Part shown: piece after piece, positions 1 through 57,119 of the stretch
Position numbering within the stretch: the first letter of the stretch is position 1
How the letters are laid out: each line of letters begins with the position of its first letter
Assembly: GCA_964649235.1 (NCBI GenBank)
Contig: CAZYOZ010000003.1
Coordinates: 3,670-60,788, forward strand
Reading direction: 5' to 3'
From: an uncultured Candidatus Bathyarchaeia archaeon
GTDB lineage: Archaea; Thermoproteota; Bathyarchaeia; 40CM-2-53-6
Length of the DNA: 57,119 nt
Translations under genes and position numbers: made by a program
Notes under the pieces: generated by a model
What the model was told of the DNA's origin: nothing
Database searches by the model: none
What the model saw: the letters and a program-made list of their open reading frames with translations, nothing else

Positions 1-267
1 GAGTACCAGAAGCAGTTCATCAACGCCGCGAGCAGAGTTGTGAAACCAAGTGGCTTCATAGTCTACAGCGTCTGCACCTTTACGCGCCAGGAGTGTGAGC
101 AGATCGTGGAATATGCTGAGCGGGAATGTGGGCTTCGAGTAGTGGAACAAGAGCCATTTCTGGGATCCAAGGGTCTGATCGACATTTCGCCTTCGGGTGC
201 TTCTTGTCAACGGTTTCACCCACATCTTCACGAAATTGGTTATTTCATCGCGAAATTCACTCGGTGA
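1..267 (+). CDS. RsmB/NOL1/NOP2/Sun family RNA m5C methyltransferase, C-terminal part (5' truncated)
   Basis: Frame open from base 1: EYQKQFINAASRVVKPSGFIVYSVCTF..ECE..V and C-terminal RFHPHLHEIGYFIAKF match the Sun/NOP2 catalytic Cys motif (YSTCT..E.E) and family tail. Confidence 0.85.
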   Translation, partial: EYQKQFINAASRVVKPSGFIVYSVCTFTRQECEQIVEYAERECGLRVVEQEPFLGSKGLIDISPSGASCQRFHPHLHEIGYFIAKFTR

Positions 268-313
268 GTCAGAAGGTTTAACGCAGTCCAAGGCCAATTT
301 CGGACGGTGATCA

Positions 314-613
314 GTGTCGGAACTCCCAGAAAACGTCCTCACAAAGGGTAAAGGAGGAAAGCTCGAAGTACGGAGCCTCGACTCTCGGGGCTCTTATGTT
401 ATGTGCAAGTACCTAGACCCTAAGACAATGAAACTCGCCGACAGAAAGCGCAAACTAATTCTGAGGGATAGGTCAGGGAAGACTCTTCAATACTTCATCA
501 TCCCACTCAAAGATCCTAAACGGGCCCTTCTGGTTTCGGCTGAGCCGGACGAGAAGGAACGCCAAATATGGGATGAGAAAAGCCAGAAGGCAGAAGAACT
601 CTGGGAAACCTGA
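314..613 (+). CDS. Hypothetical basic protein (99 aa)
   Basis: GTG start after GGTGA SD, fills the gap, protein-like composition; no family recognised. Confidence 0.7.
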   Translation: MSELPENVLTKGKGGKLEVRSLDSRGSYVMCKYLDPKTMKLADRKRKLILRDRSGKTLQYFIIPLKDPKRALLVSAEPDEKERQIWDEKSQKAEELWET

Positions 614-617
614 CAGC

Positions 618-1229
618 CTACTGCGCAGCCACGGGCAGGAGCTGGATCAGCGATTTCAGCGGCACGCCATCGAGCCTAGTTTTCCCGCTCTTGTTAACCA
701 AGACGGCGACCCCTACTGGTTTTGCTTTGGCGTTGCGCAAAGTCTGAATCGCCGCCCTATGCGTCTCCCCAGCCCTCAGCACCGCGTCCACAACTAGAAC
801 CTTCTTGGTCGCCACATCATGGAAGGAAGGGTTGACGAGTCCGGGAAGTTTTCTCTTTTCCACGCGGTGTGGTCTTACAGCTGAGAATGGCTTGTCAAGT
901 TCCTTGGCGACCGCCACGCCGAGAACCATGCCACTTCCTTCAACTGCCACAACCCCGTCAGGCTCCTCGAAATCTCCAGCATGCACTGCCTCGCGTACTA
1001 AGTCGGCGAGCGCTAAGGCGACTGCTGTCAAGCGTTTCCCATGCGAACCAATCGAGCTCCAATCAACGAAGACATCGTGCGGGGCCGGCTTCGACGCGCG
1101 CTCCTTGCCTCGAAGCAGCAACCAAACGACAGTGTCCGGCTGAACCTTCAGCTCGTCTGCGATCTCATAATTCGATAACCCCTTGGACTTCAGCTGCTGG
1201 GCTCTTCGGACAAGTTCCTGTGAAACCAT
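618..1229 (-). CDS. gfcR: PyrE-like (orotate phosphoribosyltransferase-like) protein with N-terminal HTH, GfcR-type regulator
   Basis: RAQQLKSKGLSNYEIADELKV..TVVWLL HTH, P.DVFVDWSSIG signature, degenerate PRPP loop VLVVDAVLRAGET. Confidence 0.8.
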   Translation of the reverse strand: MVSQELVRRAQQLKSKGLSNYEIADELKVQPDTVVWLLLRGKERASKPAPHDVFVDWSSIGSHGKRLTAVALALADLVREAVHAGDFEEPDGVVAVEGSGMVLGVAVAKELDKPFSAVRPHRVEKRKLPGLVNPSFHDVATKKVLVVDAVLRAGETHRAAIQTLRNAKAKPVGVAVLVNKSGKTRLDGVPLKSLIQLLPVAAQ

Positions 1230-1310
1230 GCTGGCCCGCACCTACGAACAGCGCACAATGATTTCGTTGAGCGTTAATAAGATGAAGGAGACCAATGCGC
1301 CAAGAACTCA

Positions 1311-2678
1311 TTGGGAAGTGCAAGCCGGCACGCCGCTAGCGGCCACAGAGTGCTTTGGGGTCGCACCTTGCTAGCCGCGCTACTCGTCGCTTCGGCACTA
1401 GCCGACACCCTGCATCCTGTCGCGGCACAGGTCTGCTCAGTCAGCATAGACTACCTCGATTACTCTCCGAACGTTGCCCAAGAGCAGACTCTCGAGATCC
1501 GCGGCACCTTTCATCTGAGCTGCACACAATCGGGCAAACACATCGTTACCCGCGCGGAACTCCTCGAGAAACGCTCCCAGGCGGTTCTATGGACGAATTC
1601 AATCGATCTCGGTTTCGCCGCTAACTCACTGAATGACTGGACTCTGACAGTTAATATTCCACTTACGGCCCCGTCCGCGTCAGGCACGTGGGAACTCTCG
1701 CTGCGCGTCTACATCTTTTCAGGGGATCAATTAGCGACATCTGACGAGAAACATTTCCGGATACAAATCGGAGAGAGTGTTCAGGAAGGCCTGGTTAACG
1801 TCTTGGAACTTCAGAACGGAGATTTTGAGGATGGCCTCTCAGGCTGGGTAGTCATCGACAGCGGAAAAGGCAGCTCCACCTTATCCAGTTCAATCTCGCA
1901 TTCAGGCTCGTCATCTCTTCAACTGGATCTTCGTCCCACCACATCGGTGACCCAAGCCGAGATTCAGGGTGTCTCCCAGCATTCTTCGATTGAGAATCTG
2001 CGCAGCCTCGAAGCCCAGGCTTGGTTCCTCACATCCTCTTGCGCCTTCCCCGACGGAACCACAGGCCGAATAAGTGTACAAGTGGACCAACTCGGTATCG
2101 AATACAACGTTAACGCAACCTGTGGGGCATGGCAGCAAATCGACCTAAATGTGACCATGGATTTCGAAGCAAGATACGGGTTGGGTGGGCTTGAGCCCTT
2201 CCAGCGCGAAGGTTCAGTTTCCCTGACATTTGCACTGCAGCTTGTCCGGTCTGGGGCGAATGCTATGGCGCTGGCCGAATATGTTTCCATGAACTGGGAC
2301 GATGTTCAGCTGATTGCATCCGTCCCCACAACAATGAGCACCGAACTGACCACCACGTCAACTACTAGTATGGTCAGCACAACAAGCATGAATAGCGAGG
2401 CTTCCACCTCAACAGTTCAGGCTACCACCTCGACAACTATGCCACTAGAGGCCAGCACATCGCAAATGCAGATGCCTTGGCCCTTGCTCGCCATCCTCTC
2501 TCTCGCTTTGTTTCTCGTCGCCTTTTTCATGATTGCACCTAGGGTTCTTCGAAGAAAACAGCGTGCTGTTAATGTCTCTCGCTCGGGGCCCTTTTGTCCC
2601 GAATGCGGCGCGAGCCTTTCTAAGCGAATTGACGCAAAATTCTGTCAGGAGTGCGGCGCGGAGATCAGTCAGCGTTAG
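1311..2678 (+). CDS. Secreted, membrane-anchored protein: signal peptide, beta-rich/CBM-like domain, Ser/Thr linker, TM helix, cytoplasmic zinc ribbon
   Basis: Hydrophobic N-terminus, LQNGDFEDGLSGW (CBM4/9-like start), T/S-rich stretch, WPLLAILSLALFLVAFFMI TM, CPECG..CQECG; start uncertain. Confidence 0.75.
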   Translation: MGSASRHAASGHRVLWGRTLLAALLVASALADTLHPVAAQVCSVSIDYLDYSPNVAQEQTLEIRGTFHLSCTQSGKHIVTRAELLEKRSQAVLWTNSIDLGFAANSLNDWTLTVNIPLTAPSASGTWELSLRVYIFSGDQLATSDEKHFRIQIGESVQEGLVNVLELQNGDFEDGLSGWVVIDSGKGSSTLSSSISHSGSSSLQLDLRPTTSVTQAEIQGVSQHSSIENLRSLEAQAWFLTSSCAFPDGTTGRISVQVDQLGIEYNVNATCGAWQQIDLNVTMDFEARYGLGGLEPFQREGSVSLTFALQLVRSGANAMALAEYVSMNWDDVQLIASVPTTMSTELTTTSTTSMVSTTSMNSEASTSTVQATTSTTMPLEASTSQMQMPWPLLAILSLALFLVAFFMIAPRVLRRKQRAVNVSRSGPFCPECGASLSKRIDAKFCQECGAEISQR

Positions 2679-2914
2679 GCTGCAAGCGTCTGCTCTTCCG
2701 CCGAGGTTGTGATAGTCTTCCCGCATTTAGGGCATGTGAGGTCAGCGACATGCCAGCGCGTTTCAACCCATTTATGGCTGCAGTAAGGGCAGGTTATGTA
2801 CTGAAACCAACTTGTCACCGGGTTCAACAGTGAATCCATTCGAGTGATGAATGTACTCTCCACAAGAAAAACTTCACGCACCATTAGTACGTACGTGTAT
2901 CCATCCTTAGCCAC
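2675..2914 (-). CDS. Small zinc-finger protein (CPYC..CPKC)
   Basis: Two CxxC pairs; start uncertain. Confidence 0.5.
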   Translation of the reverse strand: MAKDGYTYVLMVREVFLVESTFITRMDSLLNPVTSWFQYITCPYCSHKWVETRWHVADLTCPKCGKTITTSAEEQTLAA

Positions 2915-3032
2915 GCCAAGTCATGGTGTGTTGGTCTTGGGGTCTCTATCTATCATGCACCATCGGGATCAAGAGAGACCTTCTCGATAAGAAAACTCAC
3001 AGAGCAGACAACACCCCCGCAAAAAAGGCCTT

Positions 3033-3043
3033 GAAATATATAA
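3033..3043 (+). promoter_or_regulatory. Putative archaeal TATA box upstream of the TPR-NYN gene
   Basis: GAAATATATAA in an intergenic region about 80 nt before the TTG at 3121. Confidence 0.35.
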
Positions 3044-3120
3044 CGCAAGAACGCGATTCTGAATGAAATCATGATATTCACGCTTCAGCAGGTAGGTGTT
3101 TGTGTTAAGGTTCGGTCTTC

Positions 3121-4383
3121 TTGAAAGAACACCTAGATGTAGCAACAAACTCTGAAGGACAAAACAACGAAGACCGGACGCTGGCGAAGTACGAGGAACT
3201 CGCCTCCTATGAAGAAGCCATCAAACTCAGGCCCGATTATGTTGAGGCGTGGTACGGAAGAGGCGTCACTCTGCTTGATCTCAAACGGCCAGAAGAAGCA
3301 TTACTCTCATTCGAAGAAGCCACCAGACTAAGACCCGATTACGCCGAGGCTTGGCTTGGCAAAGCAATCGCGCTAAGGAAAATTCAAGAACTGAAGTCCC
3401 AGCTTGGAAAGCAGGGCGTACTGGGGAGCGGCTCCCTGTTGCCTTCAACAACCGCAGGGCCATCCGGAAGCACGGAACCTCGTACCGCCACCCTACCGAA
3501 CCTTGACACTTATTCCGTCAGCCAAGTGCACCGTCAAGCAACACATGAGAGGCACCCGGAGAATCACAGGCAGTTTCCGACAAAGGAGATGCTGGATCAA
3601 AATCCATTCAACCTCCTAGGCCAAGGCGAATCCCTAGCAGTCGACGGCTCGAACCTGATCAGGCTGAAGTGCGAACCTCACAACGGAAAACGGTGCAATA
3701 ATCCAGGCCACATCTGGATCCTACTCGATTTCTTAAGAAAGAAGGAAGCCTGGGAGCGGGATATGTCGATGGGTGGGCAATGCTTCATCGTGATAGATGC
3801 CAGCCTAAGGCACCATGTGGACGACCAAGCAGGGCTGGAGGACTTGATAGCAAAACAGGCTGTCATTCAGATGCCCCCCGGCCACCCGTCGGACACTCTC
3901 ATCCTGAAGTTAGCTGACGAACTGCAAGCTGTCGTCCTAACAAACGATGTGAAGATGCAAGCAGAATACGCAGGCCAATATCCGTGGCTGAGAAGGGAAG
4001 AGCGATTCATGCGGTACGTCATCGTGTCCGACAGCAGCAAGAAAATCGAATACGTTAGAAGAGCCGCCACGCTGCCGAAGCGGCTAGACAACCATACGCT
4101 GCAGGCACGCAACATCCCTGCCTCAAACACCGTACTCAATCGCCACGGGCAACCGCAGGAATCAAAACATGAACATCGGCATCAGCCTGAGCAGGCAACT
4201 CCCGAAAGTCAACCACCAAGAAGGCTGGGATGGTTGTCCCGCATTCGTGGCTTCAAGGATAAACAGGGAAGCCCGGCGCCGGAGCACATAATCCCATGCC
4301 CGAACTGCGGTGCACCCATCGACGTATCCAACCCGCGGGTTAGGTTCTGCTTCCGCTGCCGGACACAGCTGCGTCCAAAATGA
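3121..4383 (+). CDS. TPR repeats + Zc3h12a/Regnase-like NYN (PIN-fold) ribonuclease + C-terminal zinc ribbon
   Basis: Two 34-aa TPRs (EEAIKLRPDYVEAW..G / EEATRLRPDYAEAW.GK); AVDGSN, IDASLRH, SD.LILKLA, VLTND..Y.W acidic motifs; CPNCG..CFRC. Confidence 0.8.
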   Translation: MKEHLDVATNSEGQNNEDRTLAKYEELASYEEAIKLRPDYVEAWYGRGVTLLDLKRPEEALLSFEEATRLRPDYAEAWLGKAIALRKIQELKSQLGKQGVLGSGSLLPSTTAGPSGSTEPRTATLPNLDTYSVSQVHRQATHERHPENHRQFPTKEMLDQNPFNLLGQGESLAVDGSNLIRLKCEPHNGKRCNNPGHIWILLDFLRKKEAWERDMSMGGQCFIVIDASLRHHVDDQAGLEDLIAKQAVIQMPPGHPSDTLILKLADELQAVVLTNDVKMQAEYAGQYPWLRREERFMRYVIVSDSSKKIEYVRRAATLPKRLDNHTLQARNIPASNTVLNRHGQPQESKHEHRHQPEQATPESQPPRRLGWLSRIRGFKDKQGSPAPEHIIPCPNCGAPIDVSNPRVRFCFRCRTQLRPK

Positions 4384-4488
4384 CGAGTTCTGTAGATGCA
4401 GAATTCGCGCAGCTAACTGTGTTCTGAGAAAGACAAAATTGAAAATCAATCAATGTAATTACGATTCCTTACCTCTGGTTGACCGCTC

Positions 4489-5469
4489 TTGCAGCCGCAG
4501 GCCTTTACGGGCAGTCAAACACACACTTTCCACCTCACTGCCATGGACGTTAACGGGCCACTGAACCTTCAAGAAACAATCATCAGTGCCCAAACCTCTG
4601 AGCCGGAATGGCTACGGAACAATGACATTTTTACAGACGTCGAGGAGATCGACGGGCACCCCGTCAAATATAGCCTGACACAGACCGGAACGGTTGACCA
4701 GTTCCAAGTGAAAGTTCAGGTCGTCTCTGACCAGCTGAACAGGAAGGCTATTCAACAGCTGAGGGCCCACCTGAACCGAGTTCTGGGCTTAGAGGACGAC
4801 CTTCCGGCCTTCTACAGGACATTCGCCAGTCAGGACGCCCCATTGTCTGGCACCTTCCGCGAACTTGAAGGTCTCCGCCTCATGCGTGGAACGGACCTCT
4901 ACGAGAGTCTCATCTGCTCCATTCTGTCGCAGAACAATTCGGCCCGCCTATGGAACAGAACCGCACGACTGCTAATGAAATACTATGGCAAACGGGTCGA
5001 TTTCGCGGATGGTACCAGCCACTTCCTGTTTCCTGGGCCTGAAGTTCTCGCCCGGGTAGCCCCCCGGAAGCTTCGTGCGCGAACCTCCATGGGCTACCGA
5101 GCTAGGCCAGTGGTTCAAGTTTCCGGAATGATCACTGAAGGTGCGCTTCGGCTTGAAGACTTTCTTGACCGTTCGTACGAGAATGCGATGCAAAGACTTC
5201 TTGAACTTCCGGGCGTTGGTCCCAAGGTGGCAGATTGTTTCCTGCTCTACGGCGCAGGAAAACTAGAAGCGGCACCAGTTGACGTATGGATACACAGAAT
5301 CGTAACGAAGCTCTACTTTAGGGGCAGGAAGGTAAGCAAGCTAAAGACCGCCCGGTTCCTACGTGAGCGCTACGGGCTTTGGGCGGGCTACGCGCAACTG
5401 TACCTGTTCGATTATGCCCGCCGCGGGCTGATGGATGCGAACAGGCTTCGGAAAATTACAAAACGCTGA
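4489..5469 (+). CDS. HhH-GPD DNA glycosylase (Ogg1/AlkA-like)
   Basis: YESLICSILSQN, LLELPGVGPKVADCFLLY HhH, PVDVWIHR, WAGYAQLYLF. Confidence 0.9.
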   Translation: MQPQAFTGSQTHTFHLTAMDVNGPLNLQETIISAQTSEPEWLRNNDIFTDVEEIDGHPVKYSLTQTGTVDQFQVKVQVVSDQLNRKAIQQLRAHLNRVLGLEDDLPAFYRTFASQDAPLSGTFRELEGLRLMRGTDLYESLICSILSQNNSARLWNRTARLLMKYYGKRVDFADGTSHFLFPGPEVLARVAPRKLRARTSMGYRARPVVQVSGMITEGALRLEDFLDRSYENAMQRLLELPGVGPKVADCFLLYGAGKLEAAPVDVWIHRIVTKLYFRGRKVSKLKTARFLRERYGLWAGYAQLYLFDYARRGLMDANRLRKITKR

Positions 5470-5557
5470 ATTCCTTCAAAGCCGGATCTTGTCTCCTTGC
5501 CAGGAAGCTTGGGGAACACAGCCCCAGAACCATTCCTCTGCTAGACCATAACGCGGC

Positions 5558-6079
5558 CTACTTTCTCACGACGGGCCTCTTGCGAAGAGGTTTCCGCTTG
5601 AGTTCAGTTCCGCAGACTCGGCAATAATGCATCCTCACGCTCGCGTATCGCCTGAAGCAGGCGGGGCAGTAATAGGCCCAATTGAACTTCTCGCGAATTC
5701 CAAAGTTAGCAAGAGATTGGTATGCTAATCCGATTTCCTCAGCCACATTCTGGACTGCATAATCGTCGCTAACAATGACCGGTGTCATATTGTTCATGCG
5801 CAAGTCCAGTGCAAGTGCGAGAACGCCAAAGTCAGCCTTCGACAGGACTAGCTTGTCGCCCAGAAGCGTAGCCTTCTTCGACACTTCCTGGAGTGACCGG
5901 GCGCTCGGACTTTGAATCTTCAGCCTGTCCGAGGCCGTTGCCAAGCTCAGCCTATACGAGGGCCCAGTCTGGTCCCGGAGCTCGTCTGCCACTTCAGGCA
6001 CGGTGTACGAGTGAAGCTCTAGGCCCGAAGGGTCCAAACCCATGATGAGAGCGGACGTGTCAAGAACTAGGACCTTCAC
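5558..6079 (-). CDS. nob1: Nob1 rRNA maturation endonuclease (PIN + zinc ribbon)
   Basis: VLDTSALI, LSKADFGVLALA, SDDYAVQNVA, CPAC..CRVCG. Confidence 0.9.
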   Translation of the reverse strand: MKVLVLDTSALIMGLDPSGLELHSYTVPEVADELRDQTGPSYRLSLATASDRLKIQSPSARSLQEVSKKATLLGDKLVLSKADFGVLALALDLRMNNMTPVIVSDDYAVQNVAEEIGLAYQSLANFGIREKFNWAYYCPACFRRYASVRMHYCRVCGTELKRKPLRKRPVVRK

Positions 6080-6942
6080 AAACTTGCCCGCTCCGTCTCG
6101 TGAAGCCTCATCAGACTTCTCAGAGGTCTCGCAGGCCCCAACCGAACGAAGACCGCCGAATGCTTAGATTTTGTTACGGACAGCTTCACGTCTTGCGTGA
6201 GTTCTCTCTGGAACCTTCCGTCTGCCACTACAAGAGCGCGAAGCTTCGGGTTCACCATCTGGATTGACAGGGTCCTGTCCATCGAAACAACGTAGGGCCG
6301 CAGGAATTCTAGAGGGCATATGAAAGTCACGACATAGGCGTCTACTGATGAATCGACAACCGGCCCCCCAGCCGACAGCGCATAAGCAGTTGAGCCCGTA
6401 GGCGTCGAGACTATTGCCCCGTCGCCCCTGAACTGAAGCAGCTGCTCAGAATCAACGTCCAACCGGAGGTCGAGCATCTTGGAAGGGCTACCCGACGAAA
6501 CCACGAGTTCGTTAAGCGCATCCACCACATGCTTCCCATCCAGTTGGACAGCCATCTTGGCGCGCTTCTCGTACCGGCACTTGCCCTTCATCACGAGTTC
6601 AACGGAATGGACCGCGTCCTTCGGCTCGACCTCGGTTAGGTATCCTCGCCGGCCCATGTTCACTGCTAGGACCGGCGTTTCAGGGTCAGGGATGGCCATG
6701 CAAGTCTTCAGCACGGTGCCATCCCCACCCACAGTAACAATCAGATCGCCTTTCAGGTCAGCGAATTCTTTTCCTCCACCAAGCCTCCCTCTTTTCGCAA
6801 GTTCAAGCTCCGGATTGACTGTCACTCCCTTCTTCCTGAGCTGCTTGGCCACGGTTGCTGAGATCTCTAGTGCACGCTCATCATCAAGCCTAGAAACGAG
6901 GCCGACTGTGAAGGCCAATCCCGGGCTCACCAGAACAGCCAC
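6076..6942 (-). CDS. nadK: NAD kinase
   Basis: GGDGT, NE, DG..VSTPTGSTAYALSAGGP motifs. Confidence 0.95.
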   Translation of the reverse strand: MAVLVSPGLAFTVGLVSRLDDERALEISATVAKQLRKKGVTVNPELELAKRGRLGGGKEFADLKGDLIVTVGGDGTVLKTCMAIPDPETPVLAVNMGRRGYLTEVEPKDAVHSVELVMKGKCRYEKRAKMAVQLDGKHVVDALNELVVSSGSPSKMLDLRLDVDSEQLLQFRGDGAIVSTPTGSTAYALSAGGPVVDSSVDAYVVTFICPLEFLRPYVVSMDRTLSIQMVNPKLRALVVADGRFQRELTQDVKLSVTKSKHSAVFVRLGPARPLRSLMRLHETERASL

Positions 6943-7083
6943 TAAAACGCACTCAGCATAATTAAAGAGTCCACTCCTCTCGACGTCGAGGAAAAAATCA
7001 CTTGAGGGCTCTCTAAAGCTAACAAGCTTTTTAGAGAAAGCAGCAACGTTACAGCCTCGAACTTAGAACCTCGGCGATGAGAC

Positions 7084-7479
7084 CTGAGCAGACCAGTTGA
7101 CGTGGGTTCCGTTAAGATCGGTCAGTACATAGTTGTCGACGGCGAACCCTGCAGGGTTGTCGAATATGAAAAATCCAAACCCGGCAAGCATGGAGCCGCA
7201 AAGGCAAGAATAGTCGCAATCAGCGTGACGACCGGAAGCAAGAAAAACGTAGTCAGCCCCGTGGACGCCCGCATAGAAATCCCGATGATTGAAAAGAGGA
7301 CGGCTCAGGTCATCGCAATCATGGGAAACACTGTTCAACTCATGGACATGCAGAGCTACGAAACATTCGAAACCCCAATGCCTGAAGAGGAAGAGCTCAA
7401 GTCCAAGCTCTCCCAAGGCGCAGAAGTCGAGTACTGGCAGATGCTGGGGCAGAACAAGATAATGCGCATAAAGGGCTAA
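7084..7479 (+). CDS. eif5a: Translation factor aIF5A
   Basis: Hypusine loop [11 protein letters not shown]; conserved N-terminus [11 protein letters not shown] is recovered only with a CTG start at 7084 (in-frame stop at 7078); ORF track starts at GTG 7102. Confidence 0.97.
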
Positions 7480-7517
7480 CCTGAACCAACTACTCTCGCC
7501 TGCTGAAGGCCAAACCA

Positions 7518-8447
7518 ATGCCTATAGTGTCCCATATCAAACTCAAACGCGGAATGCCCATCTCCGCCGTCGCCAAACAAATGGAAGCCGTAAAAGTACT
7601 AGGCCCAGGCCGCTTCGGCAGAGCGGCGAAAATTCTTGGCGAGATGTTCAGCAACAAGGACTACTGCAACTTCACCTCTCTCGCAGGACCAATAGTCCCC
7701 GGCGGCCTCAGAACAATCATCAGAGACCTCGTAGACAAGAGGTTGTTGCACGGAATAGTAACTACTGGCGCAAACGTCACCCACGACATGCTTGAAGGAC
7801 TAGGCCACAGACACATTGTAGGATCCGAAACGGCAGACGACACCGTGTTAAAACGGAAAGGTCTCTCTAGGATCTACGATCTCCTTGTGAAGCAGAAAGC
7901 CATTGAGAACCTAGAGAAGACAACACACAGAATGCTGAACCGGATACCGGAAGCAAGGCGTCGCAACATCGCAAGTTACGAGTTGCTCTGGGAGTTCGGG
8001 CGCCAACTTGCGGATGAGCAATCGATTCTACGCACATCCCAGAAACGTAGTGTTCCAGTCTTCTGCCCGGGCATTTTTGACTCGATGCTTGGCCTAAACC
8101 TCTGGACATACAGCCAACTCAACCCTCTGTTCATCAACCCCTTCAAAGATTTCTCGAAACTCGTTAACATGGCATATGACGCAAGGAAAGTCGGAGCCAT
8201 TATCCTGGGCGGCGGCATGCCGAAACATCATGTCCTCATAGCAAACTCCTTCAGAGGTGGCTTGGACGCGGCGATCCAAATCACGCTGGACCGGCCCGAG
8301 GGTGGAGGAACAAGCGGCGCACCCCTGGAAGAGGCAATAAGCTGGGGAAAAATCAAGAGCCGCAGGAAAATTGTAACGGTCGTTGCGGATGCGACGGTGG
8401 CATTTCCGTTGCTGGCGTTGGCGGCCCTGGAGAGCGCGGGTAAATAG
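7518..8447 (+). CDS. dys: Deoxyhypusine synthase
   Basis: VTTGANVTHD, IILGGGMPKHH, GGTSGAPLEEAISWGKI, DATVAFPL; adjacent to aIF5A. Confidence 0.95.
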   Translation: MPIVSHIKLKRGMPISAVAKQMEAVKVLGPGRFGRAAKILGEMFSNKDYCNFTSLAGPIVPGGLRTIIRDLVDKRLLHGIVTTGANVTHDMLEGLGHRHIVGSETADDTVLKRKGLSRIYDLLVKQKAIENLEKTTHRMLNRIPEARRRNIASYELLWEFGRQLADEQSILRTSQKRSVPVFCPGIFDSMLGLNLWTYSQLNPLFINPFKDFSKLVNMAYDARKVGAIILGGGMPKHHVLIANSFRGGLDAAIQITLDRPEGGGTSGAPLEEAISWGKIKSRRKIVTVVADATVAFPLLALAALESAGK

Positions 8448-8460
8448 CTTCGCGTCTAGC

Positions 8461-8856
8461 TCATTTTAGCCGCGGTATGTGAACTTCAAGAACGCCCCGC
8501 TTGAACTTCGAGTTGATTCTGGCCTCGTCCACTGGGACGGGTATTCGGATTCGTGCGTGGTAGCATGTGAACTCGCCGTGCCGGTGCTTGACACCAAGAT
8601 CCTTGAACGTAATTTTCCGGCTTGTCTCTGCGTAGATTTCGACAACATCGTTGGCGGGGCAGCGCAACTTTACGCCTTTCTCATTCACATACGGCAGGTC
8701 GATGGTAAGAAGCACCTCAGTCGCCGCAACAAGCACATTGTATAGAGGCTCTATGCACGCGGCTGCAACATTCCACCCGGAACCGTGCATCGCAGATGTT
8801 TCAGGTTGGCCTCCGTACTCATCGCGGCTGACTTTCTTTGATTCTACGCTCATCAC
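8461..8856 (-). CDS. Small heat shock protein (Hsp20/alpha-crystallin)
   Basis: IEPL..V...TIDLPYV, I.IPVPVD...SKFKRGVLEVHIPR. Confidence 0.85.
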   Translation of the reverse strand: MMSVESKKVSRDEYGGQPETSAMHGSGWNVAAACIEPLYNVLVAATEVLLTIDLPYVNEKGVKLRCPANDVVEIYAETSRKITFKDLGVKHRHGEFTCYHARIRIPVPVDEARINSKFKRGVLEVHIPRLK

Positions 8857-8859
8857 ATA

Positions 8860-9621
8860 TCACCCGTACAGAGGCGGAAGGTCGTATTCGTGGGCTTTGT
8901 TCATCCTTGCCAGCTCTTCCTGAGTTCTGTGCATCATGTCCTTGCTTCTCAGCCGTATCTCTTCACCCCTCCGCAGCAGTCCGCTAACATCAACATTCAG
9001 GTCAAGTATCTTGTTGACTGTGTTCAAAGCGGCAGCGGCGGCCACAGGATCAGGGTAATTATAGTATGCTTGCGTCAAGAGAGTGATCGCTGGCAGCGAG
9101 ACTTCCGTGCACTTCCTGAGCATCAATCCATAAGCACCGACAATGTAGCCCTCCTCAAGAATCTCAGCGGCCCCCTTCAACCTAGGCTCGAGGGCCATCT
9201 CGGATAGTGCCGCAAAAACCTTGGGCGCATCAATATCTTGCCGGTTGGCCACAGCCATCCCACCTAGGGATAACATCAACTCTGCGCCCTTGCGAAGCGC
9301 CCAGTCAACCAAGCCGTTGGCAAGAGGCCTCAGAAGTGGAACTGGAATCGCTGTTTCTGATATGATGACAACCAAGGATTTGTCTGCAAAGACCCGGACT
9401 GGGGATTTCGGAACGCCAGCATGCAAAACGATCATGGGGGGCAGCAGGTCGGATTCGATTGCGCCGACCTCATTCAACTTGAGCGAACTGATCATCTCAG
9501 ACGCGGCAAGCAACCCAACTAAGCCAACGTCCGGAAGACCACTGATGACCACAGGCTTCTTCGGAATCGTGCCCGTCTCCGCAATTCTGAACGGGTCGGC
9601 TTGAGGAGGCTTCTTTGACAT
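8860..9621 (-). CDS. PAC2-family proteasome assembly chaperone (PbaA/PbaB-like)
   Basis: GLPDVGLVG, SLGG, PDPVAAAAAL motifs; C-terminal HbYX motif LYG. Confidence 0.9.
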   Translation of the reverse strand: MSKKPPQADPFRIAETGTIPKKPVVISGLPDVGLVGLLAASEMISSLKLNEVGAIESDLLPPMIVLHAGVPKSPVRVFADKSLVVIISETAIPVPLLRPLANGLVDWALRKGAELMLSLGGMAVANRQDIDAPKVFAALSEMALEPRLKGAAEILEEGYIVGAYGLMLRKCTEVSLPAITLLTQAYYNYPDPVAAAAALNTVNKILDLNVDVSGLLRRGEEIRLRSKDMMHRTQEELARMNKAHEYDLPPLYG

Positions 9622-9757
9622 TTGACACTACCCTTCGTGGGAGTCGGAGAATGCTTGGGATGCAAGAATAGGCTCTAATTAAATGGTTCGTCAGAACACG
9701 AAGAAGTTTTAGTACGGACCCCGCAATGCGTACTGACCAAACATCCGATGATTGTCA

Positions 9758-11095
9758 ATGAGCGCACTCGAAGCGCTGGGCAGGTCGCTTGGCGACGCAG
9801 TCAAGAAACTTCTCCGTATGGCGGTGGTCGATGAGAAGGCCGTGAAGGAACTTGTGCATGACCTGCAGAGAGCCCTCCTCCAATCCGACGTTAACGTGAA
9901 CTTGGTTCTCCAGATCTCTCAGGCAGTAGAGAAGAGGTCCCTCGAGGAGAAGCTTCCGCCTGGAATTTCTCGGCGAGAGCACGTAATCAAGGTACTCTAC
10001 GAGGAACTAACACGCTTCCTCGGCGAGGAAGCCGCCAAGCTCACTATCGAGCCTGGAAAAACCCAAGTCATCATGCTCGTGGGCATTCAGGGAACAGGGA
10101 AGACAACGGCCGCCGTCAAGCTCTCACGTTTCTACCAGAAACGCGGGTTGCGGCCCGCGATAATATGCGCCGATACTTACCGGCCGGGCGCATACGAACA
10201 GTTGAAACAGCTCGCGGACAAAATCAATGTCCCAGTCTTTGGAAGGTCTGGCGCAACGGATGTTCTAGACATCGTAAGAGATGGGATGCAGCAGTTCGGC
10301 GCGCAGAAGCATGACCTAATCATAGTTGACACCGCGGGGCGGCACAAAAACGAAAAGGAGCTAATGATTGAGATGAAAGAGCTGGCCGAGCTCATCAGGC
10401 CTGACGAGATAATTCTCGCGATAGATGCTTCAATCGGGCAGGCTGCAATGGCGCATGCTGCGGCCTTCAACGAGGCAACAAAGATCGGGTCTATTCTCGT
10501 CACGAAACTCGACGGAACAGCCAAAGGCGGCGGCGCCCTATCGGCGGTCGCTGCCACTCAAGCGAAAATCAAGTTCATCGGAACTGGAGAGAAGATAGAC
10601 GATGTTGAACAGTTCATTCCCGACAGGTTTGTCGGCCGCCTTCTCGGAATGGGCGACATCAAAGCTCTAGTTGAGAGGGTCCGGGAAGCTGAAATCGAGA
10701 TCCCGGAGAAGAAGGCCCGCGCTTTTCTCCAAGGAAAATTCACGCTGAAAGACATGTACGAGCAAATGGTCGCCGTCAGAAAGATGGGACCGCTGAAGAA
10801 GCTGCTGGGGATGGTCCCGGGCGGAGTCAACATCCCCGACGACGCCATGGAAACAGCAGAGAAGAAACTGGACTCTTGGCGCGTCATCATTCAATCCATG
10901 ACGGCCGACGAAATCGAGGAGCCAAAGCTCATCGATTCGTCGCGGGCGAGGAGGATTGCGAGGGGGGCCGGCCATTCAGAGAAGGAGGTCAAGGAACTCG
11001 TCAACCAGTACTTCATGATGAAGAAAATGATGAAGAGCATGAAACGTCGAGGGGCGGCACTCGGCCGAGGCATGCCGTTCCCAGTTCGAACGTAG
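9758..11095 (+). CDS. srp54: Signal recognition particle protein SRP54
   Basis: GIQGTGKTT, DTAGRH, TKLDGTAKGGG, M-domain RARRIARGAG. Confidence 0.98.
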   Translation: MSALEALGRSLGDAVKKLLRMAVVDEKAVKELVHDLQRALLQSDVNVNLVLQISQAVEKRSLEEKLPPGISRREHVIKVLYEELTRFLGEEAAKLTIEPGKTQVIMLVGIQGTGKTTAAVKLSRFYQKRGLRPAIICADTYRPGAYEQLKQLADKINVPVFGRSGATDVLDIVRDGMQQFGAQKHDLIIVDTAGRHKNEKELMIEMKELAELIRPDEIILAIDASIGQAAMAHAAAFNEATKIGSILVTKLDGTAKGGGALSAVAATQAKIKFIGTGEKIDDVEQFIPDRFVGRLLGMGDIKALVERVREAEIEIPEKKARAFLQGKFTLKDMYEQMVAVRKMGPLKKLLGMVPGGVNIPDDAMETAEKKLDSWRVIIQSMTADEIEEPKLIDSSRARRIARGAGHSEKEVKELVNQYFMMKKMMKSMKRRGAALGRGMPFPVRT

Positions 11096-11126
11096 CCTGT
11101 TGCAAAGCGCTTGTCGGGGAAATTGG

Positions 11127-11966
11127 TTAGCCCACTTTCCTATCGATTAGTCCCTTCTCTCTCCCTCTCTTCTCCGCCCACCTGAAGGCGACCAGTCCTA
11201 CTGCCAAGAAGAGTAGACCGCCCAGCAGGGCGTAGCTCATCGATACAGCGTACGCGCTGATGGAACCATAGATTAGGGCGGCCCTGGACGCTCTCATGAA
11301 GTAGGTGAAGGGTAGGGCCTCCGAGAACAGTGACAAGGGCCACGGAAGAACAGTGGCCGGAAAGAGAGCTTCAGAGAAGATCATGAGAACGCCCGAGATG
11401 TATGAGGGAAGGGCCCATTCGAATCTACTGACGAAAATTGAGTAGGAGCCGAGCAGGTACCCCAACCCGAGGACGGCAGGAATGCTGGCCAAGAGAGCTG
11501 CAGCAAACATCGATACCGATGATGAGGACACAATAAGCACTGGGGAAAGTCCGAACAACATTCCGGACACGTAATACGATACTACTAGCGATACTATCAC
11601 AATGGGAACCGACGCGGTGAATGATGCCAAACACCTGCCGGCCAAATAGGGAATGGAAGAAGTGGGTGTGATGCAAACCTGCGGGTACACGTTGGTCCAT
11701 TTACCTTCAGAAATCGCTGCCGTTGGCACATACGCGTACGTGGCAATCTGAGCGTAGAGTGATGCACCTACAACGATGTATGCTAATCTTTCTGGACTGA
11801 ATCGCCCTACGAAACTAGAACCGTACCAGTAGACTATCGACGCGGAAAGTACTGCAGCCGCTGGGGCTATCGCCTTAACGCCTAGGCTGAGCAACGGGTT
11901 AGTCCATTCCAAGTCTCGCTGCCAGCCCATCCAGACTGATGCTGCGATGGCTCTGATGGTCCTCAT
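11127..11966 (-). CDS. ABC-2 type transporter permease
   Basis: Multiple TM segments, LFPATVLPWPL..SEALPFTY; downstream of ABC ATPase. Confidence 0.85.
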   Translation of the reverse strand: MRTIRAIAASVWMGWQRDLEWTNPLLSLGVKAIAPAAAVLSASIVYWYGSSFVGRFSPERLAYIVVGASLYAQIATYAYVPTAAISEGKWTNVYPQVCITPTSSIPYLAGRCLASFTASVPIVIVSLVVSYYVSGMLFGLSPVLIVSSSSVSMFAAALLASIPAVLGLGYLLGSYSIFVSRFEWALPSYISGVLMIFSEALFPATVLPWPLSLFSEALPFTYFMRASRAALIYGSISAYAVSMSYALLGGLLFLAVGLVAFRWAEKRGREKGLIDRKVG

Positions 11967-12793
11967 CTTAACCTAACCACCAGTGTGCCTTCTCGCCTCC
12001 CCCTCATTTCCAACGCTTCAAGGGACCTATCGGCCAAGTAAAGAAGGACGACTCCCATCACAGCAAGAGCAAGAAGATTCGGATATACGGCAGCTATGTT
12101 CTCCGATTGGAAGAGAGACTTCCTTAGAGCATCCATTCCGACCGTGAGTGGTATCAATGATGCAACAGCCTGTACTGCGAAAGGAAAAGGTGAGCCGCTT
12201 CCCAAGGACGGGAAGTAGAGGCCCGACAGCATCGAGACGGGTTCGCTAACCGTCTCGTTGAGTGATTCCGCTTCGCGGCCATAGGTCAAGTAAAAAGATG
12301 ACATAACCATCCCCATCGCGTAGAGCGACGCAAGCGTTAGCACAAAGGTCGTCACCACTGCGGACCATGACGGGTTCGCAGGCGGCGCGAAGAATATCCA
12401 ACCGACAATTGCGATTAGCGCTGCCGACGGAGCCGTGCCAACTATTCCTCCAACGGACATCCCGACGAGTATGGCGGTTATTGGAGCTGGGGATACTAGG
12501 TAGATTTCGAAGATCCCAACTTCCTTGTCCCAGTTGAATTGTGTTGCCATCGACCAGAGGACGTTTCCCCAGAATGCCAGCATGACTCCGCCCAGCACTG
12601 CAAACCCGGTTAAGCTGGATAGTCCTGTGCTTGCGTAGAGTAAGGCCATTGCCGCTGAAGAGAAGAGTGGAAAACCAATGTTTACGGCCAGCCACAGAGG
12701 CTCGCCGTAGGTGCTCTTCACCCTAACCCATGCTCGGGCGTACATGGTTCTGAACCAGTGCTCAGCGAGTGAGCTCCATTTCCCTCTCTGCAA
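11963..12793 (-). CDS. ABC-2 type transporter permease
   Basis: DKEVGIFEIYLVSP, LSGLYFP, IPLTVGMDALR; start uncertain. Confidence 0.85.
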   Translation of the reverse strand: MQRGKWSSLAEHWFRTMYARAWVRVKSTYGEPLWLAVNIGFPLFSSAAMALLYASTGLSSLTGFAVLGGVMLAFWGNVLWSMATQFNWDKEVGIFEIYLVSPAPITAILVGMSVGGIVGTAPSAALIAIVGWIFFAPPANPSWSAVVTTFVLTLASLYAMGMVMSSFYLTYGREAESLNETVSEPVSMLSGLYFPSLGSGSPFPFAVQAVASLIPLTVGMDALRKSLFQSENIAAVYPNLLALAVMGVVLLYLADRSLEALEMRGRREGTLVVRLR

Positions 12794-13745
12794 AACCTCT
12801 CCCCACTAGCTTCACGAAAACTTCCTCGAGCGTAGGCTCCTGTCGCCAAGTAGTCAGAACCTTCAAACCAGCCGTCTTCGCCGCAGACAGAACCCCTTCC
12901 ACCACATCCTCAGCCTCGACCAAGAGCGTCACTCTAGCAACTTCTCTCTCCTCATCAAACGTGGAAGTGACACCACTGACACCGTGCAAAGATGAGAATG
13001 GCTCAAGCGAACGCGGCGCAGGAGACACTTCAATTACAAAGGCGGGAACCCCGAGGGACCTCTTCAGAAATTCGGGGGATTCGCAGACAAGGATCTTCCC
13101 CTTGTCTATTATCGCGGCCCTGTCACAGATCGCGTCGGTCTCGGCCATGTTGTGTGTGGCCAAGAAAATTGTGCGCTTTCCGTCCTTAGCTTGCCTTGCC
13201 AAGAATTCTCTGATTTTCCGAGCGGTCATGACATCTAGACCAACAGTCGGTTCGTCCATGAACACGACCTTCGGGTCGTTGATGAACGCCCTGGCGATGG
13301 TCATCCGCTGCCGGTATCCCGTTGAGAGCGCGTACAGCTTGCTGTCCAAGTAGTCGCCAAGTTCCAGAGCAGCGGAGAGTTCGTTAATCCTCTTGTGCGC
13401 TTTCTCAGAGGGAATCCCGTATAATTGTGAGAAGAACCAGAGGTTGCCTCTGGCGGTGATGAAATCATAGCCTGCCCTCTCTGCGCCACTGGCCATGTTT
13501 ATGAGTGGCCTTACCTTTTCCGGTTCGTCTGCTACATCATATCCTCCCACCGTCGCCTTCCCTGAGGTCGGCAGTAGAAGCGTTGACAGTATTCGAATGA
13601 GAGTTGTTTTTCCGGCCCCGTTGGGTCCCAGGAGGCCGAACACCTCTCCTTCCTCAACCCGCAGGGTCACACCGTCTAATGCAACGACTTTGCCGGTCCT
13701 CGCGGAGAACTCTCTTCTGAGGTCAACGGTTTCAACTGTGACCAT
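12762..13745 (-). CDS. ABC transporter ATP-binding protein (DrrA/multidrug type)
   Basis: Walker A GPNGAGKTT, signature LSTGYRQR, Walker B VFMDEPT, C-terminal PTLEEVF. Confidence 0.95.
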   Translation of the reverse strand: MVTVETVDLRREFSARTGKVVALDGVTLRVEEGEVFGLLGPNGAGKTTLIRILSTLLLPTSGKATVGGYDVADEPEKVRPLINMASGAERAGYDFITARGNLWFFSQLYGIPSEKAHKRINELSAALELGDYLDSKLYALSTGYRQRMTIARAFINDPKVVFMDEPTVGLDVMTARKIREFLARQAKDGKRTIFLATHNMAETDAICDRAAIIDKGKILVCESPEFLKRSLGVPAFVIEVSPAPRSLEPFSSLHGVSGVTSTFDEEREVARVTLLVEAEDVVEGVLSAAKTAGLKVLTTWRQEPTLEEVFVKLVGRGFAEREMELTR

Positions 13746-13888
13746 GGACCGCTCTTGCAACTTCGCTCTCTTAAACCAAATTTCGAACGAGCTCCTGGCT
13801 CGAAACTAACGTTTAGTCGCGCAATACTGTAGGCCTAAGGTTAATTAGCCCGCGGCTGAGTCTGCTACAAAATTCAGGGTCATGACGA

Positions 13889-14179
13889 TTGAGGCGTTCG
13901 AAGGGTTATAGGTCGAAGACTCGCAGCCTTCTCCGCAAGGCTCCCCGCGAGAGAGGCAAGATCGGCCTGAGCAGAATTCTGAGGTCGTACAAGTTGGGTG
14001 AGAGAGTCAGAATTCTCATTGAACCATCCGTTCATAAGGGCATGCCTCACCGGCGCTATCATGGGAAAATCGGTGTAGTTCAGGCCAAGCGCGGGAAGTC
14101 CTACATAGTGGGCGTCCAATCAGGCAACCAGATGAAGCAGATCATTACGAGACCTGAACATCTTCGGCCGTCGCCATGA
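13889..14179 (+). CDS. rpl21e: 50S ribosomal protein L21e
   Basis: SKGYRSKTRSLL, SVHKGMPHRRYHGK, RPEHL. Confidence 0.97.
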   Translation: MRRSKGYRSKTRSLLRKAPRERGKIGLSRILRSYKLGERVRILIEPSVHKGMPHRRYHGKIGVVQAKRGKSYIVGVQSGNQMKQIITRPEHLRPSP

Positions 14180-14190
14180 GTTGACTCTTC

Positions 14191-14526
14191 TTGCCGAGAA
14201 GAATCATTGACGTTAAGCCCTCTCCTGTGGCCGAGGCAAGAAGAATACTTGAAAAGGTGAAGGAAGAGGAGCTCGGAGAGTTTCAGAGGCGCACATTAGA
14301 TTACACCAAGAAGTTCTCAAAAGTGGTTCCCACCAAGGCTGAGAAGCTGGTCAAGGAATTGTCTGAGAAATTCCAGCTGGACAGGAAGGAAGCTATCCAA
14401 ATAGCGAATTCTATGCCCCGTTCGATTGAGGAGCTGCGCACAATCCTCACTGTGAAGGGCAGAATCGTAAGCGGAACGCAGCTGGAGGACATTCTGAAAC
14501 TTCTCGGCAACTACAGAGAAGAATAG
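14191..14526 (+). CDS. rpo4: RNA polymerase subunit Rpo4 (RpoF)
   Basis: QRRTLDYTKKFSK, IANSMPRSIEELRTIL; conserved position after rpl21e. Confidence 0.93.
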   Translation: MPRRIIDVKPSPVAEARRILEKVKEEELGEFQRRTLDYTKKFSKVVPTKAEKLVKELSEKFQLDRKEAIQIANSMPRSIEELRTILTVKGRIVSGTQLEDILKLLGNYREE

Positions 14527-14691
14527 GAAGCCTTTTTTCCCCGCTAACCCCAATCAGCCACAGGATGCTCTCAACCTTGCTACGTTTTGCTCAACGTCCT
14601 CGGACTAGGGCACTGAATAGAATGCGTAAACACACTTTGTTCTACATCATTTAGCGCTAGGGTCACTCAGCAAATTCCGGAGACTGGGAAA

Positions 14692-15336
14692 TTGAGCGAG
14701 AATACAGCTAGTTCACGAACAGGAAGTAGTGCCTCATCTGAACGAGGAAGACTGGGACGGGTCAGAGAAGGAGCCTTCGCCCCCCGCCTCTACGAGGAAT
14801 ACGCCTACGTTTTGGACTACCTGCAACACGGAAGACCGGTGGCTAACAAACTTAGGCATTTAGCCCTCCCCACAGTCCAGATGGTTGGGGAGAGCTACTT
14901 CACTCTCCTCGAAGCCGAAGTACGGCCAGGTGCTCAAGCTAGTCTCCATGAACGTTTGTACATAGGGAAAGAGCGGCGTGAAAAAATCAACAGGATCATC
15001 GGCAGAATCGGCTATAACGATTTGACGGCTAACGCCAAGGCAGAGCTACTGCCCGTGCTCGAAAAACTGATCTCCAACCAAGAACCACGCTTCGTGTCCT
15101 TCTTCAACAACTCCCAACCCATCACGCCCCGCATGCACGCCCTCGAGTTGCTGCCCGGCATCGGAAAGAAGTCAATGTGGCAGATAATCAACGCACGCGA
15201 GAAGAAAACCTTCGAGAGCTTCAAGGACATTCAAGATCGGACAAGCATCGGCGACCCGATCAGAGTCATTGCGAAACGAATCCTAGACGAACTGGTCGGG
15301 GAAGAGAAGTACCGCATCTTTTCCAGAGCACAATAA
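14692..15336 (+). CDS. DUF655 putative RNA-binding protein
   Basis: EEYAYVLDYL, FTLLE, RMHALELLPGIGKK; conserved gene context. Confidence 0.92.
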   Translation: MSENTASSRTGSSASSERGRLGRVREGAFAPRLYEEYAYVLDYLQHGRPVANKLRHLALPTVQMVGESYFTLLEAEVRPGAQASLHERLYIGKERREKINRIIGRIGYNDLTANAKAELLPVLEKLISNQEPRFVSFFNNSQPITPRMHALELLPGIGKKSMWQIINAREKKTFESFKDIQDRTSIGDPIRVIAKRILDELVGEEKYRIFSRAQ

Positions 15337-15376
15337 CATTGCGAAAACCGACTTCCTAGAAAGAAGGACAGCCCGC

Positions 15377-16477
15377 ATGTCCTCACGCGTAGTGATGCAC
15401 GTGGACCTAGACTACTTCTACGCGCAGTGCGAAGAAAACAAGAATTACAGCATTCGCGGAAAGCCAGTGGTCGTCTGCGTCTATTCAGGCCGAACGGAAG
15501 AAAGCGGGGCCGTCAGCACCTGCAACTACGAAGCAAGAAAATATGGAGTGAGAGCAGGAATACCGATTATTCGCGCAAAAAAGCTCCTCGAAAAGACCGA
15601 CCCCGTATTTCTACCTATAAATCGACCATTGTACGAGGAAGTTTCTGGCAGAATTATGAACATTCTTAGAACTTATGCGGACTCATTCGAACAAGTAGGA
15701 ATCGACGAAGCCTGCCTAGACATATCCGCAAGAGCTAACGGCGATTTCGAACACGCGCAGCAAATGGCCCAAGAGATCAAGAACCGAATCGTCCGACAGG
15801 AAAACATCACCTGTTCCATCGGAATTGCACCGAACAAACTACTTGCAAAAATAGCATCGGACTACCGAAAACCAGATGGCCTTACAAACGTAGTGCCCGA
15901 AAACGCAAGGTCGTTTCTTTCCGACCAACCCGTCAGCAAAATCCCAGGCGTCGGAACAAAGGTTGAGGAGAAGCTCACCTCGCTTCAAGCGAAAACAATC
16001 CGGGAACTTGCAGCCATCGAACCCGCAAAGTTGATCGAGGCCTTCGGAAAATCGTTGGGAAGTTACCTCTACAACGCTGCTCGAGGAGAAGACGAAGAAC
16101 CTGTAAAGGAACGTGAACAACCCACACAGCTTAGCCGAATAGGCACTCTGAAGAACAACACCCGCGAAATCGCCAAAATTCTGCCCACGCTCAATGAACT
16201 CTCTGCATCTGTCGCACAGAAACTTGCCCAATATGGCTTAGCGTTCAGATCAGTGGGCGTCATAGCCATACTCGAAGACCTAAGCATACATAGCAGATCC
16301 AAAACACTTGACACAGCGACAGATGACACGAACACCATTCACGAGCTTTCCGCGCAATTGTTGAAGGAATTTCTCCAATCGACACCAAAAGCTGTGTTGC
16401 GCCGCGTAGGAGTAAAGCTTTCAGACCTATCAGGCAAGGTTGGACAGACGGAATTGTCTCAATTCCTGAAAGAATAG
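15377..16477 (+). CDS. dinB: DNA polymerase IV (Y-family, DinB/Dbh)
   Basis: HVDLDYFYAQCE, STCNYEARKYGV, GIDEA, NKLLAKIASD..KPDG, RRVGV. Confidence 0.96.
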   Translation: MSSRVVMHVDLDYFYAQCEENKNYSIRGKPVVVCVYSGRTEESGAVSTCNYEARKYGVRAGIPIIRAKKLLEKTDPVFLPINRPLYEEVSGRIMNILRTYADSFEQVGIDEACLDISARANGDFEHAQQMAQEIKNRIVRQENITCSIGIAPNKLLAKIASDYRKPDGLTNVVPENARSFLSDQPVSKIPGVGTKVEEKLTSLQAKTIRELAAIEPAKLIEAFGKSLGSYLYNAARGEDEEPVKEREQPTQLSRIGTLKNNTREIAKILPTLNELSASVAQKLAQYGLAFRSVGVIAILEDLSIHSRSKTLDTATDDTNTIHELSAQLLKEFLQSTPKAVLRRVGVKLSDLSGKVGQTELSQFLKE

Positions 16478-16519
16478 AAGGCCCTACAGGCAGTCCTTCC
16501 AAGTCAGGCTGAGATCGTC

Positions 16520-17359
16520 TTGGTGGCTTGGGTTCGCCGCGAACTCGACCAGTTAGGCATTCCACCGCTCAAGAGGTTCGGCCAACACTTCCTCATCGAC
16601 AAGCGAGTTCGCGAAGAAATCTTGGAACAATCAAAACTCTCACGCGATGACATTGTGTTGGAGGTGGGGCCTGGCCTGGGCTTCTTGACCGTGGAACTCG
16701 CGGCGAAGGCTGGGCGCGTCATTGCGGTCGAGAAGGACCGAACTTTGGCCAAATATCTGGCTAAGAGACTCGCTGGCTATCGTAACCTAACAATAATCGA
16801 GGGCGACGTACTGAGAGTCGAGATCCCGCAGTACACCAAAATGGTCGCAAGTCCCCCCTACAACATCTCATCCAAACTTGTCCTAATGATCCTTGAAGGC
16901 AAGTTCGAGCTTGCCACACTACTCCTTCAAAACGAATTCGCCGAGAGATTGACCGCGCGGCCCGGAACGGCTGAGTACGGAAGACTGACTGTAATGGTAC
17001 AATGTAGGGCCCACGCAAATGTAATCTCCAAAGTTCCCAGAACAGCCTTTAACCCCAAACCCAGAGTAGATTCAGCGCTCGTGACAATCACACCATCAGG
17101 AAAAGCCTCCCAGGCCAATGACTGGCGGCTGTTCTCGGACCTTGTAAGGTTCCTATTCACACAACGCAGAAGGCGACTTGTCGGGGTTTTGAGTCAATAC
17201 TTGACAGGGCGTTTTCCTGATTATCACACAGGAATGATGCGGGAGATTACCATTCCTGAGAAACGAGTCTTTGAAGTCGGCCCGGAGGAATTAGTAAACT
17301 TATCCAATGAGATCGCAGCCACCTACGCCCGTCTCGGGCGTGGCACAACTGGCAATTAG
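16520..17359 (+). CDS. ksgA: 16S rRNA m6,2A dimethyltransferase
   Basis: KRFGQHFL, LEVGPGLG.LT, SPPYNISS, YGRLTV, PKPRVDS. Confidence 0.96.
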   Translation: MVAWVRRELDQLGIPPLKRFGQHFLIDKRVREEILEQSKLSRDDIVLEVGPGLGFLTVELAAKAGRVIAVEKDRTLAKYLAKRLAGYRNLTIIEGDVLRVEIPQYTKMVASPPYNISSKLVLMILEGKFELATLLLQNEFAERLTARPGTAEYGRLTVMVQCRAHANVISKVPRTAFNPKPRVDSALVTITPSGKASQANDWRLFSDLVRFLFTQRRRRLVGVLSQYLTGRFPDYHTGMMREITIPEKRVFEVGPEELVNLSNEIAATYARLGRGTTGN

Positions 17360-18053
17360 GGTAGTTCTACTCGAACCTGAAAAAGAGGGAAACATAGGCG
17401 CAATAGCGCGATCCATGAAGAACTTCGACTTCGATGACCTGTGGATTGTGAACCCCAAAGTACCCATCGACGGCGAAGCCAGGGCCTTCGCAATGCGAGG
17501 CCTCGACATTCTCACATCGGCTCGAATCGTGAAGACCCTGGACGAGGCCATAAAGGGGACAGGCATGGTTGTGGGAACTAGCTCGATCGCAGCCTCGAGC
17601 ACAACAAACCTGCCCAGGTTTGCCATAACCGCGCAGCAATTTGCACAAAGAATCGCGACTGGCAGAGGGACGATTGCGGTAGTGTTTGGCCGCGAAAGCA
17701 CAGGGCTCAATAATCGGGAAGTGGAAGCCTGCGATTTCATTGTGACAATTCCCGCTAGCCGCCACTACAATGTCCTGAATGTTGCAACTGCAGCCTCCAT
17801 CGTCTTCTACGAAATCTTCCAGAAGAAATCATCCGAAGGACGTATCCAACTTGCCACAGGCGCTTCGAAAGCGTGGCTTCTGAAGCACTTCGACCGCTTC
17901 ACGAGTCGTCTGGATATTCAACCACACAAGCGCAAACTAGCCTTACGGGCCTTCCGCAACGTGATCTCGCGATCCTTCATCTCCAGCCGGGAGGCGTCCC
18001 TGCTTTCGGGCGTGTTCAGGAGGGCTTCCCAAGGGCGCTCCAACACTAAGTAG
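17340..18053 (+). CDS. trmJ: TrmJ/TrmH family SPOUT RNA methyltransferase
   Basis: GNIGAIARSMKNF, VFGRESTGL, LNVATAASIVFYE; GTG start chosen at 17340. Confidence 0.9.
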   Translation: MAQLAIRVVLLEPEKEGNIGAIARSMKNFDFDDLWIVNPKVPIDGEARAFAMRGLDILTSARIVKTLDEAIKGTGMVVGTSSIAASSTTNLPRFAITAQQFAQRIATGRGTIAVVFGRESTGLNNREVEACDFIVTIPASRHYNVLNVATAASIVFYEIFQKKSSEGRIQLATGASKAWLLKHFDRFTSRLDIQPHKRKLALRAFRNVISRSFISSREASLLSGVFRRASQGRSNTK

Positions 18054-18129
18054 AAAGGTTACGACTATAGAACCCGCAGGAACAGCCCATAGGCTAAAGC
18101 CACATAGACGCTGTATGCGTGGTGAAAAG

Positions 18130-18375
18130 TTGGCGGATTACTCGAATCAGAAAATGCTTGGGGCAGCGGCAATCGTGAAGGACCCTAGCATTCTAGACCA
18201 AATCCAAGGCTGTTACCAGACAGTCTTGGACTTTTCGACTGGCGTGCAACAAAACAATTTGGATAAGGCGCTGAAAATCATGGCGGATAAGGGTTGGAAG
18301 GCGATAAGCATGACAAGTCACTACGACCCTCAACTAGCGCAAACCGTAACGTACGTGATCCTCGAACGCGACTAA
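18130..18375 (+). CDS. Small hypothetical protein (DUF4177-like)
   Basis: TTG after GGTGA SD; L..MADKGW.AIS....YVILER pattern. Confidence 0.55.
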   Translation: MADYSNQKMLGAAAIVKDPSILDQIQGCYQTVLDFSTGVQQNNLDKALKIMADKGWKAISMTSHYDPQLAQTVTYVILERD

Positions 18376-18456
18376 TGCGGCGATAACAAGACTTGCAAAG
18401 CGAAACTTAAGTAAGCCTCCAGGCAATCACGGTAGCTCCCTCAGAGCCGACGAACC

Positions 18457-18975
18457 ATGAAAGGCAGAAACTACAGGCTTCCGAAAGGCCAGCCATATAC
18501 AAGAGAGAAATATATTCACGGCGCTCCTCCGCCGAAGATTTCAAAATTCGTCATGGGCGACACAAAAAGCCAGTTTGAATACAGGTTCTCCTTGGTGGCG
18601 CAGGCCCCGATCCAGATCAGGCACAACGCACTCGAAGCCGCCAGAGTTGCAGCCAACAAAGTTCTCTTTGACGCTCTGGGCGAAACAGGATACAAGATCC
18701 AACTCAGGGTCTACCCGCACATCGTCCTCAGGGAAAACCGAATGATTGCGACCGCGGGCGCAGACAGGTTGCAGGAAGGCATGAGAAGAGCATTCGGTAA
18801 GCCAACTGGGAGAGCAGCCAGAATCAAGTCAGCCCAGTCGATTCTTGACGTACACGTAAACACCAATGCGTTGGAACATGCCAAGAAAGCACTGAGAGTG
18901 GCGGCCACGAAACTTCCAGTCGCATGCGTCATATCAGAGGAGAAGCTTCTGACCGAGGCACCGCAGGCAACCTGA
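18457..18975 (+). CDS. rpl10e: 50S ribosomal protein L10e (uL16)
   Basis: QIRHNALEAARVAAN, AGADRLQEGMRRAFGKP. Confidence 0.97.
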   Translation: MKGRNYRLPKGQPYTREKYIHGAPPPKISKFVMGDTKSQFEYRFSLVAQAPIQIRHNALEAARVAANKVLFDALGETGYKIQLRVYPHIVLRENRMIATAGADRLQEGMRRAFGKPTGRAARIKSAQSILDVHVNTNALEHAKKALRVAATKLPVACVISEEKLLTEAPQAT

Positions 18976-19097
18976 AACAGCACTATTTTTGGCGTTATGC
19001 ATCCTAACTAGTGTTGGCCCTCCAGATTCCCCACCCAACTAGCCGATACGAGGAACGGTTAATTTGCACACATTCATTCCTAAACTCTTGTTAGATC

Positions 19098-20108
19098 ATG
19101 TTTCAGTTCGAAGAGAACAGGATCGTAGACGAAGTCAAGAAACGAGGAGCCAAACGGATACTAGTTCAAATGCCTGAAGGGCTGAAGCCTGTTGGCTTCA
19201 AACTAGCTAGACTTCTGGAAAAGGAAACTGGCTCAGAAGTTTTCGTATCAGGCGACCCATGTTACGGAGCATGCGACTTGGCCTTGTACCCGAAGAGCCG
19301 AATCGCCGCCGACCTATTGATTCACGTTGGTCATGCGGAAATACCGGGCGAATCTACCCAAGAAAGCATTCTGTATGTCGAAGCCCGAGCAGATGTTTCT
19401 GTGGAGACGCCAATGCAGGACGTGGTTAGGATGCTTGGGAAAGAACATGTGATTGGCTTAGCTTCGAATGTTCAGCACATAAACCAAATAGAAACTGCGA
19501 AGAAGATCCTTGAGGCTCATGGGAAGGAAGTTCTGGTCGGCAGGCCCTCGGGTTGGTTGAAGTATCCGGGCCAGGTCTTAGGCTGTGATTATGGCAGTAT
19601 GCGGGCGATTGCGAACAAGGTGGACGCCATTGTTCTGCTAAGCGGCGGAGACTTCCACGCGCTAGGAATACCGTTGGCGACCGGCAAGCGCACAATAGTC
19701 GTCGACCCCTTTGAGCACACAGCACGTGACATGACAGAAATCTGCAAGAGGCTGCTCCGAAAGAGATGGATCCAAATTACTCGCTTCAAAGAAGCGAAAA
19801 GGATCGGCATAATTGTTGGCCTGAAAAGCAGCCAGATGAATCTCTCGTTGGCCCGGCGATTGAAGCATCTTCTCGACGAAAACGGACACTCAACAATTTT
19901 GCTGTGCGCAACCGAAGTAATTCCAGAGACGCTCGGGTCATTCACTGATCTGGATGCCTATGTTGAAATCTCCTGCCCACGCATAAGCACTGACGACCAA
20001 GAACGATATCAGAAGCCAATCCTGAACCCTGAAGAAGTCATGGTCGCCCTAGGTAAGAAGAGCTGGGAAGACTACACCCAAGGGATGACACTCGAAGAGT
20101 GGCATTAG
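19098..20108 (+). CDS. dph2: Diphthamide biosynthesis enzyme Dph2
   Basis: QMPEGLK, CYGACD, GQVLGC, CPRIS.DD Fe-S cysteines. Confidence 0.95.
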   Translation: MFQFEENRIVDEVKKRGAKRILVQMPEGLKPVGFKLARLLEKETGSEVFVSGDPCYGACDLALYPKSRIAADLLIHVGHAEIPGESTQESILYVEARADVSVETPMQDVVRMLGKEHVIGLASNVQHINQIETAKKILEAHGKEVLVGRPSGWLKYPGQVLGCDYGSMRAIANKVDAIVLLSGGDFHALGIPLATGKRTIVVDPFEHTARDMTEICKRLLRKRWIQITRFKEAKRIGIIVGLKSSQMNLSLARRLKHLLDENGHSTILLCATEVIPETLGSFTDLDAYVEISCPRISTDDQERYQKPILNPEEVMVALGKKSWEDYTQGMTLEEWH

Positions 20109-20154
20109 AACAAAACAAGTCAATTCTCAATGAAGTTGGTTCAGGCTGTCTCAG

Positions 20155-20811
20155 TTGAAACCTGATGAGAAATCGGCAAGCATCGTCAAGGTCCGGAAAC
20201 GCGAATTGGCGATCAGTCTTCAGAGTGTCAAGGGGCATCCAGAACCGAAGCTGGCACTTGAACAATACACCATACCCGCCGAGTTGGCTTCAGAAGTTCT
20301 CTTCGAGGCTTGCTACGTGCACGGAGATATTGAAGGAAAAACCGTGGCAGACTTAGGTACCGGGACGGGGAGACTGGCTCTTGGAGCAGCGATGCTTGGT
20401 GCTGAATACGTTGCCGGGGTTGACGTTGATCGAAAGGCGCTAGGAGCGGCTTTGGAAAATTCCAAGCAGCTTGGTCTGGAAGTCGATTGGATACTGGGGA
20501 AAATCGAAGTTCTGAAGGGACCTGTAGACACAGTTCTGATGAATCCCCCCTTCGGCACCAGGACACCCCATACCGACCTCAGATTTCTCGAGACGGCGTT
20601 GAGACTTGGCAACGTGACCTACAGCATACACAAATCCTCAACACGCGGGTTCCTTCACCGATGGTTACAAGAAAAGGGGAGCCGCTTCGAAATATTGATG
20701 GAAACAAAGATGGAGATTCCACACCAATTCCCCTTCCACAGAAGGAAGCGGAGCTCCGTCGATGTCGACGTGTACAGAATCGAGCAAGTAGGGCAGAGTC
20801 TCCGTATCTGA
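20155..20811 (+). CDS. METTL5-family SAM-dependent methyltransferase
   Basis: LEQYTIP, DLGTGTG.L, MNPPFG, YSIHK. Confidence 0.92.
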   Translation: MKPDEKSASIVKVRKRELAISLQSVKGHPEPKLALEQYTIPAELASEVLFEACYVHGDIEGKTVADLGTGTGRLALGAAMLGAEYVAGVDVDRKALGAALENSKQLGLEVDWILGKIEVLKGPVDTVLMNPPFGTRTPHTDLRFLETALRLGNVTYSIHKSSTRGFLHRWLQEKGSRFEILMETKMEIPHQFPFHRRKRSSVDVDVYRIEQVGQSLRI

Positions 20812-20905
20812 CCTTATATACCGCCCTGCAATCTATCGGTTCGCGAATCGTGAAATTACAAGAAGAATGACCGTTCAGAAACTCAGATGACGAGCAGGTC
20901 AATCT

Positions 20906-21505
20906 GTGATTTCGAGGTTAAGTGCAGTCAATTTGAGCAAAGTCACAAGGGACCTAGTGCAACCGGTCCTCCCTGGGGACAAGCTGGGAGTTGTGGAAGA
21001 GTTCCTCCCAGGTGTGGGAACCTACGTTGAGGACGGAACGATTTACTCAAACTTCACCGGAACCGCGAAGATTGACATTAGGAACAAGCGAGTTGTGGTC
21101 ATTCCCAACACGAGGATGCCAGAGCTCCCCAAGGAAGGGGCAACCGTTTTGGCAACGGTGACTCATGCCCAAGAGAAAATGGCAACTATGAGCATCTGGA
21201 AGATTGACGGAAAGACACTACAAAATCCGTTCACCGCAATTCTTCACATCTCGTCCTCGAGCCCTCGCTATGAAAGAAACATGTCGGACGTCTGCAAGGC
21301 CGGTGACATAATTCGTGCAAGAGTTATTGACATGACGGGAAGAATTCCGCACCTAACGACGGCGGGTCGCGGGCTTGGAGTAGTAAAGGGCTTCTGCTCG
21401 AAGTGCGGGGCCATGTTAGAATTTGTAAACAAGCGACTCCAGTGCTCGTCATGCGGAAATCTGGAAAGGAGAAGATTAGCTGAAGACTATGGAAGGTTCG
21501 CTTGA
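20906..21505 (+). CDS. csl4: Exosome RNA-binding protein Csl4
   Basis: VLPGDKLGVVEEFLPG, GDIIRARVI, LGVV...CSKCG..CSSCG..E.R. Confidence 0.94.
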   Translation: MISRLSAVNLSKVTRDLVQPVLPGDKLGVVEEFLPGVGTYVEDGTIYSNFTGTAKIDIRNKRVVVIPNTRMPELPKEGATVLATVTHAQEKMATMSIWKIDGKTLQNPFTAILHISSSSPRYERNMSDVCKAGDIIRARVIDMTGRIPHLTTAGRGLGVVKGFCSKCGAMLEFVNKRLQCSSCGNLERRRLAEDYGRFA

Positions 21506-21515
21506 GGCAAAACAT

Positions 21516-21800
21516 ATGGAATTGAAAGTCATCTCGAAGACCAAGAATGATTTGAAATTTGAAATAATCGGAGAAGACCACACGTTCTGTAATCTGCTCC
21601 AGAAAGTGCTTCTGGAAGACAAGAACGTCGAGATCGCTGGATACGACCAACCGCACCCACTCATCAGGTCCAGCATTGTCTACCTAAGAACTAGGCGGGA
21701 TGTTTCACCGGAGAAAGCGCTCGTCAACGCATTGAACAACATACAGGAACTAAACAGAGAGTTCAGCACAAAATTCAACGAGGCCGTCAGCCACACCTGA
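21516..21800 (+). CDS. rpo11: RNA polymerase subunit Rpo11 (RpoL)
   Basis: GEDHTFCNLL, AGYDQPHPL. Confidence 0.95.
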   Translation: MELKVISKTKNDLKFEIIGEDHTFCNLLQKVLLEDKNVEIAGYDQPHPLIRSSIVYLRTRRDVSPEKALVNALNNIQELNREFSTKFNEAVSHT

Positions 21801-22168
21801 TGAGCAAACCTGAAACACTCCGTGAGATACTGCGGGACAAGGACCTCGCAAGCCTAGGGGACGCTTACGTCAACTTCGTCTATTCCTTAGCCCTAACGGA
21901 AACCAGCAGGCGGCCCAGGGCAACCAAAGTAAGTGACAGGATCCTAGCGGACGCCTTCAGACTCGCGGGGCTTCGTAATTATCTAGGCACTAGGGTTGCG
22001 AAAAAGGACCTCGCGAACGCTTGTGAATCCCTGTTGGCGGCAGCCTATCTTAATGGTCAGCTGGCCATTCAGGAAAGCGTGAAGATTCTCAGTCAGCATC
22101 CAGCCGGTCCCGCCTTAGGCCTTGCCGACCTGCTGAAGCTTGCCGCCGAACGCTTGGGCCCGGAATGA
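21800..22168 (+). CDS. Archaeal ribonuclease III-like family protein
   Basis: DKDLASLGDAYVNFVYSLA, KVSDRILADA, ANACESL. Confidence 0.8.
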   Translation: MSKPETLREILRDKDLASLGDAYVNFVYSLALTETSRRPRATKVSDRILADAFRLAGLRNYLGTRVAKKDLANACESLLAAAYLNGQLAIQESVKILSQHPAGPALGLADLLKLAAERLGPE

Positions 22169-22186
22169 AGCGGCGGGATTCTAATT

Positions 22187-22726
22187 TTGCCTAAAAGGGA
22201 GATCAGAATCCTTGGGCTGAGCGCCCCAAGAGGAGGGCGAATCGGCAAGAGTATTCCGATAGTGGGGATAATCTACAGGGGCAGCCTCTGGCTCGACGGT
22301 ATACTGGTATTCCTCGTGGACCCGAAACGTTCTGGCTACCTCAACACTGTGGCTACATCGATCAAGAACTCCAAACACTATTCCCAGATCAGGGCCGTCA
22401 TACTTTCGCGGCCGCAACTTGTCGCGAGAAAGACCATCCGTCTTCAGAAACTGGCGACTAGAATTAGGCTACCCGTCTTCTGCCTACTTCGGACATCTAA
22501 GGATGCGAGAGGACTTGGCAGGGAAACCAAGAGGGGACCAGTGATTCGCATTTTCCTAGGCAGAAGAGACCGCTCAGTTTTGGCCTACGGGATAGGCCGT
22601 CAGGAGGCTGAGAGTATTCTGAGGGTTGCATGTGCCGTCGGCACACGGATCCCTGAGGCCGTGAGAACCGCAGATCTGATTGCTAACCGCGTTCTGAACC
22701 AATCATTTCTAGCGGAAATCAAGTAA
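22187..22726 (+). CDS. DUF99 family (endonuclease V-like) protein
   Basis: EIRILG, VGIIYRG..WLDG, QIRAVIL, IPEAVRTADLIA; N-terminal acidic residues appear degenerate. Confidence 0.75.
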   Translation: MPKREIRILGLSAPRGGRIGKSIPIVGIIYRGSLWLDGILVFLVDPKRSGYLNTVATSIKNSKHYSQIRAVILSRPQLVARKTIRLQKLATRIRLPVFCLLRTSKDARGLGRETKRGPVIRIFLGRRDRSVLAYGIGRQEAESILRVACAVGTRIPEAVRTADLIANRVLNQSFLAEIK

Positions 22727-22774
22727 CGCTTAAATTGAACTCACAGGGATTGGGCTAGCCGGTCGTTATCAAAA

Positions 22775-23098
22775 GTGCAGTTTTGTCCACGCTGTGGCTT
22801 AGCACTTCTTCCGACCAAGAAGCAGAAATCGGTCGTGCTGAGCTGCCCCAAATGTGGATATGAAACAAAACGGTCAGACCGCACAATACAGAAGCTGCAG
22901 CAGAGGGAGGAGAACGTGGTGGTGATTGGCAAGGAGGAGCAGAAGATCCGGACTCTACCCAAGACAAAGGTCGACTGCCCCAAGTGTGGGCACAAGGAAG
23001 CATTCTACTGGCTTGTTCAGACACGAGGCGCAGATGAGTCATCCACGCAGTTCTTCCGATGCGTAAGCTGCGGAACTACTTGGCGTGAGAATTCTTAG
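22775..23098 (+). CDS. tfs: Transcription factor S (TFS/RpoM)
   Basis: FCPRCG..CPKCG; CPKCG..QTRGADE...FFRC..CG.TWRE. Confidence 0.96.
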   Translation: MQFCPRCGLALLPTKKQKSVVLSCPKCGYETKRSDRTIQKLQQREENVVVIGKEEQKIRTLPKTKVDCPKCGHKEAFYWLVQTRGADESSTQFFRCVSCGTTWRENS

Positions 23099-23182
23099 GC
23101 TCTGCAAGAACGTCGAACACCGTTCAATTAAAGTACACAAGGGCGTCTTTCTAGACGCCAACTAGCGATTGGTGGTCAGCGC

Positions 23183-23935
23183 TTGTTTAAGGCAACTATC
23201 GGTGACGCCAGGCTTTGGAGGAACCTGCTTTCGGCAATCTCAACTCTCATTGAAGAAGCTGATTTCAATGCAGCGCCGGAGGGAATTAAGCTAAGGTCAA
23301 TGGATCCGTCTCATGTTGCCATGGTGGACTTCGAGTGGAACAAGTCTGCATTCGATGAGTATACCTGCCTTCAACCCACTAAGATCAGACTGAATGTGAG
23401 CGACATTGTCAAGAAGTTGCGCGGCGCAGGGTCCGAGCCACTCGAGCTGGCTTATGATGAAGGCACGCGCAAGCTGAACATGGTCATAAAGGGAAAATGG
23501 AGGACAACATTCATCCTACCTACTCTAGATCCGGGCGACGAGGAAGTCCCAACACCCAAGATCGCGTTCAACAGCAAGATCAAGATGATCAGCTCAAGTT
23601 TCGCGGGAATCATCGATCGAATTCAGACGGTAAGTGACAATGTACGGCTGGAGACTACCCAAGAAAGGTTTACTGCCGAAGCGGTTACGGAACTGAGTAG
23701 CGTGAAGATTGAGCTGGAAAAGGGAAGCGAAGACTTGTTGGAATTGGAAGTCAAGGAGCCTTGCAAGGCCACCTTCAATCTGAATTACCTCGGAGAGATC
23801 TCGAAGGCTGGCTCTACAGCTGCGGAGCTCGTAACTCTCGAGTTCTCAACCAATATGCCGATTAAACTGGAATACGAGATGCCGCAACAAGGCAAACTGC
23901 TCTATTACGTCGCCCCGAGAATCGAGGCGGAGTAG
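23183..23935 (+). CDS. pcn: PCNA sliding clamp
   Basis: LRSMDPSHVAMVD, F.L.YL, YYVAPRIE. Confidence 0.97.
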   Translation: MFKATIGDARLWRNLLSAISTLIEEADFNAAPEGIKLRSMDPSHVAMVDFEWNKSAFDEYTCLQPTKIRLNVSDIVKKLRGAGSEPLELAYDEGTRKLNMVIKGKWRTTFILPTLDPGDEEVPTPKIAFNSKIKMISSSFAGIIDRIQTVSDNVRLETTQERFTAEAVTELSSVKIELEKGSEDLLELEVKEPCKATFNLNYLGEISKAGSTAAELVTLEFSTNMPIKLEYEMPQQGKLLYYVAPRIEAE

Positions 23936-24003
23936 ACGTATTAACCCCGAAAACGAAACTGTCCTTGCCTCAACCTGCCTCCTGAGGCTCGGAGGCGAAT
24001 GGA

Positions 24004-25080
24004 ATGCAGGCCCTTCTCACAAGGTTAGACTTGGCAAAATATCCGTTCACGGCTGAGGCTTCGGACTACATAAGATCCTTCAACATCGACCCAGCCGAAC
24101 TCGCCAGACCAGAACTCAGGCCGATTCTTGACCGCGCCATAGATAGGATTAAGCAGGCTGTTCTCGCAGGCAGAATTCTAGCCGACCTAACTCAAGAGGA
24201 TGTCGACATACTCGCATATCCAACCGCCCTGATGCTGATCAGCATAATCGCGGACGACAGGGCCCGACGAAGATACGCACTGGCCGAGGCAAAGAGAGCC
24301 TATCAGCTGCTGAGAGAGGAACCCCCCGACAAGCTGCTGCAAGTAGCGGCGGGATCTTTCCATTGGGATACAAAGCTTATCGACAGAGATCTCGGCGACA
24401 GTCACTACGAATTCGCGGTTCATTTCAAAGATTATGTGCGCAACTCAGCGAGGATCCGAGACATGAGATGGAAACTAGTGAATCGAGTTCTTTCGGAAGG
24501 TTACGTTTTCCTTCCTCGAGAAGACTTCGCGAGATTGCTTGAAGAAGAGATTGAAGCACGCGTTCTGGAAAGAACATCTAATCTGGAGCTCAGTCTGCCT
24601 AAAGAGCTCGAGCCACTTGTTGAACCTCTTCGCTCAACCCTCAAGGCCAGAGCGCAATTCCTAACAGCCGAGGAGGTGCCGAGAGCCGTCATGGCTTCCG
24701 CAATGCCTCCCTGCATGAAAAACCTGCTTAGCCTCCTTCAATCGAGTAAGCACATTTCACACATGGGCCGCTTCGCCATGGCAGCCTTCCTACTCAACAT
24801 TGGGACAAGTGAAGAGGAACTGCTGAAGATGTTCACGGCCTTCAGTGATTTCGACGAGAGGATTGCCCGTTATCAAGTGGAGCACATAGCAGGGAAACGC
24901 GGCTCAAGGAGAAAGTACACGGCGCCCAACTGTGATACCATGAAGACGCACGGGCTTTGCGTGAACCCTGACAAGCTATGCGCAACGATAACACACCCGC
25001 TGACGTACTACAGGAAGAAAACCAGAATGCTCTTTCAAAAGCGTAAGCCAAGATACCCCTCCGGAAAACGCCGCAACTGA
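24004..25080 (+). CDS. priL: DNA primase large subunit
   Basis: LAKYPF, WKLVNR.L..GYV, PPCM, FDERIARYQVEHIAG, PNC.TMK..GLC....C...HPL.YY. Confidence 0.96.
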   Translation: MQALLTRLDLAKYPFTAEASDYIRSFNIDPAELARPELRPILDRAIDRIKQAVLAGRILADLTQEDVDILAYPTALMLISIIADDRARRRYALAEAKRAYQLLREEPPDKLLQVAAGSFHWDTKLIDRDLGDSHYEFAVHFKDYVRNSARIRDMRWKLVNRVLSEGYVFLPREDFARLLEEEIEARVLERTSNLELSLPKELEPLVEPLRSTLKARAQFLTAEEVPRAVMASAMPPCMKNLLSLLQSSKHISHMGRFAMAAFLLNIGTSEEELLKMFTAFSDFDERIARYQVEHIAGKRGSRRKYTAPNCDTMKTHGLCVNPDKLCATITHPLTYYRKKTRMLFQKRKPRYPSGKRRN

Positions 25081-25095
25081 ACTGGGAGTAACCCC

Positions 25096-27510
25096 TTGAG
25101 CCTCTCAAAGACACTCCTTACACTGCTACTTCTGATGGCAATCACAGTTGTGGCCCTAGCTCCTGTGGGGGCATTACTGCAGCCTGCCTTAGCCTCCTCA
25201 TTCATAGAACGAAGTGTCGTCCCTCAAGACGGAAAGCTGTCTCTGTTCGTTATGAGCATGAACGACATTAGTCATGAAGAGTCTCTGACTTTGCAGAGGT
25301 TAGGTACCCTAACAACCGTTGTTGGTTCCGTTGCAGTCCTTCATACGTATCCTGATAACTTGAGACAAGTTCGCGAGCTGCCCTTCGTCTCTAGGATCGA
25401 GACCTCACATCCTCTTCACGTCTACTTGGACAAGAGCGTCCCGGAAATCGGCGCGGATATGGTCTGGCGTGAGGTCAAGGATGCTTACGGCCGAAACGTC
25501 ACCGGGGCTGGCGTAGTCATCGGCTTCGTAGATACAGGCATCGACATTGCCCACCCAGACTTCACCTTCCCCAACGGGACCACGAAAATTCTCTACGTCT
25601 GGGACCAGACAACCAGAGGCCGCCCTCCCAAGGGGTTTGACTACGGGTACGAATGTACCTCCCTTGACATTGAGGGCAAGAGCTGCCCTGAATTGGACAG
25701 CTTCGGTCACGGTACTCATGTAGCTGGGATAGCGGCAAGCTCAGGCCGAGCAACTGGCAACTTCACTGGGGTTGCTCCCTACGCTTCAATTATTTTCGTC
25801 AAGAGTGGGCACACAACTTGCAACGGTGACAGCTGGACCTTCGACACCGCCGAGATTCTTGATGGCATCAACTACATCACACAAAGGGCTACACAGCTGG
25901 GTCTCCGGGCGGTCATCAACTTGAGCTTAGGAGGAAACATTGGTGGTCATGACGGCAGTGACCCGTTGGAACACGGGCTTGACGCATTCGTCAAGTCAGG
26001 AACACCGGTCGTTGTAGCCGCCGGAAACTCCGCACAGGATAAGGACCATGCGCGAGGACAACTTCGACGAGGCGACGACGTCACTCTCAACATCGAAGTG
26101 CAGAAAACTACTACCGACCTCGCAGTCGATGTCTGGTATTCGCCACTCGACCAAATTGATGCCGTCCTGAAAACTCCAAACGGTGAGGCCTATGCGATTC
26201 CAACACCTGCTGGTGGTGCTCGTAGCTTCTATGGAAAAGTTACTGCCTTTGAGAGCTCGTCAGCTCTCGGCAGTGAAATCTACTTCGAAGTCAACTCGAA
26301 TGGCACACTACCAAGCGACGGGTGGAGCCTCAGGCTCAGAGCGAATGCTGTGCGCGCAAACAGCACTTGGGACGCCTGGATTGACACGGCCGGCTGCATA
26401 TTTCCTGGAGCCACCTTCCTTCCAGGGTCAGGTTACCTCATAGACCCATTTAATACCATAGGCATCCCCGGAACCGCGAAACTTGTGGTGACCGTAGGAG
26501 CATATGTATCCAAGAATTCGTGGCGCGGCATCAATGGCGAGTCATTCGGTCACACGAGTTTTCCGGTTGGCGAGATTGCATCCTTCAGTGGGCTTGGGCC
26601 TACAAGGGACGGCAGGATCAAACCTGATGTGGCCTCGCCTGGCATATTCATCGCATCAGCGAGATCAAGCCTAGTTCCGAAGAGCGACAGTGACCCTGAC
26701 GCATACCACAGAATGCTCGCCGGCACTAGCATGGCAGCTCCTCATGTCGCCGGCGTAGTCGCCTTAATGCTGCAGTACGAACCGAATCTTGACGCAAGCG
26801 AGATCCCGAGGACATTTAGGGAAACAGCACGCCCTGACATCCATACTGGCCTGATTCCCAACGGCTCGCCCGTTTGGGGATTCGGAAAGGCTGATGGAAG
26901 AACAGCTACGGGGCTCTTTCGGATCACAATGGTTTTCGCAGGGATACCACAGGAGACCATTGCAACAGTAAGGATAGACGGTAGTCAAACCGTAGTCGTG
27001 CACGGAGGGGCTTGGGTAGAGCTCTATTTTCCTTTGGGAACAGAGCATACATTGTCATCGGATGCACAATTGCTGGAAGCCCCAGGCACAAGGTACAATC
27101 TGCGCGGCGGCAATCTCACTGTAACCACGAACTTACTGAAGGTGCTAAACTACACAGCGCAGTATTACCTCAGCGTCAGCTCGAAATTCGGACCTTCTTC
27201 TGGCTCAGGATGGTACGATGCTAACTCTACAGCTCAGATTTTTTCTCCGCAGATGGTGCCAGCACCAGGAATCTTACAACTCATTGGCGCTAGCTATCGC
27301 TTCGCTTACTGGGTTGACGAAGACGGGAAGGCAGTGTCTGAACCGGTTCTTATGGATAGACCAAGAACGGTTACAGCAGTCTACGTCCTAACGTACCCCC
27401 CTGCAATTCTAGTCGCAGTGGTTTTGGCGTCTGTAACTATCGTAGGAGCCGTTCTAATGCGCAAACGTCGAAAGAAAGAGACGCTTGCTCCTGAAGCTAT
27501 TCCTTCTTGA
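25096..27510 (+). CDS. Secreted, membrane-anchored S8 subtilisin-like serine protease with inserted domain
   Basis: Signal peptide; catalytic FVDTG, HGTHVAGIA, GTSMAAPHVAG; oxyanion AAGN; C-terminal TM + KRRKK. Confidence 0.93.
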   Translation: MSLSKTLLTLLLLMAITVVALAPVGALLQPALASSFIERSVVPQDGKLSLFVMSMNDISHEESLTLQRLGTLTTVVGSVAVLHTYPDNLRQVRELPFVSRIETSHPLHVYLDKSVPEIGADMVWREVKDAYGRNVTGAGVVIGFVDTGIDIAHPDFTFPNGTTKILYVWDQTTRGRPPKGFDYGYECTSLDIEGKSCPELDSFGHGTHVAGIAASSGRATGNFTGVAPYASIIFVKSGHTTCNGDSWTFDTAEILDGINYITQRATQLGLRAVINLSLGGNIGGHDGSDPLEHGLDAFVKSGTPVVVAAGNSAQDKDHARGQLRRGDDVTLNIEVQKTTTDLAVDVWYSPLDQIDAVLKTPNGEAYAIPTPAGGARSFYGKVTAFESSSALGSEIYFEVNSNGTLPSDGWSLRLRANAVRANSTWDAWIDTAGCIFPGATFLPGSGYLIDPFNTIGIPGTAKLVVTVGAYVSKNSWRGINGESFGHTSFPVGEIASFSGLGPTRDGRIKPDVASPGIFIASARSSLVPKSDSDPDAYHRMLAGTSMAAPHVAGVVALMLQYEPNLDASEIPRTFRETARPDIHTGLIPNGSPVWGFGKADGRTATGLFRITMVFAGIPQETIATVRIDGSQTVVVHGGAWVELYFPLGTEHTLSSDAQLLEAPGTRYNLRGGNLTVTTNLLKVLNYTAQYYLSVSSKFGPSSGSGWYDANSTAQIFSPQMVPAPGILQLIGASYRFAYWVDEDGKAVSEPVLMDRPRTVTAVYVLTYPPAILVAVVLASVTIVGAVLMRKRRKKETLAPEAIPS

Positions 27511-27811
27511 GCAGTACGTCGGTTCCCTGCACCTTGACGGCGAAAGCCACTTCATCTCTCATTGGTGGCGGGTTAACAACTTTCCCCGTCGTAACGTCGA
27601 ATTGGCCTCCGTGCCAAGGACAGATAACCACATTGCCTTCTAGTTCGCCTTCGTCGAGTGGCCCGCCTCTGTGTGTGCACGTGCTAGTGATGGCGTAGAT
27701 GCTACCAGCAACATTCACTACAAGAACATCTTCGCCGCCTACCTGAACTTTCTTCAGCTTGCCAGCAGGAAAATCGCTAACCTGACCAACCTCGACGTAG
27801 CCTTCGCTCAT
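27497..27811 (-). CDS. Rieske [2Fe-2S] ferredoxin
   Basis: CTHRGGPL and CPWHGGQFD..TG. Confidence 0.93.
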   Translation of the reverse strand: MSEGYVEVGQVSDFPAGKLKKVQVGGEDVLVVNVAGSIYAITSTCTHRGGPLDEGELEGNVVICPWHGGQFDVTTGKVVNPPPMRDEVAFAVKVQGTDVLLKKE

Positions 27812-27923
27812 GCACGTCTCATCAAGATTTTCATAAGCTCCTGTAACATTTATGCATTCAGAACGCCTAGCGTTCCGCGCCGTGCGGTGCTAACGTCTCA
27901 ACTCGAAAAGGGAATGAAAAAAG

Positions 27924-29195
27924 TTGGAGGCATGGAAACAGGCTGCAGAACGTTTAGACTTTTTGAGGGCAAGGTTTCAGGAGTACTATCGCGAAAACCT
28001 TGCTTCAATTAGACCGCCTCCTTCGGTGGGGGAGCGAGAGTTCGGTTTTCTGCTTTTCAAGGAAAGAATAATGGTGCGTCACAAGGCCTTCGCTGGTTTC
28101 AGCGACTTTGGTCATTATCTTCTCTCATTAGTTCCCTCTGATGTCTACTATTCCACGGCATACTACAAACATCCTGAATTGGACATGGACCGGAAAGAAT
28201 GGTTGGGGTCTGATGTTGTGTTCGATGTGGACGCTGACCACATTGACACCCCATGCAAGGAGAAACATGACATGTGGGTTTGTCCCAAATGCAAGGAGAC
28301 GCGCGGAGGCAAAAAGCCAGTTAAGTGCCCTAACTGCGGCCACGAGAAACTTGAAGAAAAAGCGTGGTTATGCGACAGATGCCTAATCGCAGCTAAGGAA
28401 GAGGTTCTAAAACTCATTGAATTTCTCTTGCAGGACTTCGGGATCGGTTCACATGAAATGCACGTATTCTTTTCGGGACACCGAGGTTACCACCTTCACA
28501 TAATTTCTGATAAGATGAAGAACCTAGACGAAATTCAACGCAAGGAAATCGTCGACTATGTGTTGGCGCTCGGTTTAGATTCGGCACAACAAGGGCTCTA
28601 CCAAGACCTGCTAGACAATAGGCACCCGATTGTTAGAGGCCCGGAGCTAACGGACGCAGGGTGGCGTGGGCGATTAGCCAAAGGAGTCTACACAATACTC
28701 ACAGAATTCGACGCTCAACAACTCGTAGACTTAGGATTCTCCCGAGGAGCTGCAGACCAGATCTCGAAGGAGCGCGAAACAATAAGGACGGAATGGGCAA
28801 AGAAAATGCTTTGGAGTTCCTTTCAAGATAGATGGAGAATAAACGATAGAGCTTGGAACAACATAGTCGAGAAGGCATTAAGGCTGGTTGCCCTCCCAGC
28901 AAGAATCGACACCGTGGTTACGACTGACATTCACAGGTTGATCAGGATGCCAGAAACTCTGAATGGTAAGACAGGACTGAGAGCCGCGCTAGTAGATCTT
29001 GACACACTAGAAGAGTTCGACCCATTCGACAGACCAGTGGCCTTTGAGGGAACGCAGAAGGTTTTCGTTAGGGACTCGCCGGAAATACGCATTCGTGACC
29101 GGAGGCTAGGTCCCTTCATTAATGAGAAAGTTGAATTACCGTTGGCAGCCGCAGTTTTGCTGGTCGCCAAGGGAGTAGCCAATCCGGTCGAGTGA
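27924..29195 (+). CDS. priS: DNA primase small (catalytic) subunit
   Basis: REFGF, DVYYSTAYY..P, VFDVDADH, FSGHRGYHLH, IDTVVTTDIHRLIRMP..LNGKTGL. Confidence 0.96.
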   Translation: MEAWKQAAERLDFLRARFQEYYRENLASIRPPPSVGEREFGFLLFKERIMVRHKAFAGFSDFGHYLLSLVPSDVYYSTAYYKHPELDMDRKEWLGSDVVFDVDADHIDTPCKEKHDMWVCPKCKETRGGKKPVKCPNCGHEKLEEKAWLCDRCLIAAKEEVLKLIEFLLQDFGIGSHEMHVFFSGHRGYHLHIISDKMKNLDEIQRKEIVDYVLALGLDSAQQGLYQDLLDNRHPIVRGPELTDAGWRGRLAKGVYTILTEFDAQQLVDLGFSRGAADQISKERETIRTEWAKKMLWSSFQDRWRINDRAWNNIVEKALRLVALPARIDTVVTTDIHRLIRMPETLNGKTGLRAALVDLDTLEEFDPFDRPVAFEGTQKVFVRDSPEIRIRDRRLGPFINEKVELPLAAAVLLVAKGVANPVE

Positions 29196-29746
29196 CAGTG
29201 TACAACGAAATCTACAAAGCATGGAAGTCCGAGAAGAACCACGACAACACTCAATCGCTTCCCAGCGACTTCTATGGTCGGGCGGAAAGCTATCTGAAGA
29301 GCTTGGAGCAGGAACGCACGACAGGTGACTCACGTGCCCTTCAAGGCCAGCTGCTGACAAGAGAAATCGATGTAACAGGTCGCCTTCTCAGGGAATTGAA
29401 GGAAACACGAATATGGAAGATAGTGAATGCCACGAGAAGTGGAGAAAAAATCGATGAGGTTAACCTGACCGACGAGGAGAAGGCTCTGCTGCAGAGTGTC
29501 AGTGACTCATTAAGCTCATTCAAAGCAGGCCGACCAGAAAAGATCAAAGAGACCGAATCCCCTGAAACGGGGACAGAAATCGCTGTGGTTAGGTTTCTGC
29601 AGGATCTTCCCGAAATAATCGGAGTGAACCTGAAAATCTATGGGCCATACAAGAAAGAAGATGTAGGCTCACTCCCCAAACAGAACGCACAAGCTCTTGT
29701 AAGACAAGGTGCCGCGAAACTGGTTGAGGTAAAAAGCCCAGCCTGA
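29192..29746 (+). CDS. GINS subunit (Gins15/Gins51 type)
   Basis: LPSDFY, NLTDEEK, VRFLQDLPEIIG...KIYGPY..EDV.SLP..NA..L...GAA; follows priS. Confidence 0.88.
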   Translation: MTVYNEIYKAWKSEKNHDNTQSLPSDFYGRAESYLKSLEQERTTGDSRALQGQLLTREIDVTGRLLRELKETRIWKIVNATRSGEKIDEVNLTDEEKALLQSVSDSLSSFKAGRPEKIKETESPETGTEIAVVRFLQDLPEIIGVNLKIYGPYKKEDVGSLPKQNAQALVRQGAAKLVEVKSPA

Positions 29747-29824
29747 GCCAGTTGGCGTCTGAATTTTTTCCCAGCAACAATAAATAGAACGCCCATGGGT
29801 ACTAGCGAAACTCAGGCTGGTTCG

Positions 29825-30100
29825 TTGAAGACACCAAAAGAAATTCGCACGTACTGCCCAAAGTGTAAATCGCACACAGGCCATCAGGTTTCACTCTACA
29901 AGAAGGGCAAGGACCGCGCCATGGCGGTGGGAAACAGACGTCACGAACGCGAACTACATGGTTACGGCGGACAGAAATTTTCTAAACTGAGACGAACCGC
30001 CAAGACCACAAAGAAGCAGTTGCTACGGCTAACTTGCAGGACATGCGATACCGTGCTCTACAGGTACGGGATCAGACTGCGGAAACTTGAGATAGCGTAG
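29825..30100 (+). CDS. rpl44e: 50S ribosomal protein L44e
   Basis: PKEIRTYCPKCKSHT, GYGGQKF, AKTTKK..LRL.C..C; TTG start chosen. Confidence 0.96.
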   Translation: MKTPKEIRTYCPKCKSHTGHQVSLYKKGKDRAMAVGNRRHERELHGYGGQKFSKLRRTAKTTKKQLLRLTCRTCDTVLYRYGIRLRKLEIA

Positions 30101-30250
30101 TCAACTGCAGCCTCTAATTTCGTCCGCCCCCTGGAATTCAGGTTAAGGCATCAATTACATCAGTAGACCAAGTCACGCTGAGCCATAATACTTATGTGAG
30201 CAGTTCCCATTGCAGTTCGCCCTTCAGACAAATCACGGTGAAGTCGGAGA

Positions 30251-30445
30251 ATGGTCAAGGGAGAACTGATTCCGAAGCCGCAGAGCAATTTTGTAAGGGT
30301 CAAATGCGCCAAGTGTGGGAACGAGCAAGTCGTTTTTGACAGGCCTTCCCTTGCCCCTCATTGCTCCGTATGTGATGAAGCCCTGGCCGAACCTACCGGC
30401 GGAAAAGCAAAACTCAAGGCAGAAGTCATTCAAACCTTAGGATAG
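30251..30445 (+). CDS. rps27e: 30S ribosomal protein S27e
   Basis: PQSNFVRVKC.KCGNEQVVF, C.VC...LAEPTGGKA. Confidence 0.96.
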   Translation: MVKGELIPKPQSNFVRVKCAKCGNEQVVFDRPSLAPHCSVCDEALAEPTGGKAKLKAEVIQTLG

Positions 30446-30456
30446 GCAACTTCGAA

Positions 30457-31239
30457 ATGTCAACTATATCAGGGTATCCAGAAGTCGGCGACTTAGTTGT
30501 AGCTTCTGTTCAACGCGTCGTCGATTATGGAGCCTACGTCAAACTTGACGAGTACGAAAATGTCGAAGGCTTGATCCATATCTCAGAGATTGCCAGCACC
30601 TATGTGAAGAACATCAGGTACCATGTGCGAGAAGGACAGAAACTTGTCCTGAAAGTTCTGCGCGTGAATACACAGCGTGGCCAAGTGGACCTTTCGCTTC
30701 GCCGAGTTACCGGACGCGAAAAGTCAGAGAAGATGCTCGAATGGAAGAAAGTCAAGAAGGCTGAGTCGATAATCAAGGGCGCGGCAGAACGCTTGAAGGT
30801 GAGTGACGAGGAAGTTTCAAAGATCCGCGCTGTCATATACGACAAATTCGATAATCCTTACGATTCCTTCGAGGAATCCCTCGACGAGGGCGAAGAGGTC
30901 TTCACGAAACTGGGCCTCAGTGAAGATTGGTCGAAAGCGCTGACTGAAGTGGCCCGGAGCAAGATCAGGCTGGAGAAAGCGAAGGTAACAGGGACAATTG
31001 AATTGGCCTGCAACAAAGCTGCGGGCGTAGAGGCAGTTCGACAAGCCCTGCGCAACGCGAAGAAGGCAAAAAAGAGCCGCGGGACCACTATCAGAGTCTA
31101 CACGATCGGTGCGCCCCGCTACAGGATAGAGGTTAGGAGTAAGGAGATCACGGATGCCCAAGCAACTCTCAATTTGGCCCTCGACGAGGCTTTGATAGCC
31201 ATCAAGAGCCTTGGCGGCGAGGGACGTAAGCTAAGTTGA
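30457..31239 (+). CDS. eif2a: Translation initiation factor aIF2 alpha
   Basis: PEVGDLVV, YGAYVKLDEY, GLIHISEI, DLSLRRV, GAPRYRI. Confidence 0.97.
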   Translation: MSTISGYPEVGDLVVASVQRVVDYGAYVKLDEYENVEGLIHISEIASTYVKNIRYHVREGQKLVLKVLRVNTQRGQVDLSLRRVTGREKSEKMLEWKKVKKAESIIKGAAERLKVSDEEVSKIRAVIYDKFDNPYDSFEESLDEGEEVFTKLGLSEDWSKALTEVARSKIRLEKAKVTGTIELACNKAAGVEAVRQALRNAKKAKKSRGTTIRVYTIGAPRYRIEVRSKEITDAQATLNLALDEALIAIKSLGGEGRKLS

Positions 31240-31397
31240 AATGGCTCTTGCGAAGATGCCCCGCCTGTAAGACATACACATTGAAGCAAAACTGCCCGAA
31301 GTGCAGAACTGCGACTGTGAGCCCACATCCGCCCAAGTTCTCGCCGCATGACAAGTATGCTGGGCTAAAGCAACCAAGAAAGACCATGAGTAGTTGA
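31236..31397 (+). CDS. nop10: H/ACA RNP protein Nop10 (below ORF-track cutoff)
   Basis: Hand translation MKWLLRRCPACKTYTLKQNCPKCRTATVSPHPPKFSPHDKYAG...; TTG overlaps aIF2alpha stop; canonical position. Confidence 0.95.
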   Translation: MKWLLRRCPACKTYTLKQNCPKCRTATVSPHPPKFSPHDKYAGLKQPRKTMSS

Positions 31398-31414
31398 CGT
31401 TTCAGAACTGCAGC

Positions 31415-34195
31415 CTAAACCCTGGATACCAATAAGAGCGCTTGGCTCGTCACTTCGTTGTAGTTCCTGTTACCAGTCCAGCTTACACGTACTATCAGTG
31501 TACCTTGAACATTCACTCTCCAGCTGAAATTCATCGACGAAGATTCCATGATGAGGCTCTTGATTGGTATGAACGTAGCATTATCAAGGCTATACGATAC
31601 TGTCACGTTTGCGTTTTGGACGAATGGATCCATCTGGACATACAACGTTACATTGTCTCCAATTCGCACTGTTGTGGTCGAAGCCGAGATCTTCAACGTA
31701 GCATTTGCCTTCCTGACGTCGAGAGGTTCAGGGTCGCTTGAAGATTCGACATAGGCGCCTTCGAGACCCTCATAGTGGGCTCGAACCAAATAGCTTCCAG
31801 CATTTGGAACCCAAGTATAGTTGAACGTCCCATTCTGGGCCACGGGCACAGTTTCGGCGTTCTGCCAATTTTGACCGTTGTCAGTAGAGAACTCTATCCT
31901 CATGGCAATTGGTCCTCGAGCCAACGGATTACCCGAGGCGTCAGTCAGATTTCCGATAATGACTACCTTCTCCTCATATGTTAGCACAGCTTCGATCGGG
32001 CGAATCTTGGTTTGCGTTTCGGTGAGATAGCTAACCTTAAACAGAAACACGTAGCGGTTGGACGATGAGAACACCTGTGTATAGAAAGGAGACCTTGCTC
32101 CACCCGTAGTGGCAAGTGTAGCTACACTCATCATGTAACCAAGCATTGATTTGTCGTTGAGTTGGTTGCTCTGTGCAATAGTGTCATTGGCCAAGACCCT
32201 CCCTGACGTCTTGTTCTCGAGCACCCTGTAGTAGTTCGAGGACTGCGTATCTGGTTCGTATTTCTCCTGGAAGATGACTTTGTAATCCTCCCATACAGTG
32301 TTGTTTCCAATTCTCGCCATCCAGTACCATTTTCCGTCTTCGCCGAAACCTTGGTACTTGGTCTGGCCTCCTTGGGTTGAGGGTGTGATGAATATGGCCA
32401 CGTAGGACACGTTGTAGCGTTCGAGTGTTGGAAGTGCCATTGTAGAGTTTGCCAGGAATGTCTGCGCGATTATGCCTATCTGTGTGGAGTTCTGGGTGCC
32501 GTTGTCGGCCAGGGTCCTGCGATCGCCTAATGCTGTTATCCAATATCCGTAGTCCCACCAAGCGAAGACGACTGAACCCGGAGGTGTATTCTCGCGCATC
32601 CAAGACAGAGCTTCAAGCCAGTCTTGATAGCGCAATTCCTGCCCTACCGCTGGCGCGGTTGGAATGCTCGAAGTGACAATCGTCGCAGGCTGGTAGGAGG
32701 CCTGCACTGCCCTCCAGAACGAAGGGACTATGGCAATGAGTAGGATCAGGAAAATGGCGACGCCAAACTCTCTTCCAATTCTGGCGATTACACGAGTCTT
32801 GCGTTTTGGATAGATGACGGCTTCTCGAATTATGTCCACCGCTGGCTTGCCAAGCTCAACGGTCCCAATTCCCGCAAGCACAGCAAATGCAGGGGCCAGA
32901 ATCAAAGTGAGACGTACAAAGGAGGCCGCGAAGTAGACTGAGGTCAATCCCCAAAGAAGCAGGAATATGTCGTCGTTACGGGCTCTCTGAAGAATGAAAA
33001 CAAAGCCGAAGAGCATCAGGAAGATCGCTGTGCCGAACTCGTAGAAGAAGGAGCCCCAAGTCGCTGGCTGATGCTCGGCCACGCTCTGGATAATTGGAAC
33101 ATCTCCACGGACAAAGGGATTGATGACAGCGTAGAATTTCCCTGCTGGATTATCGATGATCTTGAAGTAAGAGAGCGCCCCGATGACCGCGGCTGTAGCA
33201 ACGACCACTCCGGTCAACGTGTACAGCTGCAACCTTCTGCTAGGAATGTAGGTCGAAGTTTCCCGAGCAAGGAGTACAACTTCACCTGCAGGAATCGCCA
33301 ACCATGTCAGATCTTTGAGTGCGGTAAACCCGAGCTTTGGAACCAAGAATGGTGTGAGTAACAGGAATATTCCCATCGAAACGGAATAAGCCAACAGTGT
33401 TTTCTTTGTCGACTTGCCGAGAATCGCCAGCACCACAACGTAGAGAACGAGGAGATCGAGTGGGAAATAGGACGCAGCCCAAGTAGCTGCAAGGTAGTAT
33501 AGCGAAACCCCACACAGCGCTGCGTATACTAGGGTTCTGCGTGTTGACGAAGTCGGAACAATTGCGCGCCTGAAGAATAGGAAGATGAGAATCATCAACA
33601 GAATGCCGAGCGGCTCGTGGCGTAGAAACCCCAGCTGAGTCCGCCCAATGCTACTGGCGTTGAGGGCCAGGAAGAGTGCTGTGAAGAGGCCAACGCCTCT
33701 ACCCCAGATATCTCTTCCGAGGAAGTAGGCTGCTAAGACAGTTAGAGTCCCTAGGAACACCGGGAACAGAACTGCCACTTCAAACACGGTAACATTCAAT
33801 CCAACCCATCGAATGAACATCGTCAGGGCCGCGACCATGAAGGCCTCTCCGTACAGGTTCCAGGTTGGCATGTCGGCGCCGTATGGGTACCAGCTCATTG
33901 TATCATGCCATCTGAACCAAGCGAGAAAGCCGTGGTCAACAACGTACTGAGCCATGCGCCACTGCAGATACGGGTCGAACTCGTTGAGGTAGAAACCCCA
34001 ACGGATTGGCATCATGCGGACAGTGAATGCAATTATCAAAATTATCGCTAGGACTATGACTTCGACGACGCTTCCTCGCGAAACTTCGGAAAACGATTTG
34101 CGTACACTTTGTATGCGTTCGGCGAGTACTTCACGGTTGACGTATTTTCCTAGGAGGCCCATTAGCCTCTTGAGCGCTCGCCGCGTAGCTGACAA
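31415..34195 (-). CDS. aglB: Oligosaccharyltransferase AglB/STT3 with C-terminal beta-sandwich extension
   Basis: NEFDPY, SVAEHQP, WWDYGYWI, TLADNGT motifs; many TM helices. Confidence 0.95.
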   Translation of the reverse strand: MSATRRALKRLMGLLGKYVNREVLAERIQSVRKSFSEVSRGSVVEVIVLAIILIIAFTVRMMPIRWGFYLNEFDPYLQWRMAQYVVDHGFLAWFRWHDTMSWYPYGADMPTWNLYGEAFMVAALTMFIRWVGLNVTVFEVAVLFPVFLGTLTVLAAYFLGRDIWGRGVGLFTALFLALNASSIGRTQLGFLRHEPLGILLMILIFLFFRRAIVPTSSTRRTLVYAALCGVSLYYLAATWAASYFPLDLLVLYVVVLAILGKSTKKTLLAYSVSMGIFLLLTPFLVPKLGFTALKDLTWLAIPAGEVVLLARETSTYIPSRRLQLYTLTGVVVATAAVIGALSYFKIIDNPAGKFYAVINPFVRGDVPIIQSVAEHQPATWGSFFYEFGTAIFLMLFGFVFILQRARNDDIFLLLWGLTSVYFAASFVRLTLILAPAFAVLAGIGTVELGKPAVDIIREAVIYPKRKTRVIARIGREFGVAIFLILLIAIVPSFWRAVQASYQPATIVTSSIPTAPAVGQELRYQDWLEALSWMRENTPPGSVVFAWWDYGYWITALGDRRTLADNGTQNSTQIGIIAQTFLANSTMALPTLERYNVSYVAIFITPSTQGGQTKYQGFGEDGKWYWMARIGNNTVWEDYKVIFQEKYEPDTQSSNYYRVLENKTSGRVLANDTIAQSNQLNDKSMLGYMMSVATLATTGGARSPFYTQVFSSSNRYVFLFKVSYLTETQTKIRPIEAVLTYEEKVVIIGNLTDASGNPLARGPIAMRIEFSTDNGQNWQNAETVPVAQNGTFNYTWVPNAGSYLVRAHYEGLEGAYVESSSDPEPLDVRKANATLKISASTTTVRIGDNVTLYVQMDPFVQNANVTVSYSLDNATFIPIKSLIMESSSMNFSWRVNVQGTLIVRVSWTGNRNYNEVTSQALLLVSRV

Positions 34196-34238
34196 TCGGT
34201 AACCCCGCAGATTTTCTTCGCAGTAAGCTTTTGGCCTG

Positions 34239-34246
34239 TTATAAAA
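34239..34246 (-). promoter_or_regulatory. Putative TATA box for aglB
   Basis: TTTTATAA on the minus strand about 45 nt upstream of the aglB start. Confidence 0.45.
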
Positions 34247-34567
34247 GGTTGGTGAACAAAGCTGACTCTTCGTTATGCCTCAACTTCGTGTTCAACCCCA
34301 GTTGCGACGATTCTGGGTTGCGCACGGGTCTGCACATAGACAAATGATCGTTTGACCACCGTGTCGACGACAGTAAGCAGGAACTTACACCTCCGCTTGT
34401 CCCGCAATAATACCCGCGACGAAATCGATAGTTGATAGTTGTATGTTTGCGATAACACTTCGTGAGCTTTGAGCTCAGTCACCATGAGCTTATGAGCGTC
34501 CTTGGATTGAGAGCCCGAAAAACTTGATTGACACTACGCAGAGAGATCAACTATATCGGGAAGAAGC

Positions 34568-34930
34568 TTGGCAAAGGACTTCATGCGGTGTCCTGTCTGC
34601 AGAAAGCAGAATAAAGCAGACGGAAGATACTGCATCCATTGCGGCTCGATTCTCAGTCCAGTTTACTGCTCTACCTGCGGGACGGCCAACCCTTCAGACC
34701 TACCTCAATGCCTGGAGTGCGGCAACCCCATCCCCGAAATGGGTGGAATCAGATGGAAGCCCGTGGTCACTATTATCCAACCGACCTCCGCGATGGCGGC
34801 AGAGATGCCGCCGGGCCCTGAGCGGGAACCTAATCCAGACACAGATGAAACCTCTCCAAGGAGAGGCCTGCTGTCGCGGCTGCGAGAATTGTTCAGGCGC
34901 AGCCAACTCCAATCTGATGTTGATGCCTAG
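34568..34930 (+). CDS. Double zinc ribbon protein with C-terminal amphipathic helix
   Basis: CPVC, CIHC, CSTC, CLEC; RRGLLSRLRELFRR. Confidence 0.8.
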   Translation: MAKDFMRCPVCRKQNKADGRYCIHCGSILSPVYCSTCGTANPSDLPQCLECGNPIPEMGGIRWKPVVTIIQPTSAMAAEMPPGPEREPNPDTDETSPRRGLLSRLRELFRRSQLQSDVDA

Positions 34931-36051
34931 ATTTTCCTCAGATAACCATAGCGAGTTATGTCATAGAAAGGTGGTCTGACAACCCTCGCCTTCTCAAGCC
35001 GCTCTCTGATTTGGATCTCCAACTCGCTTCCTTCCTTAGAGAACTGTGTTTCCACATATCCCATCGCGATTCCTGTGTTGAGTACCGGTGAGAGCGTTCC
35101 GCTCGTGACGGTCCCAATAATCCCTCCACGATGGTGAATTTTGAACCCAGGCCTTGGGATGACGCGTTTCAATGTTAGCAACCCTACGCGAAGCCTTGCT
35201 GCTCCCTTTTCCTTGATTTCCTGGATCCTTTCCTTCCCGATGAAATCCTTGTGTAGTTTGACAACGAAGCCCAGCCTAGCCTCAATGGGGTTCGTGGTTT
35301 CGTCGATGTCGCTGCCATACAGGCACATACCTGCCTCAAGCCGTAGAAGGTCTCTTGCGCCAAGGCCGCAGGGTTCAAGCCCGTGGAGTTTTCCGATGTC
35401 GAGCAGTCTGTCCCAAACGGCCTGAGGTTTGGCGGGATCTGATATTGGTGAGTCCCATACGAAGATCTCGAAACCGTCTTCACCCGTGTATCCTGTTCTC
35501 GAGACTAGCGTCCTCGCGTCTGCAAGCTCAGTCCAAGAGCATCCAAAACGTTGTATGTCTGCTAGTGGTTTGCTGCTCAGCCCTTGGACTATCTCTCGGG
35601 CCTTAGGACCTTGAACGGCGAACATCGCCACGTCATCCGAAACATCCTCCACGATAACGTCTAGGCCGCGGGAATTCCCAAGAATCCAGTCGTAATCCTT
35701 CTCTCGATTCCCAGCGTTATATACTATGAGATATTCTTGCTCGCCCACGCGGTAGACCGTAACATCATCCTTGATCCCTCCGTCGAGGTTACACATCAAT
35801 GCGTAGTGAGCTCGCCCGATGCCGAGAGAGGCAACGTCGTTTGTTGTAATCCTATCAAGGAACCCTTGGGCTGCCCTGCCTCGTATCATCGCTCGACCCA
35901 TGTGGCTAACATCGAACATGCCAGCCGCGTTTCTCACGGCTAGCGCTTCAGGAATAATACCACTAAACCAGAGTGGCATGTTGAAACCGCTGAACTCAGT
36001 CAGGTGGCCGTGCTGTTCATGAAATCTCTGCAGCTGGACGATTTTGGGCAT
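34927..36051 (-). CDS. gcvT: Glycine cleavage system T protein (aminomethyltransferase)
   Basis: MFDVSHMG, AVQGP, SRTGYTGEDGFE, GLGARDLLRLEAG. Confidence 0.96.
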   Translation of the reverse strand: MPKIVQLQRFHEQHGHLTEFSGFNMPLWFSGIIPEALAVRNAAGMFDVSHMGRAMIRGRAAQGFLDRITTNDVASLGIGRAHYALMCNLDGGIKDDVTVYRVGEQEYLIVYNAGNREKDYDWILGNSRGLDVIVEDVSDDVAMFAVQGPKAREIVQGLSSKPLADIQRFGCSWTELADARTLVSRTGYTGEDGFEIFVWDSPISDPAKPQAVWDRLLDIGKLHGLEPCGLGARDLLRLEAGMCLYGSDIDETTNPIEARLGFVVKLHKDFIGKERIQEIKEKGAARLRVGLLTLKRVIPRPGFKIHHRGGIIGTVTSGTLSPVLNTGIAMGYVETQFSKEGSELEIQIRERLEKARVVRPPFYDITRYGYLRKI

Positions 36052-36120
36052 GCTGTCTATTGGGACTCCTGTTGGAATTGAACGGATGTCAAGGAGATCG
36101 CTAGCTGTTGGGAAGACTCA

Positions 36121-36294
36121 TTATGCCGTAGGCTCATGGGGAGCTATTTTGATCTTCTCGGTATCAAAGTCAAGTTTCCGCTTGCATTGCGGACAGAAAC
36201 CGTTGTGACGCTGGATAATCTCAGCGGGAGTCTCCAGTTCAAGCCCGTGATAGAGAATTGAACCACATTCGGTGCACACGATCTTCTGAGGCAT
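36121..36294 (-). CDS. Small zinc-finger protein
   Basis: MPQKIVCTECG..LY....CPQCKRKL. Confidence 0.7.
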   Translation of the reverse strand: MPQKIVCTECGSILYHGLELETPAEIIQRHNGFCPQCKRKLDFDTEKIKIAPHEPTA

Positions 36295-36377
36295 CGAACA
36301 ACCGGCCACTCAAACAATGGGTACCAAGGTAAAATATTTTAGCCTCCCTGCCTGAACGTTTCGAAAAGGTCCTGAAG

Positions 36378-36836
36378 ATGCTCGAAGGGCTCCGAATCAA
36401 ACTACGGAAGTTGCCGTGGAGATTGCAACGTCGTTTCAGTAGCTTAGGCTACTCCTTACGAATTTTCAGGACACCGTCAGCTAGGAAAATGAAACCGTCA
36501 ACCACGATCATGCTCATTGCTGTTCTCGCCTTCGTGGGATTCATTCTTGCCGGGGGAATTTACGACATTCTTGAACGTCCGATCTCGCTCCTCCCGACTG
36601 CGGGCGGATATTCACCTGTGATTAGGGGGACCTTGGGCCAGCAGACGCTCAACGAGAGCCTGATAGCGGCCTTTCTGTACATGCTTGGAATCGGCGGTTT
36701 GTACATGCTGCTGCGAAGCACTAGATACGCCTACAGGCCTCGAAATGCTTACTTGCTACTCATCTTGGGGACAGTCACCGTTCTGCTGGTCGTTTTCTAC
36801 TCGAATAGTTTGATAACGGCAAAGATCGGCGGCTGA
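36378..36836 (+). CDS. OSTC/DC2-like (OST3/OST6 family) three-TM membrane protein
   Basis: ILAGGIYDILERP, GQQTLNESL, three hydrophobic helices and terminal K.GG resemble eukaryotic OSTC as recalled from memory; not searched. Confidence 0.7.
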   Translation: MLEGLRIKLRKLPWRLQRRFSSLGYSLRIFRTPSARKMKPSTTIMLIAVLAFVGFILAGGIYDILERPISLLPTAGGYSPVIRGTLGQQTLNESLIAAFLYMLGIGGLYMLLRSTRYAYRPRNAYLLLILGTVTVLLVVFYSNSLITAKIGG

Positions 36837-36848
36837 ATATTCCGGACT

Positions 36849-37361
36849 TCACCAGTAATTCCTCTTCAACCCAAGAGCATATGCTCCGAGATTAGTTAGC
36901 ACATGAACAGGCGGCGTCGCCACGAGGACTATTAGAATTGTTGCCAGGCTGAGGTTAAAAGCAGGCAGAAGGAAGAGAATCGCCACAACAACGAAATCCA
37001 GCTGGTCAACTAGGGGCAGTGGCCTTCCGGGTTTGATTCGTAATCTTCTCTTCACGAAAGCGCCTGCTAGGTCCCCTGCCAGTGCCCCCAGTGAGGCCAA
37101 AACTGCTAGCAAGAACAGCTCTGCAGAAAAGAAGTAGGCTTCGAACAAACCCACGACTACGCCGACCAGCAACCCACTTACCAACCCGCGAACCGTCTTA
37201 TGATCGCCGAAGATTCTCTCCCCGTCAGCGAGATACCTCCCAGAATCGATGGGTCGGCCCCCGCCGAAAAGAACTGGCGCGCCATTGGTGCAGTAGATTG
37301 GAGCGATTATGTACAGAGCCCAAATCCAGTCATGCACCGCGGGCCACACTTGTTTTACCAA
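36849..37361 (-). CDS. carS: CDP-archaeol synthase
   Basis: NGAPVLFGGGRPID, GDHKTVRG, GDL.GAFVKRRL, DQLDF, H..TN..AY.LGLK..W. Confidence 0.95.
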   Translation of the reverse strand: MVKQVWPAVHDWIWALYIIAPIYCTNGAPVLFGGGRPIDSGRYLADGERIFGDHKTVRGLVSGLLVGVVVGLFEAYFFSAELFLLAVLASLGALAGDLAGAFVKRRLRIKPGRPLPLVDQLDFVVVAILFLLPAFNLSLATILIVLVATPPVHVLTNLGAYALGLKRNYW

Positions 37362-37401
37362 CCCGAGGAAAACGGCTACCCTTTCGATTCCAAGATAAGA
37401 G

Positions 37402-38106
37402 TTAGGTTTCCAAATCCGCCAGGCCGCTCTCTTTCAGGACGACCAAGCAGCCGGTCCTCCGCAAGTCCGTACCACTCATTCTCTCTAGAACAAGCTCTTT
37501 GACACCGGCTTTGGGTGTGTTCTTCATCCTGACTATTGTCCCCGGAAAATGAAAAAGCGCTCGACGCGCCACAGGCTCAATGTCTCCAATAGGCGGTCTT
37601 AGTCGCGTGTGAACTTGACTCGTTATGATACAAGCAACATTGTGAGATGAACATATTTCCCCTAAATAAGCGACCTGCCTTCCAAGATCCCGGTTCAAGC
37701 TGAAGATGCTCTCAGCCTTTGAGAAAGCCGCTCGGTAAAGTGATGTTATCGAATCAACCACGATGAGTCCAAGTGTAGGCGTGACATAATTCTCAAGAGA
37801 CTCAATGAGCCCCCGTTGGTCTGCAAAGCTCTCTGGCAGAAATAGCAATACTAGCTGACTTACTTTGTCCGCTTCCTCGCCAGCGATCTGGTGAAACCTC
37901 TGCTGGGTAAACGAATGGTCCGAATCTATATAGAGCACCTTCAGCCCTTTTCTGGCAGCCGACGTAGCAGCCTGAACCGCAACAGTTGTCTTTCCGGTTG
38001 CAGCTTCCCCATAGATTAGCGTCACATCTCCCCTGTGGAAACCTCCTCGGAGCAGCCTATCCAGTCTCACACAACCTGTCAGAATGCTTCCTCGTGAAGA
38101 TTGCAA
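37402..38106 (-). CDS. radB: RadB-like DNA repair/recombination ATPase
   Basis: TGC..LD.LL.GG, IYGEAATGKTT, YIDSD, IVVDSI..LYR; short RecA core without N-terminal domain. Confidence 0.85.
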   Translation of the reverse strand: MQSSRGSILTGCVRLDRLLRGGFHRGDVTLIYGEAATGKTTVAVQAATSAARKGLKVLYIDSDHSFTQQRFHQIAGEEADKVSQLVLLFLPESFADQRGLIESLENYVTPTLGLIVVDSITSLYRAAFSKAESIFSLNRDLGRQVAYLGEICSSHNVACIITSQVHTRLRPPIGDIEPVARRALFHFPGTIVRMKNTPKAGVKELVLERMSGTDLRRTGCLVVLKESGLADLET

Positions 38107-38203
38107 TTTAGAAACAGGCCTTGTGGAGAGAGTGAGCTCTCTCCATGCTGATGTCCTATTTATTTGGGAAGGCGCCCCAATCGGATATTTCTGCTACGAG
38201 CCC

Positions 38204-38569
38204 TTAACCTTGGCTTGACAACAGTTCCTTCACGATCGCCCTGGGTCGTGCCGCGTCGAGCAATCGTGTGAACTGCTTTATCCAAAGTGGGTAGAAGTAT
38301 AGTTTTCCGTAGAAGAATTCCTCGAAGACCAAGTTGTCGAGCAAGCTAACGGCCCTGCGTACCCGGGAGTACCCGTACAATGTCGATAATCGGTCCACGT
38401 TATCGAGTGAAGGAAGGCTCAGGAATTCTGACACGATATTTGCGTAGACTTCTTTCGGTTCTTGGCCTTCTTTCAGCTTCCTCTCAAGCAATTTTCGCAC
38501 GGCCAGTCGCTTGAACACCCGCGACTGCTTCAGCCGCTCTTCCAGACCAAGATTCTTGAGTTGATCCAT
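38204..38569 (-). CDS. Hypothetical protein (121 aa)
   Basis: ATG-initiated ORF filling the gap, co-oriented with neighbours. Confidence 0.6.
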   Translation of the reverse strand: MDQLKNLGLEERLKQSRVFKRLAVRKLLERKLKEGQEPKEVYANIVSEFLSLPSLDNVDRLSTLYGYSRVRRAVSLLDNLVFEEFFYGKLYFYPLWIKQFTRLLDAARPRAIVKELLSSQG

Positions 38570-38658
38570 GCGGGCTTCAGGGCTACTAGATTCGCGGTTC
38601 GCATTTTTAAATTAATGCATGAACGATGAAAGAACCGTTTTTGCGCGGGCCTTGCGCT

Positions 38659-39072
38659 TTATTTCTTTTTGATTACTTCCCCAAGGAAATCTGCGTACGC
38701 CTTTGCATCCATCAGTGTTTTCAAGTCATCCTGCAAACGGGAAGGCTTAACTACCACAATCCAGCCAGCGCCGTATGGATCCTGATTCACAAGCTCCGGT
38801 GAATCAACCAATTTCTCATTGCGTTCCGTGATCTCACCTGAAACAGGGGAGTAGAGCTCTGAGACAGCTTTGACAGATTCGACCGTCCCGAAGCTCACAT
38901 TTTGAGTTACGGTGTTGCCCACGTTGGGTAAATCCACGTAGACAATTTCATGAAGCGACTTCTGCGCGTAATCTGTTATTCCCGCTCGGCAGCTACCGCT
39001 CTCAACCTTGACCCATTCATGCTCTTTCGTGTAGTAAAGTCCCTCAGGGACCTCGTTCTCATCGACCTTCAT
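38659..39072 (-). CDS. gcvH: Glycine cleavage system H protein
   Basis: YYTKEHEW, GITDYAQ, VESVKAVSELYSP lipoyl-Lys motif, NQDPYGAGW. Confidence 0.97.
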   Translation of the reverse strand: MKVDENEVPEGLYYTKEHEWVKVESGSCRAGITDYAQKSLHEIVYVDLPNVGNTVTQNVSFGTVESVKAVSELYSPVSGEITERNEKLVDSPELVNQDPYGAGWIVVVKPSRLQDDLKTLMDAKAYADFLGEVIKKK

Positions 39073-39160
39073 TACATAGCACCCGGTCCTCGATGGATTG
39101 AAAGGACACTGTATTTAGCAATATTCACCGAATTCCAGCACGGTATGTCCGGTTCAGATC

Positions 39161-40258
39161 TTGGAGGCGAAGAGAATGCGGTACATGCTCAGCAGGAGTC
39201 GTACGCTCTTGCTTCAGGGGCCAGCGTCGTTCAGAGTTCTCAACGGAAACGCAGTCGTACTTGGAGGGCCAGTTGGAAGAGACAGAAAGCTAATCGTGAG
39301 ACAGGACAAACAGCTTCCGATCGAGGCCAAGTCACAAGTTGACATGGAAATCCAGATGGGCGAAGCGGGAAGTCTTTTCGAAGTCGACGGAAGCACGATT
39401 CCTCGCTCATGGGAAGCCGCCGCGGGCGTTCTTGAGGAAATGTCTGAGGGCAAGGTCATCGTAATTGGAGCCACGGACGTCGGTAAGAGTACCCTATGTG
39501 CTTTCCTCACAAATGAGATGACAGCCAGACAGCTGGAAATATTGGTCGTCGACGCAGATATTGGCCAAGCAGACATCGGGCCTCCCACAACCATGGCTAA
39601 AGCGACTCCGAGCGGCTTTCTCACATCACTTGTTGACCTCGACCCAAGGAAGATGATATTTGTAGGGCACACGAGTCCGGGCAGGGTTGAATCCAAGTTA
39701 ATTGATGGCCTCAAAAGGCTGGTTGTCGGTCACAATCACGGAATTGTACTCATTAACACTGATGGGTGGGTGGCGGACAACGCGGCCATCCTATACAAGC
39801 TTAGCCTCATAGACGCTGTCAAACCTGACCTAGTAATTGGAATATCGAGTGATGGTGAACTCCATCCAGTTTTGTCAGCGTCTAGAACAAAATCGTTGAA
39901 CATCGAAGCTTCACAAATAGCGTTGACGCGCTCAAGAACGGAGCGTCGCGGACTCCGAAATGCTTCATACAGAAGGTTTCTTGATGGTGGCTCGATACGG
40001 TCTCTCTACTCAGGAACAGTCAGGATATCGGCACCCAAGGGACTGCCGCCGCATCTTTTGCATACCAAGCAGGTTCAGAATCTCATTGTTGGACTACTTG
40101 ACGAAGAAAAGTACCTTCTTCAGATCGGAGTGCTCTTGGGCTCCGAGAAAGGGGTACTGAGGGTATACTCAAGAGAAGCGGAAGGGGCTAGAGAGTTAGA
40201 GTTGGGTTACGTAAGACTCCTCCCCGATGGTACAGAACTAGGCTATCTAGAGCTTTAG
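39161..40258 (+). CDS. Clp1/Grc3/Nol9-family polynucleotide 5'-kinase
   Basis: G.TDVGKST, DADIGQADIGPPT, INTDGW, RS..ERR..R. Confidence 0.9.
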   Translation: MEAKRMRYMLSRSRTLLLQGPASFRVLNGNAVVLGGPVGRDRKLIVRQDKQLPIEAKSQVDMEIQMGEAGSLFEVDGSTIPRSWEAAAGVLEEMSEGKVIVIGATDVGKSTLCAFLTNEMTARQLEILVVDADIGQADIGPPTTMAKATPSGFLTSLVDLDPRKMIFVGHTSPGRVESKLIDGLKRLVVGHNHGIVLINTDGWVADNAAILYKLSLIDAVKPDLVIGISSDGELHPVLSASRTKSLNIEASQIALTRSRTERRGLRNASYRRFLDGGSIRSLYSGTVRISAPKGLPPHLLHTKQVQNLIVGLLDEEKYLLQIGVLLGSEKGVLRVYSREAEGARELELGYVRLLPDGTELGYLEL

Positions 40259-40304
40259 AGAAGCCTACTCGGCAATTTCTCACAAGAGATTACACTTTAA
40301 ATGA

Positions 40305-41753
40305 ATGATGTACCAGTCTCAGGCAACTTCTGCTCAAAGGCGCTCTCTCTTGAGTTCACTCGAAGAGTATCGGACGCGGATTCATGGAATTGACAAGCAG
40401 CTGCTGGCTCTAATTCAGCAACGACTCGCGCTAGGCAACAAGCTGGCAGAGATCAAGCAATCCCACAGCCTCCCGACCATAGACGCGAACGCTGAAAGCA
40501 TCACAATGGATAATCTCACCAAGACCGCAAAGAGTCTGGGCTTGGAGGTTCCCTTTGCTCGACGATTAGGGGAGCTTTTGATCGAAGAATCTGTAAGAAT
40601 ACAGCAAGATGCTAGGCACGAACAGTCGAAGGACCAGCTCCTGAAAGAGACCTTCGAACTCACGCAACGACTAACCTCAGAAGGCAATAAGGTAACTCGA
40701 TTTGAGATTGGGGAACCGAACTTCCCGGCACCAAAGCAAGTCATCCAGGGCCTTTCTGGCACTTTTCGAAAAAAGAGGATCGTTGGGTACGGGCAGGCGG
40801 CAGGCCTCCCGGCTTTGAGGAAGACTTTGGCTGAGGAGCTGAGTGGCCGGCATGGCACCGAGATCAGTCCGGACCAGATATTGATCACACCCGGTGGCAG
40901 GTTCGCGATCTTCGCAACCGTAACATCCTTTGTTTCGCAACTCGAACGGGTTGTTATTCCTCAGCCAGCCTGGCCGGCCTATGAGGAATGCGTGAATTTT
41001 GCGAAGGGCCGGACAATTCCGATCAACAGCTCATTAGAGGATGCCTGGGAGATTGACTTAGGGAAGCTGGAATCTGAGCTAAGAAAAGGGGCAAGAATGC
41101 TTGTCCTGAACAGCCCAAATAATCCTACCGGCAAAGCCTTCGGACATAAGAAATACGAGGAGATGGTCGACCTCGCAACAAAATATGGTGCTCTTGTCCT
41201 TTCAGACGAAGTGTATGACAGGTACACCAGGACTAAGCCGCCGAGCATACTTGAATGTGAGCACGAGAATTTCGTGTATGTCAACAGTTTCTCGAAGCAG
41301 TTCAGTCTGACAGGGTGGAGGGTAGGCTACTTGGTCACGACAAAGGAAAAGGCGATTCGTATCAGGCGTATTTTACAGACTGCAATTACATGCGTTCCTG
41401 AGTTCATTCAGAACGCGGCTCTCATTGCCATCAAAAAGGCTCGTCGCGATGCACAACGGAATGTGAACACGATTCTCAAGAAAGTTGACCTAACTTGTCG
41501 AGAACTTAGCAAAATTGATGTATCCTTCTACAAGCCCGACGGCACATTCTACGTGTTCCCCAGGGCCAACAAACCCAACTTCGACTCAGTGAAGTTCGCT
41601 AAGCAACTCCTGGATAAGCGGCATGTGAGCATCAGTCCCGGCCAGTCGTTCGGGGATTATCCCGCATTCTTCAGGTTGGCTGTTTCACTGCCGCAGGAAC
41701 AGATTCCGGGCGCCATCAAAGCAATTGGAAGGGCGATAGATTCGTGGCAGTAG
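40305..41753 (+). CDS. Chorismate mutase (AroQ) fused to class I/II PLP aminotransferase
   Basis: LEEYR..I..ID..LL.LI..R...K..D..E..EESVRIQ; GEPNF, NSPNNPTG, SDEVY, NSFSKQFSLTGWRVG; start may be TTG 40350. Confidence 0.9.
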   Translation: MMYQSQATSAQRRSLLSSLEEYRTRIHGIDKQLLALIQQRLALGNKLAEIKQSHSLPTIDANAESITMDNLTKTAKSLGLEVPFARRLGELLIEESVRIQQDARHEQSKDQLLKETFELTQRLTSEGNKVTRFEIGEPNFPAPKQVIQGLSGTFRKKRIVGYGQAAGLPALRKTLAEELSGRHGTEISPDQILITPGGRFAIFATVTSFVSQLERVVIPQPAWPAYEECVNFAKGRTIPINSSLEDAWEIDLGKLESELRKGARMLVLNSPNNPTGKAFGHKKYEEMVDLATKYGALVLSDEVYDRYTRTKPPSILECEHENFVYVNSFSKQFSLTGWRVGYLVTTKEKAIRIRRILQTAITCVPEFIQNAALIAIKKARRDAQRNVNTILKKVDLTCRELSKIDVSFYKPDGTFYVFPRANKPNFDSVKFAKQLLDKRHVSISPGQSFGDYPAFFRLAVSLPQEQIPGAIKAIGRAIDSWQ

Positions 41754-42628
41754 CTTGCGTCATCGGCGGAGCAGGCCGGATGGGAGTATGGTTCGCCAAC
41801 TTCCTAAAACGCAACAGATACAAAGTCATCATTTTTGACAAGAACAATGCTGCAGCTCGGAGAGCAGCCAAAAAGCACGGCTTGAGAATGGCCGCCAATC
41901 GAGCTCAAGCCGTGGAATCTTCCCAACTCGTCCTTCTGGCAACACCGACAAAGGTTACGAGTGAAATACTGCGACAAATTGGGCCACTGATCTCACCTGA
42001 TAAACTGGTCGTCGAAATCTCTTCAGTTAAACAGACTGTCAAAGCAAGAGTCTGCTACATGCTGAGGAAAGGTTTTGCGGTGCTCAGCATCCATCCGATG
42101 TTCGGCCCCGGCGCGAGCCGGCTCACTGGAAAGACCGTTCTAACCATGTCCGAAACCCAGAGAAGCCCACAGGCCAGACGATTCATATCACTGCTCAAAG
42201 AAGCTGGAGCGACAGTGATCAGCTGCCACTTCAATGAACATGATAAACTGGCGTCGTGGCTCTTGACCTTGCCACATTTCATCAGCATAGCATTTGTCAA
42301 CGCACTTAGGTCAACTGGGGCAGAACCGAATGCATTGCATGAAGCAGCAGGCACAACTTTTAGGCTTCAATTTCTCACAGCTGAAGCCGTATGCCAAGAG
42401 GACCTTGGGAATGAGCTATCACTGCTCGCAGACAATGAACGCGCCCTGGAGATCCTAGGACATTTTGAACAGCACGCCAGAGCAATAATGAAGACCATCA
42501 GAAACGGGAGACGCGAGGCACTAATTCGCACGCTACACAACGCACGCAGATATGTTCAGAGAGATAGACTCTTCGCAAGCTCATACGGCCGGTTCAATGC
42601 GGCTGCCGAAGCTTCGAGTCGTGTTTAG
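41744..42628 (+). CDS. tyrA: Prephenate/arogenate dehydrogenase
   Basis: IGGAGRMG.W, EISSVK, SIHPMFGP, EHDK...LTLPH. Confidence 0.9.
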   Translation: MAVACVIGGAGRMGVWFANFLKRNRYKVIIFDKNNAAARRAAKKHGLRMAANRAQAVESSQLVLLATPTKVTSEILRQIGPLISPDKLVVEISSVKQTVKARVCYMLRKGFAVLSIHPMFGPGASRLTGKTVLTMSETQRSPQARRFISLLKEAGATVISCHFNEHDKLASWLLTLPHFISIAFVNALRSTGAEPNALHEAAGTTFRLQFLTAEAVCQEDLGNELSLLADNERALEILGHFEQHARAIMKTIRNGRREALIRTLHNARRYVQRDRLFASSYGRFNAAAEASSRV

Positions 42629-43740
42629 TTCCCGAGGCTTTTCTCACCCAGCACGCGATGAATGAAACCAGCCCTCAGGCAGTGGTCGGCTAAGACAATG
42701 GCGACAGTGGACTCGACTACGGGCACTGCCTTCGGGACTATACATGGGTCATGGCGCCCTGTAGCTTGTACTGAAGTCTCTTCCATCTCCCGCAGGTTCA
42801 CTGTCCGCTGCTCCTTCGGAATCGACGAAGGCGGCTTGAATCCGACATGAACAATAATCGGCATGCCGGTCGACAGCCCGCCTAGAATTCCGCCTGCATT
42901 ATTGGTCAGAGTCACGATCCTGCTTTCGCGCACGGTGAAGGGATCATTGTTCTCTGAGCCTCTCACAGCACTTGCTCCGAATCCTAACCCGACCTCGAAG
43001 CCTTTGACTGCGGGAATGCTGAAAGCTATCTTGGCCAAATCCGCGTCCAAGCTGTCAAAGAACGGGTCGCCTATGCCTGGTGGGATGCCCTCAGCGATGC
43101 ACTCTACGATTCCACCCACACTGTCGCCCTCACTTCGCGCTTTGAGTATTGCCTCACGCATTTTCTCCGCCGTCTTGGGATCCGCGCAACGAACCGAATT
43201 TGTGTAAGCGTTGTTCTTTATGACATCGTGCGCTAGTTGCAGGTCCAGCTTGACGGTGTGAATTTGGATCGTATGCGCGAAGATTTCGATTCCGAATCGC
43301 CGCAGTAGCTTCTTGGCAACGGCACCTGCCATGATGAGCGGGACTGTCATTCTCCCGCTGGACCTTCCTCCGCCCCTGAAATCGTTGAAATTGCCATATT
43401 TCACACGTGTCGGAAAATCTGCATGCCCCGGCCTGGCCACAAATTTGAATTTCTCATAGTCCTGCGACCGAACATCTTTGTTCCATGTGACCATGGCGAT
43501 GGGCGCGCCCGTCGTGTAGCCCTCGAAGACTCCTGAGAGAATCTGAACTTCGTCCTTCTCTCTGCGCGTCGACGTCATGGTCGGGTCTGGTGGCATTCTG
43601 CGTTCCAGTTCTGCCTGAATGTCTCCGGTGCCCAGTTGCAAGCCAGCGGGGCATCCGTCGACGACCGCCGCGACCGTTGGACCGTGGCTCTCGCCGAAAA
43701 CGTTCACGCAGAATTCTTTCCCGAAAGAACTATCACCCAA
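42625..43740 (-). CDS. aroC: Chorismate synthase
   Basis: FGESHG, RPGHAD, RGGGRSSGR, NNAGGILGG, GRHDPC. Confidence 0.97.
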   Translation of the reverse strand: MGDSSFGKEFCVNVFGESHGPTVAAVVDGCPAGLQLGTGDIQAELERRMPPDPTMTSTRREKDEVQILSGVFEGYTTGAPIAMVTWNKDVRSQDYEKFKFVARPGHADFPTRVKYGNFNDFRGGGRSSGRMTVPLIMAGAVAKKLLRRFGIEIFAHTIQIHTVKLDLQLAHDVIKNNAYTNSVRCADPKTAEKMREAILKARSEGDSVGGIVECIAEGIPPGIGDPFFDSLDADLAKIAFSIPAVKGFEVGLGFGASAVRGSENNDPFTVRESRIVTLTNNAGGILGGLSTGMPIIVHVGFKPPSSIPKEQRTVNLREMEETSVQATGRHDPCIVPKAVPVVESTVAIVLADHCLRAGFIHRVLGEKSLGN

Positions 43741-45001
43741 TTACCTCGACTCCAAGTGACCTTAGGTCGTCAAAAAAGTTCGGGTAGGATTTGCTGACAC
43801 ATTCAGCACCTTCAATGGTGACCTTGTCTGAAGTTCCCAATGCGGCGATGCTGAGCGCCATAGCCACTCTGTGATCGCCATGGGCACGAACAACTCCTCC
43901 ACTCAAGAAAGAAGGACCACGCGTTACAAACCCATCATCAGTCTCTTTAACGTCCGCACCGAGTCCCTTCAGTTCAGATGTAACCGTCGCGAGCCGATCG
44001 GATTCCTTGTACCTCAGCCTCAAAGCCCCAGTGACTCTGCTTTCGCCCTCCGCGCAGCAACCCAACACTGCAAGCACGGGCCCCAGATCCGGGCTGTCGC
44101 GTATGTCCACTACAGTGCTTTTCAGCTTGCCACCTTCTATGAGAAGACCATCGTCTTCGACTGTGATGTGCGCCCCCATCTGGCGCAGGATTCCAATTAC
44201 TGCCGAATCAGGCTCGGGGCTGTTTGGAGAAAGGCCATGCACAATGACCTTTGAGCTTGTGATTGCTGCTGCTGCGAGTAGGAAAGCAGCTGACGAGAAG
44301 TCTCCACCAATCCTATGACTGGACGTGCTGTACCTTTGCCCCTTTTTGATCTCGAACTCTGTCATGCTGCGATTTGCTCGAACAGTAGTTCCATGTTTTC
44401 GCATGGTCTCAATTGTCAGCGAGGCGTAGCTTCTGGATTCCAAGGGCGAAGTACTCTCAAGCCGTAGTCCATTCTCCATCAGAGGACCCGCAAAGAGGAG
44501 ACCCGATATGAACTGCGAACTCACATCTCCACGAATGCGAACAACGCCGCCTCTCGGCGCTCCTCCTTCGATTCTAACGGTCTCCTGATCTGCGGCGACA
44601 TTGACATCGAGCTGTTTCATGGCATCGGCCAGGGGCTCAAGCGGTCTTCGCGCCAAACCTGCACTAACCCTAAAGGTGGTTTTCGAGCCGGTTAGCGAAG
44701 CTATTGGAATCATGAATCGCAACGTGACCCCGGATTCCCGGCAGTTGATTTCGCCATCTGCGGGTTGCGGCCGACCTCTGCCGTCTACTGTCCATGCAGT
44801 TCTGTTCTTAGTTAGTTTCCCTCCGAGCGCGGACACGGCCGAAGCTGTGGCCTCCGTATCATCGCATGAGAGAGGGTTGATGATGATGGTCGTGCCCTCC
44901 GAAAGAAGGCCCGCGACGAGTGCGCGATGAGTCTGGGCTTTGGAAGACGGGGCAGTAATTTCGCCAGTCAATGAGCGGGTCGGTGTTATGGTCACTTTCA
45001 A
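43733..45001 (-). CDS. aroA: EPSP synthase
   Basis: PSSKAQTHR, ESGVTLRF, SSQFISGLL, DFSSA, LRYKESDR, DHRVAM, KSYPNF; TTG start overlaps aroK stop. Confidence 0.96.
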   Translation of the reverse strand: MKVTITPTRSLTGEITAPSSKAQTHRALVAGLLSEGTTIIINPLSCDDTEATASAVSALGGKLTKNRTAWTVDGRGRPQPADGEINCRESGVTLRFMIPIASLTGSKTTFRVSAGLARRPLEPLADAMKQLDVNVAADQETVRIEGGAPRGGVVRIRGDVSSQFISGLLFAGPLMENGLRLESTSPLESRSYASLTIETMRKHGTTVRANRSMTEFEIKKGQRYSTSSHRIGGDFSSAAFLLAAAAITSSKVIVHGLSPNSPEPDSAVIGILRQMGAHITVEDDGLLIEGGKLKSTVVDIRDSPDLGPVLAVLGCCAEGESRVTGALRLRYKESDRLATVTSELKGLGADVKETDDGFVTRGPSFLSGGVVRAHGDHRVAMALSIAALGTSDKVTIEGAECVSKSYPNFFDDLRSLGVEVIG

Positions 45002-45879
45002 CTTGCTAAGACCAGTCCTGCGTGTGCTTTCCTGTGGTTGACTGAGGTTTCGATGACTCTTCCGGAAAGCCTTCTCCACACGGAGGTGATGTCACGCACC
45101 TTTGGGTGTGGCACGATGGCAGCCGTAGAGGGACCTTTGCCTGAAATCCCGGCAGCAACTGCCCCGGCCTCGATGGCCTGAGTTGCTGGAGAAATGTCGT
45201 AACCTAGAGCCAGCGAGTAGAAAAGACCGTTGAGTGTGAGCGAATACCAGTAGTTACCCCTTAACGCTTCTCGGTGTGCAATTGCCACTACCGGCCTGAT
45301 GCCGCTGAGCTGGTCGGGATCGACATCCTTTGTGTATTTCTTCTGCTTGGGCACGTGAATGAGTACGCGGAGCGAACCTTTCGGACTGAACCTTCCGAGG
45401 ACCCGCCGGTTCCTGTTGTCGGTCACTACGAGGCCTCCGAAGTAACACGCGTATGCATCATCGAAAGCACCTGTCAGTGTGACACCCGCTTCCAGGCTGG
45501 CGTCAACTCCTAATCTCACGGCTTCAAGGTCGCTTACTTTCTTTCCCAATGCTCTCAAGGTGGCTAGGATGATCGCGTTGCTGGCCGAACTGCTGCTCTT
45601 GAGCCCTGCTGCGACTGGAATGTTCGAACTAGTTTCTACGTGAGCCCCAAGCCGGTGGACATTGAATCTCCGAAATACTCGACGAACGCTAGCTTCTATG
45701 AGTTCGTTTCCCCCTCTAGGTTCGGTCAGGTTTTGCCCGCTGATTCTTCCAGCTTGCTCCGTGATGGTTACCCGCGCTTTTGTGCAGAGGCCAACGCCCA
45801 ATGCTGCCCCCATGCCTGTGGCCATAGCGTTCACCACAGTCACGGCCCCGTAGCTCACGGCCTCAGCTACTCTCTGCAT
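44998..45879 (-). CDS. aroK: Archaeal shikimate kinase (GHMP family)
   Basis: GAVTVVNAMATG.GAA, GLKSSSSASNA, TGAFDD, SGKGP. Confidence 0.95.
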   Translation of the reverse strand: MQRVAEAVSYGAVTVVNAMATGMGAALGVGLCTKARVTITEQAGRISGQNLTEPRGGNELIEASVRRVFRRFNVHRLGAHVETSSNIPVAAGLKSSSSASNAIILATLRALGKKVSDLEAVRLGVDASLEAGVTLTGAFDDAYACYFGGLVVTDNRNRRVLGRFSPKGSLRVLIHVPKQKKYTKDVDPDQLSGIRPVVAIAHREALRGNYWYSLTLNGLFYSLALGYDISPATQAIEAGAVAAGISGKGPSTAAIVPHPKVRDITSVWRRLSGRVIETSVNHRKAHAGLVLAS

Positions 45880-46750
45880 GAGCCATCAGCGGCAACTTCC
45901 GTGCAATTGCCCTCCGCATCTCATGCAACGGGGCCTGCCGCCCAAACCAGAGTTCGAAGGAGCAGGCAGCTTGATGCACCAGCTGGTCTAGGCCGTTGAC
46001 CGTTCTGGCGCCCGCGAGCTTGGCCTCTCTAAGCAGCCGCGTTTCTTGAGGCCTGTAGACTAGTTCAAACACGCATTGACTGGCCCGAAGAGATTTCTCA
46101 GTGATGGGTGGGTCGGCCTTTCCGTCCATTCCCATCGAAGACGCATTCACGATGACGTCGGCCTCTTCGATGTACCGACTGAGAGACTTACGCGAGAGTT
46201 GGGCACTCGCAATGTCCTTAGGAAATTTCGCGCGTAGGCGTCGTTCGAGCTGCTTTGCCCTAGAGAACGTTCGGTTGATGATCCGCATAGACTTCACTTG
46301 AGGCGCGAAAGCGTAGGCAAGCGCCCGCGCTGAGCCTCCGGCCCCCAGCAACAGGACAGTCTTTCCGTCGATCCCCACTCCAGCCTCACCTAGAGCTTTA
46401 AGCGCACCTAGGCCGTCAGTGCTGTATCCATACAGTATCCCATTTCTGTTGGCCACTGTGTTGACAGAGCCCATCTCTGACGCCTTGCGATCGAGTTCGT
46501 CAAGAAACCTCATAACAGGTATTTTGTGTGGTAAGGTGACGTTGAACCCCCTGACGCCCAAAGCGCGAAGACCCTGGATTGCTGATTTCAGAGTCCCCGG
46601 TTTCACATGGAAAGGCACGTAGACTGCGTCGAGACCCTGTGCCTGGAAAGCAGCGTTTTGGATAGCAGGGCTCAGTGAATGGTCTACTGGGTCTCCTATG
46701 ACCCCATAGAGTGCAGTCTTCCCAGAGATGCTGGCGCTATTGTATTCCAA
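45863..46750 (-). CDS. aroE: Shikimate dehydrogenase
   Basis: GDPVDHSLSP, NVTLPHK, SVNTV, TDG.G, GAGGSARA, GL..LV.QA. Confidence 0.95.
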   Translation of the reverse strand: MEYNSASISGKTALYGVIGDPVDHSLSPAIQNAAFQAQGLDAVYVPFHVKPGTLKSAIQGLRALGVRGFNVTLPHKIPVMRFLDELDRKASEMGSVNTVANRNGILYGYSTDGLGALKALGEAGVGIDGKTVLLLGAGGSARALAYAFAPQVKSMRIINRTFSRAKQLERRLRAKFPKDIASAQLSRKSLSRYIEEADVIVNASSMGMDGKADPPITEKSLRASQCVFELVYRPQETRLLREAKLAGARTVNGLDQLVHQAACSFELWFGRQAPLHEMRRAIARKLPLMAHAESS

Positions 46751-47399
46751 GTATACGCCACGCAGTCCTGAGGTCATCTATGGTGATCTGACCTAGCGCG
46801 GTTTCGGATTGATCATCCAAGGCCGCGTATGTGAATTGGGCGCCAAAGAGAGGTGATAGAATTCTGGAAGGGACACCGAGCGAACCCATCGCAAAAGAAA
46901 CGAGCCTCGTCTCCCTAGATCTCTCAGAGACGAAACGCAATATCGTCAGGTTGTCCTCTGGATGTTTGGCGGTTGTGACTATTTTGCAGACATCCCCGCC
47001 TACTTGTCTCTCAAAATCGAGGATTTTGCTCATTTCGAGAAGGGACGGCGTTCGGTTAGAATCGTGAAAGGAAACCACCGTCTGAGCTCCATTCGACTTC
47101 AGCTGCTCGATCAACGAAATTGCAACTTCATTAGCGCTGTTTACGTCGACGAATTCGAAATCGGACGTAGCTGCTGTCAAGAGTAGCTTCTTGATCACTG
47201 ACGCCTCTCGTTCTGCCTTGTCGGTGGCTATCGCTGGAAATCGTTTCTCGTGGCCTACCTTCTCGATAATGCTGAAATCCTGTACATTGTCAAACCTGAA
47301 CTCGACGAGGTCTGGCTGCTTCTTTGAGACCTGCTCGATGAGCTCCCCCACATCATCGTCATCCTTGATCATGACGGAAAGGCAGACTCTGACGTTCAG
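46737..47399 (-). CDS. aroD: Type I 3-dehydroquinate dehydratase
   Basis: VEFRFD, VVSFHD..RTP, KIVTTA, AMG..G..SRIL.P.FG..TYA, GQ; N-terminal VRVCLSV strand requires CTG start at 47399 overlapping the upstream TGA. Confidence 0.92.
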   Translation of the reverse strand: MNVRVCLSVMIKDDDDVGELIEQVSKKQPDLVEFRFDNVQDFSIIEKVGHEKRFPAIATDKAEREASVIKKLLLTAATSDFEFVDVNSANEVAISLIEQLKSNGAQTVVSFHDSNRTPSLLEMSKILDFERQVGGDVCKIVTTAKHPEDNLTILRFVSERSRETRLVSFAMGSLGVPSRILSPLFGAQFTYAALDDQSETALGQITIDDLRTAWRILGIQ

Positions 47400-48454
47400 C
47401 GTTCAATCACCATTTCATCTGCCACTAGCGTTCCGAAATGCCTGCCGCCTTCCTCGACCCTGACTAGGACTTGGTCACCTGGCTTCAGTTCTGAAACTGA
47501 CTTGGACCCGCTACCCGACAGAAGCCGGACAGTCTCGGCGTTCTGCACTATGATTGAGAATAACCGCCCGTCTGCTTCTGCTTCGATAAGCATCATAGGC
47601 CTGCGTTCGATTTTTACCCTCCCAACATGCCCTGACCTGGCTGCTCCAGAATGATTTACGATCAAGACTTCGTCGCCCGCCTTCAGTTCTGAAAGGTACC
47701 TTGTCTTGGTGCCCGGGGTCAGAACATAAGAGGAAACAGGCCCGGCGTTGACCCGGAACGGCCTAGGTTCCACGTGTGGGTTTCTGTGAACCTCCGCCTC
47801 GATTAGGAATAGGCCTGATGATTGCGAACCCACAAGCATACCTTCTCCAGGCTGCATCAGTTCGCATGTGTCAACGCAGACTCTTGCGCCTGTTCCAATC
47901 GGCTTTGCGACGACGACGTTTGCCTTCCCGAGGGGTATCTTCCCTTCAAACTGTTTGAGAAATTGGTCCACTTGTTCGATCTCGTTGGAGTTTTTGGGAG
48001 AAATTACGATGCCGTCAACTCCTAGCTCAAGTGTTTGCAGGGCAGTTCTTGCTTCGGTCAGGCCTGTGACCTCGGCCAGAAGTGTGGTCTTGTTTCTTGT
48101 CTGGGCAATGAGGTTCTCGAGGGGAATCACTTTCCAGTTTGGACATTGAACAATGATGTATCGGATGCCCGCCTCTGCGAGTTGTAGTGCTCTCTGTTCA
48201 TCGGAAGCGTCCTTCACGATTAATTCCGCAGCGGTTTCTCCGGAGAATTGGGTTTCACTTAGGTTTCTATTGGATACCACTCTAATTTCGGCACGCTCAT
48301 CGGAAGAAACCGTCTTCAACTTCAGACTGGACGCTAGCTTGATGTCGTCAGGCGCAAGCAGAACAGCTGAGCAGCGACCATCAGCCGCCTTAAGTAGTTC
48401 CACCTTGTGGTTTGCAGGCGCGGCAGAGTCCAGTCTAAGCCAGAGTTGTTTCAT
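47396..48454 (-). CDS. aroB': 3-dehydroquinate synthase II (archaeal AroB')
   Basis: WKVIPLENLIA, LELGVDG, RVCVDTC, RPFRVNAG, GRVKIERRP, QNAETVRL, GRHFG. Confidence 0.95.
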   Translation of the reverse strand: MKQLWLRLDSAAPANHKVELLKAADGRCSAVLLAPDDIKLASSLKLKTVSSDERAEIRVVSNRNLSETQFSGETAAELIVKDASDEQRALQLAEAGIRYIIVQCPNWKVIPLENLIAQTRNKTTLLAEVTGLTEARTALQTLELGVDGIVISPKNSNEIEQVDQFLKQFEGKIPLGKANVVVAKPIGTGARVCVDTCELMQPGEGMLVGSQSSGLFLIEAEVHRNPHVEPRPFRVNAGPVSSYVLTPGTKTRYLSELKAGDEVLIVNHSGAARSGHVGRVKIERRPMMLIEAEADGRLFSIIVQNAETVRLLSGSGSKSVSELKPGDQVLVRVEEGGRHFGTLVADEMVIER

Positions 48455-48459
48455 TTCAG

Positions 48460-49248
48460 TCAGCCCAGAATCTTGGCAGCGTCTTGTGCGCTCTTTCCCT
48501 GGTGGACGATTGCGGCCAGCGCCTTAGTCATTGACTCCGGATCTTTGTGCTGGAACACGTTTCGGCCGAAAGATAGGCCAGCTGCTCCCGCCTTCACCGA
48601 GTTCTCTGCAAGCTCCAGAACATCCAAGTCAGTCTTCATCTTCGGTCCTCCGGCAACCACGACCGGGACGGGGCAACCTCGCACTACTTGGCGGAAGGTC
48701 TCGAGGTCTCCTGTGTAGTTGGTTTTGACGATGTCGGCTCCGAGCTCAGCTCCGATTCTGGCGGCGTGAGATACAACTTCGAGTTCATGTTCGCTCTTTA
48801 TGCTGGGACCGCGCGGGTACATCATGGCAAGGAGAGGCATTCCGTAGGAGTCACATTCTTCAGAAAGTGCGCCGAGGAATTGGAGCATTTGGTCCTCTTC
48901 TTGAGCTCCGATGTTGATGTGAGCTGAGACAGCGTCAGCACCGAGCTTGATTCCCTCTTCAACGGTGCAGACGCCGACTTTCAGGTTTGGCTTTGCCCCA
49001 AGCTTTGTGGATGCTGACACGTGAACGATTAGCCCGGCGTTCTGACAGTCGATGTGCCTGGCGATGCCCTTGTGGACCAGAACAGCATCTGCGCCGCCAC
49101 TCACAACGCGTTTGACGGTGCTCTGCATGTCCTCAAGGCCCTGAACCGGCCCTATTGAGACGCCGTGGTCCATTGCGATAATGAAAGTCTTCGAATCGCT
49201 CCTGATGATTCTTCTGAGTCGTCTAGTCTTCCCAGTTTCCAAAATCAA
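48460..49248 (-). CDS. aroA': 2-amino-3,7-dideoxy-D-threo-hept-6-ulosonate synthase (AroA', class I aldolase family)
   Basis: MDHGVSIGP..GL, AMMYPRG, ELGADIVKTNY, AGGPK, GRNVFQ; adjacent to aroB'. Confidence 0.9.
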   Translation of the reverse strand: MILETGKTRRLRRIIRSDSKTFIIAMDHGVSIGPVQGLEDMQSTVKRVVSGGADAVLVHKGIARHIDCQNAGLIVHVSASTKLGAKPNLKVGVCTVEEGIKLGADAVSAHINIGAQEEDQMLQFLGALSEECDSYGMPLLAMMYPRGPSIKSEHELEVVSHAARIGAELGADIVKTNYTGDLETFRQVVRGCPVPVVVAGGPKMKTDLDVLELAENSVKAGAAGLSFGRNVFQHKDPESMTKALAAIVHQGKSAQDAAKILG

Positions 49249-49254
49249 TCACCG

Positions 49255-50286
49255 TCACAAGTACCCTTCCGCTTTCATCGACTCCGCGATAAGGATAGCA
49301 CATCCGGCTGCCCCGCGTACTGTGTTATGCCCGAGAGCTAGGAACTTCACGCCGTCGAAGACAGGATCGCGTCGTACCCGGCCCACGACAACAGACATTC
49401 CTCCGCCCTCGTTCCGGTCAAAACGAGGTTGAGGCCGGTCCTGTTCTGCTCTGACGACTACGGGTCGTTCGGGGGCCGAAGGCAATTTGAGTTTCTGAGG
49501 TTCCGCAACGAAGTTGGCCATGCATCCGGCGACCTCTTCGGGCGTTGCTGGTTTCTCGGTCTGGACGAAGATTGCTTCCGAGTGACCGTCTATCACTGGG
49601 ACGCGGTGGCAGCTCGCGGATACCTTGAAACCTGCTGGGGTTCCGGCCGTACCAAGAATTTTCTTGGTTTCACGTTCGACCTTCTCCTCTTCGTCCTTGA
49701 TGAACGGAATGATGTTGTCGATGATATCGAGGGACGCGACGCCAGGGTATCCAGCTCCTGAAGCTGCCTGCATCGATGACATAATGACATTCTTGACCCC
49801 GAAGCCATCGCAGAGTGGTTTCAGTGATAATGTGAGAACGGCGGTTGTACAGTTTGGGTCGGTAACTAGGGCTCCGTCCCATTTCCGTTTTCTCCGTTGC
49901 ACATCAATCAATGACAGATGCTCGAAGTTCGCCTCGGGATTCATGAGCGGGACGTCTGCCTCCATCCTGTGTGCTGAGGCATTGCTGACAACAGCGTAGC
50001 CTGCGCTTGCGAATTCCTCTTCTATTCGAAGTGCCTGTTCGGCGGGCAACGCGGAGAAAACCACGTCAGCATCTAGCTCCTTTGGAGCTGATGGGCGGAC
50101 CGTCAATTGAGCGAGTTTGCTTTTCAAGGGAGTCTCCATGCGCCAGCTGACAGCCTTACCATACTCCATGCCGGCACTTCTCTCGGAGCCCGTGATGGCT
50201 GAGATCTCAAACCATGGATGGTCGTTCAGCATCTGGACGAAGCGCTGGCCGACCAGCCCCGTTGCACCTAGAATAGCTGCTTTCAT
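49255..50286 (-). CDS. asd: Aspartate-semialdehyde dehydrogenase
   Basis: LGATGLVGQ, SNASAHRM, PNCTT, QAASGAG, RVPVIDGH, HNTVRGAAG. Confidence 0.97.
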   Translation of the reverse strand: MKAAILGATGLVGQRFVQMLNDHPWFEISAITGSERSAGMEYGKAVSWRMETPLKSKLAQLTVRPSAPKELDADVVFSALPAEQALRIEEEFASAGYAVVSNASAHRMEADVPLMNPEANFEHLSLIDVQRRKRKWDGALVTDPNCTTAVLTLSLKPLCDGFGVKNVIMSSMQAASGAGYPGVASLDIIDNIIPFIKDEEEKVERETKKILGTAGTPAGFKVSASCHRVPVIDGHSEAIFVQTEKPATPEEVAGCMANFVAEPQKLKLPSAPERPVVVRAEQDRPQPRFDRNEGGGMSVVVGRVRRDPVFDGVKFLALGHNTVRGAAGCAILIAESMKAEGYL

Positions 50287-50287
50287 C

Positions 50288-51655
50288 TCACAGCCCTTCT
50301 CTCACGGCTTGTTTGATCAGGTCAGCGGCCTGTTCCTTCTCGTCCCATGAAACGAAGACGAGAATACTCGAAGCCAGGGTTAGCATGCCATAGATGTTGA
50401 TCTCACTCTCCCTCAGCCGGTCCGAGATTCTCCCGATAATCCCAGGGGTGTCCTCGAGCCCGACACCTTTCACCTTTAGGAAAGCCAAGTTGGGCTGCAC
50501 GGCCATAGCAAGCGCCTCACCAAAGTTCCTAATGGTGGCATGAATGGATGACAGAACTGAGTTCGAAGCACCTTGGGGCATGTAGAAGATAACGGAATCA
50601 AAATTCGCCGATAGCCCCTGTAGTATAGAATGATTCCTGATCTCTGTGACCAAGCCCGCCAAGATTGCGGGATTTTCGGAGATACCTTTGCCTGCTACGG
50701 TAACAGCCATCGACGGAGTGCTGCCTTCGAAGGTGACCTCCAGCTCGCTGGAAATTCCACCGGTTATGATTGTTCCGTCGGCTTCTAAATCGTCCTTCTG
50801 ATTGCTAATTACTCTGACAGGGATGTTAGCGTCTTTGTATCTCAAGGCCTTCCTATGAATGAACTTCGTCCCCGAATCCGCAAGCCCGATCAGAGTCCTC
50901 ACATCGATCCTGTCGAGTTTTCTCGCATTCGGAACATATCGAGGATCAGCTGTCAGGATTCCTTCAGCATCACTTACAAGAACAACCTCATCCGCGCCAA
51001 TGGCCTTGGCGATGATAAACGCCGTGGTGTCGCTTCCTCCTCGCCCGATTGTGGTGACCTTGCTGTCAGCGGATTTCCCAACAAACCCTGCAATTACGGG
51101 GACCGTCCCCCAATCCAAGAGCGGAACAACATGCTCCTGAACTTTCCGAACGCACAATTCCATGATCGGGTTCGCGTTCGAGAACTGCCCGTCTGTGATG
51201 ATCGGCCACTCTTTATCGGACGGGTCAAAGTATTTCACGTCAAGCCCTGCGGATTTCAAGGCGGCGGCAAAAACCCTGACGCTCGTTCTTTCCCCCATCG
51301 CCAGTACATCGTCAAGGTCCGTTTTGTCAAGACCTCTTCCGGCAGTGTTGTTCACCAGGCCGAGCAGTTGGTCTGTCATCTTTCCCATTGCGGATACGAC
51401 GACGACAAGCTTCGTGCCTCTCGCGTTCTCTTTCGCTATCAGCTGTGTTGCTTTAGCGATACGATCTTTGTCGGCGAGGCTGGATCCGCCGAACTTGACA
51501 ACTAACCTGCGGTGCCTATGCCCCGATGCAGTGCACGGTGCTGGCTTGGAAGTAGTCTGGATTGTTGTGGTCGCAGAAATGTCAGTTGATGGCTTCTGGG
51601 GTGTGGACGATCCACCAGTGATCACCGTAAACGTGACCACCGAAAACTTTACCAC
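50288..51655 (-). CDS. lysC: Aspartate kinase with Thr/Ser-rich N-terminal extension
   Basis: VVKFGGSS, VVSAMG, GER, GRGGSDTTA, C-terminal ACT domains; no in-frame ATG before the catalytic core, only GTGs at 51655/51640/51625. Confidence 0.93.
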   Translation of the reverse strand: MVKFSVVTFTVITGGSSTPQKPSTDISATTTIQTTSKPAPCTASGHRHRRLVVKFGGSSLADKDRIAKATQLIAKENARGTKLVVVVSAMGKMTDQLLGLVNNTAGRGLDKTDLDDVLAMGERTSVRVFAAALKSAGLDVKYFDPSDKEWPIITDGQFSNANPIMELCVRKVQEHVVPLLDWGTVPVIAGFVGKSADSKVTTIGRGGSDTTAFIIAKAIGADEVVLVSDAEGILTADPRYVPNARKLDRIDVRTLIGLADSGTKFIHRKALRYKDANIPVRVISNQKDDLEADGTIITGGISSELEVTFEGSTPSMAVTVAGKGISENPAILAGLVTEIRNHSILQGLSANFDSVIFYMPQGASNSVLSSIHATIRNFGEALAMAVQPNLAFLKVKGVGLEDTPGIIGRISDRLRESEINIYGMLTLASSILVFVSWDEKEQAADLIKQAVREGL

Positions 51656-51695
51656 CTGTCTGGCTCACGTGGCACCCCTCAGTAACCCACGGCAT
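51582..51695 (-). promoter_or_regulatory. Putative aromatic amino acid-sensing leader ORF (MPWVTEGCHVSQTGGKVFGGHVYGDHWWIVHTPEAIN*) overlapping the lysC start; alternative start GTG 51668
   Basis: Hand-translated 37-codon ORF ending TGA at 51584-51582; GAGGGGTG SD before GTG 51668; sits at the head of the aro operon. Confidence 0.6.
51612..51656 (-). repeat. Three imperfect 15-nt tandem repeats GGTGGTAAAGTTTTC / GGTGGTCACGTTTAC / GGTGATCACTGGTGG
   Basis: Read directly from the minus strand; encode GGKVF/GGHVY/GDHWW in the leader frame. Confidence 0.8.
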
Positions 51696-51709
51696 CGTAC
51701 TGATGTTGG

Positions 51710-51717
51710 TTAAAAAG
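51710..51717 (-). promoter_or_regulatory. Putative TATA box of the lysC-asd-aro operon
   Basis: CTTTTTAA on the minus strand about 42 nt upstream of leader GTG 51668. Confidence 0.5.
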
Positions 51718-51758
51718 GTTCCCTGACAGGCCAACAGAAAGATGCATCGAATTTCGAC

Positions 51759-52451
51759 TTACATGCCAACGTATAGGCGTTCTGCCAGAAAGCTGGGAAG
51801 ACCTGCTGCAGTAATTTTGCGCGCGGCGGAATCGACATCGTAGCCGGTGCGATGAATTTCGAATGCCATTTTTGGCCCTGAAATGTTCAAGATAGCGAAG
51901 CTCGCACGCGCGTCCCCGTCCCTGGGTTGACCGACACTTCCTGGATTGCCTAACAACTGGCTTTGAAACCAGTAGGCCATGGGCATGTGAGTATGGCCTA
52001 GAAGCACGAGTGGAGCCTTGGCTTGCTTGATCAGCCACTTGGCAATTTGGTCAGGTATTCCCGGAAAAACGTATTCGGATAGTGGATCCCTTGGGCTTCC
52101 GTGGAACAGGGCTAGCGCGAAACCTCCGAGCTCCAACTTTGCCGAAGCTTTTAGCTTTGAAAGATATCGCAAGTTCTCCTCGGTGATCTTGCGCCTCGTC
52201 CACTCCACTGCTTCCGCTGCATGCTCAGAAAAGCCCGACGTGTCACCGGTAACGACTGCATAGTCGTGATTGCCCATCAGCACAGTGGTGGGACAAAGAT
52301 CAAGTAGCTGCTTCACGACTTCGTTTGGTTGCGGTCCGTAGCCTACCACGTCTCCTAGACAAAGGAGAGCGTCATGTGGAGGAAGTTTTTCGATCACAGC
52401 GCGAAAAGCGTCTAGGTTCGAGTGTATGTCTGAGATGACTGCTATTCTCAA
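51759..52451 (-). CDS. Metallophosphoesterase (YfcE/MJ0936 family)
   Basis: SDIHSN, LGDVVGYG, GNHD, HGSP, GHTH, NPGSVGQPRDG. Confidence 0.93.
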   Translation of the reverse strand: MRIAVISDIHSNLDAFRAVIEKLPPHDALLCLGDVVGYGPQPNEVVKQLLDLCPTTVLMGNHDYAVVTGDTSGFSEHAAEAVEWTRRKITEENLRYLSKLKASAKLELGGFALALFHGSPRDPLSEYVFPGIPDQIAKWLIKQAKAPLVLLGHTHMPMAYWFQSQLLGNPGSVGQPRDGDARASFAILNISGPKMAFEIHRTGYDVDSAARKITAAGLPSFLAERLYVGM

Positions 52452-52500
52452 GGTTCGCTTTAGGAGTTGGACTTAGGCTAATGAAGAAACCTTTGCTGCG

Positions 52501-53097
52501 CTAGAGCTCCAAGTCGACCTGTTCGGCATAGGATAGGTCTTCGCCGCAGTAGGGGCATAGCTTGAACTTTCTGTCAACTTGTTTGCCGCATTCTGGGCAT
52601 TCAATCTTCAGGGCATAACCGCAGAAAGGACACATGGAAAAGTCATCGGAAACCCTGTGCCCACACTTCTTGCATTGAAGTTCCCCGTCAGGGCCAGCAT
52701 GAGATGGCCTTTCGGGGGTCTGTATGATAACGGGATATGGTTGCGCGGAATGCGAAGCTGAGGCTCGAATGATGTTTTCACGAATGATCCTGTGCAGCTG
52801 GTAGGCGTCTTTCTTGCTCAGGTTTCCTATGCGTATGTTCTGGATTCCTGACCGCATGAGAATCTCAACGCTGGCTTTGCGCAGGCCTCGGTCGAGTTTG
52901 ATGTTCAGCATGTTTGCGTAAGGGTAGTCGACGAAGCTTTTCTTGAGTCCGAGGCCGCTGGACTTGCATATGATTAGGCGCTGGTCGCTCACGACTATGG
53001 TTTCGTCCGTTTTGAGGGCCCAGATGACTTTCTCATCGTAATTGATTAGGTGGCGCATGTCCTCCGGAAGCAATGCCAAGCGTGGAGCCTCAGCCAC
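52501..53097 (-). CDS. Bacterial-type PH domain + double zinc ribbon protein
   Basis: DEKVIW..IVVSDQRLII.K..GL....VDYPY.N bPH-like pattern; four CxxC pairs at the C-terminus. Confidence 0.75.
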   Translation of the reverse strand: MAEAPRLALLPEDMRHLINYDEKVIWALKTDETIVVSDQRLIICKSSGLGLKKSFVDYPYANMLNIKLDRGLRKASVEILMRSGIQNIRIGNLSKKDAYQLHRIIRENIIRASASHSAQPYPVIIQTPERPSHAGPDGELQCKKCGHRVSDDFSMCPFCGYALKIECPECGKQVDRKFKLCPYCGEDLSYAEQVDLEL

Positions 53098-53263
53098 TGG
53101 AACAGCGTCTCAGCATGCGTGATAAGATGTATTGCGTTGCATCATCAAAAAACTGGAACAACTGGACTCGCAAACAAACCAAGACACAGCAAATTGAACC
53201 GTCAACAGAGAAACGAAGTTAACTTGGCCTCGACCATAGAATAGGTTGTTGATTTCCTTGGAA

Positions 53264-53623
53264 ATGAGCGAAGCCAAACTCGAGATGGACTCCAAGACTT
53301 ACCGCGTGAATTACCTTGAGCTGGAGAATGCGGTTGTTGCCTTCTTCTTTGAGAATAGGGTGAGGCTTGGAACGGTTGCGATAGCCATGCCGGGCATTGC
53401 GGAAACCAGTGTCGGACGCTCATCCGCGCTGGTTGGAGCAAAATACATTATGACGAGTAGGGCTTTGGCGGAAAGGCTGGCAGGGTCCTCTGGCAAAATT
53501 GCCATGGTTTCACTGTTCACTGAGCTGGATGAGATGCAGGCTCTCCGAGTCTACGCGAGACTTCTCGAGAAGATTTCCCTCACGCGTTCTGACAGGAGGA
53601 CTGGCCCAGATACGTCAATATGA
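53264..53623 (+). CDS. Proteasome assembly chaperone 4 (PAC3/PAC4)-like protein
   Basis: LGTVAIAMP..SSALVG..TSRALAERLA...GK.AMVS resembles eukaryotic PSMG4 as recalled from memory. Confidence 0.65.
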   Translation: MSEAKLEMDSKTYRVNYLELENAVVAFFFENRVRLGTVAIAMPGIAETSVGRSSALVGAKYIMTSRALAERLAGSSGKIAMVSLFTELDEMQALRVYARLLEKISLTRSDRRTGPDTSI

Positions 53624-54901
53624 CAAGACGCCGGAGAGCGGAGATTCGCCCAAAACTTGGGCCGCTGCTTCTGCCACGATTTCCCTGTGCTGTTCGGTTG
53701 AGTAGACGCGGATTATGTTCATGAATACTCTGAGTACATCAACGACTTTTGACAGTTCTGTTATCTTCTGCGGAATCTTCTCGCCTGACCGGGTCTTTGA
53801 GAAGATCGGTATGTCGATAGGCCCAATTTCCAGCGCGTAATGGTAGGGCACTGACGGTAGCGATGGCACGTCGATTCCGACGTCAGACGCGGAGATACCC
53901 GCCTTGGCTGCGATTTCCTCCTCAAGCTTCAACCGCACGTTTTCCTTCGTAAAGACACTTGAAACAAGCTCGTCCTTTGCGAAGAACGTTTTCTCGTAGG
54001 CGCATTTGAGGAGTTTTCGCGCGGAAAGTGCGTTGATGATTTCACGCGATGAAGGATTTGTTCGTAGCTTTGCCCAGACCGTGTAGTCGTCCCATTCTAG
54101 GTACTCGTCGGGCGTCTTCACATTCAAGATTTCTAGGTCATCCTTGGCTGCGTCAAGGGCCTTGAGAAGCATCATCTGAACAGCTCTGCAGGCCCGGTGG
54201 AAGTAGATCGCCCTGAAGGACTCCAATCGTGCGAGAATCAGGCTCTCTAGGGTCGGTAGCGCGGTAATGTCGCAAGCCAAGTTTCCATCAAGAATATCCA
54301 TCGTGTAGATGAGCCTGAAGACATCAACGGAACCGTAGCCAGCACCCGTGTGATAGGAATCCCTTACAACGAAATCCATCTTGTCAACGTCGAATGAGCT
54401 ACTGATTATCTGATTCAAGAAGGACTTGTCAGTACTCTTCAGCCTTCCGACCGCAAGCTCACTCATCTCCCCAGGGTCAAATCCCTGGTCGCTGATGGCA
54501 TCAGCCAAGGCTGACTTTGCAACAACCCAGCTTGACATCTCTTCGTGGTTTCGGCCAAGGAATTTCACCAGCAATGGCTCAAAGAGATGCGAGAATGGGG
54601 CGTGACCGACATCGTGTAAGAGAGCTGCAAGGCGAATCTTCTGCTTCTCCTCGAGCGAATGTTGAACAGGCAGATTCTCTGCCACGACGCCAGCGAGATA
54701 CATCGCGCCGAGTACATGCTCAAATCTCGTGTGATTCGCCGCCGGGTAAACATATTCAGCTCCCGCGAGCTGCCTAATTCTTCGAAGCCTCTGAACGGCG
54801 AGGGTGTCGATGATGTTTTTCTCAACTTCAGTCAGTCGGATGTACCCGTAAATGGGATCCTTGATGAAACCCCAAAACTCCTCGTTCCCTTTGGACGACA
54901 T
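53615..54901 (-). CDS. HD-domain phosphohydrolase (COG1078, SAMHD1-like dNTPase family)
   Basis: IKDPIYG, QRLRRIRQL, HTRFEH.LG, LLHDVGHAPFSH, DVDKMDF..RD. Confidence 0.92.
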   Translation of the reverse strand: MSSKGNEEFWGFIKDPIYGYIRLTEVEKNIIDTLAVQRLRRIRQLAGAEYVYPAANHTRFEHVLGAMYLAGVVAENLPVQHSLEEKQKIRLAALLHDVGHAPFSHLFEPLLVKFLGRNHEEMSSWVVAKSALADAISDQGFDPGEMSELAVGRLKSTDKSFLNQIISSSFDVDKMDFVVRDSYHTGAGYGSVDVFRLIYTMDILDGNLACDITALPTLESLILARLESFRAIYFHRACRAVQMMLLKALDAAKDDLEILNVKTPDEYLEWDDYTVWAKLRTNPSSREIINALSARKLLKCAYEKTFFAKDELVSSVFTKENVRLKLEEEIAAKAGISASDVGIDVPSLPSVPYHYALEIGPIDIPIFSKTRSGEKIPQKITELSKVVDVLRVFMNIIRVYSTEQHREIVAEAAAQVLGESPLSGVLSY

Positions 54902-55101
54902 TACGATGTCACTTTGGCGAAGTTGTCTAGCGCATTGACCTTACGAGCTGGAATCATATAATGTTGCGCAGCTCACTTCGAAGATATCCGTGCGGCATTC
55001 TTGGTATCTTTCTTAACCCCGCAGTAATCGGAACCCGCATGCATGCGGGTTATGCTTGAAATCTTCGAACAGTTACAATATCTCGAGGCGGAGGTGAAGA
55101 G

Positions 55102-55554
55102 TTGGTCTACCCCCAAATGCCGCCGCTTTCATCTGCTGAACTTGAATCCTTTCTCAAGCAGGCAACCATCGCGAGATTGTCCACCACAAACGAGGACGGA
55201 ACTATACACACGGTCCCACTCTGGTACAAGTATGAGGATGGAGAAATCTTGCTTGGAACGCAGGATGTAACTCGCAAGGTCAGAAACGTGAAACGGAACA
55301 ACAAGGTCACCGTGCTGATAGACGATCCCGGGCCCCCGCTGAAGGGCGTCGTGGTCTATGGGAAAGCTGAACTTGACTATGAGAACCCGGTTCCCAAGAG
55401 GATTTCCATTTTCGAGAGGTATATGCCAAAAGAGAAGGCCCAGGGTCTGGCTCAGGCACTCTCGGGATTATGGAAACTCGTAATAGTTCGCGTCAAACCG
55501 GAGGAGATCATATCATACGACTACGCTAAGGACCCGACTGGAATGTTCAAGTAG
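55102..55554 (+). CDS. Pyridoxamine 5'-phosphate oxidase-like (split barrel flavin/F420-binding) protein
   Basis: GGAGGTGA SD before TTG; ARLSTTNEDG..H.VPLWY, KVRNVKRN.KV..LID. Confidence 0.85.
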   Translation: MVYPQMPPLSSAELESFLKQATIARLSTTNEDGTIHTVPLWYKYEDGEILLGTQDVTRKVRNVKRNNKVTVLIDDPGPPLKGVVVYGKAELDYENPVPKRISIFERYMPKEKAQGLAQALSGLWKLVIVRVKPEEIISYDYAKDPTGMFK

Positions 55555-55609
55555 CTGCAAATCAGGCTGAACTAGAAGCCGCTTCCCTTCAAGCTAGGTT
55601 AACTTCATC

Positions 55610-57118
55610 TTAGAGGTAGCCTAGCTGTTCGGCTATTTGTGTCGCATGTTCGAGCTGGGCGCGGGTGATTTCCGGCCGATTTTGCTCCCATGTGCCAATC
55701 GCTTCTTCTAGGACCGCTGTCAGGGCATCGGGTAGCGGTTGCTGTCTAGGCCTGAGCATGATCCGTGCATTTTCAATCGCTACTCCGAGCCTGCCTTCAG
55801 CGAGCGCGGTGCCAATTAGGGGCCAGACAGCCGTCCACGCAAAGATCTCCCCTTGGGGCACGGTTCTTAATAGTTCGAGAGCAGCGCGGGCTTCCTTCTC
55901 TGCTCTTGGCAAGTCTCTTTCGCGCCATGCTATCCACGCGAGGTTGCCTCTAGCCATGCCGACATATTCGGGCATCTGTGCCGTCAATGCGACAGCCAAC
56001 GTATCCGAGATATAGCGGCGGGATTCTTCCACACTGCCCCGTTTCCTGTGAAGGAGAGCTAGGTAGTTCAGGCAACGCGCCTGAATTCCCAAGTCTCCAC
56101 TACGTTCGGCTTCAATCAGCGACTTTGCCAACTGTTCTTGGGCCTGCTCAAAGTTGCCGCTCCAGAGCCTTGCAAATCCTAACCAAAATCGAGACCATGC
56201 GATTTCCCTGAGATTGCCTGATTCCTGAGTCGCTGACAGTGCGGCCTGAGCGCTGGAAACCGCCTCCTCCGACCCTACGTAGCGGTCCCGTCTCAGGACA
56301 ACGGAAACTAGACACTGATAGAACCGGCCGCGTTGAAGCGCTGTTCCATATTGCTCGACGGTTGGCCTGATCTTCTCAACCAGTTCGACCATCTCAGGAA
56401 CCTTACCCTGCCAATAGCGCACCATGACGCGGTCAATCTGGATGTCTACCCATTCTGTTCGCCATTCCTGTGTGTGCTCGGTAGGTTCGGGCGATAGCGC
56501 ACTCTCAGCTCTATTGCAGGCTTCGAGCGCCTCTTCATACCTGTGCTGCCTAGTCAAGGTATGACTAATATTGCGGTGAAGGCGCGATTGCCGGATCCTA
56601 TCATCTGTCGGAACTTTCGCTAATGCCATGTCGTAAATGGATCTAGCTTCTTCATACTGCCCGGATAGAAATAGCAAGTCCCCTAGCCGCTCATTAACTC
56701 GGCTGACTAGGGCGGGATCATCTTCAATGAGCTCCAACGCCTGCTCGTACAGTTTCTTGGCATCCTTGTGGGCATAAACCCGCTCTGCACTTTCCGCTGC
56801 TTCCAAAGTATACTTGAGGGCCTCACGGTTAACCCCAGCCCGCAGATAGTGGAAGGCAAGTTTATCGGGTTGGGAGCTAGCTAAAGCTGGATATTTCTCC
56901 TGGATCAAATCCGCGATTCTTCCGTGACACTTCCTCCTACGGATGAGACTGATCTCTTGCAGCAGGTACTCGTGGACCAACGCGTGAAGAAATGTAAGAA
57001 ACGTTCCTTCCTTGGACGTCTTGTGCTCGCGTAGAATTCTGCCTCGAAGAGCTTCCTCCAACTGGTTTAGAAGAACCTCGTCTGAGAGACCGGTTATATC
57101 ACGAAGGAGCTCAAATGT
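55610..57118 (-). CDS. STAND/AAA ATPase-associated winged helix + TPR protein, C-terminal part (N-terminus outside window)
   Basis: Frame open to the window end; LEEA...IL.E, F.HAL..E.L, H..IA, LAFHY..AG, then multiple TPR-like helices. Confidence 0.8.
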   Translation of the reverse strand, partial: TFELLRDITGLSDEVLLNQLEEALRGRILREHKTSKEGTFLTFLHALVHEYLLQEISLIRRRKCHGRIADLIQEKYPALASSQPDKLAFHYLRAGVNREALKYTLEAAESAERVYAHKDAKKLYEQALELIEDDPALVSRVNERLGDLLFLSGQYEEARSIYDMALAKVPTDDRIRQSRLHRNISHTLTRQHRYEEALEACNRAESALSPEPTEHTQEWRTEWVDIQIDRVMVRYWQGKVPEMVELVEKIRPTVEQYGTALQRGRFYQCLVSVVLRRDRYVGSEEAVSSAQAALSATQESGNLREIAWSRFWLGFARLWSGNFEQAQEQLAKSLIEAERSGDLGIQARCLNYLALLHRKRGSVEESRRYISDTLAVALTAQMPEYVGMARGNLAWIAWRERDLPRAEKEARAALELLRTVPQGEIFAWTAVWPLIGTALAEGRLGVAIENARIMLRPRQQPLPDALTAVLEEAIGTWEQNRPEITRAQLEHATQIAEQLGYL

Positions 57119-57119
57119 G

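What the first reader, a model, noticed from the sequence alone, without database searches (positions are those of the whole stretch)
51582..51695. Hidden leader peptide with Phe, Tyr and Trp-Trp sensor repeats at the head of an archaeal aromatic amino acid operon
Seen: a short ORF missed by the ORF track, (MPWVTEGCH)VSQT-GGKVF-GGHVY-GDHWW-IVHTPEAIN*. It has a GAGGGGTG SD before GTG 51668 and a TATA-like CTTTTTAA upstream. Its core is three 15-nt tandem repeats ending in TTC (Phe), TAC (Tyr) and TGG TGG (Trp-Trp), the three end products of the downstream chorismate pathway. Known: bacterial trpL/pheL leaders sense charged tRNA through cognate codons; such control is poorly characterised in archaea. 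Inference: a single leader integrating Phe, Tyr and Trp availability to control the nine-gene operon.
Basis: partly seen in the sequence, partly recalled or inferred. Interest (0 to 1): 0.92.

Follow-up and report, generated by a model that had tools for sequence, protein, structure and literature searches.

The report
Aromatic-codon leader, probable frameshift switch
A short reading frame with phenylalanine, tyrosine and tryptophan codons heads an archaeal aromatic amino acid operon, is conserved in relatives, and is laid out so that ribosomes probably must slip one base at those codons to make the first enzyme, which would be a new way of sensing amino acid supply.

Summary
On the minus strand, GTG 51668 to TGA 51582 encodes VSQTGGKVFGGHVYGDHWWIVHTPEAIN. 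It has an SD, a TATA-like box and three 15-nt repeats ending in TTC, TAC and TGG-TGG, ahead of a nine-gene lysC-asd-aro operon in a Bathyarchaeia genome.

Alone it is not exceptional: 4.8% of short ORFs in this genome are as aromatic. The comparative evidence is strong. Of 108 lysC-aro loci, 44 carry poly-F/Y leaders such as MFFDFFYYYFYFE, and 57 carry at least one cassette like the window's (SD-like, spacer, NTT, TTC/TAC).

It is not a trpL-type attenuator. In this genus lysC has no start of its own. Its frame is +1 to the leader and is open from the sensor codons into lysC (34 of 34 fused loci scored). Where lysC has its own start, the +1 frame ends at that start.

In relatives, trpE shows the same layout with one Trp codon (ATG-RGG-KAT-NNN-NTT-TGG). 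trpE is +1 in 32 of 32 loci, and 19 have no in-frame canonical start.

Best reading (about 0.5): charged-tRNA sensing by +1 frameshifting at hungry codons. This is untested by experiment. No report of it was found in my searches.

The parts
51710..51717 (-). TATA-like box CTTTTTAA. Relatives have the conserved TTCTTTTAAG.
   Evidence: conserved block in the alignment of 18 genus loci. That it acts as a promoter is an inference. The predicted transcript start near 51684-51688 comes from the usual archaeal TATA spacing (recalled).
51673..51680 (-). Shine-Dalgarno GAGGGGTG of the leader
   Evidence: Conserved as GAGGGG/GAGGGT upstream of the leader start in genus loci. Complementary to the 16S 3' end ...GGATCACCTCCTTA of a same-genus genome.
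51582..51668 (-). Leader ORF (ORF-L): GTG start, 28 codons, TGA stop; VSQTGGKVFGGHVYGDHWWIVHTPEAIN
   Evidence: Conserved in 18 of 18 genus loci, with ATG/GTG/TTG interchange at the start and TGA/TAG/TAA at one aligned stop column.
51642..51656 (-). Cassette 1: GGTGGT-AAA-GTT-TTC (SD-like, 3 nt, slippery GTT, Phe sensor codon)
   Evidence: TTC is kept in 16 of 18 genus loci and preceded by NTT in 11 of those 16.
51627..51641 (-). Cassette 2: GGTGGT-CAC-GTT-TAC (Tyr sensor codon)
   Evidence: NTT-TAY is present in 18 of 18 genus loci.
51612..51626 (-). Cassette 3: GGTGAT-CAC-TGG-TGG (Trp codons; no slippery NTT)
   Evidence: TGG is present in 15 of 18 genus loci. GGTGATC is a 7-nt complement of the 16S 3' tail.
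51616..51642 (-). Predicted 10-bp hairpin (arms 51642-51633 and 51625-51616) with the Tyr site GUUUACG in the loop. It is formed by the near-palindromic repeat units.
   Evidence: It is the only structure kept in the genus consensus fold. There is no covariation (term +0.57), and the whole-leader z-score is -1.31.
51572..51581 (-). T-rich tract CATTTCTGCG directly after the leader stop
   Evidence: TTTCT/TTTTTC/TTTTTG at this place in most genus loci. Its role is unknown.
51512..51664 (-). lysC-frame extension (ORF-X), +1 relative to the leader. It opens after TGA 51667-51665, has in-frame GTGs at 51655, 51640 and 51625, and then a poorly conserved S/T/P/Q-rich linker.
   Evidence: (AA_kinase domain starts at residue 50 of the 455-aa frame).
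50288..51511 (-). lysC body (aspartate kinase, AA_kinase + ACT), from the conserved RRLVVKFGGSS
42625..50286 (-). The eight genes that follow: asd 49255-50286, DeoC-type aldolase 48460-49248, DHQS-II 47396-48454, aroD 46737-47372, aroE 45863-46777, GHMP shikimate kinase 44998-45879, aroA 43733-45079, aroC 42625-43740
   Evidence: Gene junctions overlap or are at most 23 nt apart.

Best explanation
The feature is a translated leader ORF that senses charged aromatic tRNAs, and its output is probably a programmed +1 ribosomal frameshift rather than hairpin-based attenuation.

Proposed steps:
1. Ribosomes start at GTG 51668, behind a good SD.
2. Each 15-nt cassette places an SD-like stretch (GGUGGU or GGUGAU, complementary to the 16S tail) 3 nt ahead of a slippery NUU codon, followed by a sensor codon (UUC, UAC).
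3. When Phe-tRNA or Tyr-tRNA is plentiful, the sensor codon is read in frame, and the ribosome ends at TGA 51582 without making LysC.
4. When the cognate charged tRNA is scarce, the A site stays empty. The P-site tRNA on NUU re-pairs with UUU one base downstream, and the ribosome enters the +1 frame.
5. That frame runs without a stop through a linker into lysC, and from there into the tightly packed aro genes.

Shown: the anatomy, its conservation, the exclusive +1 relation, and the absence of an own start in many relatives and in trpE. Inferred: that the shift happens and that amino acid supply tunes it.
For: (1) Leader conservation. In 18 of 18 genus loci the leader has an SD, a start that interchanges among ATG, GTG and TTG, and a stop at one aligned column using TGA, TAG or TAA. 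TTC is kept even where the preceding codon changes, so that the lysC-frame residue goes from F to T or I (L006, L008, L009, L010, L018). TAT/TAC is synonymous in the leader but is M/T in the lysC frame.

(2) No own start for lysC. The AA_kinase domain begins at residue 50 of the open frame. From the last sensor codon to the conserved lysC N-terminus, the +1 frame has 0 stops in 34 of 34 fused loci scored (genus g1, genus g2, family f2). The other two frames have 69 stops each. Shuffled sequence is open with probability 0.08-0.25.

(3) Loci where lysC has its own start. In the rows I read as real cassette loci (L019, L023, L029 and 14 of L174-L188), the +1 frame stays open 29-57 codons and stops -38 to +14 nt from the lysC anchor, often as an ATGA/GTGA overlap. 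The +2 frame stops after 2-29 codons at scattered places. In L174, L175, L179, L186 and L188 this +1 ORF has no ATG, GTG or TTG up to the last sensor.

(4) Negative control. In 44 poly-aromatic (type A) loci, the +1 frame reaches the lysC start in 13 and the +2 frame in 11.

(5) Independent parallel in trpE. In 32 of 33 trpE loci of the order, a strict cassette start-RGG-KAT-NNN-NTT-TGG is found, with trpE +1 to it in 32 of 32. Nineteen of 32 have no canonical in-frame start before the conserved N-terminus. In L193, L194 and L199 the Anth_synt_I_N domain starts at residue 28, 40 and 24 of the frame, while the first in-frame start is codon 117, 82 and 62.

(6) The sensor codon matches the pathway: F, Y (and W) before the common aro pathway, and W alone before trpE.

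(7) GGTGATC is a perfect 7-nt complement of the 16S 3' tail of a same-genus genome.

(8) The cassette regex (written after seeing the data) matches 88 times on the sense strand and 4 times on the antisense strand in 108 upstream regions.
Against: - There is no experimental or expression evidence.
- In the window and its genus, the lysC frame holds in-frame GTGs inside the cassettes (51655, 51640, 51625), so internal initiation is not excluded here.
- The TGG codons are not preceded by NTT (CAC-TGG, TGG-TGG, TAC-TGG), so P-site re-pairing there would be poor.
- For GUU or AUU slipping to UUU, the first position mismatches. Only CUU mimics the RF2 site.
- From the GGAGG-equivalent position to the slippery codon the spacing is 6-7 nt, not the 3 nt of E. 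coli prfB (recalled). In bacteria that is initiation-like spacing, not known to push +1.
- The linker shows only a weak coding signature: pairwise differences of 0.41, 0.36 and 0.51 at codon positions 1, 2 and 3, against 0.10, 0.02 and 0.50 in lysC proper.
- L014 has a 1-nt insertion and L018 a broken frame between the leader and lysC.
- The motif regexes were written after seeing the data, and the relatives are not independent.
- pheA has an ordinary start and no cassette in 5 of 5 genus genomes.
- Scans of G000, G015 and G017 found no further cassettes.
Confidence: 0.5

Rival explanations
1. This is a classical stalling leader. Ribosomes pause at the F, Y and W codons, and the pause changes RNA structure, transcription termination (for example at the T-rich tract after the leader stop) or mRNA stability. 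LysC is initiated separately at one of the in-frame GTGs inside the repeats.
For: Other Bathyarchaeia have a classical layout before the same operon. It consists of a poly-F/Y leader, a stop codon abutting a conserved hairpin (GCCCAGAAC...GTTCTGGGC), a second helix around the leader's N-terminal half, and a lysC with its own SD and ATG. The window has three in-frame GTGs, a predicted hairpin with the Tyr site in its loop and a T-rich tract after the stop.
Against: A ribosome stalled at the Y or W codons would sit on the only lysC start codons, so starvation would lower rather than raise LysC. No alternative pairings are conserved in the genus, and leader folds are no more stable than shuffles in 5 of 6 loci tested. 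The GTGs lie about 14 nt from the GGAGG-equivalent position, which is too far for a normal SD (from; spacing rule recalled). This reading does not explain why the +1 frame, and only that frame, reaches lysC in every cassette locus (against 83). Nor does it explain why trpE often has no in-frame start at all.
Confidence: 0.2
2. The leader frame is not a sensor. The conserved block is selected either as the N-terminus of an extended LysC (lysC frame ...VVKFSVVTFTVITGG...) or as a nucleotide element (a binding site for a regulator, or the palindromic GTGATCAC hairpin). On this reading the overlapping short ORF is a by-product.
For: Both frames look constrained. Third positions of the leader's Gly codons are invariant. 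The lysC-frame peptide FSVVTF[MT]V is as conserved as the leader peptide. The repeat units are near-palindromic and fold into a hairpin.
Against: The leader has its own conserved SD. Its start codon varies only among ATG, GTG and TTG, and its stop column varies only among TGA, TAG and TAA. The lysC frame has a stop overlapping the leader start. The aromatic identity of the codons is kept while the lysC-frame residues change. Unrelated leader sequences before the same operon are also aromatic: 44 of 108 loci have at least 7 of 12 F/Y/W, against 0 of 108 on the antisense strand and 21 of 2160 shuffles. The trpE cassette carries Trp, not Phe or Tyr.
Confidence: 0.12
3. The ORF is a chance feature with no function.
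For: In this genome, 4.8% of short ORFs are equally aromatic. Rfam finds nothing.
Against: The feature is conserved across 18 genus loci and many families. Tandem repeats of this score are rare, with 19 in 1.53 Mb.
Confidence: 0.02

Closest known systems
Bacterial release factor 2 gene prfB: autoregulatory +1 frameshift (site AGGGGG-UAU-CUU-UGA-C recalled; principle read in passages of PMC5009743)
   Same: Both have a short zero-frame ORF, with the functional product encoded in the +1 frame and lacking its own start. Both use a slippery NUU-U P-site codon and a slow-to-decode A-site codon whose decoder is the regulated quantity. Both have an SD-like stretch upstream pairing with the 16S tail.
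   Different: Here the slow codon is a sense codon (UUC, UAC, UGG) read by a charged tRNA, not a stop read by a protein factor. SD-like spacing is 6-7 nt rather than 3. Up to three cassettes stand in tandem. The host is archaeal. The output is a biosynthetic operon, not the decoder itself.
Ribosome-mediated attenuators trpL, pheL and hisL of bacteria
   Same: Both are short leader ORFs with their own SD, placed before a biosynthetic operon and carrying codons for the pathway's end products. The sensed quantity is charged tRNA at the A site.
   Different: Here there is no run of sensor codons, no conserved terminator/antiterminator pair in this genus, and no own start on the downstream gene, which overlaps the leader in +1. 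According to the review passages I read, pheL frameshifting in E. coli is regarded as incidental.
Ketolide-induced frameshifting in the ermC leader (passage of PMC5009743)
   Same: In both, frameshifted ribosomes translate on from a leader into the spacer and thereby switch on the downstream gene. This matches the unfused relatives, where the +1 ORF ends at the lysC start.
   Different: The ermC inducer is a drug acting on the ribosome, the direction and site differ, and the effect is mRNA unfolding. Here the trigger would be tRNA charging, and the coupling is termination-reinitiation or direct fusion.
Hungry-codon frameshifting (Gallant) and the Ty1 CUU-AGG-C site (passage of PMC5009743)
   Same: Both involve a +1 slip of the P-site tRNA from NUU to UUN while the A-site codon waits for a scarce aminoacyl-tRNA.
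   Different: The known cases are laboratory starvation effects or set-ratio expression of a retroelement. They are not a conserved cellular switch for amino acid biosynthesis.
Antizyme +1 frameshift (polyamine sensor; passage of PMC5009743)
   Same: In both, frameshift efficiency is both sensor and effector in a feedback loop on a metabolic pathway.
   Different: Antizyme is eukaryotic, the shift occurs at a stop codon, it is stimulated by the metabolite, and its product represses the pathway.

Membership tests
Leader-peptide transcription attenuator (trpL/pheL class) | Short translated ORF with its own ribosome binding site upstream of a biosynthetic operon | tested here: met
   SD GAGGGGTG plus GTG 51668 and a 28-codon ORF. 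Conserved in 18 of 18 genus loci. That it is translated is inferred.
Leader-peptide transcription attenuator (trpL/pheL class) | Codons of the pathway's end products in the leader | tested here: met
   One TTC, one TAC and two TGG codons. Kept in 16, 18 and 15 of 18 genus loci respectively. These are single codons, not runs.
Leader-peptide transcription attenuator (trpL/pheL class) | Mutually exclusive terminator and antiterminator hairpins overlapping the leader | tested here: not met
   The genus consensus fold keeps one hairpin only, without covariation. z-scores are -1.09, 0.07, -2.98, 0.41, -0.04 and -0.45 in six loci, and -1.31 for the window.
Leader-peptide transcription attenuator (trpL/pheL class) | Downstream gene has its own, separate initiation site | tested here: not met
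   There is no ATG, GTG or TTG in the lysC frame between the repeats and the conserved N-terminus. The AA_kinase domain starts at residue 50.
Programmed +1 frameshift sensor (prfB type) | Short zero-frame ORF that ends soon after the shift site; functional product in the +1 frame | tested here: met
   The leader stops 14 codons after the Tyr codon. lysC is +1 in 16 of 18 genus loci, and L014 and L018 have indels. The +1 frame has 0 stops in 34 of 34 fused loci.
Programmed +1 frameshift sensor (prfB type) | Main ORF lacks its own start codon | tested here: inconclusive
   The window has in-frame GTGs, but only inside the cassettes. There is no canonical start in the +1 ORF of L174, L175, L179, L186 and L188, or in the trpE frame of 19 of 32 loci.
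Programmed +1 frameshift sensor (prfB type) | P-site codon that lets the tRNA re-pair one base downstream (NUU-U) | tested here: met
   The window has GTT-TTC and GTT-TAC. NTT precedes the Tyr codon in 18 of 18 genus loci, the Phe codon in 11 of 16, and TGG in all 32 trpE loci that match the cassette regex, which itself requires NTT-TGG. This is not met for the window's TGG codons.
Programmed +1 frameshift sensor (prfB type) | Upstream SD-like stimulator pairing with the 16S 3' end at short spacing | tested here: inconclusive
   GGTGGT or GGTGAT lies 3 nt before NTT and is complementary to ...GGATCACCTCC. The equivalent GGAGG-to-codon spacing is 6-7 nt against 3 in prfB (recalled).
Programmed +1 frameshift sensor (prfB type) | Demonstrated trans-frame protein whose yield responds to the sensed factor | not testable with these tools
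   No RNA run was listed, and there are no proteomic tools here.
Any Rfam cis-regulatory family | Match at or above the gathering score | tested here: not met
   Two matches, both on the + strand and far below their gathering scores (16.1 against 50; 9.3 against 290).

The most novel reading that the evidence does not exclude
The window's leader belongs to an undescribed class of regulatory recoding signals: switches in which a hungry sense codon triggers a +1 frameshift. In these, the charging level of a specific tRNA decides whether the ribosome slips at SD-like-N3-NUU-sensor into the frame of a biosynthetic enzyme. Tandem Phe, Tyr (and Trp) cassettes act as an OR gate before lysC-aro. A single Trp cassette (CUU-UGG, the sense-codon twin of the RF2 site) gates trpE. 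The trpE form is spread over many families of the phylum, including ammonia-oxidising archaea. It would then be an ancient archaeal answer to the task that attenuators and T-boxes perform in bacteria.
Probability: 0.45. Interest if true: 0.95.

Novelty: new variant of a known kind. Interest (0 to 1): 0.88.

Why it matters
How archaea match amino acid biosynthesis to supply at the level of RNA and translation is largely unknown. Leader-peptide attenuation, T-boxes and most riboswitches are bacterial stories.

These data show that aromatic-codon leaders stand before lysC-aro operons across Bathyarchaeia. That alone makes ribosome-based amino acid sensing in archaea a concrete, testable claim.

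The overlap geometry goes further. The first enzyme of the aromatic operon, and anthranilate synthase in many lineages, appear reachable only by a one-base slip at the very codon that reports the end product. If true, this would be the first natural use of hungry-codon frameshifting as a metabolic sensor. It would extend the RF2 and antizyme logic to charged tRNAs.

It would also change how starts of lysC and trpE are annotated in thousands of archaeal genomes. Many called starts would be wrong, or the genes would be flagged as lacking starts.

Because the trpE cassette also occurs in genomes that encode archaeal AmoA, the idea may be testable in cultured ammonia oxidisers rather than only in uncultured Bathyarchaeia.

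Tried and rejected
- Rfam at a permissive threshold on 51300-51900 gave nothing relevant.
- The search for a conserved terminator/antiterminator in the genus found only one hairpin, without covariation.
- The idea that the two extremely Y/W/P-rich small ORFs elsewhere in the genome are further aromatic leaders was rejected, because nothing aromatic lies downstream of them.
- A genome-wide cassette scan of G000 gave 16 regex hits, of which only the lysC leader has the leader/+1 layout. The three other candidates near gene starts have ordinary ATG starts.
- A pattern scan of G015 and G017 gave 16 hits, of which only trpE has the layout.
- pheA (PDT) in 5 genus genomes has ordinary starts and no cassette.
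- trpE and trpA were not found in G000, which is 88% complete, so the trp parallel rests on relatives.
- For RNA evidence, no RNA holder was listed.
- The codon-position test of the linker gave only a weak signal.
- The test of whether type A loci also show +1 bridging found that they do not (13 against 11 of 44).
- The covariation test on type A hairpins P1 and P2 found both helices nearly invariant, so it gives no covariation support.
- Transcriptional slippage was considered and set aside, because the T runs are only 3-4 long (rule recalled).
- Literature searches found no report of archaeal aromatic leader peptides or of amino-acid-sensing frameshift leaders. I read passages only of PMC6393860, PMC8632094 and PMC5009743, and search listings only for the rest. 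Supplements were not consulted. Subscription journals are not covered by these searches.
- Structure prediction, complex prediction, the protein atlas and the large protein searches were not used.
Full report
**What is there**

The feature is on the minus strand. From GTG 51668 to TGA 51584-51582 the sequence reads VSQTGGKVFGGHVYGDHWWIVHTPEAIN. GAGGGGTG (51680-51673) lies four bases (CCAC) upstream of the GTG, and CTTTTTAA lies at 51717-51710. The core is three 15-nt units: GGTGGT-AAA-GTT-TTC, GGTGGT-CAC-GTT-TAC and GGTGAT-CAC-TGG-TGG.

TRF sees period 15, 2.6 copies and score 50. The 1.53-Mb genome has only 19 arrays of that score.

Downstream on the same strand are nine tightly packed genes. 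They are aspartate kinase, aspartate-semialdehyde dehydrogenase, a DeoC-type aldolase, type II dehydroquinate synthase, aroD, aroE, a GHMP-type shikimate kinase, aroA and aroC. This is the archaeal aspartate-semialdehyde route to chorismate; the pathway name is recalled, the families come. Record titles of relatives place the organism in Bathyarchaeia.

**Chance**

Aromatic content alone is unremarkable. In this genome, 1660 of 34648 short ORFs have at least 4 F/Y/W in 12 residues. Rfam has nothing. The case therefore rests on comparison.

**Conservation in the genus**

I fetched the lysC locus from 40 relatives and later from the class: 110 of 251 genomes had a match at E <= 1e-70 (regions fetched).

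All 18 same-genus loci keep these features:
- a TATA-like TTCTTTTAAG;
- an SD;
- a start that is ATG, GTG or TTG;
- a nearly invariant core, TTTTCGGTGGTCACATTTAYGGTGAYCACTACTGG;
- a stop at one aligned column that is TGA, TAG or TAA.

NTT-TAY is present in 18 of 18. TTC is present in 16 of 18. TGG is present in 15 of 18; L007 has TGA there, and L014 and L016 have neither. TGG-TGG is peculiar to the window. ATG 51695 is not conserved.

**Conservation beyond the genus: two architectures**

*Type A.* Of 108 upstream regions, 44 have a window with at least 7 of 12 F/Y/W on the sense strand. The antisense strand gives 0 of 108, and shuffles give 21 of 2160. Examples are MFFDFFYYYFYFE, FFSFGYYFYYYFR and NPYYYYYYYCFF. 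The leader stop abuts a conserved hairpin, a second helix encloses the leader's N-terminal half, and lysC has its own SD and ATG. The helices are almost invariant, so there is no covariation support. In L031 the operon is lysC-aldolase-DHQS II-aroD.

*Type B.* This is the window's kind. It has few aromatic codons, each in a cassette of SD-like stretch, spacer, NTT, then TTC or TAC. Deeper families use AGGAGG or GGGGG with a 6-nt spacer, for example the leader MVVNRRLYVFRRTCVYTD.

With a regex written after seeing the data, 57 of the 64 non-type-A loci have at least one cassette. Totals are 88 sense against 4 antisense matches. Seven loci have neither architecture, and two of those are paralogs. 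A few of the 57 are probably false positives.

**The odd part: lysC has no start of its own**

In the window, the AA_kinase domain starts at residue 50 of the open frame. The only in-frame ATG, GTG or TTG codons upstream of it are the three GTGs inside the repeats (51655, 51640, 51625). The lysC frame is +1 relative to the leader and opens right after a TGA that overlaps the leader's GTG.

Across the three lineages with this fused form (genus g1, genus g2, family f2), the +1 frame from the last sensor codon to the conserved lysC N-terminus has 0 stops in 34 of 34 scored loci. The other two frames have 69 stops each. Shuffled sequence is open with probability 0.08-0.25 per locus. L014 and L018 could not be scored because an indel or breaks shift the frame.

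The linker evolves fast, changes length in multiples of three, and shows only a weak codon-position signal.

In lineages where lysC does have its own start, the +1 frame still runs 29-57 codons from the last sensor. It stops within -38 to +14 nt of the lysC anchor, often as an ATGA or GTGA overlap. The +2 frame stops after 2-29 codons at scattered places. This was read for L019, L023, L029 and 14 of L174-L188. Five of these +1 ORFs contain no canonical start up to the last sensor.

Type A loci serve as a control. There the +1 frame reaches the lysC start in 13 of 44 and the +2 frame in 11 of 44.

**An independent parallel in trpE**

trpE and trpA were not found in this 88%-complete assembly. 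Four of five genus genomes have trpE, as do 29 of 61 genomes of the order.

In 32 of 33 loci a strict pattern is present: start codon, RGG, KAT, NNN, NTT, TGG. The leader reads M-(G/R/S)-(Y/D/H)-x-(L/V/I)-W and stops 2-45 codons after the W. The 33rd locus has a one-letter variant. trpE is in the +1 frame in 32 of 32.

In 19 of 32 there is no ATG, GTG or TTG in the trpE frame between the upstream stop (often the TGA of ATGA) and the conserved N-terminus. The starts that occur in the other 13 are at non-conserved places. In L193, L194 and L199 the Anth_synt_I_N domain begins at residue 28, 40 and 24 of the frame, but the first in-frame start is codon 117, 82 and 62. A full TrpE cannot be made there by ordinary initiation.

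CUU-UGG-G is the sense-codon counterpart of the RF2 site CUU-UGA-C (recalled).

At phylum level I fetched 40 further trpE upstream regions. A script that looked only for NTT-TGG in the register that puts trpE at +1 found it, with an upstream in-frame start, in 27 of the 40. Ten of those 27 have no canonical start in the trpE frame. It found none in family f39 (0 of 7) or f50 (0 of 4), which have ordinary starts. Some of the 27 may be chance, because the register was imposed by the search. Three of three f35 genomes tested encode archaeal AmoA. There the trpE frame has a GTG four bases after the leader ATG, so both readings remain possible in those genomes.

**Mechanism**

The 16S rRNA of a same-genus genome ends ...GGATCACCTCCTTA. 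GGTGATC is therefore a perfect 7-nt partner and GGTGGT a partner with one G-U pair. In all cassettes the GGAGG-equivalent position lies 6-7 nt before the NTT codon.

The most coherent reading has these steps:
- Ribosomes start on the leader.
- At each cassette the P site holds NUU and the A site holds the sensor codon.
- If the cognate charged tRNA is scarce, the peptidyl-tRNA re-pairs on UUU, and the ribosome continues in +1 into lysC, or to the lysC start in unfused lineages.
- If the tRNA is plentiful, the ribosome finishes the leader.

This gives positive control by starvation, and the tandem cassettes act as an OR gate. It explains the frozen synonymous positions, the exclusive +1 relation, the missing starts, and the match between sensor codon and pathway.

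The weak points are these:
- there is no experiment;
- the window has in-frame GTGs;
- re-pairing is poor for GUU and AUU, and the TGG codons in the aro leader have no slippery context at all;
- the SD-like spacing differs from prfB;
- the motif definitions were made after seeing the data, and the genomes are related.

I put this reading at about 0.5.

**Rivals**

A classical stalling attenuator with LysC started at an internal GTG is at 0.2. It fits the type A relatives, but a stalled ribosome would cover those GTGs, and it leaves the +1 rule and trpE unexplained.

A by-product ORF over a conserved LysC N-terminus or a nucleotide element is at 0.12. The near-palindromic units do form a hairpin with the Tyr site in the loop.

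Chance is at 0.02.

**What is known**

My searches found no report of aromatic leader peptides in archaea or of amino-acid-sensing frameshift leaders.

I read passages of the 2016 review of recoding (PMC5009743). They list RF2 and antizyme as frameshift sensors, call pheL frameshifting incidental, describe ketolide-induced frameshifting in the ermC leader, and name only a few archaeal cases: fucosidase-type -1 shifts, magnesium chelatase and viral tail genes. Papers outside the held library could exist.

**Verdict**

The idea of an aromatic-sensing leader is well supported by comparison. The attenuator mechanism is not supported. The anatomy points to a sensor based on a +1 frameshift, shared with trpE across the phylum. 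Interest is high. I rate novelty as a new variant of known kinds (leader sensing combined with RF2-type recoding), pending experiment.

Noticed in passing
G000 contig C35:2314-3219 (-) and 1478-2131 (-) (= L282:915-1820 and 79-732): The genome encodes a stand-alone PylS C-terminal catalytic subunit (TIGR02367, 282 bits against a cut-off of 178) next to a B12-binding corrinoid protein. TAG may therefore be read as pyrrolysine in some genes. The window's leader ends in TGA, but several relatives' leaders end in TAG.
   Followed up: partly
G000 C35:6516-6638 (-) and C32:21331-21480 (-): Two intergenic small ORFs are made almost only of Y, W, P, G and A (for example ...YPYYPWYGYYAWPWYGYYAYPW). They are the most aromatic short ORFs of the genome, and no aromatic biosynthesis gene lies downstream.
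   Followed up: partly
L191-L224, about 60-110 nt upstream of the trpE leader start: Conserved paired TGTAC boxes (for example ATGTACATTTATGTAC, or TTTTTGTACGCTGTAGC in the genus) lie just upstream of the TATA box of trpE. They look like an operator for a transcription factor and recall the TRP boxes of TrpY (recalled). trpE may therefore be under dual control.
   Followed up: no
L007 (same genus), leader third repeat: The Trp codon position is TGA (GGC-TAC-TGA-C), so this leader ends exactly where the others have TGG.
   Followed up: no
L014 and L018 (same genus): L014 has a 1-nt insertion in the linker (GGAGGAG against GGGGAG in L016). L018 has a shifted frame and two TGA codons in lysC. These are either assembly errors or decaying loci.
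   Followed up: no
L031-L036, L114-L147 (type A loci): Two conserved helices surround the poly-F/Y leader. UUCGAAGC pairs with GCUUCGA around the leader's first half. GCCCAGAAC pairs with GUUCUGGGC right after the stop, with a T run in its loop. This is a candidate structured RNA motif not in Rfam.
   Followed up: partly
L037, L039 (records labelled Thaumarchaeota / uncultured archaeon): Short ORFs MRGGSVYRWPLFGFKR and MELHRGGSLYPQLSYRKPIFGFRY, with GGCGGT-TCA-NTT-TAT cassettes, stand before lysC-asd. The +1 frame does not reach the lysC start in L037.
   Followed up: no
window 51759-52451 (-): The gene upstream of the leader promoter is a calcineurin-like metallophosphoesterase. The same neighbour (...LPSFLAERLY[VI]G*) is seen in several genus loci.
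   Followed up: no
L134, L146, L165, L154, L024 (type A loci): In these five type A loci the +1 frame of the poly-aromatic leader runs on into lysC for more than 1200 nt, so a few type A loci may also be fused forms.
   Followed up: no

Follow-up and report, generated by a model that had tools for sequence, protein, structure and literature searches.

A candidate aromatic amino-acid leader with +1 frameshift geometry upstream of the lysC-asd-aro operon in Bathyarchaeia

Organization of the lysC locus

The stretch of DNA analysed here ("the window", 57,119 nt from an uncultured Candidatus Bathyarchaeia archaeon) carries on its minus strand an operon headed by lysC, the gene for aspartate kinase (AA_kinase plus ACT), which occupies positions 50288-51655 when counted from its first in-frame GTG. 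Both aspartate kinase domains are present in the Pfam results (PF00696, 1.5e-49, 169 bits, plus PF13840). The remainder of the operon spans 42625-50286 on the same strand and comprises asd (49255-50286), a DeoC/LacD aldolase (48460-49248; PF01791), DHQS-II (47396-48454; PF01959, 372 bits) and, as assigned by Pfam, aroD (46737-47372), aroE (45863-46777), a GHMP-type shikimate kinase (44998-45879), EPSP synthase (43733-45079) and chorismate synthase (42625-43740). The gaps or overlaps between these genes are mostly 1-8 nt. Chorismate is the operon's product, made from aspartate semialdehyde; the operon has the combination expected of the aspartate-semialdehyde/DKFP route, DHQS-II together with a class I aldolase, and searches with PF00793 and PF01474 detected no DAHP synthase in the 88%-complete genome. 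The aldolase is probably the ADH synthase-like enzyme of the route, and asd and/or the aldolase follows lysC in 28 of 30 relatives.

Overlapping the 5' end of lysC is a leader ORF (51582-51668, minus strand) of 28 codons plus stop, reading MSQTGGKVFGGHVYGDHWWIVHTPEAIN, with its GTG start at 51668 and its TGA stop at 51584-51582. A Shine-Dalgarno (SD) sequence, GAGGGGTG (51673-51680), stands 4 nt before the GTG, and relatives have an SD-like, G-rich block 4-8 nt 5' of the leader start. Farther upstream is a putative archaeal BRE/TATA element, ..GGGAACCTTTTTAACC.. (51708-51726, minus strand); the block GAGGAAYTCTTTTAAG is conserved among 19 aligned relatives, and the element would serve as the promoter, with transcription probably starting about 25 nt downstream. 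The leader could alternatively start at an in-frame ATG at 51695. A leaderless start was also considered at a conserved ATGC that follows the TATA-like box by about 25 nt, and the SD-led start was preferred because translation from the ATGC in two relatives (L003 and L004) meets a stop after 2-3 codons.

The leader frame opens GTG AGC CAG ACA and then passes through three 15-nt units (51656-51612, minus strand), which read exactly as a preliminary description of this DNA had given them: GGTGGT-AAA-GTT-TTC with a Phe codon (unit 1, 51642-51656), GGTGGT-CAC-GTT-TAC with a Tyr codon (unit 2, 51627-51641, the universally conserved unit) and GGTGAT-CAC-TGG-TGG with Trp codons and no NTT-T (unit 3, 51612-51626). 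Each unit is laid out as GGTGGT or GGTGAT, 3 nt, GTT or TGG, and then TTC, TAC or TGG, and TRF reports the repeats with a period of 15 and 2.6 copies. The slippery GTT-T occurs twice in the window, in units 1 and 2; TGG-TGG is never slippery, in keeping with the earlier suspicion that the Trp unit fits slippage poorly. Codons for Phe, Tyr or Trp make up 5 of the 28 in the leader ORF, a short reading frame enriched in cognate codons, and those for Phe and Tyr are biologically sensible because lysC feeds the aspartate-semialdehyde-dependent aromatic pathway. The 16S rRNA 3' end of three congeners is ...GGATCACCTCCT. The unit hexamers are truly SD-like, as had been proposed, since GGTGATC complements this end over 7 nt.

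The occurrence of the leader units is beyond chance. A single unit (GGTGRY-NNN-NTT-TWY) occurs 9 times on both strands of the whole genome (3.07 Mb), and a tandem pair is found only in the lysC leader and, as one loose match, in the leader of cysS. GGT is the rarest Gly codon (16%), yet it is used for all five Gly codons of the leader. When the same peptide motif was sought in ordinary long ORFs as a control, the full nucleotide geometry was present in only 4 of 84 cases.

The lysC frame lies +1 to the leader frame and is closed upstream by a TGA (51665-51667) that overlaps the leader start as GTGA; NTGA is frequent at the leader starts of relatives. Three GTGs are in frame with lysC (51655-53, 51640-38 and 51625-23), each within a GGTG, and besides these there is no ATG, GTG or TTG before the core sequence RRLVVKFGGSS. 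The claim that lysC occupies the +1 frame with no ATG ahead of its core is thus borne out, and the arrangement is strongly conserved. The intervening N-terminal extension, or bridging segment (51512-51655, 48 codons), encodes a hydrophobic VVKFSVVTFTVITGG followed by a variable Ser/Thr/Pro-rich linker; indels in it among aligned relatives are multiples of 3, and the Pfam AA_kinase match begins at LysC residue 50. Annotation calls these lysC genes with N-terminal extensions of 45-50 residues and leaves the leaders uncalled.

Conservation of the leader and a second element at cysS

Aromatic leaders precede lysC in 95 of 116 distinct relatives and have two architectures: the unit GGTGNN-NNN-NTT-T[AT]Y is present in 57 of the 116 upstream regions, and runs of F/Y/W codons, such as FFDFFYYYFYFE, in 38. 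Unit 2 (GGTG..-NNN-NTT-TAY) is found in all 24 distinct genus-level sequences. Its first GGT and its NTT-TAY are invariant (24/24), and the first base of NTT varies (ATT 15, GTT 6, CTT 3). The same NTT-TAY geometry is kept in the sister genus, where ATGGGTGGTCATCTTTAC is retained in 17 of 18 distinct loci, and in two further families, so that the comparative check proposed at the outset, conservation of GTT-T, spacing and phase, turned out in favor of the proposal. Across families CTT, GTT, ATT and TTT are all found as the unit NTT, and in f3 relatives the hexamer is AGGGAT or GGCGRT. The flanking units vary more within the genus: the TGG of unit 3 is kept in 19 of 24 sequences, and in unit 1 the codon before TTC is non-slippery (AAT, AAC or GAC) in nine of 24, with two more lacking TTC. 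The second GTG of the lysC frame is invariant in the 24 sequences. At conserved columns the leader start is variously ATG, GTG or TTG, and the leader stop falls at the same codon column in 22 of 24 (TAA 9, TGA 7, TAG 6).

The +1 frame is open into lysC (fused) in 54 of 57 unit-bearing relatives. In four unfused relatives (L019, L029, L022 and L139) a +1 ORF of 47-64 codons ends at the lysC start, with the endings TAA-AC-ATG, TAA-AC-TTG and TAA-GT-TTG or a stop 12 nt past the lysC ATG, while the +2 frame closes after 2-17 codons. The fused frames and the long unfused ORFs suggest that the +1 bridging frame is translated. Shuffle P values for the lysC bridging ORFs are modest singly (0.025-0.055 each). 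The candidate start of the +1 ORF is not fixed between congeners, being a GTG at codon 9 in L019 and an ATG at codon 2 in L029. Termination-reinitiation coupling operates through overlapping stop and start codons such as ATGA and TTGA; the unfused relatives and cysS resemble it in that the stop of the +1 ORF lies on or beside the start of the regulated gene, and in L019, L029 and L022 the stop adjoins or overlaps that start. The lysC of the window needs no reinitiation, because its bridging ORF is fused in frame. An independent start of the kinase core is conceivable in ten genus members (L006, L008-L013, L015, L016 and L018), where a TTG or ATG stands 8-13 codons ahead of KFGG.

In the leader of cysS in this genome the unit recurs with a Cys codon, and the +1 ORF stops on the cysS start. 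In all 20 congeners this leader encodes M-G-x-x-[VIL]-C as ATG/TTG-GGTGNN-NNN-NTT-TGY; one locus (L179) has the hexamer CGTGTT and still keeps the +1 GTG. Some of the leaders are only six codons long, MGVRVC before the stop in L176-L178 and MRVHVC in L179. The +1 stop is at the aligned start in 10 of the 20 loci and within 22 nt in nine more (TTGA and similar forms), and the +1 ORF is fused to cysS in L167. None of the four cysS +1 ORFs scored by shuffling is significant singly (P 0.25-0.39), and the argument therefore rests on stop position and conservation. The idea of frameshifting is strengthened by this second leader, an independent case in which a Cys codon takes the corresponding place in the unit. 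A slip on NUU-U needs an A-site codon that begins with U, and the codons of Phe, Tyr, Trp and Cys all do. A loose scan of the genome (start-GGNGNN-NNN-NTT-TNN) returned 77 matches, about the chance expectation; 15 of these were inspected and dropped, all being within ordinary genes or without a coherent downstream gene. Only the lysC and cysS elements stand after the genome-wide scan.

Hungry-codon frameshifting and its alternatives

We regard hungry-codon +1 frameshifting as the best reading of the lysC leader, with about an even chance of being correct. When Phe-tRNA or Tyr-tRNA is scarce, a ribosome would wait with NUU in its P site and a U-starting codon in its empty A site; the P-site tRNA would slip +1 onto UUU, and translation would go on in the lysC frame. 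The slipped ribosome would make aspartate kinase with a disordered N-terminal tail, and lysC translation would drive the tightly packed downstream genes by coupling. With amino acids plentiful, the ribosome would complete the leader and stop 10 codons past the Trp codons. The cognate codon would be readable only in frame 0 and the gene reachable only in +1. In its minimal form the leader would consist of a start, GGUGNN, 3 nt, NUU and one cognate U-starting codon; the ribosome itself would be the sensor, and a missing cognate aminoacyl-tRNA would send it by a +1 slip into a bridging ORF either fused to the gene or linked to it by translational coupling. The chances are likewise about even that the repeats do the sensing in an aromatic amino-acid leader of the Bathyarchaeia lysC-asd-aro operon. 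Against a slip, base-pair reasoning indicates that tRNAs reading AUU or GUU would keep only two of three pairs on UUU.

The shift is also not formally required, because every locus with a unit has a GTG in its +1 frame, an ATG takes the first-GTG position in L048, and TTT-ATG follows the slip site in 10 of 24 sequences. It is possible, though in our judgement doubtful, that the two overlapping ORFs are initiated separately, with lysC or the bridging ORF starting at a GTG inside GGTG and the leader acting as a competing or occluding upstream ORF. In the genus, each GTG has the preceding hexamer 10 nt upstream as a possible SD. Against separate initiation, the GTG sits 4 nt after a better-placed ATG that uses the same SD. 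Simple hungry-codon stalling would give this model the wrong sign: the hungry codon is codon 6 in the sister genus, in families f2 and f3 and at cysS, and a ribosome stalled there would cover both the leader start and the +1 GTG, so that separate initiation at the GTG would fall under starvation. The right sign would demand a leader peptide that arrests the ribosome at high levels of aromatics (or Cys), much as TnaC or the fungal arginine attenuator works, so that the arrested ribosome occludes the overlapped start or forms a roadblock. The nearly constant position of the leader stop is what such a termination-arrest model requires. However, the six codons of some cysS leaders leave very little length for an arrest peptide, the related leaders with F/Y runs belong to the hungry-codon type, and a peptide function leaves unexplained both the repeated units and the conservation at synonymous sites (GGT and NTT), a geometry that the peptide-motif control seldom reproduced.

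Attenuation based on RNA structure, in which the position of the ribosome switches pairings that mask or unmask a start, is unlikely. The leader SD would pair with an anti-SD mimic rich in CACC farther downstream, or a GUGGUCAC/GUGAUCAC hairpin would form, and the +1 phase and UU-U would be by-products of dual coding. In family f2 a predicted 8-bp helix joins the leader SD and CACCTGCC, with three pairs changed on both sides, and in other families the F/Y-run leader, a conserved GCCCAG...CUGGGC hairpin, an SD and an ATG succeed one another in that order. Within the genus, two palindromic hexamer-plus-spacer blocks form a local hairpin of 9 bp that is 94% paired and could explain part of the nucleotide conservation, but it shows no compensatory changes and is missing from the sister genus and cysS, which have one unit each. 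The long-range genus helix (leader SD with the CACCCC tract) is only 65% paired, which is not above shuffles, and for the two genus helices together the observed percentage paired is matched or exceeded by 84 of 500 shuffles. The leader of the window itself folds no better than its shuffles (z = -0.78), a scan that models bacterial terminators only found no terminator-like site on the minus (gene) strand, and the bridging +1 ORFs are left unexplained. Known riboswitches and T-boxes are unsupported, because Rfam at gathering thresholds found no family, and ARAGORN no tRNA, in the whole window.

It is very improbable that there is no regulation at all and that lysC merely has a long N-terminal extension from a GTG with an untranslated small ORF as by-product: the two frames are similar in amino-acid conservation over the repeats, but the leader has a conserved SD, start-codon switching and stop-codon switching at a fixed column, it is a separate ORF in the unfused relatives, and aromatic leaders recur in most relatives in two architectures while the cysS case carries Cys.

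Relation to known systems

The preliminary description had likened each repeat to the bacterial prfB (RF2) +1 site, AGGGGG-NNN-CTT-TGA-C (10.1101/2024.09.24.614795). The units share with it an SD-like hexamer, 3 nt, NUU and a slow U-starting A-site codon, with the product in +1, and CUU-U and UUU-U variants are both present among the leader units as they are in prfB (10.1101/2024.09.24.614795). The likeness holds for the linear 3-nt spacing and fails for the 16S pairing register: GGUGRU/GGUGAU would pair with 16S rRNA four positions deeper than AGGGGG does, giving an effective spacing of about 7 rather than 3 nt, so that the short, strained spacing of prfB would not be reproduced. Unlike prfB, the A-site codon is a sense codon (TTC, TAC or TGG, and TGY at cysS) instead of a UGA-C stop, and the sensed factor would be an aminoacyl-tRNA instead of RF2. 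AUU and GUU, for which re-pairing would be only partial, are common P-site codons, there are up to three tandem sites, an in-frame GTG is present, and the host is an archaeon.

In bacteria, amino-acid operons are controlled by leader-peptide attenuators such as pheL, trpL and thrL, and tRNA synthetase genes by pheST-type control. Like these, the lysC and cysS elements have a short upstream ORF rich in codons for the end-product or synthetase amino acid, and some relatives carry runs such as FYGYYYFYY. They differ from pheL, trpL and thrL in having no terminator/antiterminator pair, in that the leader sits inside the lysC frame and does not end ahead of it, in having only 2-4 cognate codons, each in a fixed nucleotide context, and in the domain, Archaea. 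A literature search found no paper describing leader-peptide amino-acid control in Archaea.

Other close systems are hungry-codon frameshifting as studied by Gallant and the Ty1 site CUU-AGG-C (PMC5009743). Those cases are laboratory or mobile-element phenomena, unlike the lysC and cysS leaders, and according to passages of that 2016 review no natural trans-frame protein is known that hungry-codon shifting makes for starvation (PMC5009743). For cellular genes of archaea, excerpts of a 2021 review of archaeal recoding list only a single -1 frameshift and nothing in the +1 direction.

The two elements together form a compact, conserved dual-frame arrangement before two unrelated genes, each copy with the matching codon. 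In bacteria, leader-peptide control by amino acids is textbook knowledge and relies on hairpin terminators. It is an even call whether Bathyarchaeia use "frameshift attenuators" of the kind outlined above at lysC, for the aromatic operon, and at cysS, for CysRS. If they do, the two leaders would set three precedents: hungry-codon frameshifting put to natural use in gene control, a programmed +1 frameshift in a cellular gene of an archaeon, and leader-peptide control by amino acids in the Archaea. Whatever mechanism holds, the leaders are a directly testable candidate, and they would show how tRNA charging can be tied to gene expression in organisms that lack Rho-independent terminators.

The leader, the lysC frame and the aromatic operon

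The leader ORF, 28 codons and a TGA, was read from the minus-strand sequence at 51668-51582. Its codons are GTG AGC CAG ACA, followed by the 15-nt units GGT GGT AAA GTT TTC, GGT GGT CAC GTT TAC and GGT GAT CAC TGG TGG, ten further codons and the TGA; GAGGGGTG is located 4 nt 5' of the GTG. The units match the preliminary description exactly, and TRF detected the 15-nt period. The aspartate kinase (lysC) frame is +1 relative to the leader and opens past a TGA that shares bases with the leader's start codon. A frame scan agreed with the earlier claim that no ATG precedes the catalytic core: 5' of the Pfam AA_kinase domain, which starts at lysC residue 50, the frame contains GTGs at 51655, 51640 and 51625 (minus strand) and no ATG, TTG or other GTG. 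The same-strand upstream neighbours encode a metallophosphoesterase (51759-52451, minus strand), whose stop lies about 40 nt 5' of the leader's TATA-like box, and a PH-domain/double zinc-ribbon protein (52501-53097, minus strand).

On the same strand 3' of lysC, separated or overlapped by a few bases, are asd and genes for a DeoC/LacD-family aldolase, 3-dehydroquinate synthase II, aroD, aroE, a GHMP-type shikimate kinase, EPSP synthase and chorismate synthase. DAHP synthase was not found in the window's genome, which is 88% complete. An archaeal route uses aspartate semialdehyde as a dehydroquinate precursor (PMC4162585); the operon corresponds to this route, which places the lysC kinase at the first step of an aromatic pathway, where a Phe/Tyr/Trp leader is to be expected. 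A second aspartate kinase, about 30% identical, is encoded elsewhere in the congeners' genomes. The whole Phe/Tyr branch is clustered, because a chorismate mutase-aminotransferase fusion (CM_2 + Aminotran_1_2, 482 aa) and prephenate dehydrogenase lie divergently beside the aro operon (40305-42628, plus strand). In 28 of 30 relatives asd and/or the aldolase gene follows lysC. The aldolase gene comes directly after lysC, with no asd in between, at L011-L014, L016, L017, L023, L024, L026 and L027; operon order is variable and the leader-lysC link is retained.

Leaders among the relatives

We compared 128 lysC upstream regions (116 distinct); the relatives are Bathyarchaeia MAGs. The strict unit GGTGNN-NNN-NTT-T[AT]Y occurs once or more in 57 of the 116, and 38 carry another leader type, a small ORF in which 7-11 of 12 consecutive residues are aromatic (for example FFDFFYYYFYFE, FGYYFYYYFN and NPYYYYYYYCFF) that stops 70-100 nt 5' of the kinase core of a lysC with its own ATG. 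Within the order, an aromatic leader thus normally precedes this operon. The 21 regions with neither type include two genomes of the related family f3 whose hexamers are relaxed, several loci where the aromatic residues number 5-6, and kinases that are distant or bacterial. At five metagenome loci from other Bathyarchaeia families (L056, L059, L060, L063 and L073), a conserved hairpin, GCCCAG...CUGGGC, directly follows the stop of the F/Y-run leader, 60-100 nt 5' of the lysC ATG, and precedes GGAGGG and that ATG. This arrangement looks like a classical translational attenuator, unlike the unit type.

Conservation was scored in 24 distinct sequences, of which 23 belong to the genus and one (L020) to the related family f2. 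All 24 keep the GGT that opens unit 2 and the TT-TA of its NTT-TAY. The base before that TT is variable (A 15, G 6, C 3), and Tyr is encoded by TAC 14 times and by TAT 10 times. The leader's start codon alternates among ATG, GTG and TTG, and in 22 of the 24 the stop occupies one codon column (TAA 9, TGA 7, TAG 6). In the sister genus there is one unit, ATG GGT GGT CAT CTT TAC TGG, with the same sequence at 17 of 18 distinct loci, and f2 has ATG GGT GAY nnn CTT TTC GGT GAT GGC GTT TAC with AGGTGA 5-8 nt upstream. Of the Gly codons, GGT is used least (16%). The motif G[GD]x[IVL][FY] occurs 84 times in long ORFs of the window's genome, with GGT in 17 cases, a T-ending [IVL] codon in 17 and the full geometry in 4. 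Judging by these codon patterns, selection on the predicted peptide is insufficient to explain the conservation of the units.

The +1 frame, which is the lysC frame, is open to the core in 54 of the 57 unit-bearing regions; with the invariant TT-TA and GGT, this means that the slip site (as NTT-T), spacing and phase singled out in the preliminary description for comparison have been kept. The linker between units and core is Ser/Thr/Pro-rich and poorly conserved, with indels in multiples of three. The lysC extension of L017 is interrupted by a 1-nt indel. Extensions out of frame with the core, through a 1-nt indel near it or two TGAs, occur at L017/L037 (genome G006) and L018 (G013), and could be assembly errors or real breaks. 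Four relatives in three lineages (L019 and L029 of f3, L022 and L139 of f2) are unfused. Their +1 frames run through 47-64 codons of AT-rich sequence without a stop (shuffle P 0.025-0.055 each) and end at the lysC start, as TAA-AC-ATG, TAA-AC-TTG or TAA-GT-TTG, or 12 nt past the lysC ATG; their +2 frames are shut after 2-17 codons. Translation starting in the leader units, one base off, would therefore reach lysC by fusion or by stop-start coupling. At the sequence level, the comparison shows frame 0 to be a real small ORF with a cognate codon and the +1 frame to be a real path to the gene, one that would be translated.

A unit-type leader before cysS

A scan of the window's whole genome for tandem units yielded two sites only, the lysC leader and one directly 5' of cysS (L162:352-469, plus strand, at about 8250-8370 of contig C5 of G000, the window's genome). 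The cysS gene itself (cysteinyl-tRNA synthetase; L162:466-1899) matches Pfam tRNA-synt_1e at 400 bits. The leader begins ATG GGT GGA CGT GTT TGC and would encode MGGRVCDEAQFATSD; its +1 ORF has 37 codons, and the TGA of that ORF overlaps the cysS TTG (TTGA). The peptide M-G-x-x-[VIL]-C and the pattern start-GGTGNN-NNN-NTT-TGY are found in 20 of 20 congeners (M-R-V-H-V-C and CGTGTT in L179), with six-codon leaders in four genomes (L176-L179). The +1 ORF stops at the aligned cysS start in 10 of the 20 loci and at most 22 nt away in 9 others, and is fused to cysS in L167; the +2 frame is closed after one codon in 12 of 20. The element was found in none of ten loci outside the genus. The two elements share an architecture, and thus pair Cys with Cys-tRNA synthetase and Phe/Tyr with the aromatic operon; the cysS element is a second, independent case of a putative unit-type leader. 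At the same site, a conserved AGATTAATTAGAT box is located some 40 nt upstream. Most genus members also have another cysS-like gene, shorter at about 410 aa and about 45-48% identical; the G000 copy (C10:14285-15502) has one in-frame TAA.

From the leader to the +1 frame

In the preliminary description, ribosomes would cross from leader frame 0 to the +1 frame by a hungry-codon frameshift. We give +1 frameshifting at the units an even chance. It would explain why UU-U is invariant, why the hexamer's position is fixed, why all cognate codons start with U, why leaders can be as short as six codons, and why the position of any start codon in the +1 ORF differs between the congeners L019 and L029. 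Against it, a +1-frame GTG is universal (ATG in L048, with TTG or ATG nearer the core in ten genus members), AUU and GUU would re-pair just partly on UUU, and unit 1 is non-slippery in 9 of 24 sequences. The Trp unit is never slippery, as suspected earlier. The depth of the hexamer's 16S pairing and the two helices, all described below, also count against frameshifting.

The universal GTG, and the ATG at its position in L048, would also suit separate initiation there with an arrest-type leader, a possible reading to which we give clearly less credence. With hungry-codon stalling its regulatory sign would be wrong: in f2, f3, the sister genus and cysS, codon 6 is the hungry one, and a ribosome stalled there would sit over the leader start as well as the GTG 4 nt later, so that GTG initiation could only fall under starvation. 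Frameshifting would account for the sign. Structure-based attenuation is improbable. A 9-bp hairpin between two palindromic blocks is 94% paired and lacks compensatory changes. At f2 loci L020, L130-L134 and L137, the leader SD (GGCAGGTG and variants) can pair with a CACCTGCC tract that lies within the leader, some 25-30 nt 3' of the Tyr codon; this long-range SD/anti-SD-mimic helix of 8 bp shows some covariation (3 pairs changed on both sides, 9 sequences), but in the window's genus an equivalent helix is unsupported and without covariation. That the leader has no regulatory role is very unlikely.

As an analogy, the element is most like prfB. Of the prfB-like geometry proposed earlier, the linear order holds: an SD-like hexamer, 3 nt, NUU, a U-starting A-site codon that would be slow, and a product frame in +1 (motif: 10.1101/2024.09.24.614795). 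By comparison with the AGGGGG of prfB, however, GGUGAU pairs four positions deeper in the 16S tail, and the spacing is therefore nearer that of an initiation complex than the strained prfB geometry. The units lack prfB's defining stop codon, so the element does not belong to the prfB family. It shares a cognate-codon leader with bacterial attenuators, but has no terminator structures and overlaps the gene. The consulted portion of a review of archaeal recoding reports a single -1 case for cellular archaea, and that of a frameshifting review (PMC5009743) knows of no natural starvation-specific trans-frame product. In the literature accessible outside subscription journals and supplements, we found no paper that treats this element or amino-acid leader peptides in archaea.

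The observation is confirmed, and its interpretation is partly supported, as a proposal. Broad comparative evidence makes hungry-codon frameshifting the leading hypothesis for how the leader element may work.
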